From positions 64,001 to 128,000 of the forward strand of contig JAVZNC010000002.1 in the NCBI GenBank assembly GCA_038882955.1: a stretch of DNA of 64,000 nucleotides, given 5' to 3'. The notes beneath the pieces were generated by a model, which was not told the origin of the DNA, did no database searches, and was given only the letters and a program-made list of their open reading frames with translations. Every line of letters begins with the position of its first letter. Within the stretch, counting starts at the first letter, position 1. Made by a program: the position numbers and the translations under genes. The stretch is from Candidatus Bathyarchaeia archaeon (GTDB lineage Archaea; Thermoproteota; Bathyarchaeia; Bathyarchaeales; Bathycorpusculaceae). Below are positions 1 through 64,000 of the stretch, piece by piece.

Positions 1-60
1 CTCCTTTTAAGGGCGCGCAAGCACAAAGCAAATTATTTGTTTCGAGACTTATATTCGTTG

Positions 61-771
61 ATGTGCGTAAGCGTGCTACAAAAAATTCCAACAAGCTGCA
101 AAGTCCTTGATGACGCTTTAGAGGGGGGTATACCAACAAAAAGCCTCACTCTAGTTTACGGGGAAGCGGAAACTGGAAAAACAACGTTGGCAATGCAAGT
201 GGTTGTAAACTGTGCACTGCAAGGCTACAAAACTTTATTCGTGGACTGTGACGACACTTTCTCATCGCGGAGACTGTCACAGATTGCCGCGGGAAGGCTT
301 AATGAGATTGCGGAATTGATTATTTTGATGAAACCGCGCAGTTTTCACGAACAAACATTTGTTATAGACCACTTAAGCGATTATGTCACAAAACATTTTG
401 GACTTGTGGTTATTGACACTGTTACCTCGCTTTACAGTTCCAGAATCGCCGAAAATCCACAGAAGACGTTCGAGCTAAACCGCGAATTAAATAGACAGAT
501 AGGATTGCTTGCTCAACTGGCGAAAACAAATAAGATTTCGATTTTAGCAACAAGCCAAGTTAGGAGCACTTTTGAAGAAGGCTACGTAAGTGTGGAACCA
601 GTTGCCACAAGAGTATTAAAGTTCTGGGCTGAAACCATAATTGCCATGAAACCAACAGAAAATCCGAGAATAATTAAGGCAACAGTTGAAAAGGGCGCAA
701 AAACACAACAGCAATATGCTTGCCTTCTGCAGATAAGAGAAGGCGGACTAAGCGACGCTCTAAAGCCTTAA
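61..771 (+). CDS. radB: DNA repair protein RadB (RecA-family ATPase)
   Basis: Walker A GEAETGKT, Walker B VVIDT, short RecA core with no N-terminal HhH domain. Start could be 37, 61 or 73. Confidence 0.8.
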   Translation: MCVSVLQKIPTSCKVLDDALEGGIPTKSLTLVYGEAETGKTTLAMQVVVNCALQGYKTLFVDCDDTFSSRRLSQIAAGRLNEIAELIILMKPRSFHEQTFVIDHLSDYVTKHFGLVVIDTVTSLYSSRIAENPQKTFELNRELNRQIGLLAQLAKTNKISILATSQVRSTFEEGYVSVEPVATRVLKFWAETIIAMKPTENPRIIKATVEKGAKTQQQYACLLQIREGGLSDALKP

Positions 772-784
772 CGAGGCTGCCATC

Positions 785-1279
785 ATGGACTTGACGCAGT
801 TAATTGTTGAAGCGTTAAAGTTTATTTTTCCAGCTTATTGTGCAAACGCCGTTCCAGTCATTGTGGGCGGCGGTCTCCCAATAGATTTAGGTAAAAACTT
901 TTTTGATGGAAAACCAATCTTTGGAAAAAATAAGACCTATAGAGGTTTCCTTTTCGGTCTTCTCGTGGGAACCTTTGTTGGCTCAATGGAAAGCTTGCTC
1001 TTCGGTTATCACCCGCTTTTCGGTTTTCTGCTATCTATGGGCGCGCTGTTTGGAGATTTGGCTGGAGCATTCTTAAAGAGAAGATTGGGGCTTGCGCCTG
1101 GAGAGCTGTTGCCCATAGTTGACCAAATAGACTTTGTTGTTGGCGCCATAGTGTTTGCAGTTCCAATTTCAATTTTAACTGTGGAACTTGCAATAACGGC
1201 GTTAATTATAACTCCGCCGATACATTTGCTGACGAATTTTGCTGCCTGTAAACTTGGCTTAAAAAACAATCCGTGGTAG
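785..1279 (+). CDS. carS: CDP-archaeol synthase
   Basis: PAYCANAVP, FGKNKTYRG, GDLAGAFLKRRLG, DQIDF motifs and C-terminal KNNPW; hydrophobic. Confidence 0.92.
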   Translation: MDLTQLIVEALKFIFPAYCANAVPVIVGGGLPIDLGKNFFDGKPIFGKNKTYRGFLFGLLVGTFVGSMESLLFGYHPLFGFLLSMGALFGDLAGAFLKRRLGLAPGELLPIVDQIDFVVGAIVFAVPISILTVELAITALIITPPIHLLTNFAACKLGLKNNPW

Positions 1280-1280
1280 C

Positions 1281-1703
1281 TTATCTGCCAGTTATCTTCA
1301 ACTGTATCGTGACTTCAAGATATATGTAAGCTATCAAAATCAGGGTTATCCCCACTAGTAACATCATGTATGCTTGTCTCGGCTTGTAGGCGTATTTTGT
1401 GCTCTGGTACATCACGATTACTCCAACAATGCCAAGCGCGTACAGAACCATTGAAACGAGACTGTCAAATATGAACTGTGAACCAAGTTCTGGATATAGC
1501 AAATAAAATCGTCCACCATAATAGACGGCTGGATAAGGCTTCATTATTATGTTGTATAAGCCACCGCCAAATAGAAAAACAGCTACCGCGATGAGAATTG
1601 CTGAAAGAATGAGACTTGACGGTTTTGTTGTCGTAATCTTCTCGTACAGTTTTGTTAAGGAATGTGATGCTGAGGATATTTGCCTTTTAACTTTCTTTGA
1701 CAT
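1281..1703 (-). CDS. OST3/OST6/OSTC(DC2)-like membrane protein, putative oligosaccharyltransferase accessory subunit
   Basis: Three TM helices. FLFGGGLYNIIMKP...SQFIFDS..SMVLYALGIVG resembles the OSTC/DC2 pattern GG.IYD.I..P...QY..E....L...G..G. Confidence 0.6.
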   Translation of the reverse strand: MSKKVKRQISSASHSLTKLYEKITTTKPSSLILSAILIAVAVFLFGGGLYNIIMKPYPAVYYGGRFYLLYPELGSQFIFDSLVSMVLYALGIVGVIVMYQSTKYAYKPRQAYMMLLVGITLILIAYIYLEVTIQLKITGR

Positions 1704-1920
1704 TTCCCAATTCTCCACTTTTTATTAGGTATTCCGCCACTTCTTTAGTCCACTCGCCTGCCAGTGGATTCTTGACAATCTCACTTAAATACTCTTTCCA
1801 AGAAATTTCTAGAGCTTTCCTCCACCTCTCATACTTTTTGACAAGGGCTTCGTAAGCCTTCGCATGCAATTCGCAGTAACCGTTTTCAACGGCTTCTTTA
1901 CTGCATATTTTGCATTGCAA
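1687..1920 (-). CDS. Small Zn-finger protein (CxxC...CxxH)
   Basis: 77-aa ORF overlapping both the topA stop and the next start; CKIC...YCELH. Confidence 0.7.
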   Translation of the reverse strand: MQCKICSKEAVENGYCELHAKAYEALVKKYERWRKALEISWKEYLSEIVKNPLAGEWTKEVAEYLIKSGELGNVKES

Positions 1921-3997
1921 TTCGTCTTTTCCTCTCCTCTTTTAATGGACATTGCGGATTAAAACAGAGCGTCCATGGGCGGTTTCCCTTCATGCGCACT
2001 TGAACTATTGGCCAACCGCATCCACGGCAATTCCTTCCAAGAGGCTTGACGACGCCTCTCTGTGGAAGTGGAAATGCCGCTTTGCATGCACTTTTGAAGT
2101 AGTTGGTGCATCCTATGAACCTTTTGCCCGTTTTTCTAGAGTATAATGTCATAAGTTTTCCAGTGTTGCAAACTGGGCATGTGCCAATCACTCTTTCCTC
2201 AAGTCTCGCCCGTTTTATGGCACTGCTTAACTGCTCACCTATAACTTTCTCTTGGAGCTTCAGCTCTTCCACAACAGGCTTTAGGATTTCAACAGCCGCC
2301 AAAAGCACATTTTCTCTTTTTTCACTGTTCAGCTGAATTTTGTTCATCTTTTCCTCCAGGTCCCTTGTCAATTTAATTGAAACAACCGTTGGACAATATT
2401 TCTTTAAAAGCTCGGTAACTTCAAAGCCGAGATCTGTTACAACCATCCGCTCATCTCTAACGTATTTCCTATCATACAAAGTCTGTATTATACCAGCCCT
2501 AGTCGCCTTTGTTCCAATCTCGGCTTCCTCCATTTTCTTGAGGAGACTTCCAGGGTTATATCGTGGCGGCGGCTTAGTGAATTTGTCCTCCAAAACTATT
2601 CTTCTGATTTTTACACTTTGCCCTTCTGTTATTGGCGGCAAAACAACCTCTTCAGCCTTCACGTATGGCTCGTAAAAGTGAAGCCACCCTTCCTTCAGAG
2701 TTTGCCTTCCCCTAAGATAGAAGCGAAAATCGCTTATGTTTATGCATGCCTTTACGCTTTGTCTTAATGCTGGTTCTCCGAAAACAGCCATAAATCTTCT
2801 AATAACTAAATCCCAAATTCTCCTTTCAGACTCGTCCAAAACCCTTTCGGGCAAGTTTCCAGTTGGATAAATTGCTGGATGCGCGGGGTCTTCCTTCTTT
2901 CCCTCGTTTGGCCTCAACTCTTTTACTGCGAGAAGTTCTGCTGTTAGCTTCTTGTATTCTGACGCCCTGTTTAGATTTTTAAGTATCTCCTTATAGCCTA
3001 TCGCTGGAGGAAGCTTTTGGCTGCTTGTTCGTGGATATGAAATTAACGCGTCCAGGTACAAGCGTTGGGCGATGTTTAACGTGCGCATTGGCGTATAACC
3101 AAAAAGGCTGTAGGCTTCACTTTGAAGAGCACCCAAATCAAATGGTGTTGGCGGCATCTGCTGAAACTTCTTAACTTCTATTTTCTCTATTTTTCCGTCT
3201 TTTCCCTTGCAAGCCTCAACTACTGCGTTTGCTTCTCTTTTTGTTTCTATAATTTGCTTTTCAAATTCAGCCTCAAGAACAGCCCCGTCTATTTTAACCT
3301 CTGCCTTTATACTCCAGTAAGGTGTTGGAACAAAACATCTGATCGCCTTTTCTCTGGCAACAAGAAACCTTAATGTTGGACCTTGCACTCTTCCAGTGCT
3401 CAATGTTGCGTATTTTCCACTCCAGTCCTTCGCCGCTATTGTTAAGGCTCTTGTTAGGTTTACGCCGTAAAGCCAATCCACTTCATGACGTGTGCGTCCA
3501 GCCTCTATTAGGGCGAAGTCCAAGTGTGGCAAGGGCTCAGCGAAGGATTTCTGTAGCTCCTCTTTTGTCAATGTTGAGTATTTCATGCGTTTTGAAATGT
3601 TTTCTTTGTTGCCGCAGGCATATTTGAGTATGCAGTACCCTATTATGCTGCCCTCTATGTCATAGTCGCATGCGTCGATGAACGTGTCGGCTTTGCTTGC
3701 CAGCTTTGAAATTGTTTCAAGCCATGTGCGGATTTGTTTTGCGCCTCTCTCTGCGATATATCGTGGAACCCATCTAAAGCTGAAAACTGGATAGTAACGT
3801 CTTCCACTTCTTTCTTCAGCGACTGTGTATAAGTGTCCAATTGCTGGAACAACAATTATGTCTTTGTCCCTCTTCGCCACAAAATACGGCACACCATTTT
3901 CTTCCATTTTAATTGCTTTGCCTTGCAAGTCCAATGCCGAGGCTATCCTCTGCGCTGCATCTGGCTTTTCAGTGATGATTAGCGTGTATTTCTCCAT
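1898..3997 (-). CDS. topA: DNA topoisomerase IA
   Basis: TOPRIM ITEKP and DYDIEG, STGRVQGP, active site ISYPRT, C-terminal Zn ribbons. Confidence 0.96.
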   Translation of the reverse strand: MEKYTLIITEKPDAAQRIASALDLQGKAIKMEENGVPYFVAKRDKDIIVVPAIGHLYTVAEERSGRRYYPVFSFRWVPRYIAERGAKQIRTWLETISKLASKADTFIDACDYDIEGSIIGYCILKYACGNKENISKRMKYSTLTKEELQKSFAEPLPHLDFALIEAGRTRHEVDWLYGVNLTRALTIAAKDWSGKYATLSTGRVQGPTLRFLVAREKAIRCFVPTPYWSIKAEVKIDGAVLEAEFEKQIIETKREANAVVEACKGKDGKIEKIEVKKFQQMPPTPFDLGALQSEAYSLFGYTPMRTLNIAQRLYLDALISYPRTSSQKLPPAIGYKEILKNLNRASEYKKLTAELLAVKELRPNEGKKEDPAHPAIYPTGNLPERVLDESERRIWDLVIRRFMAVFGEPALRQSVKACINISDFRFYLRGRQTLKEGWLHFYEPYVKAEEVVLPPITEGQSVKIRRIVLEDKFTKPPPRYNPGSLLKKMEEAEIGTKATRAGIIQTLYDRKYVRDERMVVTDLGFEVTELLKKYCPTVVSIKLTRDLEEKMNKIQLNSEKRENVLLAAVEILKPVVEELKLQEKVIGEQLSSAIKRARLEERVIGTCPVCNTGKLMTLYSRKTGKRFIGCTNYFKSACKAAFPLPQRGVVKPLGRNCRGCGWPIVQVRMKGNRPWTLCFNPQCPLKEERKRRIAMQNMQ

Positions 3998-4136
3998 TTT
4001 CAAGCCACGTGACCTCATAGAGAAGCATTTCCTCAAATTAAATATTTATCCAGGAATAAATTTTCCGCCGCTTATTAATTAGCAATCGATAAATATGGCG
4101 TTGGGTTTATTTCCTATCTACACGGAGCGTGTTTGG

Positions 4137-4307
4137 TTGCCCCAACGAGTTGTTTGTCAACAGTGTGGTCGTGTTTTGTATGAGGGGGCTGAACTTAAGC
4201 CTCCAGACGAGATTATACATATGCATGATGGAAAATGTCCAGGATGCGGCAAGAAACTTTCTCTTATACCAATTAACGTTGATGTTAAACCAATAAAACT
4301 GAAGTAA
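4137..4307 (+). CDS. Small Zn-ribbon protein
   Basis: CQQCG...CPGCG; GGAG at 4124-4127 precedes TTG 4137. Confidence 0.7.
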   Translation: MPQRVVCQQCGRVLYEGAELKPPDEIIHMHDGKCPGCGKKLSLIPINVDVKPIKLK

Positions 4308-4332
4308 ACAAACGAAAGGTTGTGTTGCAAAA

Positions 4333-5475
4333 ATGGAAGGAACACGGCGAACGCAACTTTACGAAGCACACAAGCAAAGCGCGAAGTTAACGGTTTTTGC
4401 TGGTTTTGAGATGCCCTTATGGTACAAGGGCGTTATACAAGAGCATTTGGCTGTCCGAAACAGTGTGGGGCTTTTTGACATATCTCATATGGGACGCATA
4501 ATAATTCAAGGTCCCGATTCAGAGCGCTTTTTAAACTACGTGATAACAAATGACGTTTCCAAATTGTCACCGAACAGCGCGCAATACTCCGTGATGTGCA
4601 ACGAGAAAGGCGGCATAATCGACGACTTTGTAGTTTATAGGTTGGAAAGCGAAAAGTTCATGTTTGTTGCAAATGCCGCCAACCGCGAAAAAGACTACAA
4701 CTGGCTTGTGAAAAACTCCAAGGACTTTAACGTGAGAATAACGGAGATTTCAGATAACGTTGCAATGCTTTCAGTTCAAGGTCCAAACACCGAAAAGACG
4801 CTTCAAAAACTTTCCACAGAGGACTTAAGCAAAATCGAACGGTTTAAAGGCGCAACTGCACGCCTAGCAAATGTGGAAGTTTTCATATCTCGCACGGGAT
4901 ATACTGGCGAAGATGGATTCGAAATTTTCATATGGAACGCTCCGCTGGACAAACCCACCAACGCCATAAAACTTTGGAATGCAATACTAGAGGCTGGCAG
5001 AGATTTTGGGATAGAACCATGCGGTCTCGGTGCGAGGGACACCCTAAGGCTTGAGGCTGGAATGTGCCTTTATGGAAACGACATAGACGAAACCACAACA
5101 CCGCTGGAAGCAGCACTAAGCTTTGTTGTGAAGCTTCAAAAGGACAACTTCATAGGAAAAGAAGCGTTGACAAAGCAGAAAACTGAAGGAATCAAGCGCA
5201 AACGTGTAGGCTTACTTATGCTTGAACAAGGCATACCGAGACAAAAATATGAAGTTTGTGACGATAAAGGCGAAAATATTGGCTATGTGACAAGTGGAAC
5301 GTTTTCTCCTCTGCTCAACTGTGGGATAGGTATGGCTTATGTGGTGATGCCAAACGCTCAAGAAGGAAACATTGTGAACGTGAAGATACGTGGAAAAATG
5401 TTGAAAGCGAAAGTTGTTGCTTTCCCGTTTTATGACACGGAAAAATATGGATACAAACGTAAGGCTTCAATTTAA
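4333..5475 (+). CDS. gcvT: Glycine cleavage system aminomethyltransferase T
   Basis: FAGFEMP, FDISHMG, SRTGYTGEDGFE, GLGARDTLRLEAG motifs. Confidence 0.96.
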   Translation: MEGTRRTQLYEAHKQSAKLTVFAGFEMPLWYKGVIQEHLAVRNSVGLFDISHMGRIIIQGPDSERFLNYVITNDVSKLSPNSAQYSVMCNEKGGIIDDFVVYRLESEKFMFVANAANREKDYNWLVKNSKDFNVRITEISDNVAMLSVQGPNTEKTLQKLSTEDLSKIERFKGATARLANVEVFISRTGYTGEDGFEIFIWNAPLDKPTNAIKLWNAILEAGRDFGIEPCGLGARDTLRLEAGMCLYGNDIDETTTPLEAALSFVVKLQKDNFIGKEALTKQKTEGIKRKRVGLLMLEQGIPRQKYEVCDDKGENIGYVTSGTFSPLLNCGIGMAYVVMPNAQEGNIVNVKIRGKMLKAKVVAFPFYDTEKYGYKRKASI

Positions 5476-5574
5476 AGAATTTTATTGTAGGAAAGGTATA
5501 TACGAGTGGTTCGAGTTTATGAACTCTATTAACCGTAAGAATAATAAAACACGTCAATAATCTCTGTAGGAGAG

Positions 5575-7878
5575 ATGAATCCAATGGGCATTCGCGAAGC
5601 CTTATCAAAAGAAAGCATCGCTAACGGAATAAAAAGTTTGGGAAAACTGCGCGTCAGAATGAGCCACAGCTCAATAATGACCATCTCAGCCTTGCTGCTC
5701 ATACTATTTGTGGCATTCACCATTCGCATCTTGCCGCTACGCTGGGAAATAGCGCCAGAAAAAAACACATTGCTGCTTTCAGAGTTCGATCCCTACTACC
5801 AATATAGCCTTACAAAATACATGGTGGAAAACGGCTTCTTCGCGCCATACATTCCTCCAGGATGGGTTGACCACCAACGTTGGTACCCAGACGGAATAAA
5901 CATGTCGCAGTCCTACCCTTCTCTAGCAATGACGGCGGCATTCCTTTACAATATGATCTCCATGTTAGGAATAAACATTGACTTGATGAGTTTCTGCGCT
6001 CTTTTCCCTGTAATAATGGGTACACTAGCATGCCTAATAATCTACTTCGTCGGCAAAGACATTGGCGGAACCACCATCGGATTGCTTTCAGCATTGTTTT
6101 TGGCGCTAAGCCCATCTTACATTCAGAGAACATCACTAGGCTTTTTCGACGACGAAACAATAGGCATAGTCGCACTACTCTTGTTTATGTATATGTTCTT
6201 AAAATCCCTTGAAGAGGATAGACCGCTCAACTCTACGATGAAGTACGCCATTGGCTCTGGACTGGCTTTAGGTTATTTCATTTCTGGATGGGGTGCAGCT
6301 TTTTATCCCATCGGGTTAACGGCGCTATTCGTTCTCGTTTTAATCTTGATTAAAAGGTACTCGCAGAGGCTACTATTATCTTACACGGTGACGTTTGGGC
6401 TAGGCTTACTCATAGCAATAAACGTTCCCTATCTTTCACCGAGCTATTTGACGGCGACAGCTATAATTCCAGTCGCTGGAGTATTCGTATTGCTATGTGC
6501 CGCTGAAATTCTGCGCAACATAACATCAACTGGAATGCGTATAACATTTGCTATACTCTTCATTTGCGCTTTAATAGGTGGATTCGCCTTTCTGTGGCAA
6601 TGTGGATATTTAGGAGGTATTGCTGGCAAATTCCTTTCCGTAATCGACCCATTTGCAAGGGCAGAATCTCCGCTTGTGGAATCTGTTGCTGAACACAGAA
6701 TTTCCGCTTGGGGCTCAATATACTACGAGTTTGGAATAGGCATAATATTTTTCATAGCAGGACTATATTTCCTTGTTAGGAACCCAACAAACAAAAACTT
6801 GTTCATAATACTTTTCGGCATAACGTCACTCTATTTTGCCTGTTCAATGGTACGTCTGCTCGTGCTCATGGCTCCAGCCTTCAGCCTAGTGGCAACAAGC
6901 GGCGTATTAGGCGTGCTAAAACCCTTTTACACGCTGTTAAAGGAACCGCCAAAGATAATTACAAAGAGGAAGTATGGTTTAGAGCATGTTGGAAAAGAGT
7001 TCAGCGGAACAGCAATATTCCTAATATTCCTAATACTAATGACAAACTTCGCCTTCTCGCCGCAATCAGGCGGCATGCCAAAAGTTTACAAGCAAGCATA
7101 CACGCCAACAACAATTTCTGCTGGGAGCCTTCCAATAGCGCCCAACGAACCAGTTAAGGAATGGTTGGACATGTTAAGCTGGCTAAGAAGTAATTTAGGA
7201 CCCAAACCAATAGGTGAAAAAGTTGTTTGCAGCTGGTGGGACTATGGCTATTGGCTTTCAATACTTGGCAATGTGACATCGCTCGCGGACAACGCAACAA
7301 TAAACACTACGCAGATAGAGAACATAGGCTTCATATTTATGGCCAACGAAACAGACGCATTGAAAATGCTGAAACTCTACGATGCAAGATACATCCTCGT
7401 TTTTGTGACTATAAGCACTGACGGTGGACTTGCAAATGCTGGCGGGGATGAAGGGAAATGGGTTTGGATGGCGCAAATTTCCGGTGTATCCAGAAGGCGT
7501 TTTATAGATGGCGGCTTTATAGATGAAAATTTGATGTGGACTTCGAGTTTTGAGCAAGTTCGAGCAATGTTTGGCAATTATACTTTAGGGTATGATTGGA
7601 CAGACACAAATGGCAATAACAAAGTGGATGAGGGCGAGCTAATTAATATTAGTGAAGGACAAAATTCGACGATATATAAGTTAATGCATTATGCGCGGGA
7701 AAGATGGCTACAAGAACAGAAAGGCTACTCTCCGACTATTCAGCCGACATACTTTAAGGAAGCTTACATTGCTGGACTGAAAAACGATGGGAGCAAATAT
7801 GGTTATAGCATTATTCCGCTTGTTGCTTTGTATGAAATTGATTGGGAAAAATATTACACGGACTTTCCAAACACATAA
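5575..7878 (+). CDS. aglB: Oligosaccharyltransferase AglB/STT3
   Basis: EFDPYY, GFFDDE, SVAEH, WWDYG, DNAT and DEGKWVWM motifs; many TM helices. Confidence 0.95.
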   Translation: MNPMGIREALSKESIANGIKSLGKLRVRMSHSSIMTISALLLILFVAFTIRILPLRWEIAPEKNTLLLSEFDPYYQYSLTKYMVENGFFAPYIPPGWVDHQRWYPDGINMSQSYPSLAMTAAFLYNMISMLGINIDLMSFCALFPVIMGTLACLIIYFVGKDIGGTTIGLLSALFLALSPSYIQRTSLGFFDDETIGIVALLLFMYMFLKSLEEDRPLNSTMKYAIGSGLALGYFISGWGAAFYPIGLTALFVLVLILIKRYSQRLLLSYTVTFGLGLLIAINVPYLSPSYLTATAIIPVAGVFVLLCAAEILRNITSTGMRITFAILFICALIGGFAFLWQCGYLGGIAGKFLSVIDPFARAESPLVESVAEHRISAWGSIYYEFGIGIIFFIAGLYFLVRNPTNKNLFIILFGITSLYFACSMVRLLVLMAPAFSLVATSGVLGVLKPFYTLLKEPPKIITKRKYGLEHVGKEFSGTAIFLIFLILMTNFAFSPQSGGMPKVYKQAYTPTTISAGSLPIAPNEPVKEWLDMLSWLRSNLGPKPIGEKVVCSWWDYGYWLSILGNVTSLADNATINTTQIENIGFIFMANETDALKMLKLYDARYILVFVTISTDGGLANAGGDEGKWVWMAQISGVSRRRFIDGGFIDENLMWTSSFEQVRAMFGNYTLGYDWTDTNGNNKVDEGELINISEGQNSTIYKLMHYARERWLQEQKGYSPTIQPTYFKEAYIAGLKNDGSKYGYSIIPLVALYEIDWEKYYTDFPNT

Positions 7879-7892
7879 GGAAGCGGTGACTG

Positions 7893-8753
7893 TTGTTTCC
7901 GAAAGTTCCGGACCAGCACAAGCCAAACAAGCCGTTGGTTCCAAACGGCTTAGGCGCAATTTACGTTATAGCTAGTGCCGTATACCTTTTCACTCTTGAA
8001 TATTTTCGTTCTCCAAGCGATAATGTTTCTAAGGCTTTAACTTTGGCTGTCTGCATACTGTTCGGCGGGTTTATGGGTTTGCTCGATGATTGGATGGATT
8101 TGCGTTGGCGCTATAAGGCTTTCTTTCCGTTAATTGCTGCTATACCGCTTGCTTCTTTGGCTATGAGGCTCGGAGTGAGAACTTCAATGACAATTCCTTT
8201 GATAGGAGTTGTTTTAGATTTTGGTTCTGCTTATTTTTTGGTGGTCATTCCGTTAATTGTTACTATAACCACAAACACCGTGAATCAGCTCGGTGGGCTA
8301 AATGGTCTGGAAACGGTTTGTCCAGCCATAGTATTGGTTGGGTTGATGGTTATGTCTGGCGATAATGCTGTTCTCTTGTATGTTCCATTGGCTGTTTGGT
8401 TGATTTTGGCTTTTTTAAATTTTCGAGGCAGAATTTTTGTTGGAAATACTGGGTCTTTCGCCATCGGGATAACTTTGTCGGCTTTTGCAATAATTTCCGA
8501 TTTAAAAATGAGTCTGGTGGTTTGCATCTTACCATATATTTTTAATTCAGCGTTAATCTTGTTGTCATATTTTCTTTTTAGGGTTAAGGCGCATGTTTCT
8601 TTTGATGGAGAAAGACTCGTTTCAGACCATAGAAGAAGCTTGGTTACGCTGATTACTTATAATCGTCCGTTGAGAGAACGCCAAGTGGTGGTTATAGTTT
8701 CGCTTATAGTGGCGCTTTTCACCCTATTTGCTGTTCTTCTCGAGTTTTTATGA
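7893..8753 (+). CDS. aglH: UDP-GlcNAc:dolichyl-phosphate GlcNAc-1-P transferase (GT4/MraY/AglH family)
   Basis: DQHKP, GLLDD, NTVNQLGGLNGLE, FVGNTGS; directly follows aglB. Lacks the usual first TM helix. Confidence 0.75.
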   Translation: MFPKVPDQHKPNKPLVPNGLGAIYVIASAVYLFTLEYFRSPSDNVSKALTLAVCILFGGFMGLLDDWMDLRWRYKAFFPLIAAIPLASLAMRLGVRTSMTIPLIGVVLDFGSAYFLVVIPLIVTITTNTVNQLGGLNGLETVCPAIVLVGLMVMSGDNAVLLYVPLAVWLILAFLNFRGRIFVGNTGSFAIGITLSAFAIISDLKMSLVVCILPYIFNSALILLSYFLFRVKAHVSFDGERLVSDHRRSLVTLITYNRPLRERQVVVIVSLIVALFTLFAVLLEFL

Positions 8754-8772
8754 GCGTACTTTTTATGCGTGC

Positions 8773-8799
8773 TGTGTGCGTAGCATTTTGCTACACACA
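8773..8799. promoter_or_regulatory. Intergenic hairpin/inverted repeat
   Basis: TGTGT-GC-GTAGCA-TTT-TGCTAC-ACACA between aglH and the next gene. Confidence 0.35.
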
Positions 8800-8888
8800 A
8801 AAGGCAAAAATCGGTTTTAGTCGAGGCTTAATTGCGAGAGGCTGAATGGCTAAAGAAAATGCTGTTTGGTTAGAGTGAGGAATCAACT

Positions 8889-9380
8889 ATTTGCCCAGCA
8901 TTATATGTTCCTAACGTTTCAGTTAAGGTTGAAATTTCAAAATTGTTAGGTGTAAGGCTTGACGTTAAGACTGGTGGGGCTGAAACTATAAATTTTGATG
9001 TTAAGGCAAGGCTTGAGGAGAGAGAGCGTAAAAGCCAGCTTGTCGTTGTTAACTTCAGCCTCGTCCTCTCTACAAAGCCAAGTGTGGTTAAGTTTGAAAT
9101 TGAAGGTGCAGCAACATTAACTGGCAAGGATTCCGAAATAAGCAAGATGTTAGAAGTGGACCCAGAAACAAAAGTGCCATACGTCTTCCACAGGGTTTAC
9201 CAACATGCATTCACAGCCATGTACTTACTGTCGACAATTCTAAACACGCCGCCTCCACCACAAGACTTGCTATTCTCAAATAGGGAGCAAGGACTGCCAA
9301 TCGAAGACGTTAACGTGGAAGTAGCCGAAGCAGCCGCAGACCTTGTTAAGGTTCAAACTGAAACAGAGAGCAAAACTTAA
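8889..9380 (+). CDS. Arcadin-1-like (SecB-like fold) protein
   Basis: Beta-rich N half, then helix and LNTPPPP, as recalled for arcadin-1. Frame is open from 8874; first canonical start is TTG 8943, but ATT 8889 follows GAGG. Confidence 0.5.
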   Translation: MCPALYVPNVSVKVEISKLLGVRLDVKTGGAETINFDVKARLEERERKSQLVVVNFSLVLSTKPSVVKFEIEGAATLTGKDSEISKMLEVDPETKVPYVFHRVYQHAFTAMYLLSTILNTPPPPQDLLFSNREQGLPIEDVNVEVAEAAADLVKVQTETESKT

Positions 9381-9401
9381 TAGCGTTAGAGAATTTTCCA
9401 T

Positions 9402-9469
9402 ATGCAAATGGCGGGTGAGTGGACCTCCACCCGTTCCGCCACATAAACCCCGGTGTAGGAGGTGGAAAA
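9402..9469 (+). promoter_or_regulatory. Structured 5' leader of queT (candidate riboswitch/attenuator)
   Basis: GC-rich leader with alternative pairings; anti-SD ACCTCC 9423-9428 is complementary to SD GGAGGT 9458-9463. Confidence 0.5.
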
Positions 9470-9958
9470 GTGAAATTTGGTAGTAAAGAGGCGGTGTTGA
9501 CTGCGGTTTTCGCTGGGCTTTATGCTGCTTGTGTGGTTCTCCTTGCGCCTATAAGCTTTGGAGTTTACCAAGTTAGAGTTGCTGATGCTCTGCTGCCGTT
9601 GTCCATCATATTTGGGTTGCCGAGTGCCATAGGCTTAAGCCTTGGATGTTTAGTCGCGAATTTCTATGGCAGTTTAGGAATAATCGACATTGTTGGTGGA
9701 ACAATTGCAAACTTTGTAGCGTGTACGTTGGCTTGGTACGTTGGCAAAGGCGGATTTGTGCGAAGGTTATTTGGAAGTTTTGTTGAAACGCTGGCTATAA
9801 CGGTGATTGTTGGAGGCTACTTGTCGCTAATATTCAATGTTCCAGTTGAAATTGGCTTGCTCGGCATATTCATAGGCTCTGTCGTAGCGATAAATGTTCT
9901 TGGCTTTGCGTTGGAAGAGGGCTTATATCGAAGCGGCATATGGAAAGGTGTCAAGTAA
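9470..9958 (+). CDS. queT: QueT-family transporter (ECF S-component, preQ0/preQ1-type)
   Basis: AGLYAA...PISFGVYQVRVADAL..GCLVAN...DIVGGT pattern; GTG 9470 follows strong SD GGAGGTGG. Confidence 0.85.
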   Translation: MKFGSKEAVLTAVFAGLYAACVVLLAPISFGVYQVRVADALLPLSIIFGLPSAIGLSLGCLVANFYGSLGIIDIVGGTIANFVACTLAWYVGKGGFVRRLFGSFVETLAITVIVGGYLSLIFNVPVEIGLLGIFIGSVVAINVLGFALEEGLYRSGIWKGVK

Positions 9959-9973
9959 CATACGACAAAATCT

Positions 9974-12655
9974 TTACATGAAGCGTTCCAGTTTTGTCAG
10001 CCCTATTATTTCATCAAAGTCTAGACCCAATGCGTCCAGAACTTGGTCAAACGTTGAGTGGAGATACGCGATGTACTTGTCAACGTCTATTTCGTTGTTT
10101 GTCGCTAGCTCTACCGGTTTGACGTGTGGTTCTTTAACTACTTTGACGAAGCTTATGAGGTCTCCAGCTTTAAGCTCTAATCCTCCCTCTTTTAGGATTC
10201 TTGCCGCTTTGACGTGTTGTGGCGTTGTTTTTGTGTAGCGTTCTGGTTCTTCACCTAGCACTACATTGAAGGCTAGTTCTTCTAGGCTTGTCCATTCTCG
10301 TCTTTTTAGGCGCATGTAGCAGTCGCGGATTATTTCACATGTGTCTTTTTTGGCTTTTTCAAAGTCTGCTGGCGTTTTCACTGTGGCTAGGCGTTCCTTC
10401 ATTCTGTCAAAAGCCTTCTTGATGAACAGTGGTATGTGCCTTTTCTTGCCCGTTAATCCCTTAACGTCGACGCTTCCGTCCTCTAAAACTCCGAGATAAT
10501 TCTTTTTGCGTGAGCTGAAAACGATGTATCTGTAGATTTTGTCCACGTCCAAGCTCATTTTTAATTCGCTTTCAGCCCACTTGGACAGTTCTTCGATCTG
10601 CTCTTTTGACGGGTTTTTTAAGAATATGCTGTCCGTGTCGCCGTAAAGCACCTGGATGTTAAGTTCCTTGGCTTTGTTGATTATCTGTGTTATTGAGTGT
10701 CGCCCTATGGCTGCTGTTGCTTCAGCGACTGGTGGACAATAGAGGTCAAAGGTTTCGGCTCCGAAGACGCCGTAGCTTGCATTCAAAATAACCTTTAAGG
10801 CGCCTTGGATGGGATTGTACCAGCCTTTAAGCTCCTTTGAGAGGCTTTTGTCTTTTGACCTTGGTTTGTACCAGCGCACGCGCAGGTCCCTAAGTGAGCC
10901 TATTAGGAGGCTTTCTAATGCCCGTTTTTTGGTGCAAACCCAGTGTGGCGTGTCTGGGATTAGGTTGCTGCGACATTCTGGATGTTGGCATAAGATTGAT
11001 TGGTAGCCCAGGTTCCAAACTTTTATTATTGATGGGTATAGGCTTTGGAAGTCCAAGTCTGCCACGTTGAAGTGGACGCCTGGCACTGGTTCAACGACTA
11101 TTGCACCTTTGTATTTTTTGCCTTTGATTATGGCTTTTGTGGCGGTTTTGCCTTTCACGGCTAGGATTTCCTCTGCGTTTGGGATGAGCATGTTTCTTCT
11201 GCGGTGCTCTCTGTGTAGGAAATTCCTTATCCAACGTGAAACTCCTTGGCGGCTCACGTCTTCCATTGGCATGCTGCTTATCCTAGCCAAAACCAGGATG
11301 AGTTTCATTACTAGCTCGTCTTCGAAGCTTGTAAGTTTGAAGGTTATTTCCGCGTCTCTAAAGCAGTATTTTGCAAGTTCCGTGTAAGTTAATTCGCCTA
11401 AGTTCTTTTCTAGGCGTATTTTTTCCATGCCAATTAGGGCTTTGCCAACATCGTCGAGGGTTACGTCCCTATAACGGTTGTTGAAGGCGTAAATTTGGAT
11501 TGAACGATTGAAGAAGAACTTGTAAAGGTCTATGTGAACGCCATATTTTAGAAGGCAGACGCGCTTGCCAACATCTATTGGAATTTCGTCCCTTCTGAAA
11601 CCGAATTTTTCTGCTCTGTGCACCAAATAACGTAGGTCAAAATCATCCCCGTTAAAAGTTATGACGAAGGGATAATCCCACAAAACTTCAAAAATAGCTT
11701 TTATAAGCTTCTCTTCCGAGTCAAAATATTCTAGGTTTACGTCAGCGGGCAAATGTTCGGTTCCTTCTCGGACTCCCTCACGCTCCAAAAGCAACACTTT
11801 CATTAGCCCATCAGAACCGTAAAGTGAAGCGCACACGATTGGGTATTCTGCCTCGCGGGCATCTGGCATACGTGTTGGAATTGGTGAGTAAACTTCTATG
11901 TCCAACGCTACGCGGCGAAACTTGGGAGCGGGATACTCTAGAAGCCTCGCCCACTGTTCAATGTACTGTAACTCCTCTTCTGTTGCGCCTTCAAAGAGGC
12001 TCATTATCTGCTTTACAGTTTTTTCTGATTCATTCAAACTTTTCATGACAAGTTTGCCGTTTCTAATTTCGTAGAGCATTCCAGGCCACAAGTCATTGTC
12101 GTAAATGTATGACTGGTAATACTTTATTTTTGATTCCCAAACCTTGATTTGTTCTTGGGCTATTGGCGTGTCGGCCACTTTTGGGAAGTCTTCTGGGATT
12201 ATGTCTCTAATGCAGCCTTTTGGTCGTCCTCCAATCGCTAGGGGGTCTTTAGCCACAATCTTTGTTACTTTCACAGTCTTATTCAATAACGGGTCAAATT
12301 TTTCCACGATTTCAAAATGGTCGAAGCCTTGATGTTGCCTTAGGTGGTCTATTTTTTCGAGTTCTAATGGTGAAAGGTTTGTGAGGCAATAAGGCTTATG
12401 CCCGCTATTGTCGTACCAAAAGTAGATTTTGCCCGAGACTGGCTCGTAAAGTTTGATTAGGACTTTTCCAGCTTTTCCATCATACGTGGCTGAAACAAAG
12501 TATGATGATGGCAGGTTTTCTGGCGCCAACGGCGGGAATGTTCGTTTTTCTTTTTCCTTTTTTATGGTTTCTGTGAAGGGTAGGGCTTCTGCTTCTTTTT
12601 CTTTTAATGTTTCGGTTTTTGGTTTGTAGAAGTCTTCTAGACGTTTCTGCGCCAT
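9974..12655 (-). CDS. polB1: Family B DNA polymerase PolB1
   Basis: Exo motifs DIE and FNGDDFD, DFQSLYPS, KVILNASYG, YGDTDS; B1-type N-terminus; no intein. Confidence 0.95.
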   Translation of the reverse strand: MAQKRLEDFYKPKTETLKEKEAEALPFTETIKKEKEKRTFPPLAPENLPSSYFVSATYDGKAGKVLIKLYEPVSGKIYFWYDNSGHKPYCLTNLSPLELEKIDHLRQHQGFDHFEIVEKFDPLLNKTVKVTKIVAKDPLAIGGRPKGCIRDIIPEDFPKVADTPIAQEQIKVWESKIKYYQSYIYDNDLWPGMLYEIRNGKLVMKSLNESEKTVKQIMSLFEGATEEELQYIEQWARLLEYPAPKFRRVALDIEVYSPIPTRMPDAREAEYPIVCASLYGSDGLMKVLLLEREGVREGTEHLPADVNLEYFDSEEKLIKAIFEVLWDYPFVITFNGDDFDLRYLVHRAEKFGFRRDEIPIDVGKRVCLLKYGVHIDLYKFFFNRSIQIYAFNNRYRDVTLDDVGKALIGMEKIRLEKNLGELTYTELAKYCFRDAEITFKLTSFEDELVMKLILVLARISSMPMEDVSRQGVSRWIRNFLHREHRRRNMLIPNAEEILAVKGKTATKAIIKGKKYKGAIVVEPVPGVHFNVADLDFQSLYPSIIKVWNLGYQSILCQHPECRSNLIPDTPHWVCTKKRALESLLIGSLRDLRVRWYKPRSKDKSLSKELKGWYNPIQGALKVILNASYGVFGAETFDLYCPPVAEATAAIGRHSITQIINKAKELNIQVLYGDTDSIFLKNPSKEQIEELSKWAESELKMSLDVDKIYRYIVFSSRKKNYLGVLEDGSVDVKGLTGKKRHIPLFIKKAFDRMKERLATVKTPADFEKAKKDTCEIIRDCYMRLKRREWTSLEELAFNVVLGEEPERYTKTTPQHVKAARILKEGGLELKAGDLISFVKVVKEPHVKPVELATNNEIDVDKYIAYLHSTFDQVLDALGLDFDEIIGLTKLERFM

Positions 12656-12868
12656 TCAGTCCCTAACCCAACTAACCTTATGAGCACCATATCCTAAAAT
12701 CTCTTACTGAAAATGTTTCTTTGACGACTTTTGTAGTCCTTGACTGTTAGGGGTCTGTTTTTGGCTTTGAAACTAACCAATAGGTGTCTACCCCCTCTAG
12801 TTTTCTGGTGCGTTGCGCCTTTAATCTTATTTATTTCTCACGCATTTGTTATGAATTTGTGAATAGAG

Positions 12869-14221
12869 TTGCTTAAGGAAGCTTGGACGCTTGCCATTGA
12901 AAGCCTAAGTTGGATGGAAATGCAAAAGTTAAGCGAGCGACTAGCATTGGCTAAAACTGTTAGGCAGTTGGGCATTGACGACGCGGATGCAGTGCGGTTT
13001 GCGCACATGCTTGTTTGCGAAACCGTTAGGCGTCGAAACTTCATAGACACTTTCATAAACAATGTTTTGAAGCCAAAAACCATCGGCGAATTTGACTTGG
13101 GCGTTCAAGCCTTTTTGAGACTTTACGTTTACCAAACGCGCATAGCCAGAAACTGGCTGAAAATTGATGTTAAGGAAGCTGAAAACATAGCGAAAATTGT
13201 CCGTGCGATTCTCGGATGGAAAAGCCTTAAAGAAGTTGAGCCTTTTTTGGGCGCTTTGCTTACTCAAAATCCTAGGAGCGTGCTTGATGGTTTAGGCGAC
13301 GAGGAAAAGATTGCGCTTTTAACGTTTCACCCAACATGGTTTGTCAAGTACTGTTTCAGGCTTTTTGGGCGTGTTGAAGCCATAAAAATTTTAGAGGCAA
13401 ACTTGCAGTCTCCGCCAACATACATTAGGTTGAACACGCTGAAGACTGACGAAGAAACAATTTTGGACGAACTTGAAAAGGAAGGCGTGAAGGTTGAAAA
13501 GGTCAAAGAGCTAAAGTATGCCTACAAGGTTTTAGCCGCTCAAAAGCCGTTAACGCGCATAGAGAGTTTCCAAAAAGGCTTGTTCTATATACAGGATAAG
13601 GCGAGTTGTTTTGCTGCTGAAGCGTCAAATCCCCAGCCCGACATGGTTGTTCTCGATGTCTGCGCTGCTCCTGGAGCAAAAACCACGTATTTGGCGCAGT
13701 TGATGCAGAACCGCGGCGCAATATACTCAATCGACTATTCAAAGCGTAGAATTGGCGTATGGAAAAGCGAAATTACCCGTATGAGCGTAAATATAGCCAT
13801 TCCAATAATTGCTGATGCATGCAACCATTTACCCGTCAAACTGGAAGCGGACATCGTCATTTTAGACCCGCCGTGCACGAGCACGGGCGCATTTGGAAAG
13901 CTACCCTCAGCCAGGTGGAGGCTTACAAGGCGTTCTGTTGATAAGATGGCTGAAATTCAGTGGCAGATGCTTTGCAGTTGCGCAGACAAGGTGAAGAATG
14001 GCGGCAGGCTTGTTTATTCTACTTGCAGCATAACAACTGAAGAAAACGAGATGCTTATTGAGCGTTTCTTGAAGTGGCATCCAGAATTTTCCTTGGTTGA
14101 CATAGCGCCAAAAATGGGTTTGCCTGGATTAAGAGAATTAGAAAAGTGTAGGCGACTTTATCCGCACATACATTCTTGTAATGGGTTTTTCATTGCACAA
14201 ATGTTAAAGAGCAAAAGTTAG
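12869..14221 (+). CDS. RsmB/NOP2-family RNA m5C methyltransferase with NusB-like N-domain
   Basis: DVCAAPGAKT, DPPCTSTG, YSTCS motifs. Confidence 0.9.
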   Translation: MLKEAWTLAIESLSWMEMQKLSERLALAKTVRQLGIDDADAVRFAHMLVCETVRRRNFIDTFINNVLKPKTIGEFDLGVQAFLRLYVYQTRIARNWLKIDVKEAENIAKIVRAILGWKSLKEVEPFLGALLTQNPRSVLDGLGDEEKIALLTFHPTWFVKYCFRLFGRVEAIKILEANLQSPPTYIRLNTLKTDEETILDELEKEGVKVEKVKELKYAYKVLAAQKPLTRIESFQKGLFYIQDKASCFAAEASNPQPDMVVLDVCAAPGAKTTYLAQLMQNRGAIYSIDYSKRRIGVWKSEITRMSVNIAIPIIADACNHLPVKLEADIVILDPPCTSTGAFGKLPSARWRLTRRSVDKMAEIQWQMLCSCADKVKNGGRLVYSTCSITTEENEMLIERFLKWHPEFSLVDIAPKMGLPGLRELEKCRRLYPHIHSCNGFFIAQMLKSKS

Positions 14222-14234
14222 ATGAAGAGTGAAA

Positions 14235-15137
14235 TTAAGCCTTTTTTCGAGATTTCTCCAAATAACAGAGCACCTCAAAAATTACTTTTGCTGCTTGTAC
14301 TGCTGAAACTCCTTGGTCATAGTTTGGCGCAACTTCTACAACGTCAAAGCCGATAATCCTTTTGTCGCAGATGCTTTCAAGGATGTCAAATAGCGTGTGC
14401 GTTTCAATTCCATCTGGTTCTGGGTTCTGCACTGCTGGAGCATAAGCGGGGTCCAGTACGTCCATGTCAACTGATAGGTAGATGCTTTTGTATGCTGCAA
14501 GTTTCTCCCTCAATTTTTCGGCAATTCCTTTGCTCCCTTCCTTCCGTATTTGCCGTGTCGTGAAAAATTCTATTTTTGCCTTTTTCGCATAGGCTAGTTC
14601 CTCTTTGCAGACTGCTCTTGTGCCAACTTCAAAAATCTTCGCTTGCTTTAACTCCTCATTTATTCTTCGCATGAAAGTTGTATGCGAAAGTTTCAAATCC
14701 ATAAACTCATTTCGCAAATCAAGATGCGCATCAAAACTTACAAGCGCTGTCTTTTGCGCTTTGCTTCTTAAACCAGCCACAACGCCAAAAGTTATTGTGT
14801 GTTCTCCGCCAATTGCCACTGGAATTTTTTCAGCATCAAAAATTTCTGCAGCAACATCCGCGGTTCTTTTAAGCGTTTCTTTTATGTTTGCAGAGACATG
14901 CAAGTCTCCCAAATCATATATTTTCAAGTCTTCAATGTCAACTCCAGTGCGAAAGCTGTAAGTTTCAATGTTTAGTGATGCTTGCCTGATGGCTGTTGGT
15001 CCAAACCTTGCTCCAGTGCGGTATGTGCTCGTTACGTCGAATGGAACTCCAAAAACCACATAGTCAGCCTCTTCGAAACTCTTCTGGAAGCCGCTGAAAA
15101 TGTTTGGTTGCGAAGTAAAAAGTTCGCGTTTACCCAT
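14235..15137 (-). CDS. speB: Agmatinase
   Basis: GGEHTIT, DAHLD, DMDVLDP, APAV motifs. Start moved to ATG 15137; the longer ORF overlaps the divergent gene. Confidence 0.9.
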   Translation of the reverse strand: MGKRELFTSQPNIFSGFQKSFEEADYVVFGVPFDVTSTYRTGARFGPTAIRQASLNIETYSFRTGVDIEDLKIYDLGDLHVSANIKETLKRTADVAAEIFDAEKIPVAIGGEHTITFGVVAGLRSKAQKTALVSFDAHLDLRNEFMDLKLSHTTFMRRINEELKQAKIFEVGTRAVCKEELAYAKKAKIEFFTTRQIRKEGSKGIAEKLREKLAAYKSIYLSVDMDVLDPAYAPAVQNPEPDGIETHTLFDILESICDKRIIGFDVVEVAPNYDQGVSAVQAAKVIFEVLCYLEKSRKKA

Positions 15138-15291
15138 ATCTTTTCTCCTTTTTGGAGTGACATATTCTATTGCGTCTGTTTCTAAATTTTTCGTTTTATA
15201 AGCCGGCATATGCGATGCAGCGGGCTTTAAGACATTAAATTTATTAATGTTGCCGTTAAATGCATTAGAAGTTAAAAGGAGCGAACAGAAA

Positions 15292-15648
15292 TTGTCAATT
15301 AAATCTAAACTCAAAATTGAAAGCACTGGAATGCTTCTAGCTTCCGTGTTCTACCTTGTTGCTGGCGCTTTGTGTTTCTACTTCTTGGCTGAAAACCTAA
15401 GCTTAATTCACATCGGCATAATCGGGATTCTCAGCGTAATAACCGCCTATGGAGTTTTCAGCAAGCGCTTTTGGGCTTTTTGGACAGCAATCATACTTTT
15501 CTTTATGGTCACAATGTTTTCCGCTGTTATGCTCTACTACTTTCTTGGAACAGACATAATCCTCGACATAAGCTTCGCGGCATACTTAATACTCACATGG
15601 ATTTCCACGGCATATTTAGCCTCTAAAAGGAAAAACCTTGCAAGCTAA
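15292..15648 (+). CDS. Four-TM membrane protein of unknown function
   Basis: Four hydrophobic segments; AGGAG upstream of TTG 15292. Confidence 0.7.
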   Translation: MSIKSKLKIESTGMLLASVFYLVAGALCFYFLAENLSLIHIGIIGILSVITAYGVFSKRFWAFWTAIILFFMVTMFSAVMLYYFLGTDIILDISFAAYLILTWISTAYLASKRKNLAS

Positions 15649-16873
15649 ACAATCTAACAACGACTTCTTCCCCTTCCTCCACAAATTGCTGGTTTTCCAC
15701 AATTTCAATGAAACCGTCAGCCCTTGCAAGAGTTGTTATCGCCCCAGAAAGCCCAAACTGAACCGGCTCGGCTAGGAGACGATTCTTTTCATCGCGAACA
15801 AGCCTAACCATAACGAAGGTTCGCCTACCCTTAGCTGGAAAAATCCGCGTTGCTGAAAAAGCCTTAATCGTCAAGCCTTCTGTGACGCTTCTTCCAGTCA
15901 TGCTCAGGATTATTGGACGAACAAGAAGGTGGAAAATCAGCAATGCGGATGTTGGGTGTCCTGGAAGCGAAAAAACTGGTTTACTATTAACCACGGCTAC
16001 GGTTGTCGGCTTTCCAGGTTTTGTGGCAATTCCGCAGATTATAACGCCTGGTTTTCCAAGCGAATCTAGAATTTTGGGAATGATATCCTTTGGACCCACA
16101 GAAACCCCGCCTGAAGTTATTACGATGTCTGCTGATTCCAAAGCCTTTTCAAGCGCTTTTTGCAGCGTTTCCTTATCATCGGGGAATACTCCCATGTAAA
16201 CTGGTTTTCCACCGCTTTCCAAAACTGCTGCGCTTATGCTGTAAGCGTTTATGTCATAAATTTTTCCAGGAAGAAGCCTCTTGTCTGGTTCTGTTATTTC
16301 AGCGCCTGTTGACAAAACTGCCACTCTAGGGCCAATGTAAACTTTCACTTTCGCCGTTCCTAAGGCGGCTAAAACGCCTATCTCCCTCGAACCCAAAAGT
16401 TCTCCAGCCTTTAGAACAGTTTCGCCTCTTCTTATGTCTGCACCAGCCTTCATGACGTTTTCATCCTTCGCCACCGCGCTGTAAACATAGAGTGCATTAT
16501 TTTTCCGCTCCGTCTGTTCTACCGGAACAACAGCGTCTGCCCCTTCAGGCATGGGCGCTCCAGTCATGATTTCAGCCGCCATGCCCTTTCTAACTTTCAT
16601 TTTTGGTTTTTCTCCAACGTTCACTGTTCCGCAAATTTCCAACGTGACGGGTTTGTTTTCTTCTGCGCCAAACGTGTCCTGCGCCCTTACGGCGTATCCG
16701 TCGACTGTTGAACGGTTGAATGGCGGAATATCCAGGTTTGCGGTTACGTTTTCCGCAAGAACGCGGTTGTAGGCTTCTATGAGCGGAACTTCCTCAGCGC
16801 CCAATGGTTTTGGCTTAAAGTATTCTTTAATTTTTTGTTGGGTTTCCTCGAAAGTTAAAAGTCTCCTAAACAT
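15623..16873 (-). CDS. moeA: Molybdopterin molybdenumtransferase MoeA (copy 2)
   Basis: STVDGYAV, MTGAPMPEGADAV, SGGVSVG, KPGKP, LPGHP. Confidence 0.93.
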   Translation of the reverse strand: MFRRLLTFEETQQKIKEYFKPKPLGAEEVPLIEAYNRVLAENVTANLDIPPFNRSTVDGYAVRAQDTFGAEENKPVTLEICGTVNVGEKPKMKVRKGMAAEIMTGAPMPEGADAVVPVEQTERKNNALYVYSAVAKDENVMKAGADIRRGETVLKAGELLGSREIGVLAALGTAKVKVYIGPRVAVLSTGAEITEPDKRLLPGKIYDINAYSISAAVLESGGKPVYMGVFPDDKETLQKALEKALESADIVITSGGVSVGPKDIIPKILDSLGKPGVIICGIATKPGKPTTVAVVNSKPVFSLPGHPTSALLIFHLLVRPIILSMTGRSVTEGLTIKAFSATRIFPAKGRRTFVMVRLVRDEKNRLLAEPVQFGLSGAITTLARADGFIEIVENQQFVEEGEEVVVRLFSLQGFSF

Positions 16874-18125
16874 GCGTTTCTCCCTCTACAGCCTCAAACA
16901 AGTGAACAATGACTGTTTCGCCTTCATCCAAGCCTTCAATGTTTTCTGGTGCAACAACGTAGCCGTTAGCCCTAGTCATTGTTGAAATTATGCCAGAACC
17001 GCGGGCGCTTATCGGCTCAGCGAGATACTCTTCTCCGCTTTTGAACACGCGAACTCTAACAAACGTTTTGCGTCCCAACGCTGTTGTTACACGCTTTGTC
17101 ATCTTCGCCTTAACCACTGGTCTAGGCTCTTCTTTTTCTAGTCCCATGAGTGCGTTTATCACTGGCTTTGCAAAAACTTCGAATCCAATCATGGCGGCGA
17201 CCGGATTGCCTGAAAGAATCATTATTGGCTTTTCGTTTACTACTGCTAGGGCTGTCGGCATGGCTGGGCGCATTGCTATTCCGTGAACTATTACGCCTGG
17301 CTTTCCAAGTTTGTTAACGGCTTCTGGGACAAGGTCTGAAACTCCAACGCTCGTGCCTCCAGTAGTTATTACCATATCAGCAGCCTCTAGACCCCTCTTC
17401 AGTTTAGCCGTTATCTCGCCCACGTCGTCTTTCGCTATGCCCAAGTCAACTGGTTCAGCCTCTAACTCGCGACACAACGCTGAAAGGACAAGCCTATTAA
17501 CTTCATAAATTTGGTCTTTTCTTGGTTTTGCTCCTACTTCAATAAGCTCATTTCCAGTTGCAAGAATAGCCACTTTTGGCTTTTCAAAAACCTTGACCTC
17601 GGCTTTTCCCAAAGCCGCCATTAACCCCAAATGTTGAGGTTTAAGGCGAGTCCCAGCCTTTATGGCGACTGTCCCCTTCTGAATGTCTTCGCCCCTTTTT
17701 GAGACATTTTCGCCCGGCGTAACTGAAACCAACACTTCTAGTTCTTCGCCAATTTTCTTTGTATTTTCAAGCATGACAACGGCATCCGCCCCCTTCGGAA
17801 GCACGTTGCCAGTCCAAACCTGCTTTACTTCGCCGCTTCCAATGTCTTCGTTAATGGTTACCCTGAACTTTTTTGGTTTAAACTGTGATACGCCAATTGT
17901 TTCTTCGGCTTTGATGGCGTATCCGTCAACAGCGGAGCGGTCAAACCTTGGTAAATTTTCATCAGCAATAATGTCTTCTGCCAGAACGCGGTTGAGCGCT
18001 TGGCTGAGTTTGACCTTTACAGTTTTCGGCGTTTTAATTCGTAGTTTGCTGAAGAATGATTTTTTCGCCTCTTCTATTGCTGTGAGTTTTTGGAATCCTT
18101 TAAGTCGCGCCAAAACGTGCACCAC
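16866..18125 (-). CDS. moeA: Molybdopterin molybdenumtransferase MoeA (copy 1)
   Basis: SAVDGYAI, PKGADAVVMLE, TGGTSVG, LSGNP. Confidence 0.93.
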   Translation of the reverse strand: MVHVLARLKGFQKLTAIEEAKKSFFSKLRIKTPKTVKVKLSQALNRVLAEDIIADENLPRFDRSAVDGYAIKAEETIGVSQFKPKKFRVTINEDIGSGEVKQVWTGNVLPKGADAVVMLENTKKIGEELEVLVSVTPGENVSKRGEDIQKGTVAIKAGTRLKPQHLGLMAALGKAEVKVFEKPKVAILATGNELIEVGAKPRKDQIYEVNRLVLSALCRELEAEPVDLGIAKDDVGEITAKLKRGLEAADMVITTGGTSVGVSDLVPEAVNKLGKPGVIVHGIAMRPAMPTALAVVNEKPIMILSGNPVAAMIGFEVFAKPVINALMGLEKEEPRPVVKAKMTKRVTTALGRKTFVRVRVFKSGEEYLAEPISARGSGIISTMTRANGYVVAPENIEGLDEGETVIVHLFEAVEGETHV

Positions 18126-18173
18126 AACAGAACAGCACTACATAAAGCATACAAAAGCGTATCGCATTAAACG

Positions 18174-19037
18174 TTATCGTTTAATCTCCCTTTTGAGTAT
18201 GTCGCGCATCTTTATGGCGTCTAAATCCAGAATTGGGCTTTCGCTTATTACAACTGGTTTTAGGTCAAATTCTACAATGACCTTTGCAAGCATCGCGAAG
18301 TCTGGTCCGTAACCCTCCTCTTCCAACGTGTGATGGCACTTTTCGCCTTTTTCCGTAAACTCCACCTTCGTAAAGTGGCAATGCATGTTCTTTATGGCTT
18401 CTTTTCCAAGCCTATCCTCAACTGTTTCAATTACCCTGCGAAAGTCATCAACAGTTTTGAAGCGCCCATTTTCCCTAGCGTGCAGATGCGCCCAGTCAAT
18501 CACGGGTTGCGTTTGCTCCACTTCCTCACATAGGCTTAGGATTTCTTCTAGGCTTCCAAACTGGGACGGTTTTCCCATTGTTTCTGGACCGATTTTAACG
18601 TTTTTTATGTTTAATGCTTTCATTGACTCAACAACTTCCTTTAATGCTTCAAAGCAGTTTTTGAAAACCTCTGTTCGCGACGTTTTTCCGTAGAATCCTG
18701 GATGAAAAACAACCGTGTGAGCTTTCATCCATTCTGCTGCTGTTGCACATGCTATCAGGCGCTGTTTACTTGCATCTATAACCTCCTTTCCGCCGCAGAA
18801 GTTTATGAAGTACGAACCGTGCAAGCTAAGCCAAACATCACTTTCAGAAGCCTTTAAACCAAGCTTTTCGGCTTCTCCCCTTCTCATTTGAGGTTTTGTG
18901 CCCCATCTCACCGCCTGATACTCAAAGGCGTCAAGACCTTCATCCCTTAAAAGTTTCGGGACGTCTTCCAGTTTTGCTTTCAACATGCGAAAGGTTGGAG
19001 GCACGCCAGCGGGGCCGAACCTTGGGCGGTCAGCCAT
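18174..19037 (-). CDS. nfo: Endonuclease IV (AP endonuclease 2)
   Basis: HGSYFIN, HPG, ETMGK, DWAHLHAR, HCHF metal ligands. Confidence 0.88.
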   Translation of the reverse strand: MADRPRFGPAGVPPTFRMLKAKLEDVPKLLRDEGLDAFEYQAVRWGTKPQMRRGEAEKLGLKASESDVWLSLHGSYFINFCGGKEVIDASKQRLIACATAAEWMKAHTVVFHPGFYGKTSRTEVFKNCFEALKEVVESMKALNIKNVKIGPETMGKPSQFGSLEEILSLCEEVEQTQPVIDWAHLHARENGRFKTVDDFRRVIETVEDRLGKEAIKNMHCHFTKVEFTEKGEKCHHTLEEEGYGPDFAMLAKVIVEFDLKPVVISESPILDLDAIKMRDILKREIKR

Positions 19038-19049
19038 TAAAATCCCTTT

Positions 19050-19841
19050 TTAGCCTTTCCTTCTTATTCTGTATCTCCGACCTTTGCGTATGTATTCTCC
19101 GTAGGTTAGAGCTAATAGGGCTGAAATCCAAGCTGCAGCGTTTTGGATTGCTAAATATTTTCCAGCCGCGTCTGAGCCAACTAATGGGCTGATGATTGTT
19201 CCTAGAGTTAGAATAAAATTTCTAAATGTGGGTGCAAGGGAAATAAGGGCGTTGCCTACAGCTGAGAATAGCCAGAAAATTGGCGCCAAGGCTTCTGTTG
19301 TGCCCTTAACAAAATTCAAAAGGGCGGTATTATTTCGGTAAGTGTTTGCTACAGCTTCGTAGATTATTCTTGGGTATGCTAAAAGGGAAACTGTGAAGGC
19401 AAAAACTATGAACAATAAAAGAATTGTTAAGGCGCTTTTTATTGTGGCATTCGCCATCTTCTGTTGAAGGCTAACAAAAACTTTTACTCCGAATATTTTC
19501 GCCTTTAACCCGCTGAAGAACGAAGCTTTGGGTTTTCCCTTCTTGGCGGTAATCGCCTTCTTTTTCAATGGTTCCTGTTGTTTTGTTGCCATACACCTTG
19601 TTAGGTAAGTCCAGCTGAACGCGAGTGTGATGACAACTGCTGCTGGGATTAAATGGAACAGTGGACTTATTACGCCGAATATTCGACTATCGGGATTTTC
19701 CGTTAAACCTAACCCCAGCGCGTACAAAATAATTACGCTTTCAACCAAAACTGCCAGAATCAAGAAGGCAAGTATTGACGCTATTCCCTTTAGCGATGCC
19801 CAGCGGACAAGCGATGGTTTTTGAGGTTTTTGCGTTGCCAA
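19050..19841 (-). CDS. Multi-pass membrane protein of unknown function
   Basis: Several TM segments with a Lys-rich cytoplasmic loop; co-oriented with nfo. Confidence 0.75.
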   Translation of the reverse strand: MATQKPQKPSLVRWASLKGIASILAFLILAVLVESVIILYALGLGLTENPDSRIFGVISPLFHLIPAAVVITLAFSWTYLTRCMATKQQEPLKKKAITAKKGKPKASFFSGLKAKIFGVKVFVSLQQKMANATIKSALTILLLFIVFAFTVSLLAYPRIIYEAVANTYRNNTALLNFVKGTTEALAPIFWLFSAVGNALISLAPTFRNFILTLGTIISPLVGSDAAGKYLAIQNAAAWISALLALTYGEYIRKGRRYRIRRKG

Positions 19842-19902
19842 CGAATCACCGTTTATAGTTCATTTGAATATATCTGTTCACATTAAAAAACGTGACTGTC
19901 CC

Positions 19903-20061
19903 TTATGATAGTGGAAACTCGTTTCCACATTTTGGGCATTTCGCCATTCCACATTGCACCGATGACGGACAACCGGAACAGGCAAATGCCCTACCATAAG
20001 TTATGTCAAAAGCGAAACCGCATTTCGGACAGTTTATTAATCGTTTTGTCTGTGTCTTCAT
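19903..20061 (-). CDS. 52-aa Cys-rich mini-protein (not in ORF track)
   Basis: Manual translation MKTQTKRLINCPKCGFAFDITYGRAFACSGCPSSVQCGMAKCPKCGNEFPLS*; GGAG upstream. Confidence 0.8.
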   Translation of the reverse strand: MKTQTKRLINCPKCGFAFDITYGRAFACSGCPSSVQCGMAKCPKCGNEFPLS

Positions 20062-20215
20062 TATGCGCCGTTTTCTCCGTTTCGTTCTAATTAGAAATGG
20101 TTGCCAAGCTGCCTTTAAAGTTTATGTGAAAATCTTAAAAATAAATCATTAAATATCATTAGGTTAGTAGTGTGTAGTACTGCCAGTTGAAAGGCATCTC
20201 AAGTTTGGGAAAAAG

Positions 20216-21196
20216 ATGCTTAAACCCGATAAGTTGGAGCGTTTGGAACTTTACAAGGATCGTAATACACAGGTTTTCTTAAACAAGTTTCTGAGCGAGG
20301 AAATAAGCGAGCTTGAACCAGTGTACGATCCCAAGGTTGGGTATCACTACCCAATTGTTGAGGCGATTGTCGGCGACGTTCAGAGTGCAGAAGCCTTTTT
20401 GAATAGGCTTTATGATGCGGGAATACTTGAAAGGCGGCTTTACGACAAAATCATTTACTGTCCAAAATGTGGCTCTGCAAACGTTTCGGTGCGCTACTGT
20501 TGTGCTTACTGTAAGTCTTTTGATATTCAAAGAAGCGCTTTGATTGAGCATGTTAAATGCGGTTACATGGATGTTGAGGAAAACTATAAGAAGGGAAACA
20601 AGCTTGTCTGCCCGAAATGCCATGAAGAACTGAAAAAGCCAGATGTGGATTACCGGAGGGCTGGAACTTGGTGTACATGCAAAGACTGCAAGAAGAGTTT
20701 TGACATTCCAGTCGTTGCGCATTTTTGCAGGGACTGCCATATAGCCTTCACTTTTGAAGATGCCGTGATAAAAGATGTTTACGCTTACACGCTGAGGGAG
20801 GAGGCGAAAGAGGAAGCAGCACGCGGATGGGTTATAATCGCTCCAATTAGGGACTTCTTACTAGAAAATGGATTTGAAGTTGAAAGTCCAGCTTTTTTGA
20901 AAGGCAAGTCTGGGGCAAATCACATGTTTGACATAGTGGCATACGAGGGAAAAACCAAAAAATTGACTGTTATTGACGTGGCAATGTCGGTTGAAGATGT
21001 TGTTTCCGAGCAACCAGTCATCGCCCTATTCGCAAAAATATTTGATGTTTCCCCAGACAGTGCCTACTTAATTGCGATTCCAAAAATAAACGATAACGGG
21101 AAAAAAATGGCTGAACTCTATAACATTCATGTTTTGGAGGTTAAAAACCAAAAAGAGGCAATAAAAGCCCTAAAAGAGGAAATGTTTAGGGAGTAA
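20216..21196 (+). CDS. TackOD1 (multi-Zn-ribbon) protein with C-terminal Mrr-like restriction-endonuclease-fold domain
   Basis: Serial CxxC pairs plus IEHVKCG and DYRR; C-terminal KGKSGANHMFDIVA. Confidence 0.75.
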   Translation: MLKPDKLERLELYKDRNTQVFLNKFLSEEISELEPVYDPKVGYHYPIVEAIVGDVQSAEAFLNRLYDAGILERRLYDKIIYCPKCGSANVSVRYCCAYCKSFDIQRSALIEHVKCGYMDVEENYKKGNKLVCPKCHEELKKPDVDYRRAGTWCTCKDCKKSFDIPVVAHFCRDCHIAFTFEDAVIKDVYAYTLREEAKEEAARGWVIIAPIRDFLLENGFEVESPAFLKGKSGANHMFDIVAYEGKTKKLTVIDVAMSVEDVVSEQPVIALFAKIFDVSPDSAYLIAIPKINDNGKKMAELYNIHVLEVKNQKEAIKALKEEMFRE

Positions 21197-22988
21197 AAAC
21201 TGCGATATTTCCTCTTTCAGTAACAACTTTAACCATGAAGTTTCCTTCTGGAAGTTTTATGTCCGCTCTTATGTATGTGATTATTTCGCCTATGTTTACG
21301 AAATAGTTCGCCTCATAACGCCTATGAACTGTCGAATTAACAACCCATATAGAAACTATATGTGCAGTTGTTGAACCAGAATTTTTTACGCTGAACTGTG
21401 CGCCATCAATTTTTGCTCTCACAGCGAAGAAATCTATGTCGACAATTGTTTGGTTTACGTCTAAACTTGCATCGCAGAACATTATCCTAATTGCACCTTC
21501 ACTGTTGACGAAGCTTTGCCAATTTTCTGTTATATTAACCGCGTAATCCGTGAAGTCTGTTGTCAAGGTCATTTCCATTGCATCGCCGAATTCCGCGCTT
21601 GTCCAATTATAAACTTTTAAAAACCAATTTTCGATGGTGTCGTTTGCTCTTAGGCGAATTTGAATTTCAAGTGCTTCAATGTATGCGAGTGGATAATTTT
21701 TCGTGTCGATGGTAAAGTCGCCAATTATGTTAAGAGCATAGGCGTCTTGCATTTCAGGCTTTAATTCCACTAAATCCAATTTTAAATCAAACTGTGCATT
21801 GGTTGCTTTAACTCCTTTAACTCTCAATTTCCAATTGCTTGAGCTGTCCTTGAAGTGTGTTGCGTTTTCGGTTATTGTTTGCGTTTTCGTTTCATCAACG
21901 TTTGGAATCGCGCTTGAAACGTATGATATGTAGCCATCTCCGTCTTCTGGATAACTGTTAGTCTGGTAATTGAATAATTGTAATGTTACATTTACGTTGC
22001 CCGTTGTAAAAGAGCTCGTGACTTTCCATGTTAGGCTTGCCCAGATTTCCATGTTTGATGTTCCCGTGAACTCCACTTCAACTGTGTATTCAACTGGCTG
22101 TTCATAATTGCAGTAAATGCTATACCGATTAGCATTGTGCAAAGCATCCGTCGGGTCTGTTGGCGAAGCATAATTGTTAGTCGTATCATAGTGTCCTTGG
22201 TTAGTTGAGCCAACCGCGTAATAAAATCTGACTTGCGCGTCTGGTATTATCATTAAAAGGTACTCCGTATCAGGCATCAAAGTTGGCGGATTTGGAAAAG
22301 TGACAGTCCACCATTGGAGCGTCGTTGTGATTGACACTGGATTCGTTATGGCGATTACTTTTAAGTCGCTGTGCCGAACAATCAAGCATTTAACGTTCCT
22401 CGTCTGAGAGGCGCTTCTGCCATAAAACGTCATGCTTTTCGCAATTACGGTTGCCGAGGGCGAAGTAAAAAGGCTTCCATACATGATGTTTGCACCAACA
22501 GTTGTATAGCTTGAGCCTGGAACAGTGTTGCCAAAACTGCCCGTTACGTTTTGCGAGGCGTAACTTCTAAAGGTCATGTAAGCTTCATCGTCTTTTTTCA
22601 AATTTGCTAATGAGCCCGAAACGTATTGCGTTGAGTTTATAGGGTTGTATGCGGACGGATTGTAAATGTAGCCGTTTTCTTCCATAAAACTTTCATAATT
22701 TCCGTCAGCAACATGCGTGTCTACATACGTTCCGTTTTTGCTACCAATAATAATTGTGTACTCATTATTTGTTGTAAACCATGGCGAATTGGTAACACGT
22801 GTTACATTTTCGACTTTTACGCTTTCCTGTATTCTTTCTAGGTCGAACTGGTTCATTTGGTAGCTCCATAAAACCACGTTTGAAACTATAAGCGTTATTA
22901 GGATTAGGCTCAGCATTACAACTATCACATTGCTTATGCCCCTTTGCGCCTTCTTGAAACGTTTAAGGTGCTTTGTAATAGTCTGCAA
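21186..22988 (-). CDS. Large archaeal type IV pilin/adhesin with inserted beta domains
   Basis: Class III signal KKAQRG|ISNVIVVMLSLIL; C-terminal KNSG...KVVTERGN pilin strands; many N-x-S/T sequons. Confidence 0.8.
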   Translation of the reverse strand: MQTITKHLKRFKKAQRGISNVIVVMLSLILITLIVSNVVLWSYQMNQFDLERIQESVKVENVTRVTNSPWFTTNNEYTIIIGSKNGTYVDTHVADGNYESFMEENGYIYNPSAYNPINSTQYVSGSLANLKKDDEAYMTFRSYASQNVTGSFGNTVPGSSYTTVGANIMYGSLFTSPSATVIAKSMTFYGRSASQTRNVKCLIVRHSDLKVIAITNPVSITTTLQWWTVTFPNPPTLMPDTEYLLMIIPDAQVRFYYAVGSTNQGHYDTTNNYASPTDPTDALHNANRYSIYCNYEQPVEYTVEVEFTGTSNMEIWASLTWKVTSSFTTGNVNVTLQLFNYQTNSYPEDGDGYISYVSSAIPNVDETKTQTITENATHFKDSSSNWKLRVKGVKATNAQFDLKLDLVELKPEMQDAYALNIIGDFTIDTKNYPLAYIEALEIQIRLRANDTIENWFLKVYNWTSAEFGDAMEMTLTTDFTDYAVNITENWQSFVNSEGAIRIMFCDASLDVNQTIVDIDFFAVRAKIDGAQFSVKNSGSTTAHIVSIWVVNSTVHRRYEANYFVNIGEIITYIRADIKLPEGNFMVKVVTERGNIAVFTP

Positions 22989-23382
22989 TGTGAGACCCCC
23001 TCTTTGTAACAACGTCTATGTAGTATAGGCTTCCACTTGTCCAAGCATAGCCTGAAACATTAAGCCACTTGTGTTCGCCTAACTCCAAACGGAAGGGCTG
23101 ACTGAAAGACTGTGCTGTATGGTTTATGTATATCCCCGAAACTTCGATGGAGACTTTTCCAATGTTCTGCATGTAAATGTGGATGCTGCCAGTCAAATTG
23201 TTGAACCAAACATCTTCTACTATGACGCGTTCGCCCATCGTTTCACGAAGATTTGTTGTAATTACGTATGTGGCTGTTGTGGCAATCGCCATCGCCGCCA
23301 CCGCTACAGCCGTTAGTAGAAGGTTGCTGAGCACGGGGGTTATGGCCCTCTTATCTGCGAAAAACCCTCTTTTTCTTGTCAT
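22963..23382 (-). CDS. Archaeal type IV pilin
   Basis: DKRA|ITPVLSNLLL class III signal; QNIG and VVTKRG. Confidence 0.85.
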   Translation of the reverse strand: MTRKRGFFADKRAITPVLSNLLLTAVAVAAMAIATTATYVITTNLRETMGERVIVEDVWFNNLTGSIHIYMQNIGKVSIEVSGIYINHTAQSFSQPFRLELGEHKWLNVSGYAWTSGSLYYIDVVTKRGSHIADYYKAP

Positions 23383-23391
23383 GTTTTCACC

Positions 23392-24213
23392 TTAAAGGAA
23401 AAGTTTTAGGGCTATGTAACCGCTGATCATCATTATTAGACTATGTTTTAAGCCTGCACTTATTGCGCCTTCACCCATCTTCCCAGCAATGAGCCCTCCG
23501 AACAGCGCTTGTACTACTGTCATGTGGAAGAACAGGCGTTTCATTTCTTCTGGAGCCATGACAGCCGTTCCCAGTGTTGGCAGTCCTTCTATGCTTGCAA
23601 AGAACGACTTGAAGAGGAGTACTACCGTGAAGAGGAAGACGAAGTAGGCTACATAAATTATCGCGATGTACGGTCTTGTCTGATTTCGTCTTTCCTTATC
23701 CAGCAAAAGCGTTGTCTGTATGAATTTGCCAGTTGGTGCAAAAACCTTTTCCACGTGTCCGCCAGAGCGGCTTGCCTCAATTATTAGTGGGACGGTTCTC
23801 TGCACAAGCACGGTGTTGACGCGTTTCCCCAAAGCCAAAAGAGCCTCTTCAAAGGTCATTCCCCAAGAAATCTGCGCCGTCATCTTCTTCAACTCGCCTG
23901 TCAGCGGTCCATAGTTTCTTTTTGATGCTTCTTCCAAGGCTTGTGGAAGCGTCATCCCAGTTTCTTGCGCTTGAACTATGCTTCTGAAAAGGTCTGGCAA
24001 GTGCTCGTCTACGGCTTTTCTCCATTTAAACTCTATGTAATTCAAAATTGCTGGTGGAAAAATGCCAATTATTAAGGCGAAGAAAACGAACTCGTCAAAG
24101 GTTCTGGTTCCCCAAAAATTGAAAAATGCAAAAATGACCATGACGGCGGCTATTGAAATCGAGGCGGTCCACGCCAACTTTTTATCTTGTGCACTTATTT
24201 TTGGCATTTTCAT
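23392..24213 (-). CDS. tadC: Pilus platform protein (T2SS-F/TadC)
   Basis: LPDLFRSI...GMTLPQAL..YGPL T2SSF domain. Confidence 0.85.
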   Translation of the reverse strand: MKMPKISAQDKKLAWTASISIAAVMVIFAFFNFWGTRTFDEFVFFALIIGIFPPAILNYIEFKWRKAVDEHLPDLFRSIVQAQETGMTLPQALEEASKRNYGPLTGELKKMTAQISWGMTFEEALLALGKRVNTVLVQRTVPLIIEASRSGGHVEKVFAPTGKFIQTTLLLDKERRNQTRPYIAIIYVAYFVFLFTVVLLFKSFFASIEGLPTLGTAVMAPEEMKRLFFHMTVVQALFGGLIAGKMGEGAISAGLKHSLIMMISGYIALKLFL

Positions 24214-25200
24214 CTACCATTTAGGTGAAACAGCATCCAAAATTATCAGAAACATTATTGAGCCCAATGGTATTCCAATGTAGGTTAAGATGTTGAGCAA
24301 AATGTCTGGATCCAACGCGCCTAAGCCTCCGCCAAGCATGCTCATAACCGCAAGCATTATAACCAAAAGCAGTGGTCCAGTCACAAGCAGAGCCACATAA
24401 AACTCTGACAAGATTGATAGTGTGTCTGAAAATTTGCGTAGGCTAATCCTCTTCAGTTTCATGTACTGCGTTGACTTTTCGCGGAGGTAATGTGCCAAGT
24501 TGCCTCCAGAATGTATTGTTGAAATGAAACCTTCAAGCATTTCGCGGAACTTTTCAGATGGCGTCAGCCTAGAAGTTTCTTCAAGAGCAGAAATGACGTC
24601 TAAACCGAAGAGGTTTATGTTTCTAACAATGTTTTTCGCTTCGCTTGTCATTGCCAATGGCGGGGTCAAGTTTGAAAGTGAATAGAAAATCTTTTCTGGA
24701 GAAACGCCCGCACTTGAGAGAATCGCCATATAACCAGTTGTGAACGGCAACTCGTCCTCTAAGTCTCTCTTGACCTTGTCTGCACGGTAAACTGGGTAAA
24801 TGTAAAAGCCAATTATGGAAAAGGCGCAGGCGAACAGTCCTCCGCCGATGCCGAACATGAACGATGGCATTAGCGGAACTCCAAAGCCTAAGAAAAGTAT
24901 TGAAGGAATTATTGCCAATGCTGCTACTAAAAGCAGAATTGCCGTAAAAACTGTTAGGCTAACATACGCCTTAAAACTGACTCTAATTCCAGATTTCTGC
25001 AAGTTCAAGTCTAAATCTTTGAAAAGTGGCAAAAACCGCTCGGTTTTTCCTCCAATAAACTTGTATGCCATCGAATAGAACTCTACTTTCTGTGACTTGC
25101 TGGTTTTTGCAGCAGATTTTTCGCTTATATGTCCTTCGAAAAGCATCTTAAAACGTGTGCAAAAGCGCTCAATTTTTTCCAGAACTTTACTTGTTTTCAT
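24214..25200 (-). CDS. Pilus platform protein (T2SS-F/TadB-FlaJ like)
   Basis: ELPFTTGYMAILSSAG, TPSEKFREMLEG, SGGNL. Confidence 0.85.
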   Translation of the reverse strand: MKTSKVLEKIERFCTRFKMLFEGHISEKSAAKTSKSQKVEFYSMAYKFIGGKTERFLPLFKDLDLNLQKSGIRVSFKAYVSLTVFTAILLLVAALAIIPSILFLGFGVPLMPSFMFGIGGGLFACAFSIIGFYIYPVYRADKVKRDLEDELPFTTGYMAILSSAGVSPEKIFYSLSNLTPPLAMTSEAKNIVRNINLFGLDVISALEETSRLTPSEKFREMLEGFISTIHSGGNLAHYLREKSTQYMKLKRISLRKFSDTLSILSEFYVALLVTGPLLLVIMLAVMSMLGGGLGALDPDILLNILTYIGIPLGSIMFLIILDAVSPKW

Positions 25201-26756
25201 TTAAGTCCAACCCTTGCCTTCTGGAAGACACGGTTTGGGTTTGCATAGTACTCGCGAATCACGTTTGCCACGTCTGTGTGGCGTCTTATACCCTCACGAA
25301 CCATCCATTCTAATACTGTTTTTCTCCTATGTAGCTCGCGCCTAACATCATCCTCGCTTATGCCCGATTTGCTCATGCGCTCATCTAAAAGCGCACTGTG
25401 ACCAGAAAAAACGAATTTGTCTTCACGAGGGTTCCAGCGGAAGACATCCTCTGTTACGATATTCTTTTTCTTACGGTCAAATTCTATAACCTCAGTTGTT
25501 GTGGTCGCTCTTCTGGCTGGTCTTCCTTCAATTTCTGTTCTCGTCATAACCATTATGACGTCTGTCATGGCTATAAGCGACTTCGGAATATTCATGGGCT
25601 CGGATTCAAGCCTATTTATCACGGCTTCGACGGACTCTGCGTGTATTGTGCTCATTCCTAAGTGCCCAGTTGCCATCGCTTGGAAAAGTGTATAGGCTTC
25701 TTCTCCTCGTACCTCACCCACTATTATGTAGTCTGGTCTTTGTCTAACAGCCGCTTTTAACAAGTCAAAAAGGGTTATTGTGCCGCTTCTTTTGTCTTCA
25801 TGCCCAAAACCTAAGCGTATGACTGAGGGTATCCAGTTTTCGTGTGGTAGGTTAAGCTCTTGAGTGTCTTCTACGCTTACGATTTTCATTTCTGGCTTTA
25901 TGAACATTGAAAGGCAGTTCAGCATTGTTGTTTTTCCAGCCGCGACGCCTCCAGCTACAATTATTGAGGCTCTGTTTTCTATTATGTACCAGAGGTAGGC
26001 AGCCATTTCCGAGGAGATTGTGTTGAAGGCAATTAAGTCTGAAATCGTGAGCGGGTCAACTCTGAAACGTCTAATTGTGAATGTTGAGCCTCTGCGTGTA
26101 ACCTCGTTTCCATAAGTTAGTTGTATTCTGCTGCCGTCTGGAAGTGAAGCGTCCAATATCGGGGATGCTATTGATATGTTTTTTTCAGATAGGTATGCGA
26201 GGCGTACTATGAAGGAGTTTAGTTCTGCTTCATCCTTGAATATTATGTTTGTTGGTAAGGACTCGTAGATTCTGTGCCAAACGTATATTGGTATGTTTAC
26301 GCCGTCTGCCGATATATCCTCTATGAAGTGGTCTTTCATTAGGGGGTCTATTTTTCCGTAGCCTATGAAGTCCCTTACAATGTAATAAGTGAGTTTGTCA
26401 ACGGATTCTTGTGGGATTTTTAGGCGGTATTTTTTGATTATTTCCTTTGTCTTCTCTATTAGGTAGTTTTCCGCCTTTTCTCTTGTTTCTATGTCTTTTA
26501 AGTTTACGTCAACCTCCTCCATCAAAAACCGCTTTATTTCTTGTAGTTTTTGCTCCTCTTCTTTTTGCAGTGTTGGCTCTATGATCTCATACATTGTTTT
26601 TTGGGTTTCCGGATTTTTGACTATCGCTGCATAAACGTATGGCTCTTTTACTGGGTAAACTTCTCTGAATACTGTTGGTTTTTTTGTTTCTTCTTTCACT
26701 ATTATGCCTATCTCTGCCTGTTCAGTCTGCTCTGTGGCTTTTGGTTTTCTTGGCAT
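25197..26756 (-). CDS. Type II/IV secretion ATPase (VirB11/FlaI/TadA)
   Basis: GGVAAGKT, EDTQE, RQRPDYIIVGEVRGEE, TGH...TIHA. Confidence 0.93.
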   Translation of the reverse strand: MPRKPKATEQTEQAEIGIIVKEETKKPTVFREVYPVKEPYVYAAIVKNPETQKTMYEIIEPTLQKEEEQKLQEIKRFLMEEVDVNLKDIETREKAENYLIEKTKEIIKKYRLKIPQESVDKLTYYIVRDFIGYGKIDPLMKDHFIEDISADGVNIPIYVWHRIYESLPTNIIFKDEAELNSFIVRLAYLSEKNISIASPILDASLPDGSRIQLTYGNEVTRRGSTFTIRRFRVDPLTISDLIAFNTISSEMAAYLWYIIENRASIIVAGGVAAGKTTMLNCLSMFIKPEMKIVSVEDTQELNLPHENWIPSVIRLGFGHEDKRSGTITLFDLLKAAVRQRPDYIIVGEVRGEEAYTLFQAMATGHLGMSTIHAESVEAVINRLESEPMNIPKSLIAMTDVIMVMTRTEIEGRPARRATTTTEVIEFDRKKKNIVTEDVFRWNPREDKFVFSGHSALLDERMSKSGISEDDVRRELHRRKTVLEWMVREGIRRHTDVANVIREYYANPNRVFQKARVGLK

Positions 26757-26855
26757 CGTGTTTCCCTTTTTAGAGTGTGGAGTGTCTTTCCTAGATATAG
26801 TGTGTAGGAAGTCTTAATAAGCTATATGCACGCCTAATCTTTACCACGCTTAACA

Positions 26856-26912
26856 CTGAAAAAACAAAAACTAAACAAAATCAAACCTAAAATTAAAGAA
26901 AAACCTTTAGAA
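26856..26912 (-). terminator. T-rich archaeal terminator region after rpl41e
   Basis: Several T runs on the minus strand immediately after the eL41 stop. Confidence 0.45.
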
Positions 26913-26918
26913 CAAACT

Positions 26919-26996
26919 CTACTTGTACCGTGCCCTTCTTTTTTGCCGCTTCTTCTTCTGTCTCTTCATCCTCTTCTTTTTCCATTTAGCCCGTAT
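26919..26996 (-). CDS. rpl41e: Ribosomal protein eL41 (eS32), ATA start codon
   Basis: Translation (M)RAKWKKKRMKRQKKKRQKRRARYK*, 25 aa, aligns without gaps to eukaryotic eL41 [25 protein letters not shown]. Confidence 0.88.
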   Translation of the reverse strand: MRAKWKKKRMKRQKKKRQKRRARYK

Positions 26997-27020
26997 CTTC
27001 TACACGCTCCATACAAGCGC

Positions 27021-27644
27021 CTATTCTATTGTTGCATGCCTACGCTTTAAATCCTCTTCCGTCCGCCCCATCCTATGCATCAACTCAACAACAAGACTAT
27101 CCAAAAAAACCATACAGTTGTTCTCGAAGACACTTCCAAGTGGAGTTAGGGGCTCCCTCTCGCCCATAATTTGCCTAGCCAAATAATCCTCTTCTCTCGG
27201 CCACCCAGTTTTTGTTCTTCCTTTCACCGTTACTATGTGATCCGCCATTCTTCCAAGCTGGGATTCGGGAAACGATGTTATGGCGATCACCGTTGCGCCT
27301 ATTTCCTTTGCCGCTGCGCTAGCTGTTAAAACCATTTTTGTTGAGCCTGTTCCTGAAATTGCTATTAACAAGTCACCTTTTTCGGCTGCGGGAGTTATGG
27401 TTTCGCCTAGGAAGTAAACGTTGAATCCCAGATTCATGAGGCGCAGTGCAAAGGCTCTTGCGACGAAACCGCTTCTTCCCATGCCGACAATGAATATTTT
27501 CTTGTCTTTCGCTTCTAAAAGCAACTCAATTAGCCTTTCAACTTCCTTCATATTCAGTTCTTCAATTGAGCTTTTTATTCCGGCAATTATTTCGTTTGCC
27601 GCTGCCTTTAACCATTCCAATTTTTCAAGCTCCGAGAAAACCAT
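27021..27644 (-). CDS. hxlB: 6-phospho-3-hexuloisomerase (SIS domain)
   Basis: GMGRSG, GETITPA, ISGTG, PLGSVFE, RHATIE. Confidence 0.9.
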   Translation of the reverse strand: MVFSELEKLEWLKAAANEIIAGIKSSIEELNMKEVERLIELLLEAKDKKIFIVGMGRSGFVARAFALRLMNLGFNVYFLGETITPAAEKGDLLIAISGTGSTKMVLTASAAAKEIGATVIAITSFPESQLGRMADHIVTVKGRTKTGWPREEDYLARQIMGEREPLTPLGSVFENNCMVFLDSLVVELMHRMGRTEEDLKRRHATIE

Positions 27645-27675
27645 TACAAATGTGTCCCTATTAAAAGTCTTGCGG

Positions 27676-28464
27676 TTAAATGAAACCTAAAAGTTTGCTT
27701 AATGAAGGAATTGCGAATGTTAAACGAATGTAGATGGCTGCGGCTAAAATTCCGATGGTTAGGGCTAGAAGAATAAAATCTTCACTGTGCATCTTCAGAA
27801 CGTAAAGGTTTGTGCGTTTCTTTGTTGCTCCCCACGCTCGGGATTCCATGGCTTCAGCGAGTTCGAGACTTCTTCTTATGGCGCTTATTATGAGCGGTAT
27901 CAATATCGGAATGTAATTTCTAATTCTTTTTAAGAAGTTTCCGCGTTCAAGCTCCAGTCCCCTTGCCTTTTGGGCATCCATTATTGTTTGGGCTTCTTCA
28001 GCGAGCACTGGAACGAAGCGCACTGCCGTTGTGAAGGCGAATGTAAACTCGTATGGCACATGCGTCTGTTCTAGGGCGAGGCTTAAAGTGTCTGGCGAAG
28101 TTGTTAAGAAGAATATTGAGAAGGATTCGACGAGTACTATAAAGCGCAATGTCAATGCTGAGGCATTTTCTAGACTTACCGCTAATGGGTAATGCGTAAA
28201 GAAATACGTTACAACAAAGTTTGTTAGAAAAATTATTGTTGCCAGAAAGGCTGCACCTCGCATAGAACGCATCCATTCACGTTTTACTCTGGCTAATAGG
28301 ACGAGGGGAACTTGCATAACAAACAGCACCATAAGCGGGATAAGCTCGCTAAAAATTATTGCTATCACAAATATTGCACATACATAAATGAACTTTATTC
28401 TAGGATCTAAATCATGAATTGGCGAATGAACCTTCCTAAACTTTAAGCCATCAAAAACGCTCAC
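27676..28464 (-). CDS. ecfT: ECF transporter transmembrane component T
   Basis: LDPRIK, RFVP, AQKARG, AMESRA. Confidence 0.92.
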   Translation of the reverse strand: MSVFDGLKFRKVHSPIHDLDPRIKFIYVCAIFVIAIIFSELIPLMVLFVMQVPLVLLARVKREWMRSMRGAAFLATIIFLTNFVVTYFFTHYPLAVSLENASALTLRFIVLVESFSIFFLTTSPDTLSLALEQTHVPYEFTFAFTTAVRFVPVLAEEAQTIMDAQKARGLELERGNFLKRIRNYIPILIPLIISAIRRSLELAEAMESRAWGATKKRTNLYVLKMHSEDFILLALTIGILAAAIYIRLTFAIPSLSKLLGFI

Positions 28465-29285
28465 GGTTTCTTTCCCTCTAAAACGTTGAGCAAAATTTCG
28501 CGCGCTTCATAAACATCGATGACATCCTTCTTTAATCCCAAATCTGACAGTTGCGAAAAGATTTGTGTCACCTGCGGTTGGACAATTGATGCTTGAGTTA
28601 GAAGCTCCTGATTTGTTAGCACTTCTTTTGCTGGTCCGTCTGCAACAATTTTTCCTTCGCGCATCAACACGACCCTCGGGTTGCATTCTGCCACAAACTC
28701 GACGTCATGCGTGACTATTACAACCGTTTTTCGCTGAGTTTTCATTTGCATTATGAATTGCCGAAGTTTCTCCTTTTGCTGGTAATCCTGTCCTATTGTT
28801 GGCTCGTCCAAAATGAGTATTTTTGGGTTCCAAGCCAAGACTGAGGCTAATGCCACACGTTTTCTTTCGCCCCCGCTCAGCATGAAAGGCGAGGTTTTTC
28901 TGTATTGCGTTAAACCCAGAAGGTTTAGCGCCCATGTTACGCGCCTCTTTATTATGTTTTCTTTGAATCCGAAGTTTCGCAGCGCGAAGGCTATTTCTTC
29001 CTCGACTGTTTCGCTGAAAAGCTGATGGTCTGGGTTTTGGAACACAAACCCAACATTTCTGGCTAACGTTGCCACGCTTACTTTCGTTGTTTCAACTCCG
29101 TCAACTAGCACTCTGCCCCTCGTTGGTTTGAGGAGTCCGTTAAAATGTTTGACCAGTGTTGTTTTTCCAGCCCCGTTCTGTCCCATTATTGCCACGAATT
29201 CTCCATTCTCTATTTTTAGTGATACTCCTTTTAGGGCTTCAACGCCGTTTGGATATGTGAAATAGACATCTTCAACTTCAATCAT
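28461..29285 (-). CDS. ecfA2: ECF transporter ATPase A2
   Basis: GQNGAGKT, FQNPDHQ, LSGGE, DEPT. Confidence 0.9.
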   Translation of the reverse strand: MIEVEDVYFTYPNGVEALKGVSLKIENGEFVAIMGQNGAGKTTLVKHFNGLLKPTRGRVLVDGVETTKVSVATLARNVGFVFQNPDHQLFSETVEEEIAFALRNFGFKENIIKRRVTWALNLLGLTQYRKTSPFMLSGGERKRVALASVLAWNPKILILDEPTIGQDYQQKEKLRQFIMQMKTQRKTVVIVTHDVEFVAECNPRVVLMREGKIVADGPAKEVLTNQELLTQASIVQPQVTQIFSQLSDLGLKKDVIDVYEAREILLNVLEGKKP

Positions 29286-30133
29286 TTGCGCTTCAAAGCC
29301 TCCCTCAGCATTTTTGCCATCTCTTCAGAAGACAATGGAACAGTGCTGCCAAGCTTTACGCCGTCACTTTTAAGCATGTGGTAAAGCCTTGTCGCCTTTG
29401 GAATCCCTATGCCAATAAGACGCGTTTCTTGTAGGCTCAAAATTTCGCGTGGGTCGCCGTCTAAAACTACTTTTCCATCATCCATCACTATGATGTGGTC
29501 TGCATAAGCCGCCGTCAAATCCAACCTATGTTCAACAAGAATTACTGTTATTCCCAGTTTTCTATTCAAATCATAAATCACTTCAAATATTTTCTTCGCA
29601 CTTAAGGGATCGAGGAATGATGTTGGCTCATCCAAAACCACAACTTCTGGTTGCATAGCCAAGACTGACGCTATGGCAACGCGTTGTTGCTGTCCGCCAG
29701 AAAGCTCATGTGGCGGTCTATCTCTTAAGTCGTATATGCCCGTCAACTCTAAAGCCCAGTCAACCCTTTTGCGCATTTCTTCTCTTGGAACCCCAAGATT
29801 TTCAAGTCCAAAGGCTACGTCTTTCTCCACTGATAAAGCGAAGAGTTGGTTTTCTGGATTCTGAAATACAAGTCCAACATGTTTGGCTAGTTCGTAGGTG
29901 GGGTGTTCTGAAACCTTAAACCCTACCACCGTGATTTCGCCTTCAAGCGTTCCCTGATAAAAGTGTGGGATTAACCCGTTGAAGCATCTGCATAGTGTTG
30001 TTTTTCCGCAGCCACTTGGACCTGTGATTAACACGAATTCGCCTTTTTCTATTTTGATGGAGATGTCCCTAATTGAAGGCTTTGCTGCTCCTGGGTATGA
30101 GTATGTTAGAGCTTTTGTTTCGATTATCGCCAT
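29282..30133 (-). CDS. ecfA1: ECF transporter ATPase A1
   Basis: GPSGCGKT, FQNPENQ, LSGGQ, DEPT. Confidence 0.9.
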   Translation of the reverse strand: MAIIETKALTYSYPGAAKPSIRDISIKIEKGEFVLITGPSGCGKTTLCRCFNGLIPHFYQGTLEGEITVVGFKVSEHPTYELAKHVGLVFQNPENQLFALSVEKDVAFGLENLGVPREEMRKRVDWALELTGIYDLRDRPPHELSGGQQQRVAIASVLAMQPEVVVLDEPTSFLDPLSAKKIFEVIYDLNRKLGITVILVEHRLDLTAAYADHIIVMDDGKVVLDGDPREILSLQETRLIGIGIPKATRLYHMLKSDGVKLGSTVPLSSEEMAKMLREALKRK

Positions 30134-30187
30134 GCTCTTTTTCCCATTCTTATGTAGCAAAATTTCGTCTCATTTAAGAGTAGCTAC

Positions 30188-31183
30188 TTAATTTTGCTTT
30201 GCCAAACGTTCCTTTAAAAGGCGTAAACATTTCTTAAGTCCAGCTTCGATGTCGCCGACACCGTTCACTCCTGCGGCTGTAGCATGGCCCCCACCCATTC
30301 CGTTAAGCTGTTCTCCGAGAGGCTTGGCTATGTCTCTTCCCAAATGGGTATGCGTCTTCTCTACAAATTCGCTGGTGCATCTTAAGCTGATTTCTATATT
30401 TTCATTCTTCTGTCCAGCAACAACCGCAACATGCGCACCCAAATCTATTATGGCTCTTGCCGCGGATGCTTGGTAGGCACTAACATGCGAAAACGCGATA
30501 ATCCATTCCCCAACTTTAAAGAGTTTCGCTCTCCTGCACGCTTTAAGCCTTGCCACGCGCTCCGAAAAGTCCATTGGAAGGGCAAGCATTGAAAGCGCTT
30601 CCCTCGCGTTTACTCCAGCATCAACCAGCTCCGCTACACTTTTTAGTGTTGAAGAGCTTGCCAACACGAAGTGGCGTGTGTCAAAGGCTATTCCAAGAAA
30701 TAGAGCTTTAGCCTCATCCGCATTCACCTTGGCGCCCATCTCTTTGAAAAAGCCATAAACTATCTCGCATGTTGATGACGCCTCCTCATTTGTTATGCAT
30801 GCCTTCGCTATTTTCTGTGTCTCCGGATGGGCCGCGTGGTGATCTATAACGATTATTGGCGCCCTAGAGTTTTTCACTTTTTCAGCCAAATTGTTCAGCT
30901 GTTGAATGGTGTTCGTGTCAAGAAGTATTATGGATTCCGCTCTTTCAATGTTTGGCTGCACACTTACCGTGATCGGCAGGTTTTTCAGAAGATGCTTTGA
31001 AAGCCTGCTTATTCCTTGAGCTGCACCTATTTCGACTTCCAAGTTCGGTTTTAAACGTTTTAGTAAGCTTGAAAAAGCGTAAGCTGAACATATCGCATCT
31101 GGGTCTGCATTATGGTGGCATAGTAAAAGTGCAAACTTCGCATTTGATTCTTCCAATGTTCTTGTTATTTCTGCAAACGACAT
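30188..31183 (-). CDS. DHH/DHHA1 phosphoesterase
   Basis: HNADPD, LLDT, IDHH, GGGH; typical member of the exosome superoperon. Confidence 0.88.
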   Translation of the reverse strand: MSFAEITRTLEESNAKFALLLCHHNADPDAICSAYAFSSLLKRLKPNLEVEIGAAQGISRLSKHLLKNLPITVSVQPNIERAESIILLDTNTIQQLNNLAEKVKNSRAPIIVIDHHAAHPETQKIAKACITNEEASSTCEIVYGFFKEMGAKVNADEAKALFLGIAFDTRHFVLASSSTLKSVAELVDAGVNAREALSMLALPMDFSERVARLKACRRAKLFKVGEWIIAFSHVSAYQASAARAIIDLGAHVAVVAGQKNENIEISLRCTSEFVEKTHTHLGRDIAKPLGEQLNGMGGGHATAAGVNGVGDIEAGLKKCLRLLKERLAKQN

Positions 31184-31467
31184 TTGATTTCCCTCAAATA
31201 TTCCTCTGCAGCCCTAAACGCCTCTTTCACAGCCCCATCCACAAGGCTTTGCGCGTTATAATCCTTCATGATTCTCGTCAATGTAATGTCGACGTCAACG
31301 GTCAACGTCAATGGTTTGTTTCCTTCAGCCTCAGCGCTTACATTTAACATTTTTATTCCTTTCGAGGGAAGCCTCGAAAGCACATACTTCCTAGCAGCTT
31401 CTTCAGCCGTCGAGCATAATTCTTCCATCTGCGCGTCAGTCAACTCTGGAATGCCCGAGTCTTCCAC
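31165..31467 (-). CDS. DUF3194-family protein
   Basis: ~100 aa acidic ORF between pfdB and the DHH gene; AEEAARKY pattern. Confidence 0.7.
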   Translation of the reverse strand: MEDSGIPELTDAQMEELCSTAEEAARKYVLSRLPSKGIKMLNVSAEAEGNKPLTLTVDVDITLTRIMKDYNAQSLVDGAVKEAFRAAEEYLREIKCRLQK

Positions 31468-31482
31468 ATTTTCACCCAGAGT

Positions 31483-31860
31483 TTACGGCGGGGGTGATGA
31501 TGGAGAAACTGGGCTCAAGTCCTGCTGAAGCTTGGCTTGTAAATCCTTTAGTTGACTGCGTAAACGTTCTTCTTGTTTGCCTAAAACCGTAGCACGTGTG
31601 TTGAGCAGCTCCTTCCTTTCGTTTAGGTCTGCTACAACCTTCGCCTTTTCAGCTTTCACCAAAAGTGTGCCGATAGCCCTATAAATTACGACGTCATCCG
31701 CCGTTTTCTGCAGTTCACTTAATGCCTGTTCAATTTCTGTAAGTTCAAGTTCCACTTGCTGTTTTTGCGCCAGAACTGATTGGAGAGTCTGCTGTAGCTG
31801 TTGAAGCCTCAAGAGACGTTCTTGAACATGGGGTGGAAGCTTTGAAATTTCTTCACTCAC
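31483..31860 (-). CDS. pfdB: Prefoldin beta subunit
   Basis: LPP.VQ...QQLQQ coiled coil; YRAIGTLLVK hairpin. Confidence 0.92.
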   Translation of the reverse strand: MSEEISKLPPHVQERLLRLQQLQQTLQSVLAQKQQVELELTEIEQALSELQKTADDVVIYRAIGTLLVKAEKAKVVADLNERKELLNTRATVLGKQEERLRSQLKDLQAKLQQDLSPVSPSSPPP

Positions 31861-31957
31861 GTTTTGCACTTCCATCTGCACAGCAATAAACCAAGCCCCT
31901 AATTAACATTTTCTAAGCCTCAAAAGCGTTTAGGATTCTAACTGAAAATTTATTGTA

Positions 31958-32212
31958 TCATTTTTCTAATTTTAGAGATTCTAAAACGTTAGATATCGAG
32001 TTTATCCATCTCAAATAAGCATTTAATGCCGCCCGTAAAGCCGCGGTATCCCTTGCTTCAATATTCAAAATTAAGCAATCCTCTTTAGCTTCTAAGGTAG
32101 CCCTTGAGCGGGATGTGGGCGGCTTTTGCATTTCTGGCTTTAGGGCTTCAGAAATTGTTTGTAGGAGACTTCTATCCTTAAATCTAATTTTGCATTTGGC
32201 ACGCGAGGTCAT
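31958..32212 (-). CDS. pcc1: KEOPS subunit Pcc1
   Basis: ALKPE...RS...EARDTAALRAALNAYLRW. Confidence 0.9.
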   Translation of the reverse strand: MTSRAKCKIRFKDRSLLQTISEALKPEMQKPPTSRSRATLEAKEDCLILNIEARDTAALRAALNAYLRWINSISNVLESLKLEK

Positions 32213-32240
32213 AATGCAAACCGTTGAGCAGTTAAAGTTG

Positions 32241-32657
32241 TTAACCGAAGACTTTTCGCAGCATGCTTCTAATCATTTCAATATGCGCCTTATCTTCCAA
32301 GATCTCTCTGTCCCTTTCTTCCATGTGAGCTAGGTGCGTTTGTATCTCCCTGTCATATTCGTCAACAAGCATGTTTGTTCGCTCTATAACTTGTTTAACC
32401 CAGTTGAGTTTCTCTTCGAAATCATCAATAGACGTTATCAACCTAAGCCTATCACCTAAAACAAAGAGTTTTCTATCCCAAAGATGTCTACTAGATCTCC
32501 ATTCCCGTTCAAATATGTCTTGCCAAACATGGTCTGGCATGGCATCAAGTGGCAGATCAATCATATAAGCGTCAACAAAGTACCCGTCTCTAGTTATAGT
32601 AATCTTGTCAATTTCCAGCGGTTTTACAAGGTTAACTTTTCTGGCATAATTCACCAT
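32241..32657 (-). CDS. Hypothetical protein
   Basis: 138-aa co-oriented ORF with TATA-like sequence upstream; no family recognised. Confidence 0.65.
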   Translation of the reverse strand: MVNYARKVNLVKPLEIDKITITRDGYFVDAYMIDLPLDAMPDHVWQDIFEREWRSSRHLWDRKLFVLGDRLRLITSIDDFEEKLNWVKQVIERTNMLVDEYDREIQTHLAHMEERDREILEDKAHIEMIRSMLRKVFG

Positions 32658-32735
32658 AACAAGCCCAAATATTTATTATTCTTTATAATACTTAAAAGCT
32701 ATGCCTAAGAACGAATCTAGGAAGCATTTTTGTGT

Positions 32736-33038
32736 TTATTCGCTTTCTTCTTCCGACGCTTCTTGCACTACTTCTTCAACGGGTGCTCCCTTCGCAACAC
32801 GCTTAGCAACCAATCCAAGTTTTGTCGTTGGAGTATAAGCGCCGCCAGCAAAAATAAAGCCACATTTTCGGCATTCCCAAACGCCAACGCTTACTCTTTT
32901 CACGCGTTGAAATCCACATTGTGGACACGCGTGGGGCTTCTTTAGTTCTGTGGCAACTTTGATGTAACGTTTCCTAACTGTTGAGCCGTAACGTGCTCCC
33001 AGTCCGCGTGTCGGTCCAACCTTTTTTGTTCTTACCAT
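32736..33038 (-). CDS. rpl37ae: Ribosomal protein eL43 (L37Ae)
   Basis: GARYG, CPQC...GVWECRKCG..FAGGAY. Confidence 0.95.
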   Translation of the reverse strand: MVRTKKVGPTRGLGARYGSTVRKRYIKVATELKKPHACPQCGFQRVKRVSVGVWECRKCGFIFAGGAYTPTTKLGLVAKRVAKGAPVEEVVQEASEEESE

Positions 33039-33040
33039 AA

Positions 33041-33832
33041 TCACCGCCAACCAAGCTTCTTTCCCATTTCTTCACTTTTCTCTTTTGCTATTTGCGCTGC
33101 CTCCAAGACTTGCTGTGGCGAGAAGTAGCCGCTTCCACCCTTCTGAATTGCGCATATGTTTGCGTCATCATCAATTGCCATTGAAATCCGCGCGTCCATA
33201 ACCTGTTCTTCATCTAATCCTGGGTCAACAACAAGCTTTTCGCCTATCTTCGCGAAGGTGACGGTTATTGGGCGTTTTCTGACTGGCAGTGAAACATAAC
33301 CAGGCTTAATTTTTACTTGTCCTTCCTCAACTTCATAATTTGGCATTTTCGTATTGAGCAGTGCTGCCACTGCGGCTATTGCCGAAGCGTCTATTAGATT
33401 TCCATCGTGGTTTAGCACGTAAACGTCAACGAAAACGACAAAGACGTTTTTTCCTGGTTCTATGCATAGCTTTTCGAGGTCTATGGCTTTTGATTCGCGT
33501 ATTCCCCTGTCAACAATCCTTGCAAGTTCTATGGAGTTTTCGTCTGGTGGTCCAGGCTCGAATGTTGGAGATGCTAGTGGCACTAGCTCCGCGTTTACGG
33601 TTAATACTCCCTCGTTCGGCGTGTCCGAGAATGGTTGTCCAGTTTCAATTTTCACTCCAACCATGACTTCTGTTTTCCCAAGGAGCACTTTTGCTGAGCC
33701 TTCTGCGCGCTCAATTATTCCCTGTTCAATTTTTATTTCACGATAATCCTTTAAGCCTCTGCCGTCTAGGCGTTTTCCTTTTGCTATAAGCTGCGCAATT
33801 TCCCTCTGCTTAACGCGTGTAATCATCGCCAT
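33041..33832 (-). CDS. rrp42: Exosome subunit Rrp42
   Basis: RLDGR, FEPGPPDE, VDRGIRES, DGNLIDA. Confidence 0.95.
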   Translation of the reverse strand: MAMITRVKQREIAQLIAKGKRLDGRGLKDYREIKIEQGIIERAEGSAKVLLGKTEVMVGVKIETGQPFSDTPNEGVLTVNAELVPLASPTFEPGPPDENSIELARIVDRGIRESKAIDLEKLCIEPGKNVFVVFVDVYVLNHDGNLIDASAIAAVAALLNTKMPNYEVEEGQVKIKPGYVSLPVRKRPITVTFAKIGEKLVVDPGLDEEQVMDARISMAIDDDANICAIQKGGSGYFSPQQVLEAAQIAKEKSEEMGKKLGWR

Positions 33833-34566
33833 TACTCTTCAGCCTCCTTAAAGCTTACATACTTGGCTTTTAAGGCTTCCTTCTGCAGTGCATAGATTTT
33901 ATTGCATCCGTCAAGTGCAAGGTTAACGGCTTTCTCAAACTCTTCAAGCGTCAACTGCCCATCCATCTGAAGCAAAGTTATAGCGTTTAGGTTAGGCATC
34001 AAAGCCACGGGCACGTCTGCCCCACCCATCTTGTCTTCAGCATCCATCAGATCCAGAACTATTGTGTCATCAACTTTTCCAGCAGAGCATGCAGCAACTA
34101 AATCCCGCATTGGAATTCCAGCATCAGCCAAAGCCAGCGAAGCTGCTGTTATGCTTGCGCACCGCGTGCTTCCGTCAGCTTGCAAAACTTCTATGAAGAT
34201 GTCTATTCCTGTTCTTGGGTAATATTCGAGGAATATGGATGGTTCGAGTGCTTCTCTAATGACCTTCGAGAGTTCGATTTCTCTTCTTGACGGTGCTGGC
34301 GACTTGCGCTCCTGAACAGAAAATGGTGCCATGTGATAGCGGCACCTTAAAACCATGCGGTCTGGAAGCGCCATGTGCTTTGGATGCAACTCTTTTGGAC
34401 CAAAAACTGCGGCTAGAATCTTATTTTTTCCCTGCTCAATGTACGCCGAACCATCAGCATTTGACAAAATTCCAACATCAATTTTTATTGGTCTTAACTC
34501 GTCTGGTTTCCTGCCATCTGCCCTTAAACCTTTCTTATCAATTAATTTTGCACTTTTCTGGCTCAT
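33832..34566 (-). CDS. rrp41: Exosome subunit Rrp41
   Basis: [28 protein letters not shown]. Confidence 0.95.
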
Positions 34567-34567
34567 T

Positions 34568-35269
34568 CTAATTTACACCTCTTTTTCCTTTCATTTCTTT
34601 AAGCATCTGTGTTATACGGTCTGTTAAACCGCTTGTGTGGGACTCCTCCTCAATCTTGTTTATTGCCATAATTGCCAACTGCTCATCTTCTGGAGTTTTC
34701 CCAGTTATTAGTATAACGCCGTTCAAGCCTAGGATTATTTGACATCCAGTTTCCTGCTTTATCATCGATATCATCGAACCTTTTCTTCCAATAACGCGTG
34801 GAATTTTTGTTGGAGTGATTTTTATTATTTGACCGCGGGTTATTTTTCCAAGTCCCGGCTCTGCCACTGTTAGTTGCGGGTTGTGCGCTCTGTCGTATGC
34901 AGTTATTTTTGCAACTATTAGGTCGCCAATGTCTAGGACTTGGGATAAGTCGTCTTTTGGCGGTCTGAATGGTCTACTTAGGGCGTCAGAAGCCCTTAAA
35001 AGCGCTTCATAGGGAGCGTTTATGTCAACCGTCCAACCGTTAAACCCAATTTCCGTTACTGTTCCTATGACTATGTCTCCAACTTTTGGAATGTAGAACG
35101 CCCTTAATGCGACAACGTTAACTTTCTTGTTCTCGTAATCCACCAACCCTATTCTTGAAGCGTAAATTCTTTTTCCTTCCGCGTAAGTGTTTTCGCCAGC
35201 TATGTAATCGTCTTCCGCAATCAAGTCTCCGGGAACAACAAGCTGTTTTCTTTCAAAAAATGTTGGCAT
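34568..35269 (-). CDS. rrp4: Exosome RNA-binding subunit Rrp4
   Basis: VPGD, S1 domain, KH motif [17 protein letters not shown]. Confidence 0.95.
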
Positions 35270-35302
35270 GCATCACACCTAAATCATAACTTATTCGGGC
35301 TT

Positions 35303-35992
35303 TTAAGAAATTACTTTTGCCTCTCCACTTCCTTTTGTTATTTCACCAAGCCTTTCTAGGAAGGGCGCATATAAGCCTGCTGGCATCTCTATTATGCCGT
35401 ACCATGAGCCGTCCGAGCGCCACTCTTCTCTTTTTATTGTTCCGAACCCTTTTATTGTGCCATATGCCCTTGCAGAATACTGTGCAGGTATGTGTACGCC
35501 CACCGAGATTTGCTCCATCTTTAGTGGCAAAATTGCCCTAAGCTGTTTTATGATTTCTTTTGCTTGTTCTTCCACTGGTTTGAATGGGTCTATTGGATAG
35601 TGTATTTGTTCTAAGGCGTTTTCTATGCGCATGGGCGGATGTGGCAGGTTCGTTTTTGGATCAACGCACTGTCTTGAAATAAAGTCTATGATTTGTTTTC
35701 TTTTGTCCTCAATCATTTTTCTGCGTTGTTCTGTTGTGAGTTGTAGGGTTCCCTTTTTCAGTATTATGTCTGCAATTTTAAGCGGGTCTGTTGTTCCAAA
35801 GGCTTTGCGGAGGTTTTCTTCAGCCACCTTTGTGCCCTTGTTTGCATCTGAAAATATTGTTTCGGTAACAAGCACTTCGCTTAGGGCTGTTATTTTCCCC
35901 ATTCTGTAGTCCAAAGCTTTTTGAGGTTTCACAAGGACTTCAAAGTGTTCATTGTCCTTTGTTATGCGCGCAACAGTGTACTTTTCACTCAT
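35303..35992 (-). CDS. sdo1: Ribosome maturation protein SBDS/Sdo1
   Basis: [28 protein letters not shown]. Confidence 0.95.
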
Positions 35993-35999
35993 CAGCAAT

Positions 36000-36728
36000 T
36001 CACTTGCCTACGCCCAATTCTTTCAAAATACCCTCTATTTTTTCGTCGGTGAGCATTTCCATTTTCTTTGTTTCTGATGGTATTACTGCCATCTTTATTC
36101 TTGGGGGCAATTGTCTTGCTTCTAAGGCTTTTACTAGACATTTTGCCACGAGCTTCACGGTGTCGTCGAGATTCAGGTCTTCTTTATATTCTTCTTTGAG
36201 TATGGCGAAAACAGTTTCCCTTCCAGCGCCTTCCGCCCTGCACTTGTAGCTTCTGTATGTTCCGCTTGGATGCGTTCCAAGAATGCGATTTCCAGTTTTG
36301 TCAACTCCGCCAAATATCATTGATACTCCAAAAGGTCTTACACCTGCGTGTTGCGTGTACAACTGTTTTATGTCGCATATCCTTTTTGTCACAACTTCCA
36401 CGTCTATCGGCTCGTCATATGTCAATCTGTTGCTTTGGGCGTAAATTCGCGCTTGGTCTATTAATACGCGAGCGTCAGAGCTTAAACCAACTATTGCCAC
36501 GCCAATATGCTCATCAATCTTAAAGATTTTCCACGAATTTCCAGTCTCTTCAAGAGGGTCGGCAGTCTCCTCCGCCCCCAAAACAACACCTTCAATGCAT
36601 TTTATCCCCAAAATGGTTGCTCCACGGTTAACAAGCTCCATTGCATACTCAACTTGGAAAAGCCTACCGTCTGGTGAAAAAACCGTTATCGCACGATCAT
36701 AAGCACCTGGCGCCGCAAACACAGACAT
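36000..36728 (-). CDS. psmA: Proteasome alpha subunit
   Basis: [26 protein letters not shown]. Confidence 0.97.
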
Positions 36729-36830
36729 ACATATCCTACCTCACACTAACACATTTGCAGACTTTCATACAGTAAATGGATTAATTAATGTTATGCTTAG
36801 CCAGTATATGAGCTTTCCATTCTTGATAAA

Positions 36831-37262
36831 TTAGGTTGCCTTAAGCTTTCGGATTTGCTTACGCTTTCTCTTTGCCTCCAGTTCTTTTTGCATTTTTTCG
36901 CAACGGTTATACCACAACTTCTCATAATCCTTATGAGGAATAACCCTATCTTTAAGGTCGGCTATTGTGTAAATTTCCTCCTTCTCGCACCATTTAAGGC
37001 AGATTTCGTAAGCCTCCCAATCTAGTTCTTCAGTTTCCCAATACGCTGGAACTTGGGAAAAACCATGTAAAAAGGCAGCAAAAGCCCTCGTGTGCCCGTC
37101 TACAAGGATAATCTTATTTTTAAGTCGCTTTATCGGTATTGGCTCCATCGAGGCTGGATTGGTTGCATCAAAAGTTTTCATCACTTCGGATAACTTTTCA
37201 GAACTGATGAACAGTTGGGTTGGTTGTATATGGTCAAGTTTTATCATGAAAGTTTTGGGCAC
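36831..37262 (-). CDS. ParB/sulfiredoxin-like domain protein
   Basis: IQPTQL...PIPI...LVDGHTRA core. Confidence 0.65.
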   Translation of the reverse strand: MPKTFMIKLDHIQPTQLFISSEKLSEVMKTFDATNPASMEPIPIKRLKNKIILVDGHTRAFAAFLHGFSQVPAYWETEELDWEAYEICLKWCEKEEIYTIADLKDRVIPHKDYEKLWYNRCEKMQKELEAKRKRKQIRKLKAT

Positions 37263-37315
37263 CGTTCTGCACCAGTAACTATTAAGAGTTTAATGTTAAA
37301 TATTAAAGCCGTGGT

Positions 37316-38218
37316 GTGCCTATCATGTCAAAAATTGGGCTAGAAGGAATTTTTGTTCCACATGTAACTCCGTTTAAACACGATGGCGAAATGGACACAA
37401 AAGCGTTGAGAAGGCTTGTGCAGTTTTGGATTAGTGGTGGGCTTTCTGGACTTGTAACTTGTGGAAGCAATGGAGAAGCGCCCTACTTGTTGAGAGAGGA
37501 GCGGAGAAAACTGTTTGAAACGGTTGTGGATGAGGCGAATGGCAAAGTGCCAGTTATCGCGGGAACTGGAGCCATAAGCACGAAAGAAACAATCCAGTTG
37601 ACTATGGACGCAAGGGATGTGGGTGTTGACGCTGCGCTTGTTGTAACGCCGTTTTACTTCAAATATTCAAGTGAAGAGTTGTATGCGCATTATAGTGCTG
37701 TGCTTGAGGCTGTTGACTTACCAATAATAGTCTATAATGTTCCAAAGTTCACTGGATTTTCGCTTGAACCAGCACTTGTTGAAAGGCTTTCATCTGAGTA
37801 CAGTCATGTTGTTGGAGTAAAGGATAGCAGCGGAAGCTACAGCCAAATAACCGAACTTGTTAGGCTCGTGGGCAGAAAAATCTCAGTTCTAGCTGGAACA
37901 GCCGATTTAACTCTTCCAACGTTGGCGCTTGGCGGAAAAGGCGCCGTAATAGCTGTTGCAAATGTTGCCCCGAAGCTTTGCAGCGAACTTTACAAAGCTT
38001 TTAAAGACGGAGACTGCACGAAAGCATGGGAACTTCAAAAAACAATTTCACGTATAAACGAAGTTCTTGTGATAAGGCATAACCAGCTTGCAGCAATAAA
38101 GGAAGCATTAAATATTATTGGCTTACCAGCGGGATACCCACGAAGACCAACGTTACCGTTAAATGATAGAGAGAAAGGAGAAATCAGAAAGTTTATGGAA
38201 GAAATTGGCTTTACCTAA
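37316..38218 (+). CDS. DapA/NanA-family class I aldolase (HOGA-like)
   Basis: TPF, GSNGE, YNVP, Schiff-base GVKDSSG. Confidence 0.85.
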   Translation: MPIMSKIGLEGIFVPHVTPFKHDGEMDTKALRRLVQFWISGGLSGLVTCGSNGEAPYLLREERRKLFETVVDEANGKVPVIAGTGAISTKETIQLTMDARDVGVDAALVVTPFYFKYSSEELYAHYSAVLEAVDLPIIVYNVPKFTGFSLEPALVERLSSEYSHVVGVKDSSGSYSQITELVRLVGRKISVLAGTADLTLPTLALGGKGAVIAVANVAPKLCSELYKAFKDGDCTKAWELQKTISRINEVLVIRHNQLAAIKEALNIIGLPAGYPRRPTLPLNDREKGEIRKFMEEIGFT

Positions 38219-38637
38219 ACGGTTTTGAATTTCAGCCTTTTGATGTAATCCAAGACTTTCGACTTTATTAAATCTCTAATCTTTCGCGCCTCATCCAGCG
38301 GCATTTCCCTTGGGTCTGGGACATTCCATTCTTCGACATCCTTAACGTAAACAACTGGACACTCTGCACTTCCACAAACTATCACAGCGGCATCAACTTT
38401 CGTCTGCATCTCAAATGTTAGAGCTTTTGGCTTTTTGTCGCTTATGTCTATTCCTTCTTCGTGCATCAGCAATACTGCGTTTGGATGAACCTTTTCCGCT
38501 GGTCTGCTGCCACCGCTTATGGCTCGCCAACCATCTGGGGCAAACTTGTTGAAGTAGACTTCGGCAATTTGGCTTCTAAAACTGTTTTCAACACAGACAA
38601 ACAGAACTGTTTTTATCAGACGCTTACCTTTCTTCAT
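38215..38637 (-). CDS. arsC: LMW-PTPase-family arsenate reductase
   Basis: P-loop CVENSFRSQ, distal CGSAECP, PDP. Confidence 0.75.
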   Translation of the reverse strand: MKKGKRLIKTVLFVCVENSFRSQIAEVYFNKFAPDGWRAISGGSRPAEKVHPNAVLLMHEEGIDISDKKPKALTFEMQTKVDAAVIVCGSAECPVVYVKDVEEWNVPDPREMPLDEARKIRDLIKSKVLDYIKRLKFKTV

Positions 38638-39863
38638 TCTTTCCAGTCTAAAAGCCTCTTCTCGCCTTCAATCTTCTTTATATCGGTTATATCTTGCGTA
38701 ACTTCCATTGTCCCCAAATATTTTCCGTTCCTGTCCCTAACCGCAAAATACCTTATTTGGATTAAACGGTTGTTTACATTGATCCAAAATTCGGCGACGT
38801 CCTTCTTTCCTTCTTTGAAGGCGTCAAGGATGCGGTTTACTATGTGTATACTTTTTTGCGGGTGGCAAAGCTGCACTTTTCTGCCAATGACGGCTTTTGT
38901 TCGAACAAAAACGCGTTTTTCAGCCTTGTTGAAATACCTTACAGTGTCATCCTTATCCACAAATGTTATGTCGACTGGCAACGCGTTTAGCAGTGCTTCG
39001 AGTTCCTCCTTGGTTAATGTTCCAGTTTCAAACTGTAACGCGAAAGGCCTCTCTTCTGGCTTCATAACTTTCTCCTCTCTTTCTGCTTCCACTATTTGTG
39101 GTGCGCCAGTTAACTCTGGCGGTGTAAAACAGCAGTATCCAATTTCATCAAATTCGCGTCTTATAGCTTTCCACTCATCTTCAGTTATGACCCGCAACGC
39201 CGTTGGAAAGAGTATGTTGTTCTCCTTAAAAAAGTGGCTTGCCAACAAGCCGTTTAAGGCTTCAGCCAACTCGCTTAACTGCACTTTAAACTCTTGAAAA
39301 CTTGATGCACCGTAATTTTCAACAAGTTTGTTTAGCGCCTTCTTTTTCTCTCTTATATGGTTGTGCTCCATCCACATTATTGCTGGCGGCTCTGTAATCC
39401 CATGCTTCTCCAAAGTTGGAAAGAGCACATTCTCCTCGCGTAAATAGTGCTTCTCAGAGTCCATGAAATCCCTTGCTAAATGTTGCAGAACATGAATTTC
39501 CTCTTCAATGTAGCTAGCTTCGCTGAGCTGTTGAATCTTGTTCACTGTTGCCACGAGTTTTCCAGCAAGCTGCAGCATAATCTTGTGTTCTTCCATAAGT
39601 ATGTTGATTGGGTGGCTTGCTGGCACGTCAAGTTTCTGTTTTTCCAGCTGTTCTCTAAAAACAGCCATGTGCACATCGCAGAGCCTTTGCAATTCCTCTC
39701 TTGGCATTCCTTCCCTTATTAACTCCTGCTCTATACGGGAAATTTCAAGCGGGCTTATGCCTTCCAGAAACTGCTTAAATCTTTCCTTAACCTCTTGCGG
39801 GGGTGCGCTAGCATGCAGCTGCCTAAGAATTTCCTTCAAAACGTTTTTTCTGTCCTCCGCCAA
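38634..39863 (-). CDS. DUF438 + hemerythrin-like + PAS domain protein
   Basis: IEQEL..LCDVH, HP...EH, HYLREE..LFP, MWMEH, HFFKENNILFP, PAS part LPVDITFVD...CHP; TTG 39863 follows GGAGG. Confidence 0.85.
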   Translation of the reverse strand: MAEDRKNVLKEILRQLHASAPPQEVKERFKQFLEGISPLEISRIEQELIREGMPREELQRLCDVHMAVFREQLEKQKLDVPASHPINILMEEHKIMLQLAGKLVATVNKIQQLSEASYIEEEIHVLQHLARDFMDSEKHYLREENVLFPTLEKHGITEPPAIMWMEHNHIREKKKALNKLVENYGASSFQEFKVQLSELAEALNGLLASHFFKENNILFPTALRVITEDEWKAIRREFDEIGYCCFTPPELTGAPQIVEAEREEKVMKPEERPFALQFETGTLTKEELEALLNALPVDITFVDKDDTVRYFNKAEKRVFVRTKAVIGRKVQLCHPQKSIHIVNRILDAFKEGKKDVAEFWINVNNRLIQIRYFAVRDRNGKYLGTMEVTQDITDIKKIEGEKRLLDWKE

Positions 39864-39867
39864 AACG

Positions 39868-41046
39868 TTATTCCTCCTTAATCTTTTTTGCAAGCGTCCT
39901 TCCAATTTCAATTATCTGCCTTACATTATCGTCTGTAGGTGGACCATTTATTTCCATGGCTCCGACAACCTTAATTTTTGTTTGTCCAAGCAGCTCTTGA
40001 ACGTGTTTTATTGTTCCTCCGCCCCAACCATATGAACTTAGAACAACGCCAAACTTTAATGGTGGACGCAGAGCCTTGACGAGGTATGCTGCGTAAACGC
40101 CGAGAGGGTGCATTCCACCGAGAACTGTTGGCGCGCCAAGAACTATGGCTTTAGAGTCTACAAGGTCTTTTGCTATATCGCCAATGTCAGATGAAGCCAG
40201 ATTGTAGACGGCTATTTCGATGTCTTCAGAGGAAAGGGTGTCAGCCATAACTTCAATCATCTTTTCTGTGCTGTGCCACATCGTCGCATAAACGATTACT
40301 GCTTTGCGCTTCGTTTTGCCATTAACCCACATTTTATAGGCGTTTAAAATGCGTTCAACATTCTTGTGTATTGGACCATGGCTCGGCGCAATCATCCGTA
40401 TATCTAAACCCTTTATTTTTTCAAGCGCCTTCTGCCCCATCACTCTAAAAGGCATCATTATCTCGCCAAAATACCTCTGGGCGTGAACAAGTAAATCCTC
40501 AATGTCAGCATCGTAAACGCCCCCCGCGAGATGCGCGCCGAAAAAGTCGCATGGAAACAAAATTTCATCTTCTTGCAAATATGTGAACATTGTTTCTGGC
40601 CAGTGGAGCATGGGCGCTTCTATGAAGCGTAATGTTTTACCGCCTAAATCTATTGTTTCTTGGTCTTTGACTGGCATAAGACGGCTTTCTGGAACTTTGT
40701 AGAATGTTTGAGCCATTTTTGCGCCTTTGCTTGATGTCACTATTTTGGCTTTGCTGTTAATTTGCATCATGTATGAAATTGCGCCTGCATGGTCTGGTTC
40801 AGCGTGGTTCATTATTATGTAGTCGATTTCTTTTGGATCTGTGAGGCTGATTATTTTTTCTTCTAATTCCCTTTCGAAGCCTGGGTTTACCGTGTCGATT
40901 AATGCCTTCTTGTTTTTGCCGATTATTAGGTATGCGTTGTAGCTTGTTCCTTTTGGCAGTGGAATCAAAGCGTCGAAAAGTCTTCTGTTCCAGTCTTTTG
41001 CGCCGACCCAGTAAACGTTTTCTGCGAGTTTTGTTATGTTTCTCAA
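39868..41046 (-). CDS. fprA: Flavodiiron protein (O2/NO reductase)
   Basis: GTSYNAY, HAEPDH, HWPE, DFFG.H, PSHG, C-terminal flavodoxin domain. Confidence 0.93.
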   Translation of the reverse strand: MRNITKLAENVYWVGAKDWNRRLFDALIPLPKGTSYNAYLIIGKNKKALIDTVNPGFERELEEKIISLTDPKEIDYIIMNHAEPDHAGAISYMMQINSKAKIVTSSKGAKMAQTFYKVPESRLMPVKDQETIDLGGKTLRFIEAPMLHWPETMFTYLQEDEILFPCDFFGAHLAGGVYDADIEDLLVHAQRYFGEIMMPFRVMGQKALEKIKGLDIRMIAPSHGPIHKNVERILNAYKMWVNGKTKRKAVIVYATMWHSTEKMIEVMADTLSSEDIEIAVYNLASSDIGDIAKDLVDSKAIVLGAPTVLGGMHPLGVYAAYLVKALRPPLKFGVVLSSYGWGGGTIKHVQELLGQTKIKVVGAMEINGPPTDDNVRQIIEIGRTLAKKIKEE

Positions 41047-41062
41047 GGATGTTTCACCACTT

Positions 41063-41084
41063 CTTTATTACAATTGTAATAAAG
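41063..41084. promoter_or_regulatory. Perfect 22-bp palindromic operator
   Basis: CTTTATTACAATTGTAATAAAG, between a minus-strand TATA-like element (~41086-41094) and the fprA start. Confidence 0.75.
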
Positions 41085-41128
41085 TATATTTATGCCTTTC
41101 TACACATATACGCTGGGAAGGGTCATAA

Positions 41129-41536
41129 ATGTTGGTGCCATGTGAAGCAGCAGTAAAATGCCTCCTACCAGCAATACGTGCCATGCTCGCGCAAGAGCTT
41201 ACAACAGAGCACAAGCTGAAACAGGCAGAAGCAGCAAAACTTTTGGGAGTGAGCCAACCAGCCATAAGCCTATACTATAGACGCATACGCGGAAAAGCCA
41301 TAAACCTAGAAAAAGACCCCGAAATAACAAAACTAATCAAGGAATTTGCCAACACGTTGGCTAGCAGTGGCAACACAATGTCCCATAAGGAGTTTATCCA
41401 AAAATTCTGCGAAATATGCAAACTAATAAGAGCAAGAGGCTTAATGTGCGAATTACACAAAATCTTTGACCCACAAATAGACATCGAAAAATGCGAGCTC
41501 TGTTTAGCTGCTGGCGCTGTCAACTGTTTTAGATAA
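41129..41536 (+). CDS. HTH transcriptional regulator with Cys/His-rich tail (COG2522-like)
   Basis: PCE..VK..LPAIR, QAEAAKLLGVSQPAISLY..RG, CEIC..MCELH..CELC. Confidence 0.85.
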   Translation: MLVPCEAAVKCLLPAIRAMLAQELTTEHKLKQAEAAKLLGVSQPAISLYYRRIRGKAINLEKDPEITKLIKEFANTLASSGNTMSHKEFIQKFCEICKLIRARGLMCELHKIFDPQIDIEKCELCLAAGAVNCFR

Positions 41537-41566
41537 TCCTTTATAACATGAAACACCATCAAAATT

Positions 41567-42091
41567 TTGGGGAACAAAAACATGGGATATTTATCCGCTT
41601 GGAAAGTTCTGGAAGAAATGAGTGCAGAGTTCCGAAAAAGAGGTATATCCGTCCCACAAGAAGTGATGAACGATTTAAAATCCGCCAAAACGCTAATCAA
41701 CATTTTGAAAGCCGACCCCACATGCGTTGAAACAAGCCAAAAAATCGAAGAATTCCTAATGAAAGTTGAGTCCTATCTGGCGTCTGAGGGACAGAAAAAA
41801 TTCGGCGCAGAATACGTAGATGATTGGCTTAAGAAAGTGGATGAGGCGATGCAAAAACCGCATGAAGAAGAGGAAGCGGAAGTTGAAACAAGGTTCATTT
41901 CTGGGCTTCCGCGAGAGCACAAGTGGGTTCGCGTAAAGCCTTCGTCGGACTTGCCGATTGAAAAACTGAAACTTTTAGCTGAAGAATCGAGTCTCTCATA
42001 CGAAATGCAAAAGGACGGTTGCTTGCTCGTTTACGGCGAAGAGACATGCATAAAGGATTTTATCAAAAAGGTAGCTGCAAAACATGCATAA
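41567..42091 (+). CDS. DUF2096-family protein
   Basis: WKVLEEM..EFRKRG..VP....DLKSAKTLI pattern. Confidence 0.7.
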   Translation: MGNKNMGYLSAWKVLEEMSAEFRKRGISVPQEVMNDLKSAKTLINILKADPTCVETSQKIEEFLMKVESYLASEGQKKFGAEYVDDWLKKVDEAMQKPHEEEEAEVETRFISGLPREHKWVRVKPSSDLPIEKLKLLAEESSLSYEMQKDGCLLVYGEETCIKDFIKKVAAKHA

Positions 42092-42269
42092 CTCAAAGCG
42101 TAATGTCAAGTTTTGGCTAATTTTTGTTTAAAAGCTAGCTGAAAATTGAGTCTGAAGTGTGAATAACTGTTAAGGCTTGTTGCTATAACCTTTTTATAGA
42201 AAAATCTTACAGAAGAGTCTTATAACGAGATGGTTGCAATCCTTCGGTGTGGGCGAGGGCGCAAACTGA

Positions 42270-45200
42270 ATGCCCTATATCAAAAAAATTGAGCTTAAGG
42301 GATTCAAATCATTTGGTCCGCAAACCGTTAAAGTAGTCCTAGATAAGGGTTTTACGGCTATAACTGGACCGAATGGAAGCGGAAAAACAAACATTGTTGA
42401 TGCAGTTCTATTCGCCCTAGGAGAGTTAAGCACAAAAAGGCTCCGTGCAGAAAATGCTGCAAAGCTGATTTTTCACGGTTCAGAGAAGGCTGGACTTGAA
42501 AGAGCGAAAATGGCTAAGGTCATAATACAATTTGATAACACGGACGGTCGGATACCCGTAGACACCACAACAGTTACGGTTTCACGTGAAGTTTACAGAA
42601 ATGGTCAAAGCGTTTACAGGCTTAATGGAAGGCGAATATCAAGAGCCCAAATCCTAGAAATTCTCTCCATGGCTGGGCTAAGCTCAACAAGCCAAAACAT
42701 CATCTTGCAAGGCACAATAACGCGGCTAACAGACATTGCGCCGATGGAAAGAAGAAAAATAATTGAGGATTTGGTTGGAATAGCCCAATACGACGCAGAA
42801 AAAGCTGAAGCTGAAGAGAAACTTAGGACAGCGGACATTTCCATACGTACAGCCATGGGAAGAATAGACGAAGTGCAGCGAAGAGTCGATGACCTAGAAA
42901 GGGAACGCAACCAACTTTTGCGATTCAACTTCATTCAGCGCGAAATAGGAAAGTTTGAGGCAATCAAAATATCAAATGACATAATGCAAATCCAAAAGAA
43001 GATAGAAGAAACAACATCGCAGGCAAAAAAGGTAAAAGAAAGAGTTGAAAAACTGCGGCAACTGCGCGAAGATTTGCGTTCAAAGAGGAGAGGAATAGAG
43101 GGCGAATGGAGAAAATTAAGCTCAGAAATAGTTGAAGAAGGCGGTTCGCAAGTTTTAAAGGTTCAGATGCGTATAGGCGAATTAAAATCAAAATTAACAG
43201 AATTAACGACACGTATAACTTCTGGGAAGACAAGCCTTGAAGGGCTAAAGCGCGTTAGAGAAAACAACCTCGCACAGTACGAGTCTATTAGAAAGGAAAT
43301 TCGCGAAAACCGTTTAAGAATAAAGGAGCTACGAAGCGAATACGAAGCAATTTTAAACCAAATAAACGCAAAACAAGCCGAGCATGATGCGCTTACAAGC
43401 GAAACGGCTCAGCTTTGGGAAAACCTCGGCGAAAACAGTAAAAAAATCCGAGAAATGGAACAGCAAGTAGAAAATCACTACAAGAGACTTTCATATTTAC
43501 GTTCTGAATATGCAAAGAGCCAGACGGCGATAAAAATCCGCATAAGAAGGCTTAACGACCTCAAAAACCGCAAAGAAAGATTCGCGTTAACGCTTGCTGA
43601 ACTCGAGAAGTCATTCGCTGAACTTGAAAAAGTGCAAAAAGAACAGAAAACACAGCTAAAAAACATGCAAAAGATGCTCGAGCGGAAGATTACACAAAAA
43701 GAAGCCATAGAACGCGAAATAGCAGAGGCTGGAAAAATAGCTGACTCGGCAAAGACTGCAGTAATAGAATTCGCAACACAAAGAGAACTCGCAGAAACAG
43801 TAGCTTCTGAGGAAAAAGCCCTCCGAAGCATAGAAGAACTCGGCGAACTTGGAGTAATTCAAGGCGTCTACGGCAGACTTCGCAACTTGATAAAGGTTGA
43901 TGGAGCCTATAAGAGGGCTATTGAAGCTGCAGCGGCTGGCTGGCTTGACGCGGTTGTTGTTAAAGATTTTGATGCCGCTTTCACGTGTGCAGAAACCTTG
44001 AGAAGGATGAAACTTGGACGCATAAAGATAATTCCACTTCAAGGAACTTCAAATCCGAAAGCCTTGAAAGTTCCGCAAGCGGAAGGCGTAAACGGCGCAG
44101 CAACATTTTTCATAAAATGCGAGAAGCATTATGAACCAGCGGTTAACTTTGTTTTCGGGGATACACTAATTGTTTCGAATGAAAAGACTGCGTTCACCTT
44201 ATCAAACGAAGGTTATAGGGTGGTAACGGTTGACGGAGACTTGTACGAGGCTGGAGGTGCGTTTGAAAGCGGTTATTATAGGGCGCCAATAGACTTTTCC
44301 ACAATAATACCAAGCGAGAAAGCCATAAAAAGCCTAGACGAAGCCGTCAATGCCCTTCAACAGCATCTTTCCAAGCGTGGCACAGACTTATCGGCTTTCG
44401 AAGAGGAAATCGACAGGACACGTGTCGAAATTACACGCCTTTCAGAAGCCATAATAACACTTGATAGGGAAATTGCACGCGTTAAAAGGAATGTTAGAAG
44501 AACTAGGGCTAATGTCAGGCGTGTTGACAAGAATATAGCCAAGCTTGAGAAGGAAGTGGAGAACGAAAAGGCTCTAATGTGGAAACACCGCGCTGAAAGC
44601 AGCTCAATCCAAAAGGAAATACGTAAACTTCAAAACGCTTTAGTTGCACTTCGGCAAAAAGCAGACCCATCCTACATTCAAGAGTTAGAAGTTAAGAGGG
44701 AAAAACTCGCTGAAGAAATAATAACTTTAAGGCAGAAGCTCGGCGCGGTTCAAACTGAAATTTCAACGCTTCAATCAAAATTTGACAACGTCTTGAGAGT
44801 TGGGTATCAAAACGCGAAAATCCAGCTTGCAAAAGTTGAACAGCAACTTCGAAAAGTAGAGAAGGAAGTGGAAGAAGCCACAAAAGAACGTGAATCCCTC
44901 AAACTGGAAATAGCGGAGCTTGAAAAGAGTCGCGTTGAACTCTCAAAAACGGTTTTGTCAGCACGTGAAGAAGCGAAAAAATTCACTTCCCAAATAGATG
45001 ACGTTGACAAGGAACTGCGTAAACTTGATTCTGAATATGAGCAGGCTGACCGCCTCCTAAACCAGCTTCAACTCAACATCCAAACGTCAATGCTCCAGCT
45101 TGAACAGCATAGAAGCCAGCTTAGGCAAATTGGGTACGAACAGCCATTGCATGTGACACCAGCCCAAGTTGAGGAGTCTGAAACAACAATTAAAATGATG

Positions 45201-45824
45201 CGTTTCGAACTTGAAAGGATAGGTGCCGTAAACCAATTAGCACTGTCTCACTATGCTGAGCAAATTTCGCGATACAAAGAGCTCTCCCTAAGGCTTAATG
45301 AGTTGGAAAGGGAAAAACAAGCTATAGTCCAGTTTATGAACGAGATTGAAAGTAAAAAGCGCAGGGTCTTCATGGATGCCTTCGAAAAGATAAACGCGAA
45401 TTTGGCGAAGTACTTTAACAAGCTTACTGGGGGCGGAAACGCCACCCTGATGCTTGAGAACCCAGATGAACCGTTTCTTGGCGGGATAGACATGACCGTT
45501 CAGTTCCCAAACAAGCCATCCATTATTGTAAGCGGAGCCAGTGGTGGAGAGCGCTCTGTCGCTGCAGTTGCCTTTATCTTTGCAATAAAAGACTTTACTC
45601 CAGCGTCCTTCTACATTCTAGACGAAATAGACGCACATTTAGACGCTTATCACGTTTCGAAACTCGCTGAAGTGCTGCTAGAGGAATCCGAAAAGACCCA
45701 GTTCATAGTAATAACGTTAAAGCCTGAAATGGTAAACAAAGCGCAGAAAGTCTACGGCGTTTACGAGCGCAATGGAGTCTCAAACGTTATATCAGCCAAG
45801 TTTCTCGAGGTGACCAGCCAATGA
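42270..45824 (+). CDS. smc: Chromosome segregation protein Smc
   Basis: GFKSF, GPNGSGKTN, central hinge, ASGGE, DEIDAHLD. Confidence 0.96.
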   Translation: MPYIKKIELKGFKSFGPQTVKVVLDKGFTAITGPNGSGKTNIVDAVLFALGELSTKRLRAENAAKLIFHGSEKAGLERAKMAKVIIQFDNTDGRIPVDTTTVTVSREVYRNGQSVYRLNGRRISRAQILEILSMAGLSSTSQNIILQGTITRLTDIAPMERRKIIEDLVGIAQYDAEKAEAEEKLRTADISIRTAMGRIDEVQRRVDDLERERNQLLRFNFIQREIGKFEAIKISNDIMQIQKKIEETTSQAKKVKERVEKLRQLREDLRSKRRGIEGEWRKLSSEIVEEGGSQVLKVQMRIGELKSKLTELTTRITSGKTSLEGLKRVRENNLAQYESIRKEIRENRLRIKELRSEYEAILNQINAKQAEHDALTSETAQLWENLGENSKKIREMEQQVENHYKRLSYLRSEYAKSQTAIKIRIRRLNDLKNRKERFALTLAELEKSFAELEKVQKEQKTQLKNMQKMLERKITQKEAIEREIAEAGKIADSAKTAVIEFATQRELAETVASEEKALRSIEELGELGVIQGVYGRLRNLIKVDGAYKRAIEAAAAGWLDAVVVKDFDAAFTCAETLRRMKLGRIKIIPLQGTSNPKALKVPQAEGVNGAATFFIKCEKHYEPAVNFVFGDTLIVSNEKTAFTLSNEGYRVVTVDGDLYEAGGAFESGYYRAPIDFSTIIPSEKAIKSLDEAVNALQQHLSKRGTDLSAFEEEIDRTRVEITRLSEAIITLDREIARVKRNVRRTRANVRRVDKNIAKLEKEVENEKALMWKHRAESSSIQKEIRKLQNALVALRQKADPSYIQELEVKREKLAEEIITLRQKLGAVQTEISTLQSKFDNVLRVGYQNAKIQLAKVEQQLRKVEKEVEEATKERESLKLEIAELEKSRVELSKTVLSAREEAKKFTSQIDDVDKELRKLDSEYEQADRLLNQLQLNIQTSMLQLEQHRSQLRQIGYEQPLHVTPAQVEESETTIKMMRFELERIGAVNQLALSHYAEQISRYKELSLRLNELEREKQAIVQFMNEIESKKRRVFMDAFEKINANLAKYFNKLTGGGNATLMLENPDEPFLGGIDMTVQFPNKPSIIVSGASGGERSVAAVAFIFAIKDFTPASFYILDEIDAHLDAYHVSKLAEVLLEESEKTQFIVITLKPEMVNKAQKVYGVYERNGVSNVISAKFLEVTSQ

Positions 45825-46525
45825 CCGAAGCAGCCATGATTAAAAAGCCATTTTATATGCGCCCGCCGTGGAACATCCTCTTCGAGTTCCACAAACTTGA
45901 GAAACTCACGCCATGGAACATCAACATCGCATATTTGCTGACAAGCTTTCTTAAAGAGATGGAAAAGGCTGGATACATTGATTTTAGGGCTTCAGGCGTA
46001 GCCCTCGACTCATCCGCGTTCATATATCTAATGAAATCAAAACTTCTACTCAAGCTTGAGGAACCTCCACCTCCGCCGAAACCGCCACAGGATTTCTTGC
46101 CTCCGCCTTTGTTTTTGCCGCTTAGGCACGAGTTGACTTCAACGACGATAAAGCATCTGCTAGAGGTTCTGGACGACGTCTTAAAAAGCGAGAAGCTTAT
46201 CCCGCTGGAAAGAGGAGATGTCCAACCGATTCTTCCAACGCCGTCTGATATTCTCCCACAATTCGGAGTTTACTTAATGGAAATTGAATTTCAAATGGAA
46301 GAATTGTACAAGACGCTTCTTGAGATGGTTAAGGGCGGCGGAATAGTCCAATTCTCCACTTTAATTAAAGGCTTCGGGAGGCTTGAAGCAATTCGCAAGT
46401 TCATTTTACTACTTTTTCTGGCGCAAGATGGAAAAGTAAACCTTTGGCAGGAAGAGGAAACAGAGGAAATATATGTAACCGTTGGAGAGTTTAACTTTGC
46501 AAGAAACGAAACAGCAAATGCCTGA
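45821..46525 (+). CDS. scpA: Kleisin ScpA
   Basis: PWNINI, SG.AL...A, C-terminal FILLLFLAQDG winged helix; follows smc. Confidence 0.85.
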   Translation: MTEAAMIKKPFYMRPPWNILFEFHKLEKLTPWNINIAYLLTSFLKEMEKAGYIDFRASGVALDSSAFIYLMKSKLLLKLEEPPPPPKPPQDFLPPPLFLPLRHELTSTTIKHLLEVLDDVLKSEKLIPLERGDVQPILPTPSDILPQFGVYLMEIEFQMEELYKTLLEMVKGGGIVQFSTLIKGFGRLEAIRKFILLLFLAQDGKVNLWQEEETEEIYVTVGEFNFARNETANA

Positions 46526-47108
46526 TTTAGGCGAAACTTTACAGAAAATGCAAGTAGAAGAAAAACTGAAGCATGACCTAGCCCTATTAGAGGCTGCCCT
46601 ATACGTTTCTGGTCGCCCATTAGACTTGAACGAGTTATGTTCTGTTCTGAAGACACGCTCCAAAAATAAAACACGCAAGCTCGCAAGGATGCTTATGCAA
46701 GAATACGCCAAAAGAAACACCGCCCTTGAAATTTTGGAGCTTAAAGACGAAAGGTTTGTTCTCCAACTAAAAGCGGAATATACGCCGCACGTGCGAAAAC
46801 TTGTAAACAGACCTTTGCTTTCCACTGGTCCCTTAAAGACGCTTTCATACATAGCCTACAAGCAACCCATATCACAAAAGAGAGTTATCGATGTTCGGGG
46901 ACGCCACGTTTACAGCCACATAAAACTACTCAAAGAAATGAACCTAATAAGCGCAGAGCGGAAGGGACGCGTAACATTGCTTAGGACAACGGATTATTTT
47001 GCGGATTATTTTGGCTTAAGCCACGACATCCAAACAATGAAGAAGGAACTGAAAAACGTTTTCGAAGACTTTTCAAAGCAAGAAAAGAGCGCCGATTCCA
47101 ACGGATAG
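46482..47108 (+). CDS. scpB: SMC-Scp subunit ScpB
   Basis: LEAALYVSGRPL, TLSYIAYKQPI, TT.YFADYFGL. Confidence 0.92.
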   Translation: MESLTLQETKQQMPDLGETLQKMQVEEKLKHDLALLEAALYVSGRPLDLNELCSVLKTRSKNKTRKLARMLMQEYAKRNTALEILELKDERFVLQLKAEYTPHVRKLVNRPLLSTGPLKTLSYIAYKQPISQKRVIDVRGRHVYSHIKLLKEMNLISAERKGRVTLLRTTDYFADYFGLSHDIQTMKKELKNVFEDFSKQEKSADSNG

Positions 47109-47167
47109 ATTTATATTACAAGAAAACTGTGATAGTGAACACCAATCTGATTTAGAAGGAAAAAGTA

Positions 47168-47563
47168 ATGTCTGTCTGGCACGGCGACCTTCACAAGAAA
47201 AAACCCAGCGGGGGCAGAAAACGCGTTTACAGAGGAAAACGAAAATTTGAGCAAGGACGCTTTCCAGCGGAAACGCTACTAGGCGAGCCTAAAAAGAAAA
47301 TTGAAAGAGGAAGAGGAAGCACCATCAAAATTAAGGTTTTAAGCGACAAATACGCTTGCATAACAGACCCGAAAACTGGAAAAACCGAAAAAGCCGAAAT
47401 TTTGCGCGTTGTCCGAAACCCATCAAACGTTGATTATGACAGAAGAGGCGTAATAACAAAAGGCGCAATAATAGAAACCACGCTGGGACTGGCGCGCGTC
47501 AGTTCACGCCCAGGACAAAACGGCATAATGAACGCAATACTAATAACCGAAGAAAAGAGCTAA
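47168..47563 (+). CDS. rps8e: Ribosomal protein eS8
   Basis: KKPSGG, KRKFEQGR, TKGAII, SRPGQNG. Confidence 0.96.
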   Translation: MSVWHGDLHKKKPSGGRKRVYRGKRKFEQGRFPAETLLGEPKKKIERGRGSTIKIKVLSDKYACITDPKTGKTEKAEILRVVRNPSNVDYDRRGVITKGAIIETTLGLARVSSRPGQNGIMNAILITEEKS

Positions 47564-47915
47564 AATAAATTTCTCTACGTTGACTTCTACTAGATGTTAT
47601 TAAACAGAAGATACTGAATAGTAGTACAGTTAACGGGTTTCTTTTATACGGGCATCATACTGCCTACGCTTTCCTTGGTTCATGGTGCAGCGATTTTTGA
47701 TACTGGTGGTGGCGGATCCTGAAAAAGGCTTAAAACTGCTGCTTGAAGATTTACGGCTAGGGAGGAAACTTCAAGAACAGTTTCTTTAACAAGTGGCAGT
47801 GGACGGTGAGTTTGGGGCTTAAAATCATACTTCATTTTGTTTTGGAAGCGAGTAAGCTTTAAATAAAATATGGTTCATTTCCTAGTTAGCTTTAACTTGA
47901 AATGGACGGCAGTAA

Positions 47916-48389
47916 ATGTCGAGAGAGTTTCGCCACATATTAAGAATAACGGATACCGATGTAGATGGTACCCTAAAAGTCCCTTATGCACTTAGGAAAA
48001 TTAAGGGTGTAAGCCTAAGCTTGGCAAACGCCATTCTGAAGAAGGCTGGAATAAGCCCGCATATGAGGGCTGGTTTTTTGACGGAGGCCGAAGTTGAAAA
48101 GATAGAAGAAATAATAAAAGAGCCCACAAGGTTTGGGCTGCCAAATTGGCTTTTAAACAGAAGAAAGGATTTTGAAACTGGAAAGGATATGCATCTAATC
48201 AGCGCAGACTTGACGTTGAGAACAAAAATGGACATTGAACATGAAAAAGAGTTAAAATCGTGGCGTGGATACCGCCATGCTTACAGCTTGAAGGTGCGTG
48301 GGCAGAGAACAAGAACCACGGGAAGAAGCGGAAAGGCTCTTGGAGTAAAGAAGAAAGCAATTGTTAAACCAGCTTCGGGAAGTAAGTAG
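47916..48389 (+). CDS. rps13: Ribosomal protein uS13
   Basis: WLLNRRKD, SWRGYRH, VRGQRTRTTGR. Confidence 0.97.
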   Translation: MSREFRHILRITDTDVDGTLKVPYALRKIKGVSLSLANAILKKAGISPHMRAGFLTEAEVEKIEEIIKEPTRFGLPNWLLNRRKDFETGKDMHLISADLTLRTKMDIEHEKELKSWRGYRHAYSLKVRGQRTRTTGRSGKALGVKKKAIVKPASGSK

Positions 48390-48390
48390 C

Positions 48391-48942
48391 ATGGGAGACC
48401 CGAAAAAACAGAAGAAGAAATATGCAACTCCAAGATTTCCATGGCGCGCGGACGTTCTACAAGGAGAGCTGAAACTTTTGGGGCAATACGGCTTACGAAA
48501 CAAGCATGAACTTTGGCGCCACGAGACAATGCTATCAAAATTTAGAGGCATAGCCCGTTCACTTATAGGGAAATCGCCAGAGGAACGCCGAAGGATGGAA
48601 GAAGAACTTTTAAGCCGTTTGAAAAAGCTTGGCGTGCTTGACGAAACAGCTGTTTTAGACGATGTTTTAGACTTAACCGTCGAGGATATCCTTGAAAGGA
48701 GACTCCAAACGGTTGTTTTTCGCAAGGGCTTAGCCAAAACAATACATCAGGCTCGCCAACTAATAACCCATGGACACATAGCAATAGGTGAACGCAGAGT
48801 CACCGTGCCAAGCTACATCGTGACAAGAGAAGATGAAGAAAAAATAGCCTATTGGCCGAAAAGTCCACTCGCCGACCAAAATCACCCAATTCGCCAAGCA
48901 ACAACACTAGCCACAACAAGCCAAAAACAAGAAAGCACGTAG
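48391..48942 (+). CDS. rps4: Ribosomal protein uS4
   Basis: MGDPK, YGLRNK, LERRLQT, ARQLITHGHI. Confidence 0.97.
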   Translation: MGDPKKQKKKYATPRFPWRADVLQGELKLLGQYGLRNKHELWRHETMLSKFRGIARSLIGKSPEERRRMEEELLSRLKKLGVLDETAVLDDVLDLTVEDILERRLQTVVFRKGLAKTIHQARQLITHGHIAIGERRVTVPSYIVTREDEEKIAYWPKSPLADQNHPIRQATTLATTSQKQEST

Positions 48943-48951
48943 GGATAAACC

Positions 48952-49356
48952 ATGAGCAGCGCAGGCAAAAAAACCGAAAAATGGGGTGTAGTTCACATTT
49001 ACAGCTCTTACAACAATACAATAATCCACATAACAGACATTTCAGGCGCAGAAACAATCGCGAGAACATCAGGCGGAATGTTCGTGAAGGCGGACAGACT
49101 AGAATCATCGCCCTATGCAGCCATGAGGGCAGCATCAGCCGCAGCGGAAATAGCAAAAGACAAGGGAATAACAGCCATACACATAAAAGTGAGGGCGCCA
49201 GGCGGTTCAGGACCAAGAACGCCTGGTCCAGGCGCACAAGCGGCAATAAGAGCATTGGCTAGGGCTGGTTTTCAGATTGGGCGCATCGAAGAAGTTACGC
49301 CGATTCCGCATGATGGTACTAGAAGACCTGGCGGTAGAAGGGGAAGAAGGGTTTAG
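48952..49356 (+). CDS. rps11: Ribosomal protein uS11
   Basis: [30 protein letters not shown]. Confidence 0.97.
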
Positions 49357-49459
49357 CAGATTCTGCGGTTCTTTTATTGATAGAAAAATTGAAATAATGC
49401 TCCAGTATTCTATTGAACGGCACTGCAGTTAACGCGTATCCTTATGGAGTGTAAAATAA

Positions 49460-50284
49460 GTGAAGATAGAAGTGCTTGAGAAAAACGAAAGTAGTATGCG
49501 TCTGCTTATTCGAGGAGCAGATACTCCGTACATGAACGCCTTAAGGCGAATAGTCATATCGGAAGTTCCATGCATGGCAATAGACGAGGTTGTCATAATA
49601 GAGAATTCTTCTGTGCTTCAAGACGAAATAATAGCGCACAGGCTTGGATTGATTCCGCTGAAAACGGATTTGGATGGTTATAATTTGCCAGAAGAATGTC
49701 AGTGTAAAAGCGAGTTTGGATGCAACCTCTGCAGAGTTACGCTTACGCTTGATGTAGAAGCAAAAAACGAGGCACGAACCGTTTATTCTGGTGACTTGGT
49801 GTCAGAGAACCCCGAAATAGTTCCGGTAAGCAGCAAAATTCCAATAATAAAGCTTGCTAAAGAGCAAAAGCTAAAACTTGAGGCTTACGCGAGGCTTGGA
49901 AAAGGAAAAGCTCATGCCAAATGGCAACCAGTTTCAATGTGCACGTACAAGTACTACCCAAAAATAGAGATAAACCGCAAGGAATGCGACGCATGTGGAA
50001 AATGTGTAGAAATATGCCCAAAAAACGTTTACGTAAAGAAAAACGATGGAATAGAAGTTCAAAATTTGGTGGCTTGCACTCTGTGTATGGACTGTGTTGA
50101 AGCTTGCCCAAAAGACCCAAAGGCTTTGAATGTAAGTTGGGAGGAAGGCACGTTCATATTCAACATTGAAACGACGAATGTTTTGCCGCCTGAAAGGATA
50201 ATTTTAGAGGCTGTTAAAATTTTGGACAAGCAACTAAGCGAGTTTGAAAGCCAAATTAAGGTGGAAAAAGTTGAAGAAAGTTAG
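49460..50284 (+). CDS. rpoD: RNA polymerase subunit Rpo3 (D) with ferredoxin-like domain
   Basis: NALRR, HRLGLIPL, HAKW, two CxxCxxCxxxCP motifs. Confidence 0.96.
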   Translation: MKIEVLEKNESSMRLLIRGADTPYMNALRRIVISEVPCMAIDEVVIIENSSVLQDEIIAHRLGLIPLKTDLDGYNLPEECQCKSEFGCNLCRVTLTLDVEAKNEARTVYSGDLVSENPEIVPVSSKIPIIKLAKEQKLKLEAYARLGKGKAHAKWQPVSMCTYKYYPKIEINRKECDACGKCVEICPKNVYVKKNDGIEVQNLVACTLCMDCVEACPKDPKALNVSWEEGTFIFNIETTNVLPPERIILEAVKILDKQLSEFESQIKVEKVEES

Positions 50285-50633
50285 GACAACGAACCCCGAA
50301 TTAATTAGGCTTACTAGGTTATTGAAAAAACAAAGCAAGGAAAGCAACACTGCAGTCTGGAAGAAGATAGCTGAAATTTTGGCAAAACCCCGAAGGAAAC
50401 GCGTGGCCGTAAACCTAAGCCGCATAAACAGGTACACGCAGAAAAGCGATGTTATTGTTGTGCCCGGAAAAGTCTTGGGAAATGGGGTTATTAACCACTC
50501 AGTTACCGTTGCTGCTTTTGATTTTTCTGAAAAGGCAAAGGAAAAGATATTGGCTGCAAAGGGTAAATGCATATCAATAATTGACCTTGTAAAAAAGAAT
50601 CCGAAAGGCGCAAACGTTAAGGTTATTGGGTGA
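50271..50633 (+). CDS. rpl18e: Ribosomal protein eL18
   Basis: TTNPEL, VNLSRINR, VPGKVLG. Confidence 0.95.
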   Translation: MKKVRTTNPELIRLTRLLKKQSKESNTAVWKKIAEILAKPRRKRVAVNLSRINRYTQKSDVIVVPGKVLGNGVINHSVTVAAFDFSEKAKEKILAAKGKCISIIDLVKKNPKGANVKVIG

Positions 50634-50637
50634 AAAA

Positions 50638-51081
50638 ATGGAAGGCGCAAACAAGACAATTAGAGTGATAAACGCGGATGGACTTATTCTGGGAAGAATG
50701 GCAAGCATCATAGCCAAAAGGCTTCTACTAGGCGAAGAAATAGTAGTTGTCAATGCAGAAAGGGCTGTAATTTCCGGAAAAAGGGTGAGCAAAGTGCATG
50801 AAAAAAAGGAGTTTTTGAAGGTTGGAGGGCCTAGGGTTGGACCGTTTCATTACAAGCAGCCAGACAGAATTGTTAGAAAAACCGTTAGAGGAATGTTGCC
50901 ATACAAACAGCCTAAGGGCAAACAAGCATACAAGCGGCTTAAAGTCTTCATCGGAGTGCCAGACGAATTTAAAAGCTATAATATAGAAACCTTACCAGAA
51001 GCACAAGCAAACAAATTAACATGCCCATACCTAACTGTGGGTGACCTAGCGAAAGAAATTGGATGGAGCACAGGTGAATAG
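50638..51081 (+). CDS. rpl13: Ribosomal protein uL13
   Basis: ILGRMAS, VNAE, VRGMLP. Confidence 0.95.
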
Positions 51082-51082
51082 A

Positions 51083-51493
51083 ATGCCAGCTAAGAAGGTT
51101 TTGGTTGTTAGCGGAAAAAGAAAAACGGCAGTGGCAAGAGCTGTTGTCAGACCTGGAATGGGAAGGGTTCGCATAAATAGGATACCATTAGAGATATATG
51201 AACCAAAAGTTGCCCGCGAAAAAATAATGGAACCACTAATACAGGCTGGAGACGAAATATGGAAACAGTTGGACATCGACATAAAAGTTTCGGGTGGAGG
51301 CTACATGGGGCAAGCAGAAGCCGCAAGAATGGCAATAGCGAACGCTTTGCTAAAGTGGACAAAAAGCGCGCATCTACGCACACTTTTCGTTGAATATGAT
51401 AGGACGATGATTGCAGGAGACGCGCGGAGAAAGGAACCCAAAAAGTTTGGTGGTCCAGGTGCAAGGGCGCGAGACCAAAAAAGCTACAGATAG
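51083..51493 (+). CDS. rps9: Ribosomal protein uS9
   Basis: [30 protein letters not shown]. Confidence 0.97.
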
Positions 51494-51506
51494 GGGTTGA
51501 AAATGA

Positions 51507-51737
51507 ATGATTATACCAGTTAGATGTTTTACCTGCGGCAAAGTTATAGGGGACATATGGGAAGAATTCGCAAGAAGGGTTAAAGCTGGAGAAAGCGCTG
51601 GCGAAGTTTTAGACAGTTTGGGAATAAAACGCTACTGTTGTAGGCGCATGCTTTTATCACATGTTGAAATAATTGATGAGGTATTACGCTTTTATGAAGA
51701 GGCTGAAAAGAGAAAAGAAATGAGACAATCCTATTAA
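51507..51737 (+). CDS. rpoN: RNA polymerase subunit Rpo10 (N)
   Basis: [12 protein letters not shown]...RYCCRRM. Confidence 0.97.
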
Positions 51738-51749
51738 CTGTGATGACGC

Positions 51750-53012
51750 ATGTCAACAACAATTGAAGACGTAATAGCAAGAAAAGTTTTCAACAGCAGA
51801 GGAGAAGAAACCATAGAAGTCGACGTCATAACAACATCTGGCTTTGGAAGAGCCTCTGCTCCCGCTGGAAAAAGCCGTGGAAAAACTGAAGTTGCCTACT
51901 ACCCGCCAGGTGAGGTGGACGAAGCCGTAAGAAAAGTGGAGGAACTAATAGCCCCAGAACTTGTTGGGTTGAACGCCGACTTTCAAGAAGAAATTGACAA
52001 GACGCTCCACGAGATTGACGGCTCAAAGGATTTCCACGTAATCGGCGGAAACACAGCCTATGCAGTTTCACTCGCAAACGCCGAGGCAGCAGCCAACTCG
52101 CATGATGCACTTCTTTTTCAACATTTAGGCGGACAATTGGCGCATGTTCTTCCATACCCACTCGGCAATGTTATAAGCGGTGGAAAACACACCCACGGAA
52201 AGGCGCCAGAAATTCAAGAGTTTCTTGTTCTCCCTCACGGCGCAGAATCCTTCTTTGAGGCTGCATTGGCTAATGTTCAAGTTCACGAGAGAATTGGAGC
52301 AATTTTAAGCAGAAAAGACAAACTTTTTGGCGGAGGAAAAAGCGACGAGGGCGCATGGGTGGCAAACATCGGAAACGAGGAAGCTTTTGAAATACTTTCA
52401 AACGTGTGTGAAGAGGTTGGCAATGAGCTTGGTTTTGAATGTGGTTTCGGCGTTGACGTGGCAGCATCATCATTGTGGAGCGGAAAAGAAAAACGGTATG
52501 TTTACCAGAGGGAAGGCAAAAAGCGTGATTCCGGCGAACAATTGGAATTTATTCTTGAAATGATAAGGAAATATCACCTATTGTATGTTGAAGACCCCTT
52601 CGATGAAAAGGATTACAAAAGCTTTGCAGAACTCACGACAAAAGCCAAAAATTGTTTAATTTGTGGCGACGACCTATTCACCACAAACAATGAAAGGCTA
52701 AATCAAGGAATAACAATGAGGGCGGCAAACGCCATAATCATAAAGGTAAACCAAGTTGGCACGTTAACAGACGCTTTTGAAACAACAGAAACAGCGAAGA
52801 GGAATGGTTATACGCCAATAATTTCACATCGTTCAGGCGACACATGCGATTGGCACATCGCCCATTTGGCTGTTGCTTTCAGATGCCCAATAATAAAGAC
52901 GGGTGTAGTTGAGGGGGCGCGGATAGCGAAGATAAACGAGTTGATAAGAATAGAGGAGTTTCTTGGAGATAGAGCTAAAATGGCGGAAGTTCCAAACATT
53001 AAAGGAGGATAA
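51750..53012 (+). CDS. eno: Enolase
   Basis: NSRG, QEF, DEG, DVAAS, EDP, GDDL, KVNQ, SHRSG, IKTG. Confidence 0.94.
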   Translation: MSTTIEDVIARKVFNSRGEETIEVDVITTSGFGRASAPAGKSRGKTEVAYYPPGEVDEAVRKVEELIAPELVGLNADFQEEIDKTLHEIDGSKDFHVIGGNTAYAVSLANAEAAANSHDALLFQHLGGQLAHVLPYPLGNVISGGKHTHGKAPEIQEFLVLPHGAESFFEAALANVQVHERIGAILSRKDKLFGGGKSDEGAWVANIGNEEAFEILSNVCEEVGNELGFECGFGVDVAASSLWSGKEKRYVYQREGKKRDSGEQLEFILEMIRKYHLLYVEDPFDEKDYKSFAELTTKAKNCLICGDDLFTTNNERLNQGITMRAANAIIIKVNQVGTLTDAFETTETAKRNGYTPIISHRSGDTCDWHIAHLAVAFRCPIIKTGVVEGARIAKINELIRIEEFLGDRAKMAEVPNIKGG

Positions 53013-53015
53013 GAA

Positions 53016-53705
53016 TTGTCTAAAGATGATATTGAAAAGAAAAAGGAAACACTTGAAGGTGAAGCTGCAACTGCAGAAGCCCCAGCAGAAGAAGAGTTAC
53101 TCTTGCCGAGAGACACATTGCTTTCCGCGGGAATTCACATTGGAACAAGAATGAAAACAAAGGACATGGCACAATTCATATACCGCGTTAGACCAGATGG
53201 ACTATTCGTTTTAGACGTGAAGAAAACAGATGACCGCATAAGGACAGCGGCAAAATTTCTAGCAAGATTTGAACCACAAAAAATTGCAGCAGCTGCAGCA
53301 AGACTGTACGCGCAAGAACCAGCAAAGAAGTTCTGCGAAGTAACGGGGGCAACACCAGTAATTGGACGGTTCATTCCTGGGCTCCTATCAAATCCATTAT
53401 ACCCAAACAGAATCGAGCCAGACGTGATAATTGTTTCCGACCCAAGAGCTGATTCCCAAGCGGTTAAAGAGGCTGCCTTGACGGGAATACCAGTTATAGC
53501 CTTATGCAGCACAGACAACGATTTCTCAGGCGTAGACTTTGTTATTCCAACAAACAATAAGGGCAGAAGAGCATTGGCGGTTATCTACTGGCTTTTGGCA
53601 AGACAAATACTGCGTGAAAGGGGAGAACTGGCAGCAGATAAAGATTTAACGTTAACAATTGATGACTTTGAAGCGAAGATTTCAAAGGAAGAAGAGGAAG
53701 TTTAA
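53016..53705 (+). CDS. rps2: Ribosomal protein uS2
   Basis: AGIHIGT, GRFIPG, PTNNKGR. Confidence 0.96.
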   Translation: MSKDDIEKKKETLEGEAATAEAPAEEELLLPRDTLLSAGIHIGTRMKTKDMAQFIYRVRPDGLFVLDVKKTDDRIRTAAKFLARFEPQKIAAAAARLYAQEPAKKFCEVTGATPVIGRFIPGLLSNPLYPNRIEPDVIIVSDPRADSQAVKEAALTGIPVIALCSTDNDFSGVDFVIPTNNKGRRALAVIYWLLARQILRERGELAADKDLTLTIDDFEAKISKEEEEV

Positions 53706-53709
53706 AGAA

Positions 53710-54561
53710 ATGATGAAGATTCGGCGTCCAACCCAAGCTGGAGCCTTCTATGAAGGAAGCGCCGAATCACTAAAAAGGCAAATAAGAGAATGTTTTCTAA
53801 GCGAACTTGGCCCCAGAAAAGTTCCAGAAGTAAGAGCAGACGGCCCTAGAAAAGTTGTTGGTTTGGTTTGTCCCCACGCGGGTTACATGTTTTCTGGTCC
53901 GGTTGCTGCTCACGCTTATTACGAGTTGGCTTTTGATGGAAAGCCAGATGTTGCGGTTATTTTTGGGCCGAACCATACGGGTTATGGAAGCCCTTTGGCT
54001 GTTATGAATGAGGGTGCCTGGCGGACACCGCTTGGCGATTTAGAGGTTGACAGCGAAACTGCGAACCAGATTTTACATGAAGCACGCATAATTGATATTG
54101 ACGAGTCAGCCCATAAATATGAACATTCAATAGAGGTTCAGCTCCCGTTTCTCCAGTTTCTTTACGGCTCAAACATTAGGATTGTGCCAATCTGCTTCTT
54201 AATGCAAGATGTAACCTCGGCAAGCGAGATAGGCGAAGCCGTAGCAAAAGTTTTAGCTGAAAAAAACGCCGTCGTAATCGCATCTTCGGACATGACGCAT
54301 TACGAGCCGCATGAAATTGCAAAAGAAAAGGATTTATTGGCTCTAAAGGCTGTTGAGGAAATGAACGCGGAAAAGTTTTACTCGATAATCGAGGCAAAGC
54401 GCATAAGCGCTTGTGGGTATGGACCAATAATCGCTTTGATTACGGCGGCAAAGCGTATGGGCGCGAAAGAGGCAAAATTATTATGCTACAAGTCTAGTGG
54501 AGATGTTATTGGCGACTACTCAAGTGTTGTCGGGTATGCCGCCGTATGTTTCAAGAAATAG
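53710..54561 (+). CDS. MEMO1/AmmeMemoRadiSam protein B
   Basis: AGAFY, PHAGY, GPNH, EHSIEVQLPF, SSDMTHY, CGYGP, VVGY. Confidence 0.93.
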   Translation: MMKIRRPTQAGAFYEGSAESLKRQIRECFLSELGPRKVPEVRADGPRKVVGLVCPHAGYMFSGPVAAHAYYELAFDGKPDVAVIFGPNHTGYGSPLAVMNEGAWRTPLGDLEVDSETANQILHEARIIDIDESAHKYEHSIEVQLPFLQFLYGSNIRIVPICFLMQDVTSASEIGEAVAKVLAEKNAVVIASSDMTHYEPHEIAKEKDLLALKAVEEMNAEKFYSIIEAKRISACGYGPIIALITAAKRMGAKEAKLLCYKSSGDVIGDYSSVVGYAAVCFKK

Positions 54562-54570
54562 TGGTTAAGC

Positions 54571-55554
54571 ATGGGGGTAACCGCCTCAGCACCAGCCAAA
54601 ATAATACTTTTTGGAGAGCACTTCGTCGTTTATGGCGAACCAGCCATCGTCCTAGCCATAGACAAAAGAGCCTATGCAAAAGCGGAAAAACGACAAGACA
54701 AACGCTTGAACCTGCGTTCATTAAACCTAAACCTTTCTGGTTATTATGAAAACGGAAACTTCAGGGTTGAACATGGTGATGCGAAAGAAGCCCGTTTAAA
54801 GTTTGAACCAATAAAACGGGCAGTTGAAAAAGTCTTGGAAAAATGTAGCGAAAAAGTTGGACTTGACATAGAAATAAACTCGACTGTTCCAGTAGCCGCT
54901 GGTTTAGGGTCTTCAGCAGCAGTAGTAGCAGCAGTCACAGCTGCAGTAAGTGCCCTGCTAAACGTGAAAATGTCGAAGGATGAGGTTTTCCGCATAACCT
55001 ACGACGCTGAAAAGATAGTTCATGGAACACCGTCTGGAATAGACCCGGCAATATCCACATTCGGCGGAACTCTGCTCTTTCAAATGGACACTGGATTCAA
55101 GCCACTAAACGTCAAAACTGATATTCCACTTGTCATAGGCGATACCGGAGTGATAAGGTCAACACGCGTCCAAGTCGAAAAGGTTCGAGGAATCAAGGAG
55201 AAATATCCACAAGTGATAGAGCCAATCATGTTTTCAGCCCGCGAAATAGTCTTGAGAGCACTAGAAGCATTGAACGAAGGCGACTTGGAGACAATAGGTG
55301 AATTAATGAACATAAATCACGCGTTGCTCTGCAGCATAGGAGTTTCAGATGAATCGCTTGAATGGCTTATAAATGCCGCTAGGAAAGCTGGAGCCTTAGG
55401 CGCAAAGTTAACCGGTGCTGGAGGCGGCGGATGCATGATAGCCTTATCCAAAAATGAAAAGCTTGAGCAGATTATGGAGGCAATCCAAAGGGCTGGTGGC
55501 AAACCCTTCGCGGCGAGAAAAACAGATGAGGGCGTGAGAATTGAGCCAACCTAA
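54571..55554 (+). CDS. mvk: Mevalonate kinase
   Basis: PAKIILFGEH, GLGSSAA, PSGID, KLTGAGGGG. Confidence 0.95.
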   Translation: MGVTASAPAKIILFGEHFVVYGEPAIVLAIDKRAYAKAEKRQDKRLNLRSLNLNLSGYYENGNFRVEHGDAKEARLKFEPIKRAVEKVLEKCSEKVGLDIEINSTVPVAAGLGSSAAVVAAVTAAVSALLNVKMSKDEVFRITYDAEKIVHGTPSGIDPAISTFGGTLLFQMDTGFKPLNVKTDIPLVIGDTGVIRSTRVQVEKVRGIKEKYPQVIEPIMFSAREIVLRALEALNEGDLETIGELMNINHALLCSIGVSDESLEWLINAARKAGALGAKLTGAGGGGCMIALSKNEKLEQIMEAIQRAGGKPFAARKTDEGVRIEPT

Positions 55555-56341
55555 GCCAACCATTCTAAAAATTGGCGGTTCAGTAATCACAAACAAGAAT
55601 GAAGAGCTCACGCCTAAAACCCAGGAGATGAATAGGATAGCACAAGAAATAAGGAAGGCGGAAATCCAGAACCTCGTAATAGTTCATGGAGGAGGAAGCT
55701 TCGGACACCCAATAGCCCAAAAGTACGCAATAAAAGAGGGACTAAAAGAGAACAGTCAACTTTTGGGTTTCGCGGAAACACACCACATGATGACTGTTCT
55801 CAACGGGCTGTTCATGGACACGCTTATTATGCAGTCTCTCCCAGCCGTTAGCATAACGCCATCCTCATGCATAATAACCGAGAACGGAAGAATAAAATGC
55901 TTTGAAGACACCGCTATAAAAATCATGTTGAAGATGGGTTTTTTGCCAGTGCTCTATGGGGATGCAGTGCTAGACACAAAATTGGGATTTACAATACTAT
56001 CTGGCGACCAGATTGTTTCACAAGCCGCCATAAGGTTAAACGCAGGACAAATCATTATGGGTGTTGACGTTGACGGCTTGTACAATGCAGACCCAAAAAT
56101 CGAAAAAAACGCAAAAATGTTCACGAGTCTTACGCTTGAAGAGCTTAAAAAGCTTCATGGAAAACTTGGAAAATCAAATGCTTGCGATGTTACTGGCGGG
56201 ATGTTCGGCAAAATAGCAGAATTAATACCAGCTCTAGAGCAGGGAATTCCAGTGAAAATTGTGAATGCTTCAAAGCCAAATTATATTTACAAGCTTTTGA
56301 AAGGAGAAACTGTGGAAGGCACCTTCATAAAGAAGGAATAA
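55541..56341 (+). CDS. ipk: Isopentenyl phosphate kinase
   Basis: KIGGSVIT, HGGGSFGH, SGD, DVTGGM. Confidence 0.92.
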   Translation: MSQPKPTILKIGGSVITNKNEELTPKTQEMNRIAQEIRKAEIQNLVIVHGGGSFGHPIAQKYAIKEGLKENSQLLGFAETHHMMTVLNGLFMDTLIMQSLPAVSITPSSCIITENGRIKCFEDTAIKIMLKMGFLPVLYGDAVLDTKLGFTILSGDQIVSQAAIRLNAGQIIMGVDVDGLYNADPKIEKNAKMFTSLTLEELKKLHGKLGKSNACDVTGGMFGKIAELIPALEQGIPVKIVNASKPNYIYKLLKGETVEGTFIKKE

Positions 56342-56343
56342 AA

Positions 56344-57456
56344 TTGGCTAAAGAAACAATAAAAAGGAAGACAGAACACATCAAAATCTCCTTAAACATG
56401 GACACACAAGCAAAGGGAATTACAACCGGCTTTGAAGACATACATCTAATCCACAGAGCTTTGCCGCAAGTAAACAAAGAAAAAGTAAACCTAGAAACAA
56501 GAGTTTTCAACCATAAATTCGCGGCTCCAATAATTGTAGGCGCACTAACAGGCGGAACACAAGAAGCAACAAAGATTAACGCCACAATAGCCGCGGCGGT
56601 CGAAGAATTAGGTTTAGGAATGGGTGTTGGAAGCCAACGCGCAGCAATAGAAGACAAAAGATTCGAAGAAACGTTTAGAATAACGAGGAAGAAGGCGCCA
56701 ACAGCCTTCCTGATAGCGAACATTGGCGGAGTTCAACTTGTTCACGGATACGGAGTGAAAGAAGCCAAAAAAGCCATAGAAATGATTGACGCTGACGCCA
56801 TAGCCATACACCTAAACCCACTGCAAGAAGCGATACAGCCAGAAGGGCAAACAAATTTTGAAGGGGTACTAGAGAAAATACGCCAAATAGCCGATGAGTT
56901 AGATAAACCAGTAATAGCAAAGGAAACAGGCGCAGGAATATCCGCCGAGGACGCAAAAAAACTTGAGAACACAGGCGTTAAGGGCATAGACGTAAGCGGG
57001 GCAGGAGGCACAAGTTTCGCGGCTATTGAGTATTACCGCGCAAAAAAGCGACAAGGAGGTTTCCAACGAGAACTTGGACAAGTTTTCTGGGACTGGGGAA
57101 TACCAACAGCAACAAGCATAGTTGAAGTTTCACAAACAGTGAAAATTCCAGTAATTGCCTCTGGCGGAATACGCGACGGAACAGAAATCGCCAAGGCTTT
57201 AGCCCTGGGCGCAAGTCTAACAAGCCTATCACAACCAATACTTAAAGAGGCAGTTAAAGGCGTAAAAGAAACAAAGGACGCGCTATTAACGCTTATAGAA
57301 GAATTAAAGACCACAATGTTTCTTGTCGGCTCCATATCAGTACAAAATTTGACGGAAAAACCCGTTATTATAACTGGTAGAACAGCGGAATGGCTCAAGC
57401 TTAGGGGATTCAACATTGAAAGTTACGCGAGGAGAGGGATAAATGAGCGAGATTGA
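56344..57456 (+). CDS. fni: Type 2 isopentenyl-diphosphate isomerase
   Basis: RK.EH, GVGSQR, HLNPLQE, KETG, GAGGTS, WGIPT. Confidence 0.95.
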   Translation: MAKETIKRKTEHIKISLNMDTQAKGITTGFEDIHLIHRALPQVNKEKVNLETRVFNHKFAAPIIVGALTGGTQEATKINATIAAAVEELGLGMGVGSQRAAIEDKRFEETFRITRKKAPTAFLIANIGGVQLVHGYGVKEAKKAIEMIDADAIAIHLNPLQEAIQPEGQTNFEGVLEKIRQIADELDKPVIAKETGAGISAEDAKKLENTGVKGIDVSGAGGTSFAAIEYYRAKKRQGGFQRELGQVFWDWGIPTATSIVEVSQTVKIPVIASGGIRDGTEIAKALALGASLTSLSQPILKEAVKGVKETKDALLTLIEELKTTMFLVGSISVQNLTEKPVIITGRTAEWLKLRGFNIESYARRGINERD

Positions 57457-58516
57457 AAAGTTTCTTGAAGACAAAGCCGCCATGATAAATAAAGTAATTG
57501 AAAAATACATACCAAAAAAATTTTCGCATAAAAACATACTTTTCAAAGTTAACCCGCCTAGGTACGCGTACAACCTAGACGCGTTAAATAAGGCAATCGC
57601 CGAGCCAATATGGGAGTTTCTTGACAGAGGCGGGAAAAGGTGGCGTCCAGCACTTTTTCTACTTATATGTGAGGCTTTAGGAAAAAGACCAGAAGAGTTC
57701 GCTGATTTCGCCATAATCCCAGAAGTGATTCACAATGGAACACTGATAATCGATGATATAGAGGATGCTTCTGAAATGAGAAGGGGAAAACCATGCACAT
57801 ACAGGGTTTACGGTTTAGACATAGCAATAAATGCTGGAAATGCCATGTATTACCTGCCTCTTCTTTCACTAATAACGAACACAGAGAAAATCTCAAAGGA
57901 GAAATTGAGCGCGGTTTACGAGATTTACGTGAAGGAGATGATTAACCTAAGTCTCGGGCAAGCTATGGACATAGCGTGGCACAGAGGCTTAGCAAACGCT
58001 GATCAAATAGGCGAAGAAGACTATTTGCAGATGTGCGCCTACAAGACTGGAACATTGGCAAGAATGAGCGCAAAAATTGCCGCCGTATTAGCTGACGCGA
58101 GGCAAGAGTTAACGGAAAAGCTTGGACGTTTCGCAGAAAGCATAGGCGTAGCCTTTCAAATGCAAGACGACATTTTAGACTTGACTGGCGAAGAGTTTGC
58201 AGAAAAGAAAGGCGGAATGGGCCAAGACATAACCGAGGGGAAAAGAACGCTTATGGTTATTCACACTTTAAAAGTGGCAAATGCAAAAGATAGGCGTAGG
58301 CTTATTGAAATTTTAAACATGCACACAACAAACCAAAAGTTAAGGGACGAAGCCATAAAAATCATGGAAAAATACGGCTCACTAGACTACGTTAAGAATT
58401 TCGCAAGAAAAATTGTTGAAGAAAGCTGGAGAGACGTTGAAAAGCTCCTGCCAGAATCAGAAGCAAAGAAAAAGCTGAACGTCTTTGCAAAATTCTTAAT
58501 TGAAAGGAAAATCTAA
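57443..58516 (+). CDS. idsA: Geranylgeranyl diphosphate synthase
   Basis: GGKRWRP, DDIED..RRG, GQAMD, KT, FQMQDD. Confidence 0.92.
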   Translation: MSEIEKFLEDKAAMINKVIEKYIPKKFSHKNILFKVNPPRYAYNLDALNKAIAEPIWEFLDRGGKRWRPALFLLICEALGKRPEEFADFAIIPEVIHNGTLIIDDIEDASEMRRGKPCTYRVYGLDIAINAGNAMYYLPLLSLITNTEKISKEKLSAVYEIYVKEMINLSLGQAMDIAWHRGLANADQIGEEDYLQMCAYKTGTLARMSAKIAAVLADARQELTEKLGRFAESIGVAFQMQDDILDLTGEEFAEKKGGMGQDITEGKRTLMVIHTLKVANAKDRRRLIEILNMHTTNQKLRDEAIKIMEKYGSLDYVKNFARKIVEESWRDVEKLLPESEAKKKLNVFAKFLIERKI

Positions 58517-58537
58517 ACGGTAAAGAGCGTAAAAACC

Positions 58538-60292
58538 TTGACCTTAAAAGAAGACGTTGCACTTAGGGAAAACATTCGAAAAACTGCGTTACTAAACGCC
58601 ATCAAACACGATGGCAAAGCACAAGCTGGCCCAGTTATTGGAAAAATTCTCGGAGAAAAACCAGAACTGAAAGCAAAAGTTAAGGAATTGTCAGTCCTAG
58701 TTAACGAGGTTGTCCAAGAAGTTAACAACTTATCACTCGCAGAACAGCAGCATGTAGTGGAAGAAAATTGGCCGGAGGCACTCGCAAAAGAAAGGATTGA
58801 AGAAGAAAAGCGTTTACCACCGCTACCAAACGCTGAAAAATATGCGCAAATTGTCACGCGTTTCTCGCCGAATCCAGACTGCGTCTTGCACTTGGGCTCG
58901 GCTAGGGCAATAATACTGTGCCACGATTATGCGCGGATGTACAAGGGCGAGTTCATACTGCGTTTTGAGGATACTGACCCAAAAATTAAGAGGCCAGTTC
59001 CAGCCTTCTACGACCGCATAAGAGAAGACCTAGTATGGCTTGGGTGCAAACCAGACGAGGAATACATTCAAAGCGACAGAATAGAAATCTACTATGAGTA
59101 TGCGGAAAAACTGCTGAAGGAAGGAAACGCGTACATTTGTACATGCCAACCGGAAAATTTCAGAAAACAAATATTGGCAGGTAAACCATGTGGCTGCCGC
59201 AACCTACCAGTGGAAGAGCAGCTTGAAAGATGGCAGAAAATGCTTAACGGCGAATACATGGAAGGCGAAGCCGTTTACCGCGTGAAAACCGACTTAAACC
59301 ATCCAAACCCAGCGGTTCGTGACTGGCCAGCCCTCCGCGTAATAGACGCTGAAAGGTATCCGCACCCAAGAGTCGGAAGCAAATATCATGTTTGGCCGCT
59401 CTACAATTTTGCATGCGGCATAGACGACCATCTTATGGGTGTAACCCACATAATCCGCGGAAAAGAGCATTTGACAAACATGGTTCGCCAAGAATACATG
59501 TATAAGTATTTTGGGTGGACGTACCCAGAAGCGATACATTATGGAAGACTCAAAATTACTGGTGCATCGCTTAGCAAGTCCAGAATAGTCCAAGGGATAA
59601 GGGAAGGCATATACAAGGATTGGGACGACCCGAGACTTGCAACTTTCGCGGCTTTAAGAAGGCGCGGGATAACGCCAGAAGCAATAAGAAAAATGATAAT
59701 TGATGTTGGACCTAAAACTTCCGATGTCATCTTGAGCTGGGAAAACCTATACGCGTATAACCGCAAAATCATAGACCCAGAGGCAAACAGATACTTTTTT
59801 GTGCATAACCCAATCGAATTAACCGTCAAGAATATTCCAAAAGTGTTTGTTGCGAGGCTTCACTTGCACCCAGAAAAGCCAGAAAAGGGCTTCAGAGAGT
59901 ACACAATAAAGCCTTGTGGAAACGAAAACTCGGCGAAACTCTGGATATCAAAGAAGGATTTGGAAAACCTTAGCACCACAAACGTAATTCGCCTCATGGA
60001 ACTCTTTAACATCAAAATTGAAAGCGTAAACGCGTATTCAGCCCAAGCATCTTTCGTAAGTGAACCCTATGAAGAAGCTAGAAAAGCAAAGGCGCAGCTA
60101 ATCCACTGGGTTCCAGTTGGCGATGACATGCCATGCCAAGTTGTTATGCCAGACGCAACAACAGCCGAAGGAATAGCGGAAGGTGTTTGCAAAACCCTAA
60201 AAACAGGCGAGATTGTGCAGTTTGAGAGGTTCGGCTTCACAAGAATAGACAAAGTTAATGCAAAATTGACAGCATATTACGCACATAAATAG
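58538..60292 (+). CDS. gltX: Glutamyl-tRNA synthetase
   Basis: RFSPNP..HLGS, RFEDTD, RGKEH, LSKS, QFERFGF. Confidence 0.96.
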   Translation: MTLKEDVALRENIRKTALLNAIKHDGKAQAGPVIGKILGEKPELKAKVKELSVLVNEVVQEVNNLSLAEQQHVVEENWPEALAKERIEEEKRLPPLPNAEKYAQIVTRFSPNPDCVLHLGSARAIILCHDYARMYKGEFILRFEDTDPKIKRPVPAFYDRIREDLVWLGCKPDEEYIQSDRIEIYYEYAEKLLKEGNAYICTCQPENFRKQILAGKPCGCRNLPVEEQLERWQKMLNGEYMEGEAVYRVKTDLNHPNPAVRDWPALRVIDAERYPHPRVGSKYHVWPLYNFACGIDDHLMGVTHIIRGKEHLTNMVRQEYMYKYFGWTYPEAIHYGRLKITGASLSKSRIVQGIREGIYKDWDDPRLATFAALRRRGITPEAIRKMIIDVGPKTSDVILSWENLYAYNRKIIDPEANRYFFVHNPIELTVKNIPKVFVARLHLHPEKPEKGFREYTIKPCGNENSAKLWISKKDLENLSTTNVIRLMELFNIKIESVNAYSAQASFVSEPYEEARKAKAQLIHWVPVGDDMPCQVVMPDATTAEGIAEGVCKTLKTGEIVQFERFGFTRIDKVNAKLTAYYAHK

Positions 60293-60308
60293 CGTTGGGT
60301 GAAAAGAT

Positions 60309-60611
60309 ATGCGCAAACAGGAAAAATTCATAATATGGCCACTGTACTTTGACGCTTCAAAAGCGAGAAATGAGGGTAGAAGAGTCCCGAAAAGCTTGGC
60401 GGTAGCTTCTCCAAAAATTTCTGAACTAAAAGACGCGGCAGAAAAAGCTGGATTAAAATGTGAGATCGTCGTGGATGCAAGCCACCCGAAAATGCCATGG
60501 CTAAAAACGGGAATGCTCCTTATCGAAAAGAATGAAGCGCCCAAGGGAGAAGCCATAAAGAAAATTGCAAAACAACTACTCAAAATCAGAGACGCTACGA
60601 CCTCACATTAA
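60309..60611 (+). CDS. srp19: Signal recognition particle protein SRP19
   Basis: IIWPLYFD....R.EGRRVPK, HPKMPW. Confidence 0.93.
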   Translation: MRKQEKFIIWPLYFDASKARNEGRRVPKSLAVASPKISELKDAAEKAGLKCEIVVDASHPKMPWLKTGMLLIEKNEAPKGEAIKKIAKQLLKIRDATTSH

Positions 60612-60619
60612 AAGCTTCT

Positions 60620-60789
60620 AATACAACCATTTTCTGCATAAACTTAGAGAAGGCGCTGTTCCAAAACACAGATAATGAATTCCATGTAAAAGTTGTTCAG
60701 AGTCTAGACGAAGCTTGTAAACTTCTTGAAGCTGCTTTGGATACATAACAGACATGAACAGAGCCAAACTTTTAAGAAAACGTAAGCAG
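60620..60789 (+). pseudogene. Relic C-terminus of a tyrosine recombinase/integrase
   Basis: NTTIFCINLEKALFQNTDNEFHVKVVQSLDEACKLLEA, then a frameshift into FGYITDMNRAKLLRKRK; resembles the tail of Bathy/Thaumarchaeal Xer-like integrases. No start codon. Confidence 0.7.
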
Positions 60790-60805
60790 TCTTTTATGCT
60801 CACGG

Positions 60806-61093
60806 TTAGTCTTTTATGGCTTCTAGAAGACTCATGACGTTCCAAAGTTTCACTCTTGTGTAGGGAGGCATGTTTGGGTCTTGCAAAATTTCATCTATAA
60901 TTGATATGACATTTGAAGCTCTAACGGCAGGCGAGTATTCGGTTGTCTGCAAGGCGTTCATAGAGTCTTTCGCGGCTCTTCTAATGTTTCTTGGGGTTGT
61001 GTTGTCTTCTGAAACTTCTCCGAGAACAGCCAACGCTTGTTTAATTCTTTCTTCGTATTCTTCCAACTTTTTCTTCCGAACCAAAGCTGCCAC
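60806..61093 (-). CDS. UPF0147-family protein
   Basis: D.TTPRNIRRAA, DPNMPPYTR..LW...S.LE. Confidence 0.9.
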   Translation of the reverse strand: MAALVRKKKLEEYEERIKQALAVLGEVSEDNTTPRNIRRAAKDSMNALQTTEYSPAVRASNVISIIDEILQDPNMPPYTRVKLWNVMSLLEAIKD

Positions 61094-61274
61094 CTTCTAA
61101 ACCCTAGAGTAATCAAGCTATTAATAAATTATACATTTCGGCTTATTAGATTACCTTCTCTTGATTGTGTATGCGGCGAGCCATATTGTTAGGGCGATTA
61201 GTAGGATTAGGATTATTGGATTGCCAGTTCTTGCATGTTATCAACTAAGCAAAACATGGAAGCTAAAAACAAAA

Positions 61275-62501
61275 TCATTCTTTTCGTTGTTTACTTAGGA
61301 ATCGTCCTTTATCCTCATCAACGTGTTTTCTTTTGCAAAATATGACAACCACTAGTGTTGATACTATGAACAGTGGCAGAACAAATAATGCTGGGAACTC
61401 TGGAATGATGTCATAGACTGTATGAAGAAACAGTTCTCCTAACTCCATGGACGGTTCTATTGCCGTGCCTTCTAACCATTCGTTCCATGAAGTTATCATT
61501 ATGATTTTCAAGTTGTTGTCGACAAAGTTCTTTGCTATTGTTAACATTTCTCTGAACGCTGTTTCATTAGTTGGCAGCGCTGTTGGATTGGTTACACCTT
61601 CGCAGCTTGTGTTGTTAAATCCAGGATAGACATTCGGAATAAACTTGACCCCAATTGTGTTAGCGAATTCGCACCACTCTTGGTAATATCTAGTATCATT
61701 GAGCACCGAGCACCACCCTTTTGCCGGGTCTGAAAATAGATAATGCGTTATGCCGTTCATTGAATAAGTCCAATCCACATTAATTTTTTGAGGATTAGAC
61801 TCGCTGCCCATATCGCCAATAAAATAAACTTCCTCACCATAATTTTGAAGCAGTTGCAGCCTCACCTCATCTAATAATTCTTTCACTTTAATATCGGTCA
61901 GATTCTGGTAAAGGTTCGGTAGATTGTGAATGAAAAATACTGGTTTTCCATCAACGTGCAAATAACTCGGATGATTGAAGTAATGCTCGGCCGCATATTT
62001 AGTGTCGTTGATAAAAACATTTTTGAAAAAGTCAGCTGGGTTTGGGTATCCATGGTCGGAATAGTTGCGCTTTACATACATGTCATAGACGGAGTCCAGA
62101 ATTATTTTTGATTCATAGTAAAGGCAAAAATTAAATTCGCTTAGCCTCTCAGCTTTTAAGAAGCCGTTCTTTAGATTTTGTTCATCAATGTAGCAATGGT
62201 CGGACCAATTAAATGTTCCAAGCCATGAAACCGCAAAGAAGCTAATCTTATGTTGCTTCGCCAATGTGATGTGTTTATCAGCAACTTCAGGGTTGCTTGA
62301 ATTATATTCCCCCAGAAAAGGCGTGCCCTTAGTGCACTCATTCCAGTGATTATTAAATGGCAAACTCCACCAAATATAGTAGTATGCACCAACCCTAACG
62401 TCTTGCTCAAAAGCCGTACTGACAGGAAAATTAACAAGCATCACTACAATAAGAAAAACTAGAGATGCCACCATTAACGCAGACTTCGAAGAGTAAAACA
62501 T
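61275..62501 (-). CDS. Secreted GH99/GH71-like glycoside hydrolase with PEF-CTERM anchor
   Basis: Signal peptide, GAYYYIWW, PFLGEYNS, DGKPV, SWNEWLEGTAIEP, then IPEFP + TM helix + KRK. Confidence 0.82.
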   Translation of the reverse strand: MFYSSKSALMVASLVFLIVVMLVNFPVSTAFEQDVRVGAYYYIWWSLPFNNHWNECTKGTPFLGEYNSSNPEVADKHITLAKQHKISFFAVSWLGTFNWSDHCYIDEQNLKNGFLKAERLSEFNFCLYYESKIILDSVYDMYVKRNYSDHGYPNPADFFKNVFINDTKYAAEHYFNHPSYLHVDGKPVFFIHNLPNLYQNLTDIKVKELLDEVRLQLLQNYGEEVYFIGDMGSESNPQKINVDWTYSMNGITHYLFSDPAKGWCSVLNDTRYYQEWCEFANTIGVKFIPNVYPGFNNTSCEGVTNPTALPTNETAFREMLTIAKNFVDNNLKIIMITSWNEWLEGTAIEPSMELGELFLHTVYDIIPEFPALFVLPLFIVSTLVVVIFCKRKHVDEDKGRFLSKQRKE

Positions 62502-62615
62502 GCTTCATCACCCTTTCACACCAGCAAGAAAAACAAAGTATATTCTAATATAACAATTTTTGGTAATCAAGTTATTAATAGCTTTTACACTATTCTATGA
62601 AGGGGGCAATAAAAA

Positions 62616-62981
62616 TTGTCACACGAAAACACAGAGGAAGCACACATAAAGCGTATGGCAGACCTCCTTCGCCAAGGCTCAACATTAACCGATTTAGCGT
62701 GTCCAGTATGCGCATCTCCACTTTTCAAACTGAGAAGCGGCGACTTATGGTGTGCAAAATGCGAGAAGAAGGTCATAGTGGTAAAGGAGGGGGAGGAACC
62801 AGCAAAAGTTGCAAGTTCAATGGTTTTGGAGACGCTTGAAGCAACACTCTTGACGAAGGTGCAAGAAATTCAGAACAAAATGCAACATGAAGAAAACGTT
62901 GATGAACTGCAAAAGTTAAGCAAAACCCTCGCAGAGTTATTGGAGAACCTTGAAAAAGTAAGAAAAACCAAAAGAATATAG
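62616..62981 (+). CDS. UPF0148/Sjogren autoantigen p27-like Zn-ribbon protein
   Basis: MADLLRQG.TL....CPVC.SPLF......WCAKC. Confidence 0.88.
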   Translation: MSHENTEEAHIKRMADLLRQGSTLTDLACPVCASPLFKLRSGDLWCAKCEKKVIVVKEGEEPAKVASSMVLETLEATLLTKVQEIQNKMQHEENVDELQKLSKTLAELLENLEKVRKTKRI

Positions 62982-62997
62982 CAGAGGCGAACCATCC

Positions 62998-63504
62998 ACG
63001 ACTCTTGGATTTTTTGAAAACTTTCCAGAAAACATCCATGAAACAGCGACTTTTACCACAACATTGTCAAGCAAAAGGCTTCAACAAGCATTAATTCGGA
63101 CACTGAACAAACTGAATGGGAAAAGTTTGAGGCTAGAAGACGTTGCAGACCCGTCAATTCTACAATGCACCGTAATTTTTGAGTTCGGAATCGCCGAAAC
63201 AAACAATTTCACATATTTAGATGACGCTGAAACGAACAAAGCATTTGAAGCCATCAACAAAAGCCCGTTCAAGGTAATTGATGTATATTGCGCAGTGCGC
63301 TATTACAAATTGCAGAACAAAAGGAAGACTCCGCTAAAATTTGATTACTACATGATTCGCTTCCTATTTGACAAAAAAATACTTGAAATGCTGGTTTTTC
63401 ACGAAAGAGGACCAAGATACATGGCGCCAAGCGACATCATAAATTTTATAGCAAATGAGATTAACGGAGAGTTTTCTAAAAAAGTGTTAAAGCCGCTCAC
63501 ATAG
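62998..63504 (+). CDS. Hypothetical protein (probable ACG start)
   Basis: Frame open from 62962; GAGGCGA 7 nt before ACG 62998; first canonical start is TTG 63064. Confidence 0.65.
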   Translation, partial: TTLGFFENFPENIHETATFTTTLSSKRLQQALIRTLNKLNGKSLRLEDVADPSILQCTVIFEFGIAETNNFTYLDDAETNKAFEAINKSPFKVIDVYCAVRYYKLQNKRKTPLKFDYYMIRFLFDKKILEMLVFHERGPRYMAPSDIINFIANEINGEFSKKVLKPLT

Positions 63505-64000
63505 GCCTAAACTTCTCTTCCAAGAATTTTAGAACGACGTCTAAAACATTTTCGGCAACATCAGCTTTAGGCTTATTTCCGTCTATTCGAACAATTTTGC
63601 CCGCCTCCACAAATTTCATGTAAACCTCGCGCACTTTCCTCTGCGTTTCCAGATTTTCCATAACAGACTTTTTGGGTTTAACCCTTCTAATAGCCACTTC
63701 AGGTTCAACGTCAATGAAAAGTGCCAGGTCTGGCATAATCGCATGCTCATTCACCTTCTCAATCCACTTCAAATCCAAGCCAGCAGCACCCTGATAAGCC
63801 AGTGAGGAGAACACATAACGGTCAGAAACAACCACCCTTTCATCTTTTAGGGCTGGAATAACCTCGCGCTCAAGATGCTCAACACGGTCAGCGGCAAAAA
63901 GCAAAGCCTCAACAACACCAGAGGCTCTTTGCCTCCCATGCAAACAATATTTTCTAATAAATCTGCCGATTCTGCCTCGACTAGGCTCCGCAGTGTAAAT
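63497..64000 (-). CDS. tmk: Thymidylate kinase (5' end outside window)
   Basis: LLFAADR, SDRYVFSSLAYQG, PDL. Confidence 0.93.
   Translation of the reverse strand: MYTAEPSRGRIGRFIRKYCLHGRQRASGVVEALLFAADRVEHLEREVIPALKDERVVVSDRYVFSSLAYQGAAGLDLKWIEKVNEHAIMPDLALFIDVEPEVAIRRVKPKKSVMENLETQRKVREVYMKFVEAGKIVRIDGNKPKADVAENVLDVVLKFLEEKFRPM

Follow-up and report, generated by a model that had tools for sequence, protein, structure and literature searches.

The untranslated leader of a queT gene in a Bathyarchaeia genome almost certainly contains a real, widespread, and previously undescribed cis-regulatory RNA, and we consider it probable that this RNA acts as a riboswitch whose ligand is preQ0 or a closely related compound. 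The element occupies positions 9409 to 9464 of the window (the whole stretch of 64,000 nucleotides analyzed here), is approximately 56 nt long, and is composed of three helices, which we term P1, S2, and P2 (Table 1). P1 and S2 cross each other in the topology of an H-type pseudoknot: the anti-SD strand is located in the loop of P1, which has 5 to 6 bp, and the SD region with which it pairs lies 20 to 30 nt further 3'. S2 joins ACCTCC (9423 to 9428) and CCCG (9430 to 9433) to CGG (9451 to 9453), G9455, and GGAGGT (9458 to 9463), and its 10 pairs bury the Shine-Dalgarno (SD) sequence GGAGGTG, which lies 5 nt 5' of the queT GTG start codon and is complementary to the 3' end of the 16S rRNA of the same genome. 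P2 is a small hairpin of GTGG (9419 to 9422) with CCAC (9427 to 9430) that leaves the SD free; its 3' strand lies inside the anti-SD strand, and because C9427, C9428, and C9430 are used by both P2 and S2, the two helices are mutually exclusive. Comparison of leader sequences favors, with some reservation, the view that the element is a compact, pseudoknotted candidate riboswitch of an undescribed class that would turn off translation of queT.

Leader, gene, and predicted transcript

The protein encoded directly downstream of the leader falls in the Pfam QueT family, bearing out the gene call of an earlier note on this DNA, and its N terminus aligns with those of homologs that share the same start position. 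Upstream of the leader are a 767-aa membrane protein, which we take to resemble AglB/STT3 oligosaccharyltransferases, a family-4 glycosyltransferase, and a 145-aa open reading frame (ORF) without an assigned family, and queT is followed by a convergent gene for an 893-aa protein, presumably resembling a family B DNA polymerase.

A putative archaeal TATA box precedes the leader. In the regions that precede 119 leaders, hexamers resembling TATA are concentrated at −35 to −29 relative to the first G of P1, and the limited set of six-base patterns used to represent TATA found a match between −45 and −18 in 56 of these leaders. Given the usual distance between TATA box and start site in archaeal promoters, transcription is predicted to start near 9404 to 9409, a few bases 5' of P1 and not downstream of 9430, and the whole element would therefore be transcribed.

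Table 1. Features of the queT leader and its surroundings, in window positions
Feature	Positions	Strand	Basis or remarks
767-aa membrane protein	5575-7878		WWDYGYW motif
Family-4 glycosyltransferase	7893-8753		Pfam PF00953
145-aa ORF	8943-9380		No Pfam or NCBIfam family; stop codon overlaps predicted queT TATA box
Putative archaeal TATA box, CTTAATAG	9376-9383	+	Starts at −34; overlaps stop of ORF 8943-9380
P1, 5' strand, TGGCGG	9409-9414	+	Pairs with 9436-9441
Joining bases, GTGA	9415-9418	+	Unpaired in both supported folds; column frequencies, alignment A2
P2 hairpin, 5' strand, GTGG ("anti-anti-SD")	9419-9422	+	Pairs with 9427-9430
Anti-SD strand, ACCTCC-A-CCCG (5' strand of S2)	9423-9433	+	Covariation
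TT linking S2 to P1	9434-9435	+	Conserved in 94 and 100 of 100 leaders
P1, 3' strand, CCGCCA	9436-9441	+	Covariation
A-rich linker plus CC	9442-9450	+	Conservation in 100 leaders
S2, 3' strand, including SD GGAGGTG (9458-9464)	9451-9464	+	Covariation; SD matches 16S rRNA tail
queT coding sequence	9470-9958	+	GTG start, 162 aa, stop included; Pfam PF06177 (QueT), E value 4.7e-26
893-aa protein, convergent to queT	9974-12655	−	YGDTDS motif

Covariation and the competing fold

We evaluated base pairing in alignment A2, which holds 100 leaders fitted to a covariance model (R1) that encodes P1 and P2 only; A2 is thus unbiased toward S2, which is absent from the model. P1 and S2 taken together are 91.2% paired in A2 and contain 140 double-change cells compared to 62 in shuffled alignments, a value that none of 500 shuffles reached. 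The earlier note had proposed both helices, P1 as a pseudoknot of TGGCGG with CCGCCA and S2 as an OFF stem that buries the SD, and had pointed to covariation among orthologous leaders as the way to judge them; both are present in the window as it drew them, and both covary. Here and below, the tallies are of sequences from related MAGs and not of independent events. P1 pair 9410:9440 (n = 100) occurs as GC in 62 leaders, AU in 22, GU in 7, CG in 2, and UA in 2, and pair 9414:9436 (n = 100) as GC in 85 and CG in 15. S2 alone is 91.1% paired in A2 with 73 double-change cells compared to 32.5 in shuffles (reached by 0 of 500), and slid controls give 41 to 75% pairing. It covaries as well in a structure-blind MAFFT alignment, with 85.2% pairing and 77 double-change cells compared to 33.5 (0 of 500 shuffles). 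Individual S2 pairs change in a compensatory manner (9430:9455 is CG in 60 leaders and UA in 12; 9428:9458 is CG in 79 and UA in 6, both in A2), an insertion that turns the anti-SD CCTCC into CCTCCC is matched by a change of the SD from GGAGG to GGGAGG, and one clade of the second phylum described below pairs CCTCGCA with TGCGAGG in place of the CCTCCCA/TGGGAGG type. In an alignment-free test, the loop of each leader bound its own tail at −15.9 kcal/mol and foreign tails at −13.7 kcal/mol, and 0 of 5,000 permutations were as low. Folding of a single 110-nt stretch of the window was no better than chance (z = −1.25; 23 of 200 shuffles did as well).

The earlier note had also described two mutually exclusive folds, and the exclusivity holds, but the competitor of S2 is the P2 hairpin and not the ON helix that the note had put forward. 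That helix, GGCGGGTG (9410 to 9417) with CACCCGTT (9428 to 9435), is present in the window and can pair in 92% of cells, but it has a single double-change cell, a result equaled by 323 of 500 shuffles, and it is broken in all 15 leaders in which G9414 is replaced by C, a change that is compensated within P1; we therefore reject it as an alternative fold. P2, by comparison, has 22 double-change cells in A2 compared to 4.5 in shuffles (0 of 500 reach this value), with pair 9420:9429 occurring as UA in 71 leaders, GC in 10, and CG in 3, and on the MAFFT-only alignment, where its pairing is 88.5%, it has 21 double-change cells compared to 5.4 (again 0 of 500). The RNAalifold consensus recovers P1 together with P2. 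In a minority of leaders P2 cannot form (at each pair, 3 to 15 of the 100 cells lack pairing, as where GTAT or GTAA replaces GTGG), so perhaps not all leaders switch between two states. Nearest-neighbor energies, calculated with no pseudoknot term, are −15.1 kcal/mol for P1 plus P2, −8.8 kcal/mol for P1, and −10.8 kcal/mol for S2 alone, which by this estimate places the two states (P1 plus P2 and the pseudoknot) in the same energy range.

According to the A2 column frequencies, conservation in 94 to 100 of the 100 leaders is seen at about a dozen unpaired positions, including G9415 (99 leaders), T9416 (100), T9434 (94), T9435 (100), and A9443, A9445 to A9447, C9449, and C9450 (99 to 100 each). 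By analogy with other H-type pseudoknots, these invariant bases would converge on the P1/S2 junction and the minor groove of P1, and we propose that the A-rich linker (9442 to 9450) sits in this groove and lines the pocket. No covariation signal that would indicate additional tertiary pairs was obtained among the invariant unpaired bases, as their columns do not vary. We also considered whether the GTGA joint might be a k-turn or an L7Ae site; this is not supported, with no k-turn-like tandem GA arrangement visible by eye.

These patterns bear on whether the element needs a ligand at all. Sequestration of the SD alone does not require one, the window DNA occurs in hot-spring metagenomes such that temperature sensing is conceivable, and P2 is missing in some leaders, but a structure that constitutively damps queT translation, serves as an RNA thermometer, or stabilizes the mRNA at its 5' end is a very unlikely explanation: in thermometers and simple occluding stems one would not expect some dozen unpaired bases to stay invariant from phylum to phylum, nor two competing helices both to covary, and the motif accompanies a single gene family. 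A ligand-sensing RNA is our preferred reading.

Distribution, gene association, and pathway context

A protein search recovered QueT in 54 of 61 related genomes, counting that of the window. In the best 30 queT loci, whose proteins are 32 to 83% identical to the window QueT (its own copy excepted), a nearly invariant leader of 55 to 65 nt stands directly before the start codon in 27 cases, and the motif is present in 29; at two of the 30 loci it heads an operon in which the matched queT follows approximately 1.2 kb downstream. L009 is the one locus of these 30 that lacks the motif, and R1 finds nothing in that genome; its queT (62% identical) has a different GC-rich leader with a hairpin of its own (L009:1370-1500). 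In the genome from which the window derives, R1 gives two matches, each 4 nt before a queT start, one of them at window positions 9407 to 9465. The second copy (G000:C19:6475-6854) consists of a leader and a queT gene that is 76% identical over 105 aa and runs off the end of its short contig; it could be a paralog or could belong to a co-binned relative, given the 6% contamination of this assembly.

Model R1, which was built from 35 leaders, matched 93 of the 151 genomes in a sample of the class to which the window belongs and 28 of 151 in a sample of its phylum, where families outside the class were matched at 9/15, 3/3, and 2/2. It also matched 19 of 151 genomes in a second phylum, that of a MAG titled Promethearchaeota. 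A loose two-block DNA pattern run on genome contigs returned at least 120 loci, mostly chance matches in GC-rich bacteria; R1 scored six of 100 such loci (L031 to L130) at 54 to 80 bits and the other 94 at 21.6 bits or less, and a further set (L131 to L150), screened by a stricter regular expression only, had no match. Among the matches listed, the named MAGs with the motif were Bathyarchaeia or Bathyarchaeota (five) and Promethearchaeota (one). Single matches in two other samples of 151 genomes, from the phylum of a MAG titled Methanomicrobiales (26 bits) and from the bacterial phylum of a MAG titled Oscillospiraceae (28 bits), lie inside coding genes and were taken as chance. The queT leader is thus kept across the class, further classes of the phylum, and a second phylum, which is the conservation among orthologous leaders that the earlier note had called for, and among the genomes searched the motif appears to be confined to archaea. 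QueT (PF06177) was detected in only one of 14 named control genomes, that of Lactococcus lactis, with no match in the four model archaea included, and the usual archaeal models are therefore unusable for study of this element without transplanting it.

The genes that follow the motif point consistently to one pathway. Taking the first plausible ORF after the SD as the downstream gene, we could call one for 94 of the 100 R1 matches, and 89 of these 94 are QueT according to Pfam, as are all 18 of those called in the second phylum. One further ORF looks like a mis-called frame, and the remaining four encode membrane proteins, each about 230 aa long, without a Pfam or NCBIfam family (L188:166-861, L202:169-870, L206:169-870, and L218:110-796, the last on the minus strand). 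These proteins have no BLASTP similarity to the window QueT and may represent an unrecognized transporter family for the same substrate; their leaders carry a GC-to-CG swap in P1. At L019:274-2025, and likewise at L018, the motif heads a queT-like gene, queC (PF06508, 209.5 bits), and a second queT, and in that lineage it would therefore also control a gene of preQ0 biosynthesis. A low-scoring subgroup (L246 to L250 and L261; 23 to 33 bits) has QueT downstream, an A-rich sequence in place of the GG that follows CCCC, and a changed GTGAG joint, and may represent a variant whose specificity has changed.

In archaea, preQ0 is inserted into tRNA by the archaeal-type tRNA-guanine transglycosylase (arcTGT), a step of the archaeosine pathway. 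The genome of the window, which is 95.6% complete with 6.1% contamination, encodes arcTGT (285 bits), but the search for QueC returned only weak PP-loop matches (22.5 bits, against a cutoff of 150.3), and that for PTPS/QueD returned none. Since arcTGT is present and neither QueC nor QueD is recognizable in a genome of this completeness, the organism probably depends on imported 7-deazaguanine, and its gene content suggests that it is a preQ0 auxotroph. The use of preQ0 by archaea through arcTGT and the lack of a recognizable QueC or QueD in this genome also make preQ0 the most likely ligand; responsiveness to preQ0 or preQ1 is what the gene association and pathway context would lead one to expect.

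The same observations make it unlikely that the riboswitch senses some other compound, either another purine or 7-deazapurine derivative or an unrelated metabolite carried by archaeal QueT-like S-components. A different ligand would accommodate the four downstream genes without a known family and would fit the low-scoring subgroup as a variant with altered specificity. It sits poorly with the prevalence of QueT among downstream ORFs (89/94 overall and 18/18 in the second phylum), with the inclusion of queC in the same operon in one lineage, with a genome that has arcTGT but neither QueC nor QueD, and with the fact that preQ1 is described as the ligand of each of the three riboswitch classes that occur on bacterial queT (PMC11625349).

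A second question is whether a protein, not a small molecule, acts on the leader. No conserved partner gene adjoins the motif, and the element recurs in two phyla with very different gene neighborhoods. A compact pseudoknot with an A-rich linker is moreover typical of small-molecule aptamers, and inspection by eye showed no k-turn-like tandem GA arrangement. Control of the SD by a translational repressor, arcTGT, or another tRNA-modification protein is on these grounds quite unlikely, even though the invariant single-stranded bases would also suit a protein site and one paper on arcTGT speculates that this enzyme may act on RNAs besides tRNA (PMC4770233). Direct sensing of a 7-deazaguanine by the RNA is the reading that we carry forward.

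Relation to known riboswitches and proposed mechanism

The leader matches no family in Rfam 15. A cmscan search of window positions 9200 to 9700 gave no matches at E values up to 10, including to preQ1-I (RF00522), preQ1-II (RF01054), and preQ1-III (RF02680), in agreement with the earlier note, and the same collection gave nothing at the motif in 20 diverse homologous loci at E values up to 1. In the openly accessible full texts searched, we found neither a description of this element nor any riboswitch for archaeal queT, preQ0, or preQ1; archaeal hits could be listed in the supplements of papers on preQ1 riboswitch distribution.

Among the riboswitches nearest to the leader is preQ1-I, a very small aptamer (about 34 nt) whose second stem has only a few base pairs. 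The queT leader differs from it in its length (about 56 nt), in its second stem (about 10 bp), in an internal hairpin that competes with this stem, in its set of invariant bases, in its lack of a match to the RF00522 covariance model, in its occurrence only in archaea among the genomes searched, and in its likely ligand, which we expect to be preQ0 rather than preQ1. Both RNAs fold as an H-type pseudoknot in which P1 is short and its 3' strand is followed by an A-rich stretch, the 3' tail of preQ1-I is described as pairing into the P1 loop and taking in SD bases, and preQ1-I exerts on queT and other queuosine-precursor genes the kind of translational OFF control that we propose for the leader (PMC11625349); this shared topology is evidence of likeness only and not of membership. 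We regard it as extremely improbable that the leader, instead of forming its own class, is a far-diverged homolog of one of the bacterial preQ1 classes, of which preQ1-I would be the most plausible. The shared topology, gene association, and regulatory logic (PMC11625349) would be explained by such descent, but none of the three preQ1 models matches the window or the 20 homologs even at the permissive thresholds given above, the size of the element and of its second stem is at odds with preQ1-I, and the sole match among the 151 genomes of the bacterial phylum is a chance hit inside a coding gene. A class separate from preQ1-I is thus the reading retained below.

Bacterial queT genes are found under preQ1-I, -II, and -III riboswitches, all three of which sense preQ1, and the available portions of a 2024 review describe these three classes without mention of archaea (PMC11625349). 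PreQ1-II resembles the archaeal leader in lying upstream of queT (COG4708) and in sequestering the SD fully in a pseudoknot stem, but it is described as an HLout pseudoknot with four pairing regions (P1 to P4) that is limited to Bacillota (PMC11625349), whereas the archaeal leader has 9 unpaired nt between the 3' strand of P1 and the SD strand with no embedded hairpin, has archaeal hosts, and does not match the RF01054 model. PreQ1-III shares the association with queT and an anti-SD:SD pairing as expression platform, but is about 100 nt long with five pairing regions and a platform helix far from the pocket (PMC11625349); the archaeal leader has three helices and fits an overlapping aptamer and platform into about 56 nt, and the RF02680 model does not match. 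As for riboswitches already known in archaea, a 2017 survey reports TPP and fluoride classes and, rarely, FMN, Mg2+-I, and guanidine-II (PMC5473149). These are likewise cis-acting sensors of metabolites or ions in leaders, but they are common to bacteria, where they are more frequent (PMC5473149), and none of these families matches the queT leader. In silico, the leader combines the generic features of a riboswitch, namely, a covarying 5'-leader structure, association with genes of one pathway, and an expression platform coupled to the fold.

We propose that when little precursor is available, P2 would hold the anti-SD and leave the SD free, and that when enough is present, a 7-deazaguanine would bind at the P1/S2 junction, where it would be held by conserved C, U, and A residues, and stabilize the pseudoknot over P2. 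The stabilized pseudoknot would hide the SD and exclude the ribosome, such that synthesis of the importer would stop. In this scheme we infer both the direction of the switch, with ligand favoring S2, and the identity of the ligand.

More tentatively, and as a possibility to which we would not yet commit, the element may be the first riboswitch class confined to Archaea and a fourth, structurally independent sensor of 7-deazaguanine precursors, tuned to preQ0 rather than preQ1 and present in most Bathyarchaeia as well as in some of the other Thermoproteota and some Asgard archaea. If the class does span these groups, it either predates the split of their lineages or moved together with queT. 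Archaea have been reported to contain very few riboswitch classes, all common to bacteria, in the portions available of the 2017 survey (PMC5473149), and a widespread class restricted to archaea would change this picture. It would also constitute a fourth independent RNA fold for the family of queuosine and archaeosine precursors, and a compact aptamer of about 56 nt that may be selective for the nitrile of preQ0 would be useful in structural and synthetic-biology work. For the organisms themselves, the leader would be evidence, drawn directly from genomes, of 7-deazaguanine salvage and its regulation in many uncultured Bathyarchaeia and Asgard archaea, which bears on the nutritional dependencies of these archaea and on efforts to cultivate them.

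Follow-up and report, generated by a model that had tools for sequence, protein, structure and literature searches.

The window analysed here is a 64,000-nucleotide stretch of bathyarchaeal DNA. On its minus strand, a short open reading frame (26996..26919) follows the hxlB gene, which itself terminates in a TAG that lies in the frame of the short ORF (Table 1). This ORF reads ATA CGG GCT AAA TGG AAA AAG AAG AGG ATG ... TAC AAG TAG and specifies (I/M)RAKWKKKRMKRQKKKRQKRRARYK. The ATA triplet is followed by 24 more sense codons and a stop, and the ORF is called as a 25-residue protein with an ATA start under the full start set of NCBI table 11. Translation of the same frame through the region gives ...ATIE* ALVWSV* K IRAKWKKKRMKRQKKKRQKRRARYK*, in which the first stop is that of hxlB and the second is a TAG two codons 5' of the ATA, with a GTG directly before it. 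The in-frame codons upstream are GTG (27005..27003), TAG (27002..27000) and AAG, followed by the ATA, and because this TAG is in frame, no ATG, GTG or TTG can open the frame upstream of the ATA. The original prediction had described a GGAG-N10-ATA arrangement, 25 codons colinear with eukaryotic ribosomal protein eL41, the upstream TAG, an ATG at codon 10 and the out-of-frame mini-ORF MERVEDTG*, and each of these elements was found where it had been placed.

Table 1. Features at the hxlB-eL41 locus of the window, in order of transcription on the minus strand. SD, Shine-Dalgarno element.
Feature	Position	Strand	Evidence or remark
hxlB (6-phospho-3-hexuloisomerase), same frame as eL41, 24 nt upstream	27021..27644	-	TIGR03127, 180.7 bits against a cut-off of 160
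Out-of-frame mini-ORF MERVEDTG*, ATG at 27012; incidental	26986..27012	-	ATG overlaps the SD (ATGGAG)
SD, GGAG-C-GTG (GGAG at -14..-11, GTG at -9..-7)	27003..27010	-	Complementary to the 3' end of the genome's own 16S rRNA
In-frame TAG two codons 5' of the ATA, closing the frame	27000..27002	-	Sequence; same TAG in congeneric genomes G001 and G002, TGG in G003
ATA, inferred initiation codon	26994..26996	-	Orthologous codon mostly ATA/ATC/ATT or ATG; canonical upstream start impossible
eL41 (eS32) coding sequence, 25 codons, (M/I)RAKWKKKRMKRQKKKRQKRRARYK	26922..26996	-	Sequence; PF05162 match; PDB matches; orthologues
Internal ATG (codon 10), the only in-frame ATG; not the start	26967..26969	-	Codon 10 not always ATG in orthologues
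eL41 stop codon TAG	26919..26921	-	Sequence
T-rich spacer 3' of eL41; possible oligo-T transcription end (inferred)	26857..26918	-	Read off the sequence

An hxlB-like ORF lies directly upstream of eL41 in 56 of 59 long loci, and the two genes are probably co-transcribed, with eL41 at the end of the hxlB transcription unit. A scan of the region 3' of eL41 for bacterial-type terminators found nothing. Contigs from sequencing run X6 span the hxlB-eL41 junction; this run is labelled metatranscriptomic and is flagged as probably DNA, and its junction contigs were therefore left out as evidence of transcription.

The eL41 peptide is short and of low complexity. The Pfam model of the family (PF05162, Ribosomal_L41) matches residues 2-25 of the window protein with 16.6 bits, or 17.8 bits when residue 1 is taken as Met, compared to a gathering cut-off of 22.3. 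An orthologue from a sister family that is 80% identical and starts with ATG (L031) scores 30.2 bits, which is over the cut-off, and four other orthologues score 14.4-21.3 bits. Weak matches to this model, none over the cut-off, also occur in 8 of 14 control genomes, six of them bacteria, and thus low scores by themselves mean little. The entire 1.54-Mb genome holds one PF05162-like place. A phmmer search against PDB chains (E up to 1) returned 15 distinct sequences, every one of which is named eL41, L41 or eS32. The best matches (fly, Neurospora, wheat, yeast and others) are 25-residue eukaryotic eL41 proteins that align from residue 1 to residue 25 with residues 1-25 of the window protein at E values of 0.01-0.09. 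Fourteen columns of the protein are invariant in 12 diverse orthologues (R2, K4, W5, K6, K7, K8, M10, K14, K16, R17, R20, R21, R23 and K25). Judged from these sequence comparisons, the 78-nt ORF appears to be a real, functional and so far unannotated eL41 (eS32) gene of a hot-spring bathyarchaeon; it is evidently a single-copy gene under strong purifying selection, with synonymous codon turnover throughout.

Where coding begins was examined in 120 distinct orthologous loci with flanking sequence. Codon 1 is ATA, ATC or ATT (collectively ATH, or AUH in mRNA) in 82 of these, ATG in 32, TTG in 5 and GTG in 1; the set was deliberately enriched for ATH, and these proportions are therefore meaningless. 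Codons upstream of the ATH vary freely, and amino-acid conservation with synonymous change starts at codon 2 of eL41. Codon -2 takes 43 different forms across the 120 loci, 13 stops among them, and codon -1 is represented by 27 codons for 15 residues. At codon 3, by comparison, Ala (108 loci) or Lys (12 loci) is encoded by six codons in all, four of them Ala codons, and the residues at codons 9-25 are kept through up to 12 codons each, many synonymous. Codons 2 and 4-8 were fixed by the search patterns, and their constancy, being circular, is not counted. The ORFs end in TAG (55 loci), TAA (48) or TGA (17).

The codon that follows the upstream GTG alternates between TGG and TAG among close relatives in the window's genus (g1) and between CAA and TAA in genus g70, indicating that it is free of coding constraint. 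The same TAG/TGG polymorphism is seen at position 27001 in contigs of runs X1 and X6. In 24 of the 82 ATH loci, no in-frame ATG, GTG or TTG is present between the nearest upstream stop and the ATH, and in 18 an in-frame stop is located at most three codons upstream. Such nearby stops are spread over at least 11 genus-level lineages from families f1 (the window's own), f4, f6, f7, f10 and f11, namely g1, g34, g60, g70, g73 and one more in or near f1, g92 of f6, g51 of f11, and lineages of f4, f7 and f10. Recoding of TAG, or read-through from hxlB or from the GTG, was considered and is out: TAG ends 345 of the 1364 long ORFs of the genome, as well as eL41 itself.

How widely an ATH codon occupies this position was assessed by two kinds of search. 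A protein search that left codon 1 unconstrained found a colinear eL41 ORF in 43 of 61 genomes of the order, the window's own included, and the 30 loci fetched from it begin with ATA (9), ATC (6), ATT (5), ATG (9) or TTG (1). The original prediction had pointed to close relatives as the place where an ATG might come to light; in each of the three further species of the genus this codon is ATA, two having the arrangement GTG TAG nnn ATA, as in the window, and one GTG TGG AAG ATA. A pattern search of 401 genomes of the order, in which the first codon was limited to A/G/T-T-N so that CTG or ACG would be invisible, gave matches in 159. A hand count among the 150 matches listed yields 76 ATH, 67 ATG, 6 TTG and 1 GTG (Table 2). 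Two of the f1 rows (G019 and G259) are spurious and are not eL41-like ORFs.

Table 2. First codon of eL41 by family, among the matches listed from the pattern search. The f1 counts include the two spurious rows.
Family	ATH	ATG	TTG	GTG
f1 (family of the window)	59	6	1	0
f10	3	0	0	0
f7	6	1	2	0
f4	1	0	0	0
f8	1	0	0	0
f6	5	17	2	0
f11	1	40	1	1
f5	0	2	0	0
f2	0	1	0	0

Within f1, 25 genera are ATH-only and four are ATG-only by hand count among the matches listed, and ATH is also present in f3, f4, f6, f7, f8, f10 and f11. The three ATH codons are mixed inside single genera (g13, g66, g71 and g60). On this comparative evidence, AUA, AUC or AUU is the normal state of eL41 in most of f1, where an in-frame stop is often present two or three codons upstream, and in several further families of the order. 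This supports the near-cognate initiation that had been proposed for the window. The eL41 gene was not credibly found in the large f1 genera g17, g31, g56, g3 and g11, a result that does not imply absence. The pattern search matched 2 of 89 genomes of g17, both matches being judged spurious and not eL41-like, and 0 of 23 of g31; the five f1 genomes tested with the Pfam model yielded no credible match; and an alignment model had no match in sampled genomes of g17, g31, g56 and g3 (g11 lies outside the rows listed).

Beyond the order, eL41 starts with ATG in three other families of the class. One of these (f81) has the 25-residue form, and two (f74 and f78) have a 30-residue MARKH(H/R)SKK... form. 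In a phylum sample of 354 genomes outside the order, two were matched by the strict pattern, one match being an ATG-start 25-mer and the other a chance match inside a long ORF. In a scan of GTDB species genomes for the ATH form, all 21 of the 21 eL41-like 25-codon ORFs among the matches listed come from metagenome-assembled genomes named Bathyarchaeia or Bathyarchaeota, and none of the matches examined in bacteria and other archaea encodes an eL41-like 25-residue ORF.

AUH at this codon is an old and widespread state, and it goes with a strong SD. On the minus strand of the window, GGAG (27010..27007) is followed by a 10-nt spacer, CGTGTAGAAG, and then by the ATA. The 16S rRNA of this genome ends in ...GGATCACCTCCT, and thus the full SD would be GGAGGTGATCC. 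GGAG or GGGG at -14 is present in 62 of 82 ATH loci versus 2 of 32 ATG loci, and GTG at -9 is distributed in the same numbers (62 of 82 versus 2 of 32). The predicted energy of the duplex with the 16S tail has a median of -9.4 kcal/mol for ATH loci, 81 of 82 of which are at or below -7, versus a median of -5.8 kcal/mol for ATG loci, 4 of 32 of which are below -8 (Mann-Whitney p = 8e-14, a value that overstates the difference since the sequences are related). With -9.4 kcal/mol, the window's SD is in the strongest 11% of 1012 long-ORF starts of its genome. The single ATT locus of f11 carries a perfect AGGAGGTG, and its ATG congeners carry GAAGATGA-like versions. The linkage between SD strength and start codon rests on related sequences, and a comparison of phylogenetically independent pairs has little power, with only two such pairs on supported branches of an hxlB tree (p 0.5). 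A strong SD has also been described for the aEF1A mRNA of Pyrococcus abyssi that was used in work on initiation complexes, (-17)AUUUGGAGGUGAUUUAA-AUG (PMC6237735), and its GUG register (-9..-7) is that of the eL41 SD.

These observations led us to the reading that we consider quite likely, which is that a real eL41 gene, given as missing from Bathyarchaeota in published surveys, is initiated at a near-cognate AUH codon under the direction of an SD. There is a similarly good chance that the product is a genuine eL41 in its eukaryote-like 25-residue form, initiated at AUA here and at AUH in most of the family. Mechanistically, the strong SD (GGAG-N-GUG, with GUG at -9..-7) would set the 30S subunit such that the AUA falls in the P site. 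The initiator Met-tRNA would then pair with A1 and U2 of the AUA, tolerate the third-base mismatch, and presumably insert Met, so that a weak start codon would be offset by a strong SD.

The alternative that survives best, although we regard it as improbable, places the start at the GTG three codons upstream, so that in most lineages the protein would be a 28-residue M-x-x-I-RAKW... form with ATH as an internal Ile codon, and the lineages with stops would be exceptions or broken genes. In its favour, 47 of the 82 ATH loci have an open, in-frame GTG at this place, which could give a 28-residue product in those lineages; moreover, GTG and ATH go together, as the counts given above indicate. Several features argue against this possibility. 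First, TAG or TAA directly follows the GTG in 11 loci from several genera, yet the ORF is otherwise perfectly conserved among close relatives. Second, G281 and G269 (loci L084 and L085) have the GTG out of frame, with N7 spacing, and no GTG is present within 14 nt upstream of the ATH in 16 of 82 loci; in f7 and f10 the sequence is GGAG TAG GTT GAA ATA, without any GTG. Third, GGAG lies just 1 nt from the GTG, which is too close for it to act as the SD of that codon. Fourth, the two codons between GTG and ATH are without amino-acid constraint. Because the GTG abuts GGAG, is followed by stops in some loci, and is out of frame or lacking in others, it is best read as part of the SD and not as a start.

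Initiation at the internal ATG of codon 10, which would yield a 16-residue peptide and leave the nine upstream codons to be conserved for another reason, is very improbable. This ATG is the sole canonical start in frame in the window, and codon 10 is ATG in 103 of 120 orthologues; however, it encodes V, Q, K, L, I or A in the other 17. Furthermore, Ala or Arg/Lys is retained at codons 3 and 9 despite the use of 6-8 different codons, the alignment with eukaryotic eL41 spans the full 25 residues from the first onward, and the conserved SD, which lies 37 nt upstream of codon 10, is positioned to serve codon 1.

We likewise find it scarcely credible that the locus is an artefact, a decaying pseudogene or a chance ORF, whether through an error at 26994 or through loss of an ATG together with loss of expression. 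Such a view could draw on the report in a review that eL41 is dispensable in yeast (PMC9932298), on the failure to find the gene in several large f1 genera, and on the sub-threshold Pfam score of the window protein. Against it stand the occurrence of the ATH state in over 80 assemblies produced by many studies, the strong purifying selection on the protein, and the conservation of the SD specifically in ATH loci. The site itself is also covered: among Logan contigs from hot-spring metagenomes, which are contigs and not reads, one from run X1 (possibly the source sample of the genome) matches the window exactly over 26971-27054, and the variants listed for runs X1, X4 and X6 include none at 26994-26996, with 26 rows outside that listing. 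The point mutation or sequencing error that had been entertained alongside near-cognate initiation is rejected, given that the ATH state is clade-wide. The remaining suggestion, a +1 shift into the eL41 frame after a start at the mini-ORF ATG, has a next to negligible chance of being correct and is likewise rejected: this ATG, at -16 and overlapping the SD, is a feature of the window, yet among the 82 ATH loci 20 have it and 62 lack it, a canonical start is open in either alternative frame in only 35 of 82, the spacer that must hold the shift site varies at every position, and RNAalifold predicts no conserved structure around the start (0 pairs over -45..+33 in an alignment of 57 of the 82 ATH loci).

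We also considered whether this organism might initiate at AUH codons in general. A crude genome-wide test counted GGAG, GAGG or GGTG motifs at -16 to -6 before codons of long ORFs that lie 15 or more codons 5' of the first canonical start. No SD enrichment was found before ATH codons by this measure, with motifs preceding 3.7% of ATA, 4.6% of ATC and 3.3% of ATT codons versus 4.2% of all codons, and 17.5-32.5% of first canonical starts. The organism is therefore not generally permissive for AUH initiation. An unusual start was sought for aIF1 and not found, the SUI1 homologue having ordinary ATG and GTG options. Aragorn detects 33 tRNAs, two of which have a CAU anticodon, an inventory that is incomplete and uninformative on the initiator tRNA. 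According to a review, Sulfolobus solfataricus aIF1 discriminates against AUU in vitro (PMC4705826), and AUH initiation should accordingly be inefficient for a protein that is expected at one copy per ribosome.

Why a ribosomal protein gene would carry such a start was approached through a tree of hxlB from 56 loci, which was built by a quick search and in which 29 of 53 inner branches are unsupported. This tree implies at least 20 changes of the start codon, of which 14 are among ATA, ATC and ATT and at least five are between ATH and ATG or TTG, and ATG lineages are nested inside ATH clades. At least five changes compared to 14 is close to the 1:2 ratio expected of free third-base drift, and ATG is thus not visibly disfavoured; that is, this weakly supported tree of 56 loci gives no sign of selection against ATG. 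Two readings remain. One is compensated drift, wherein selection would keep the total initiation rate constant and a strong SD would allow any AUN codon. The other is that the AUH start, which is rare in archaea, possibly serves regulation of eL41.

The regulatory reading draws on the contacts of eL41 in P. abyssi, on the rejection of AUU by aIF1, and on the autoregulation of bacterial infC. In P. abyssi, eL41 has been located in a 30S pocket formed by h27, h44 and h45, beside a P-site network of modified bases, and touches aIF2-gamma (PMC7005279). The infC gene for IF3 has a conserved AUU start, and its product discriminates against AUU, giving autoregulation (reviewed in PMC4705826). By analogy, the AUH start could be the sensing arm of an archaeal homeostat for eL41 that resembles the IF3/infC loop, an idea that we hold to be unlikely and that stems from the way Pyrococcus eL41 forms a link between the modified rRNA bases of the P-site network and the contact with aIF2-gamma. 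Small subunits that are free of eL41 would discriminate less against a third-base mismatch in the P site, and would preferentially translate the eL41 mRNA, with its strong SD anchor, until their pocket is occupied. If this is true, then eL41 would be a fidelity factor for start codons that carries its own feedback loop. Because eL41 is the one ribosomal protein that has been structurally proposed to take part in start-codon selection, such a loop is a concrete and testable idea.

These findings bear on current accounts of archaeal ribosomes and of translation initiation. Table 1 of one review gives eL41 as absent from Bathyarchaeota (PMC9932298), and another survey lists it as absent outside a few euryarchaeal and DPANN lineages (PMC9258230). 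Matches to a 25-residue, eukaryote-type eL41 in 159 of 401 genomes of one Bathyarchaeia order, together with forms in three other families of the class, alter the view of how this protein and its forms are distributed among archaea. In their treatment of initiation, reviews on archaea mention no start codons besides AUG, GUG and UUG (PMC7531240, PMC4705826), and approximately 30% of the candidate sites in a ribosome profiling study of Haloferax volcanii were near-cognate and were set aside (PMC7261190). A literature search, with subscription journals and supplementary files outside its scope, found no report of a bathyarchaeal eL41 or of a clade-wide archaeal AUH start. The expectation that gene callers would miss eL41 proved right, mostly owing to size. 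Exact look-ups of ten of the peptides in a collection of 15 billion proteins returned none of them, and since four of the ten come from ATG loci, these genes must be unannotated mainly because they are small. Gene callers and protein databases overlook them entirely. Near-cognate AUH initiation is known from bacteria; the present candidate is clade-wide in archaea and concerns a ribosomal protein that would sit next to the P site. As a natural AUA/AUC/AUU case that is backed by comparative data, it would offer a ready-made leader for dissecting how the 30S subunit, aIF1 and the SD divide the task of start selection.

Among known systems, the closest counterpart of the window protein is eukaryotic eL41/eS32 (RPL41; PF05162), with which it shares a length of 25 residues and an end-to-end alignment, MRAKW[RK]KKRM..R.K, that includes the fly, fungal, plant, human and yeast proteins. 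Both are extremely basic and are predicted to form a single helix. The two differ at the C-terminus (RYK in the window protein, RSK in the eukaryotic one), and the bathyarchaeal gene resides in an archaeal host, within a prokaryotic operon, and has an AUA, AUC or AUU start behind an SD. The Pyrococcus protein belongs to the same family, but it has 37 residues in P. abyssi, 14 of which form an N-terminal extension that reaches the P-site network (PMC7005279). No Pyrococcus-type chain is among the PDB matches of the window protein at E up to 1, and the in-frame stops two or three codons upstream exclude an extension of this type, so that the description of the gene as eukaryote-length holds.

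The bacterial infC gene is comparable in that a gene of the translation machinery has kept a third-base near-cognate start across a clade. In contrast to infC, whose product IF3 has a known effect on the stringency of start-codon selection, such an effect has been put forward for eL41 as a structural proposal only, made for P. abyssi (PMC7005279, PMC7531240); furthermore, ATG orthologues of eL41 are common, and the hxlB tree is without sign of selection against ATG. Within archaea, a rare ATT start has been proposed for the Asgard tubulin gene AtubA (PMC13394414), which likewise lies behind a plausible ribosome-binding site and was deduced from sequence. That proposal concerns one gene in one genome and was deduced from a missing beta-strand, whereas the AUH state of eL41 is present in dozens of genera, and nearby in-frame stops exclude alternative starts.

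The eL41 gene of the window lies between a FlaI-like ATPase gene followed by a membrane protein gene on one side and, beyond hxlB, genes for ECF transporter components on the other, and thus it is located outside any ribosomal-protein operon. The FlaI-like ATPase scores 435 bits, which is under the equivalog cut-off of 550. Two additional ORFs overlap eL41 in other frames, and both look like by-products of an AAG/AGA-rich coding sequence rather than genes.

Neighbors of eL41 and ORFs that overlap it in other frames
Feature	Coordinates	Strand	Relation to eL41
FlaI-like archaellum/type IV ATPase, then membrane protein	24214-26756	-	downstream
ORF MEKEEDEETEEE...	26893-26985	-	overlapping, other frame, same strand
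Leu/Phe-rich ORF	26923-27186	+	overlapping, opposite strand
ECF transporter T and ATPase components	27676-29285	-	upstream of hxlB

Because of variants found in three other families, f74, f78 and f81, we judge from the predicted ORFs that eL41 occurs in Bathyarchaeia with no fewer than three coexisting types of N-terminus. Six loci of families f74 and f78 (L276, L277, L279, L281, L282 and L286) encode a 30-residue variant, MARKH(H/R)SKK(T/S)KKKKM..RRARYK, from which tryptophan is absent, and three f81 loci (L274, L278 and L280) encode a form of 25 residues. All of these loci begin with ATG.

The eL41-like ORF of genus g40 (family f7) reads M-Y-A-RKKWKKKEV... at L275 and L285, with its ATG located two codons before the usual first Arg. 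In genome G042 of this genus, the eL41-like ORF carries a 9-residue tail beyond RYK.

Within f1, the family of the window, eL41 is present in most genera with small genomes. Neither the sequence pattern nor the Pfam model recovered a credible eL41 in the family's largest genera (g17, g31, g56, g3 and g11; genomes G019, G033, G005, G062 and G013), whose genomes are mostly 1.5-3.5 Mb, and the alignment model likewise found none in those genomes of g17, g31, g56 and g3 that were sampled. Either eL41 has been lost from these large genera, or a diverged form has been overlooked.

Moreover, one Logan contig from each of sequencing runs X1 and X6 joins position 26853 to 27019, and the 165 nt skipped comprise the entire eL41 ORF and its leader; each junction was matched on its two sides only (side 41, likeness threshold 90). 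Therefore, in a related organism of the same habitats, eL41 may be missing downstream of hxlB, or a diverged segment may occupy this position.

Finally, the Shine-Dalgarno (SD) element and the start codon can be compared within genus g51 of family f11. Its single ATT-start locus, L098 (genome G153), carries a perfect AGGAGGTG, whereas its ATG- and GTG-start congeners (L115-L117 and L104) carry it in a weakened form, for example GGGAAGATGA or GGGAAGCTGA. L098 is a candidate case in which the SD element would have been strengthened upon loss of ATG.
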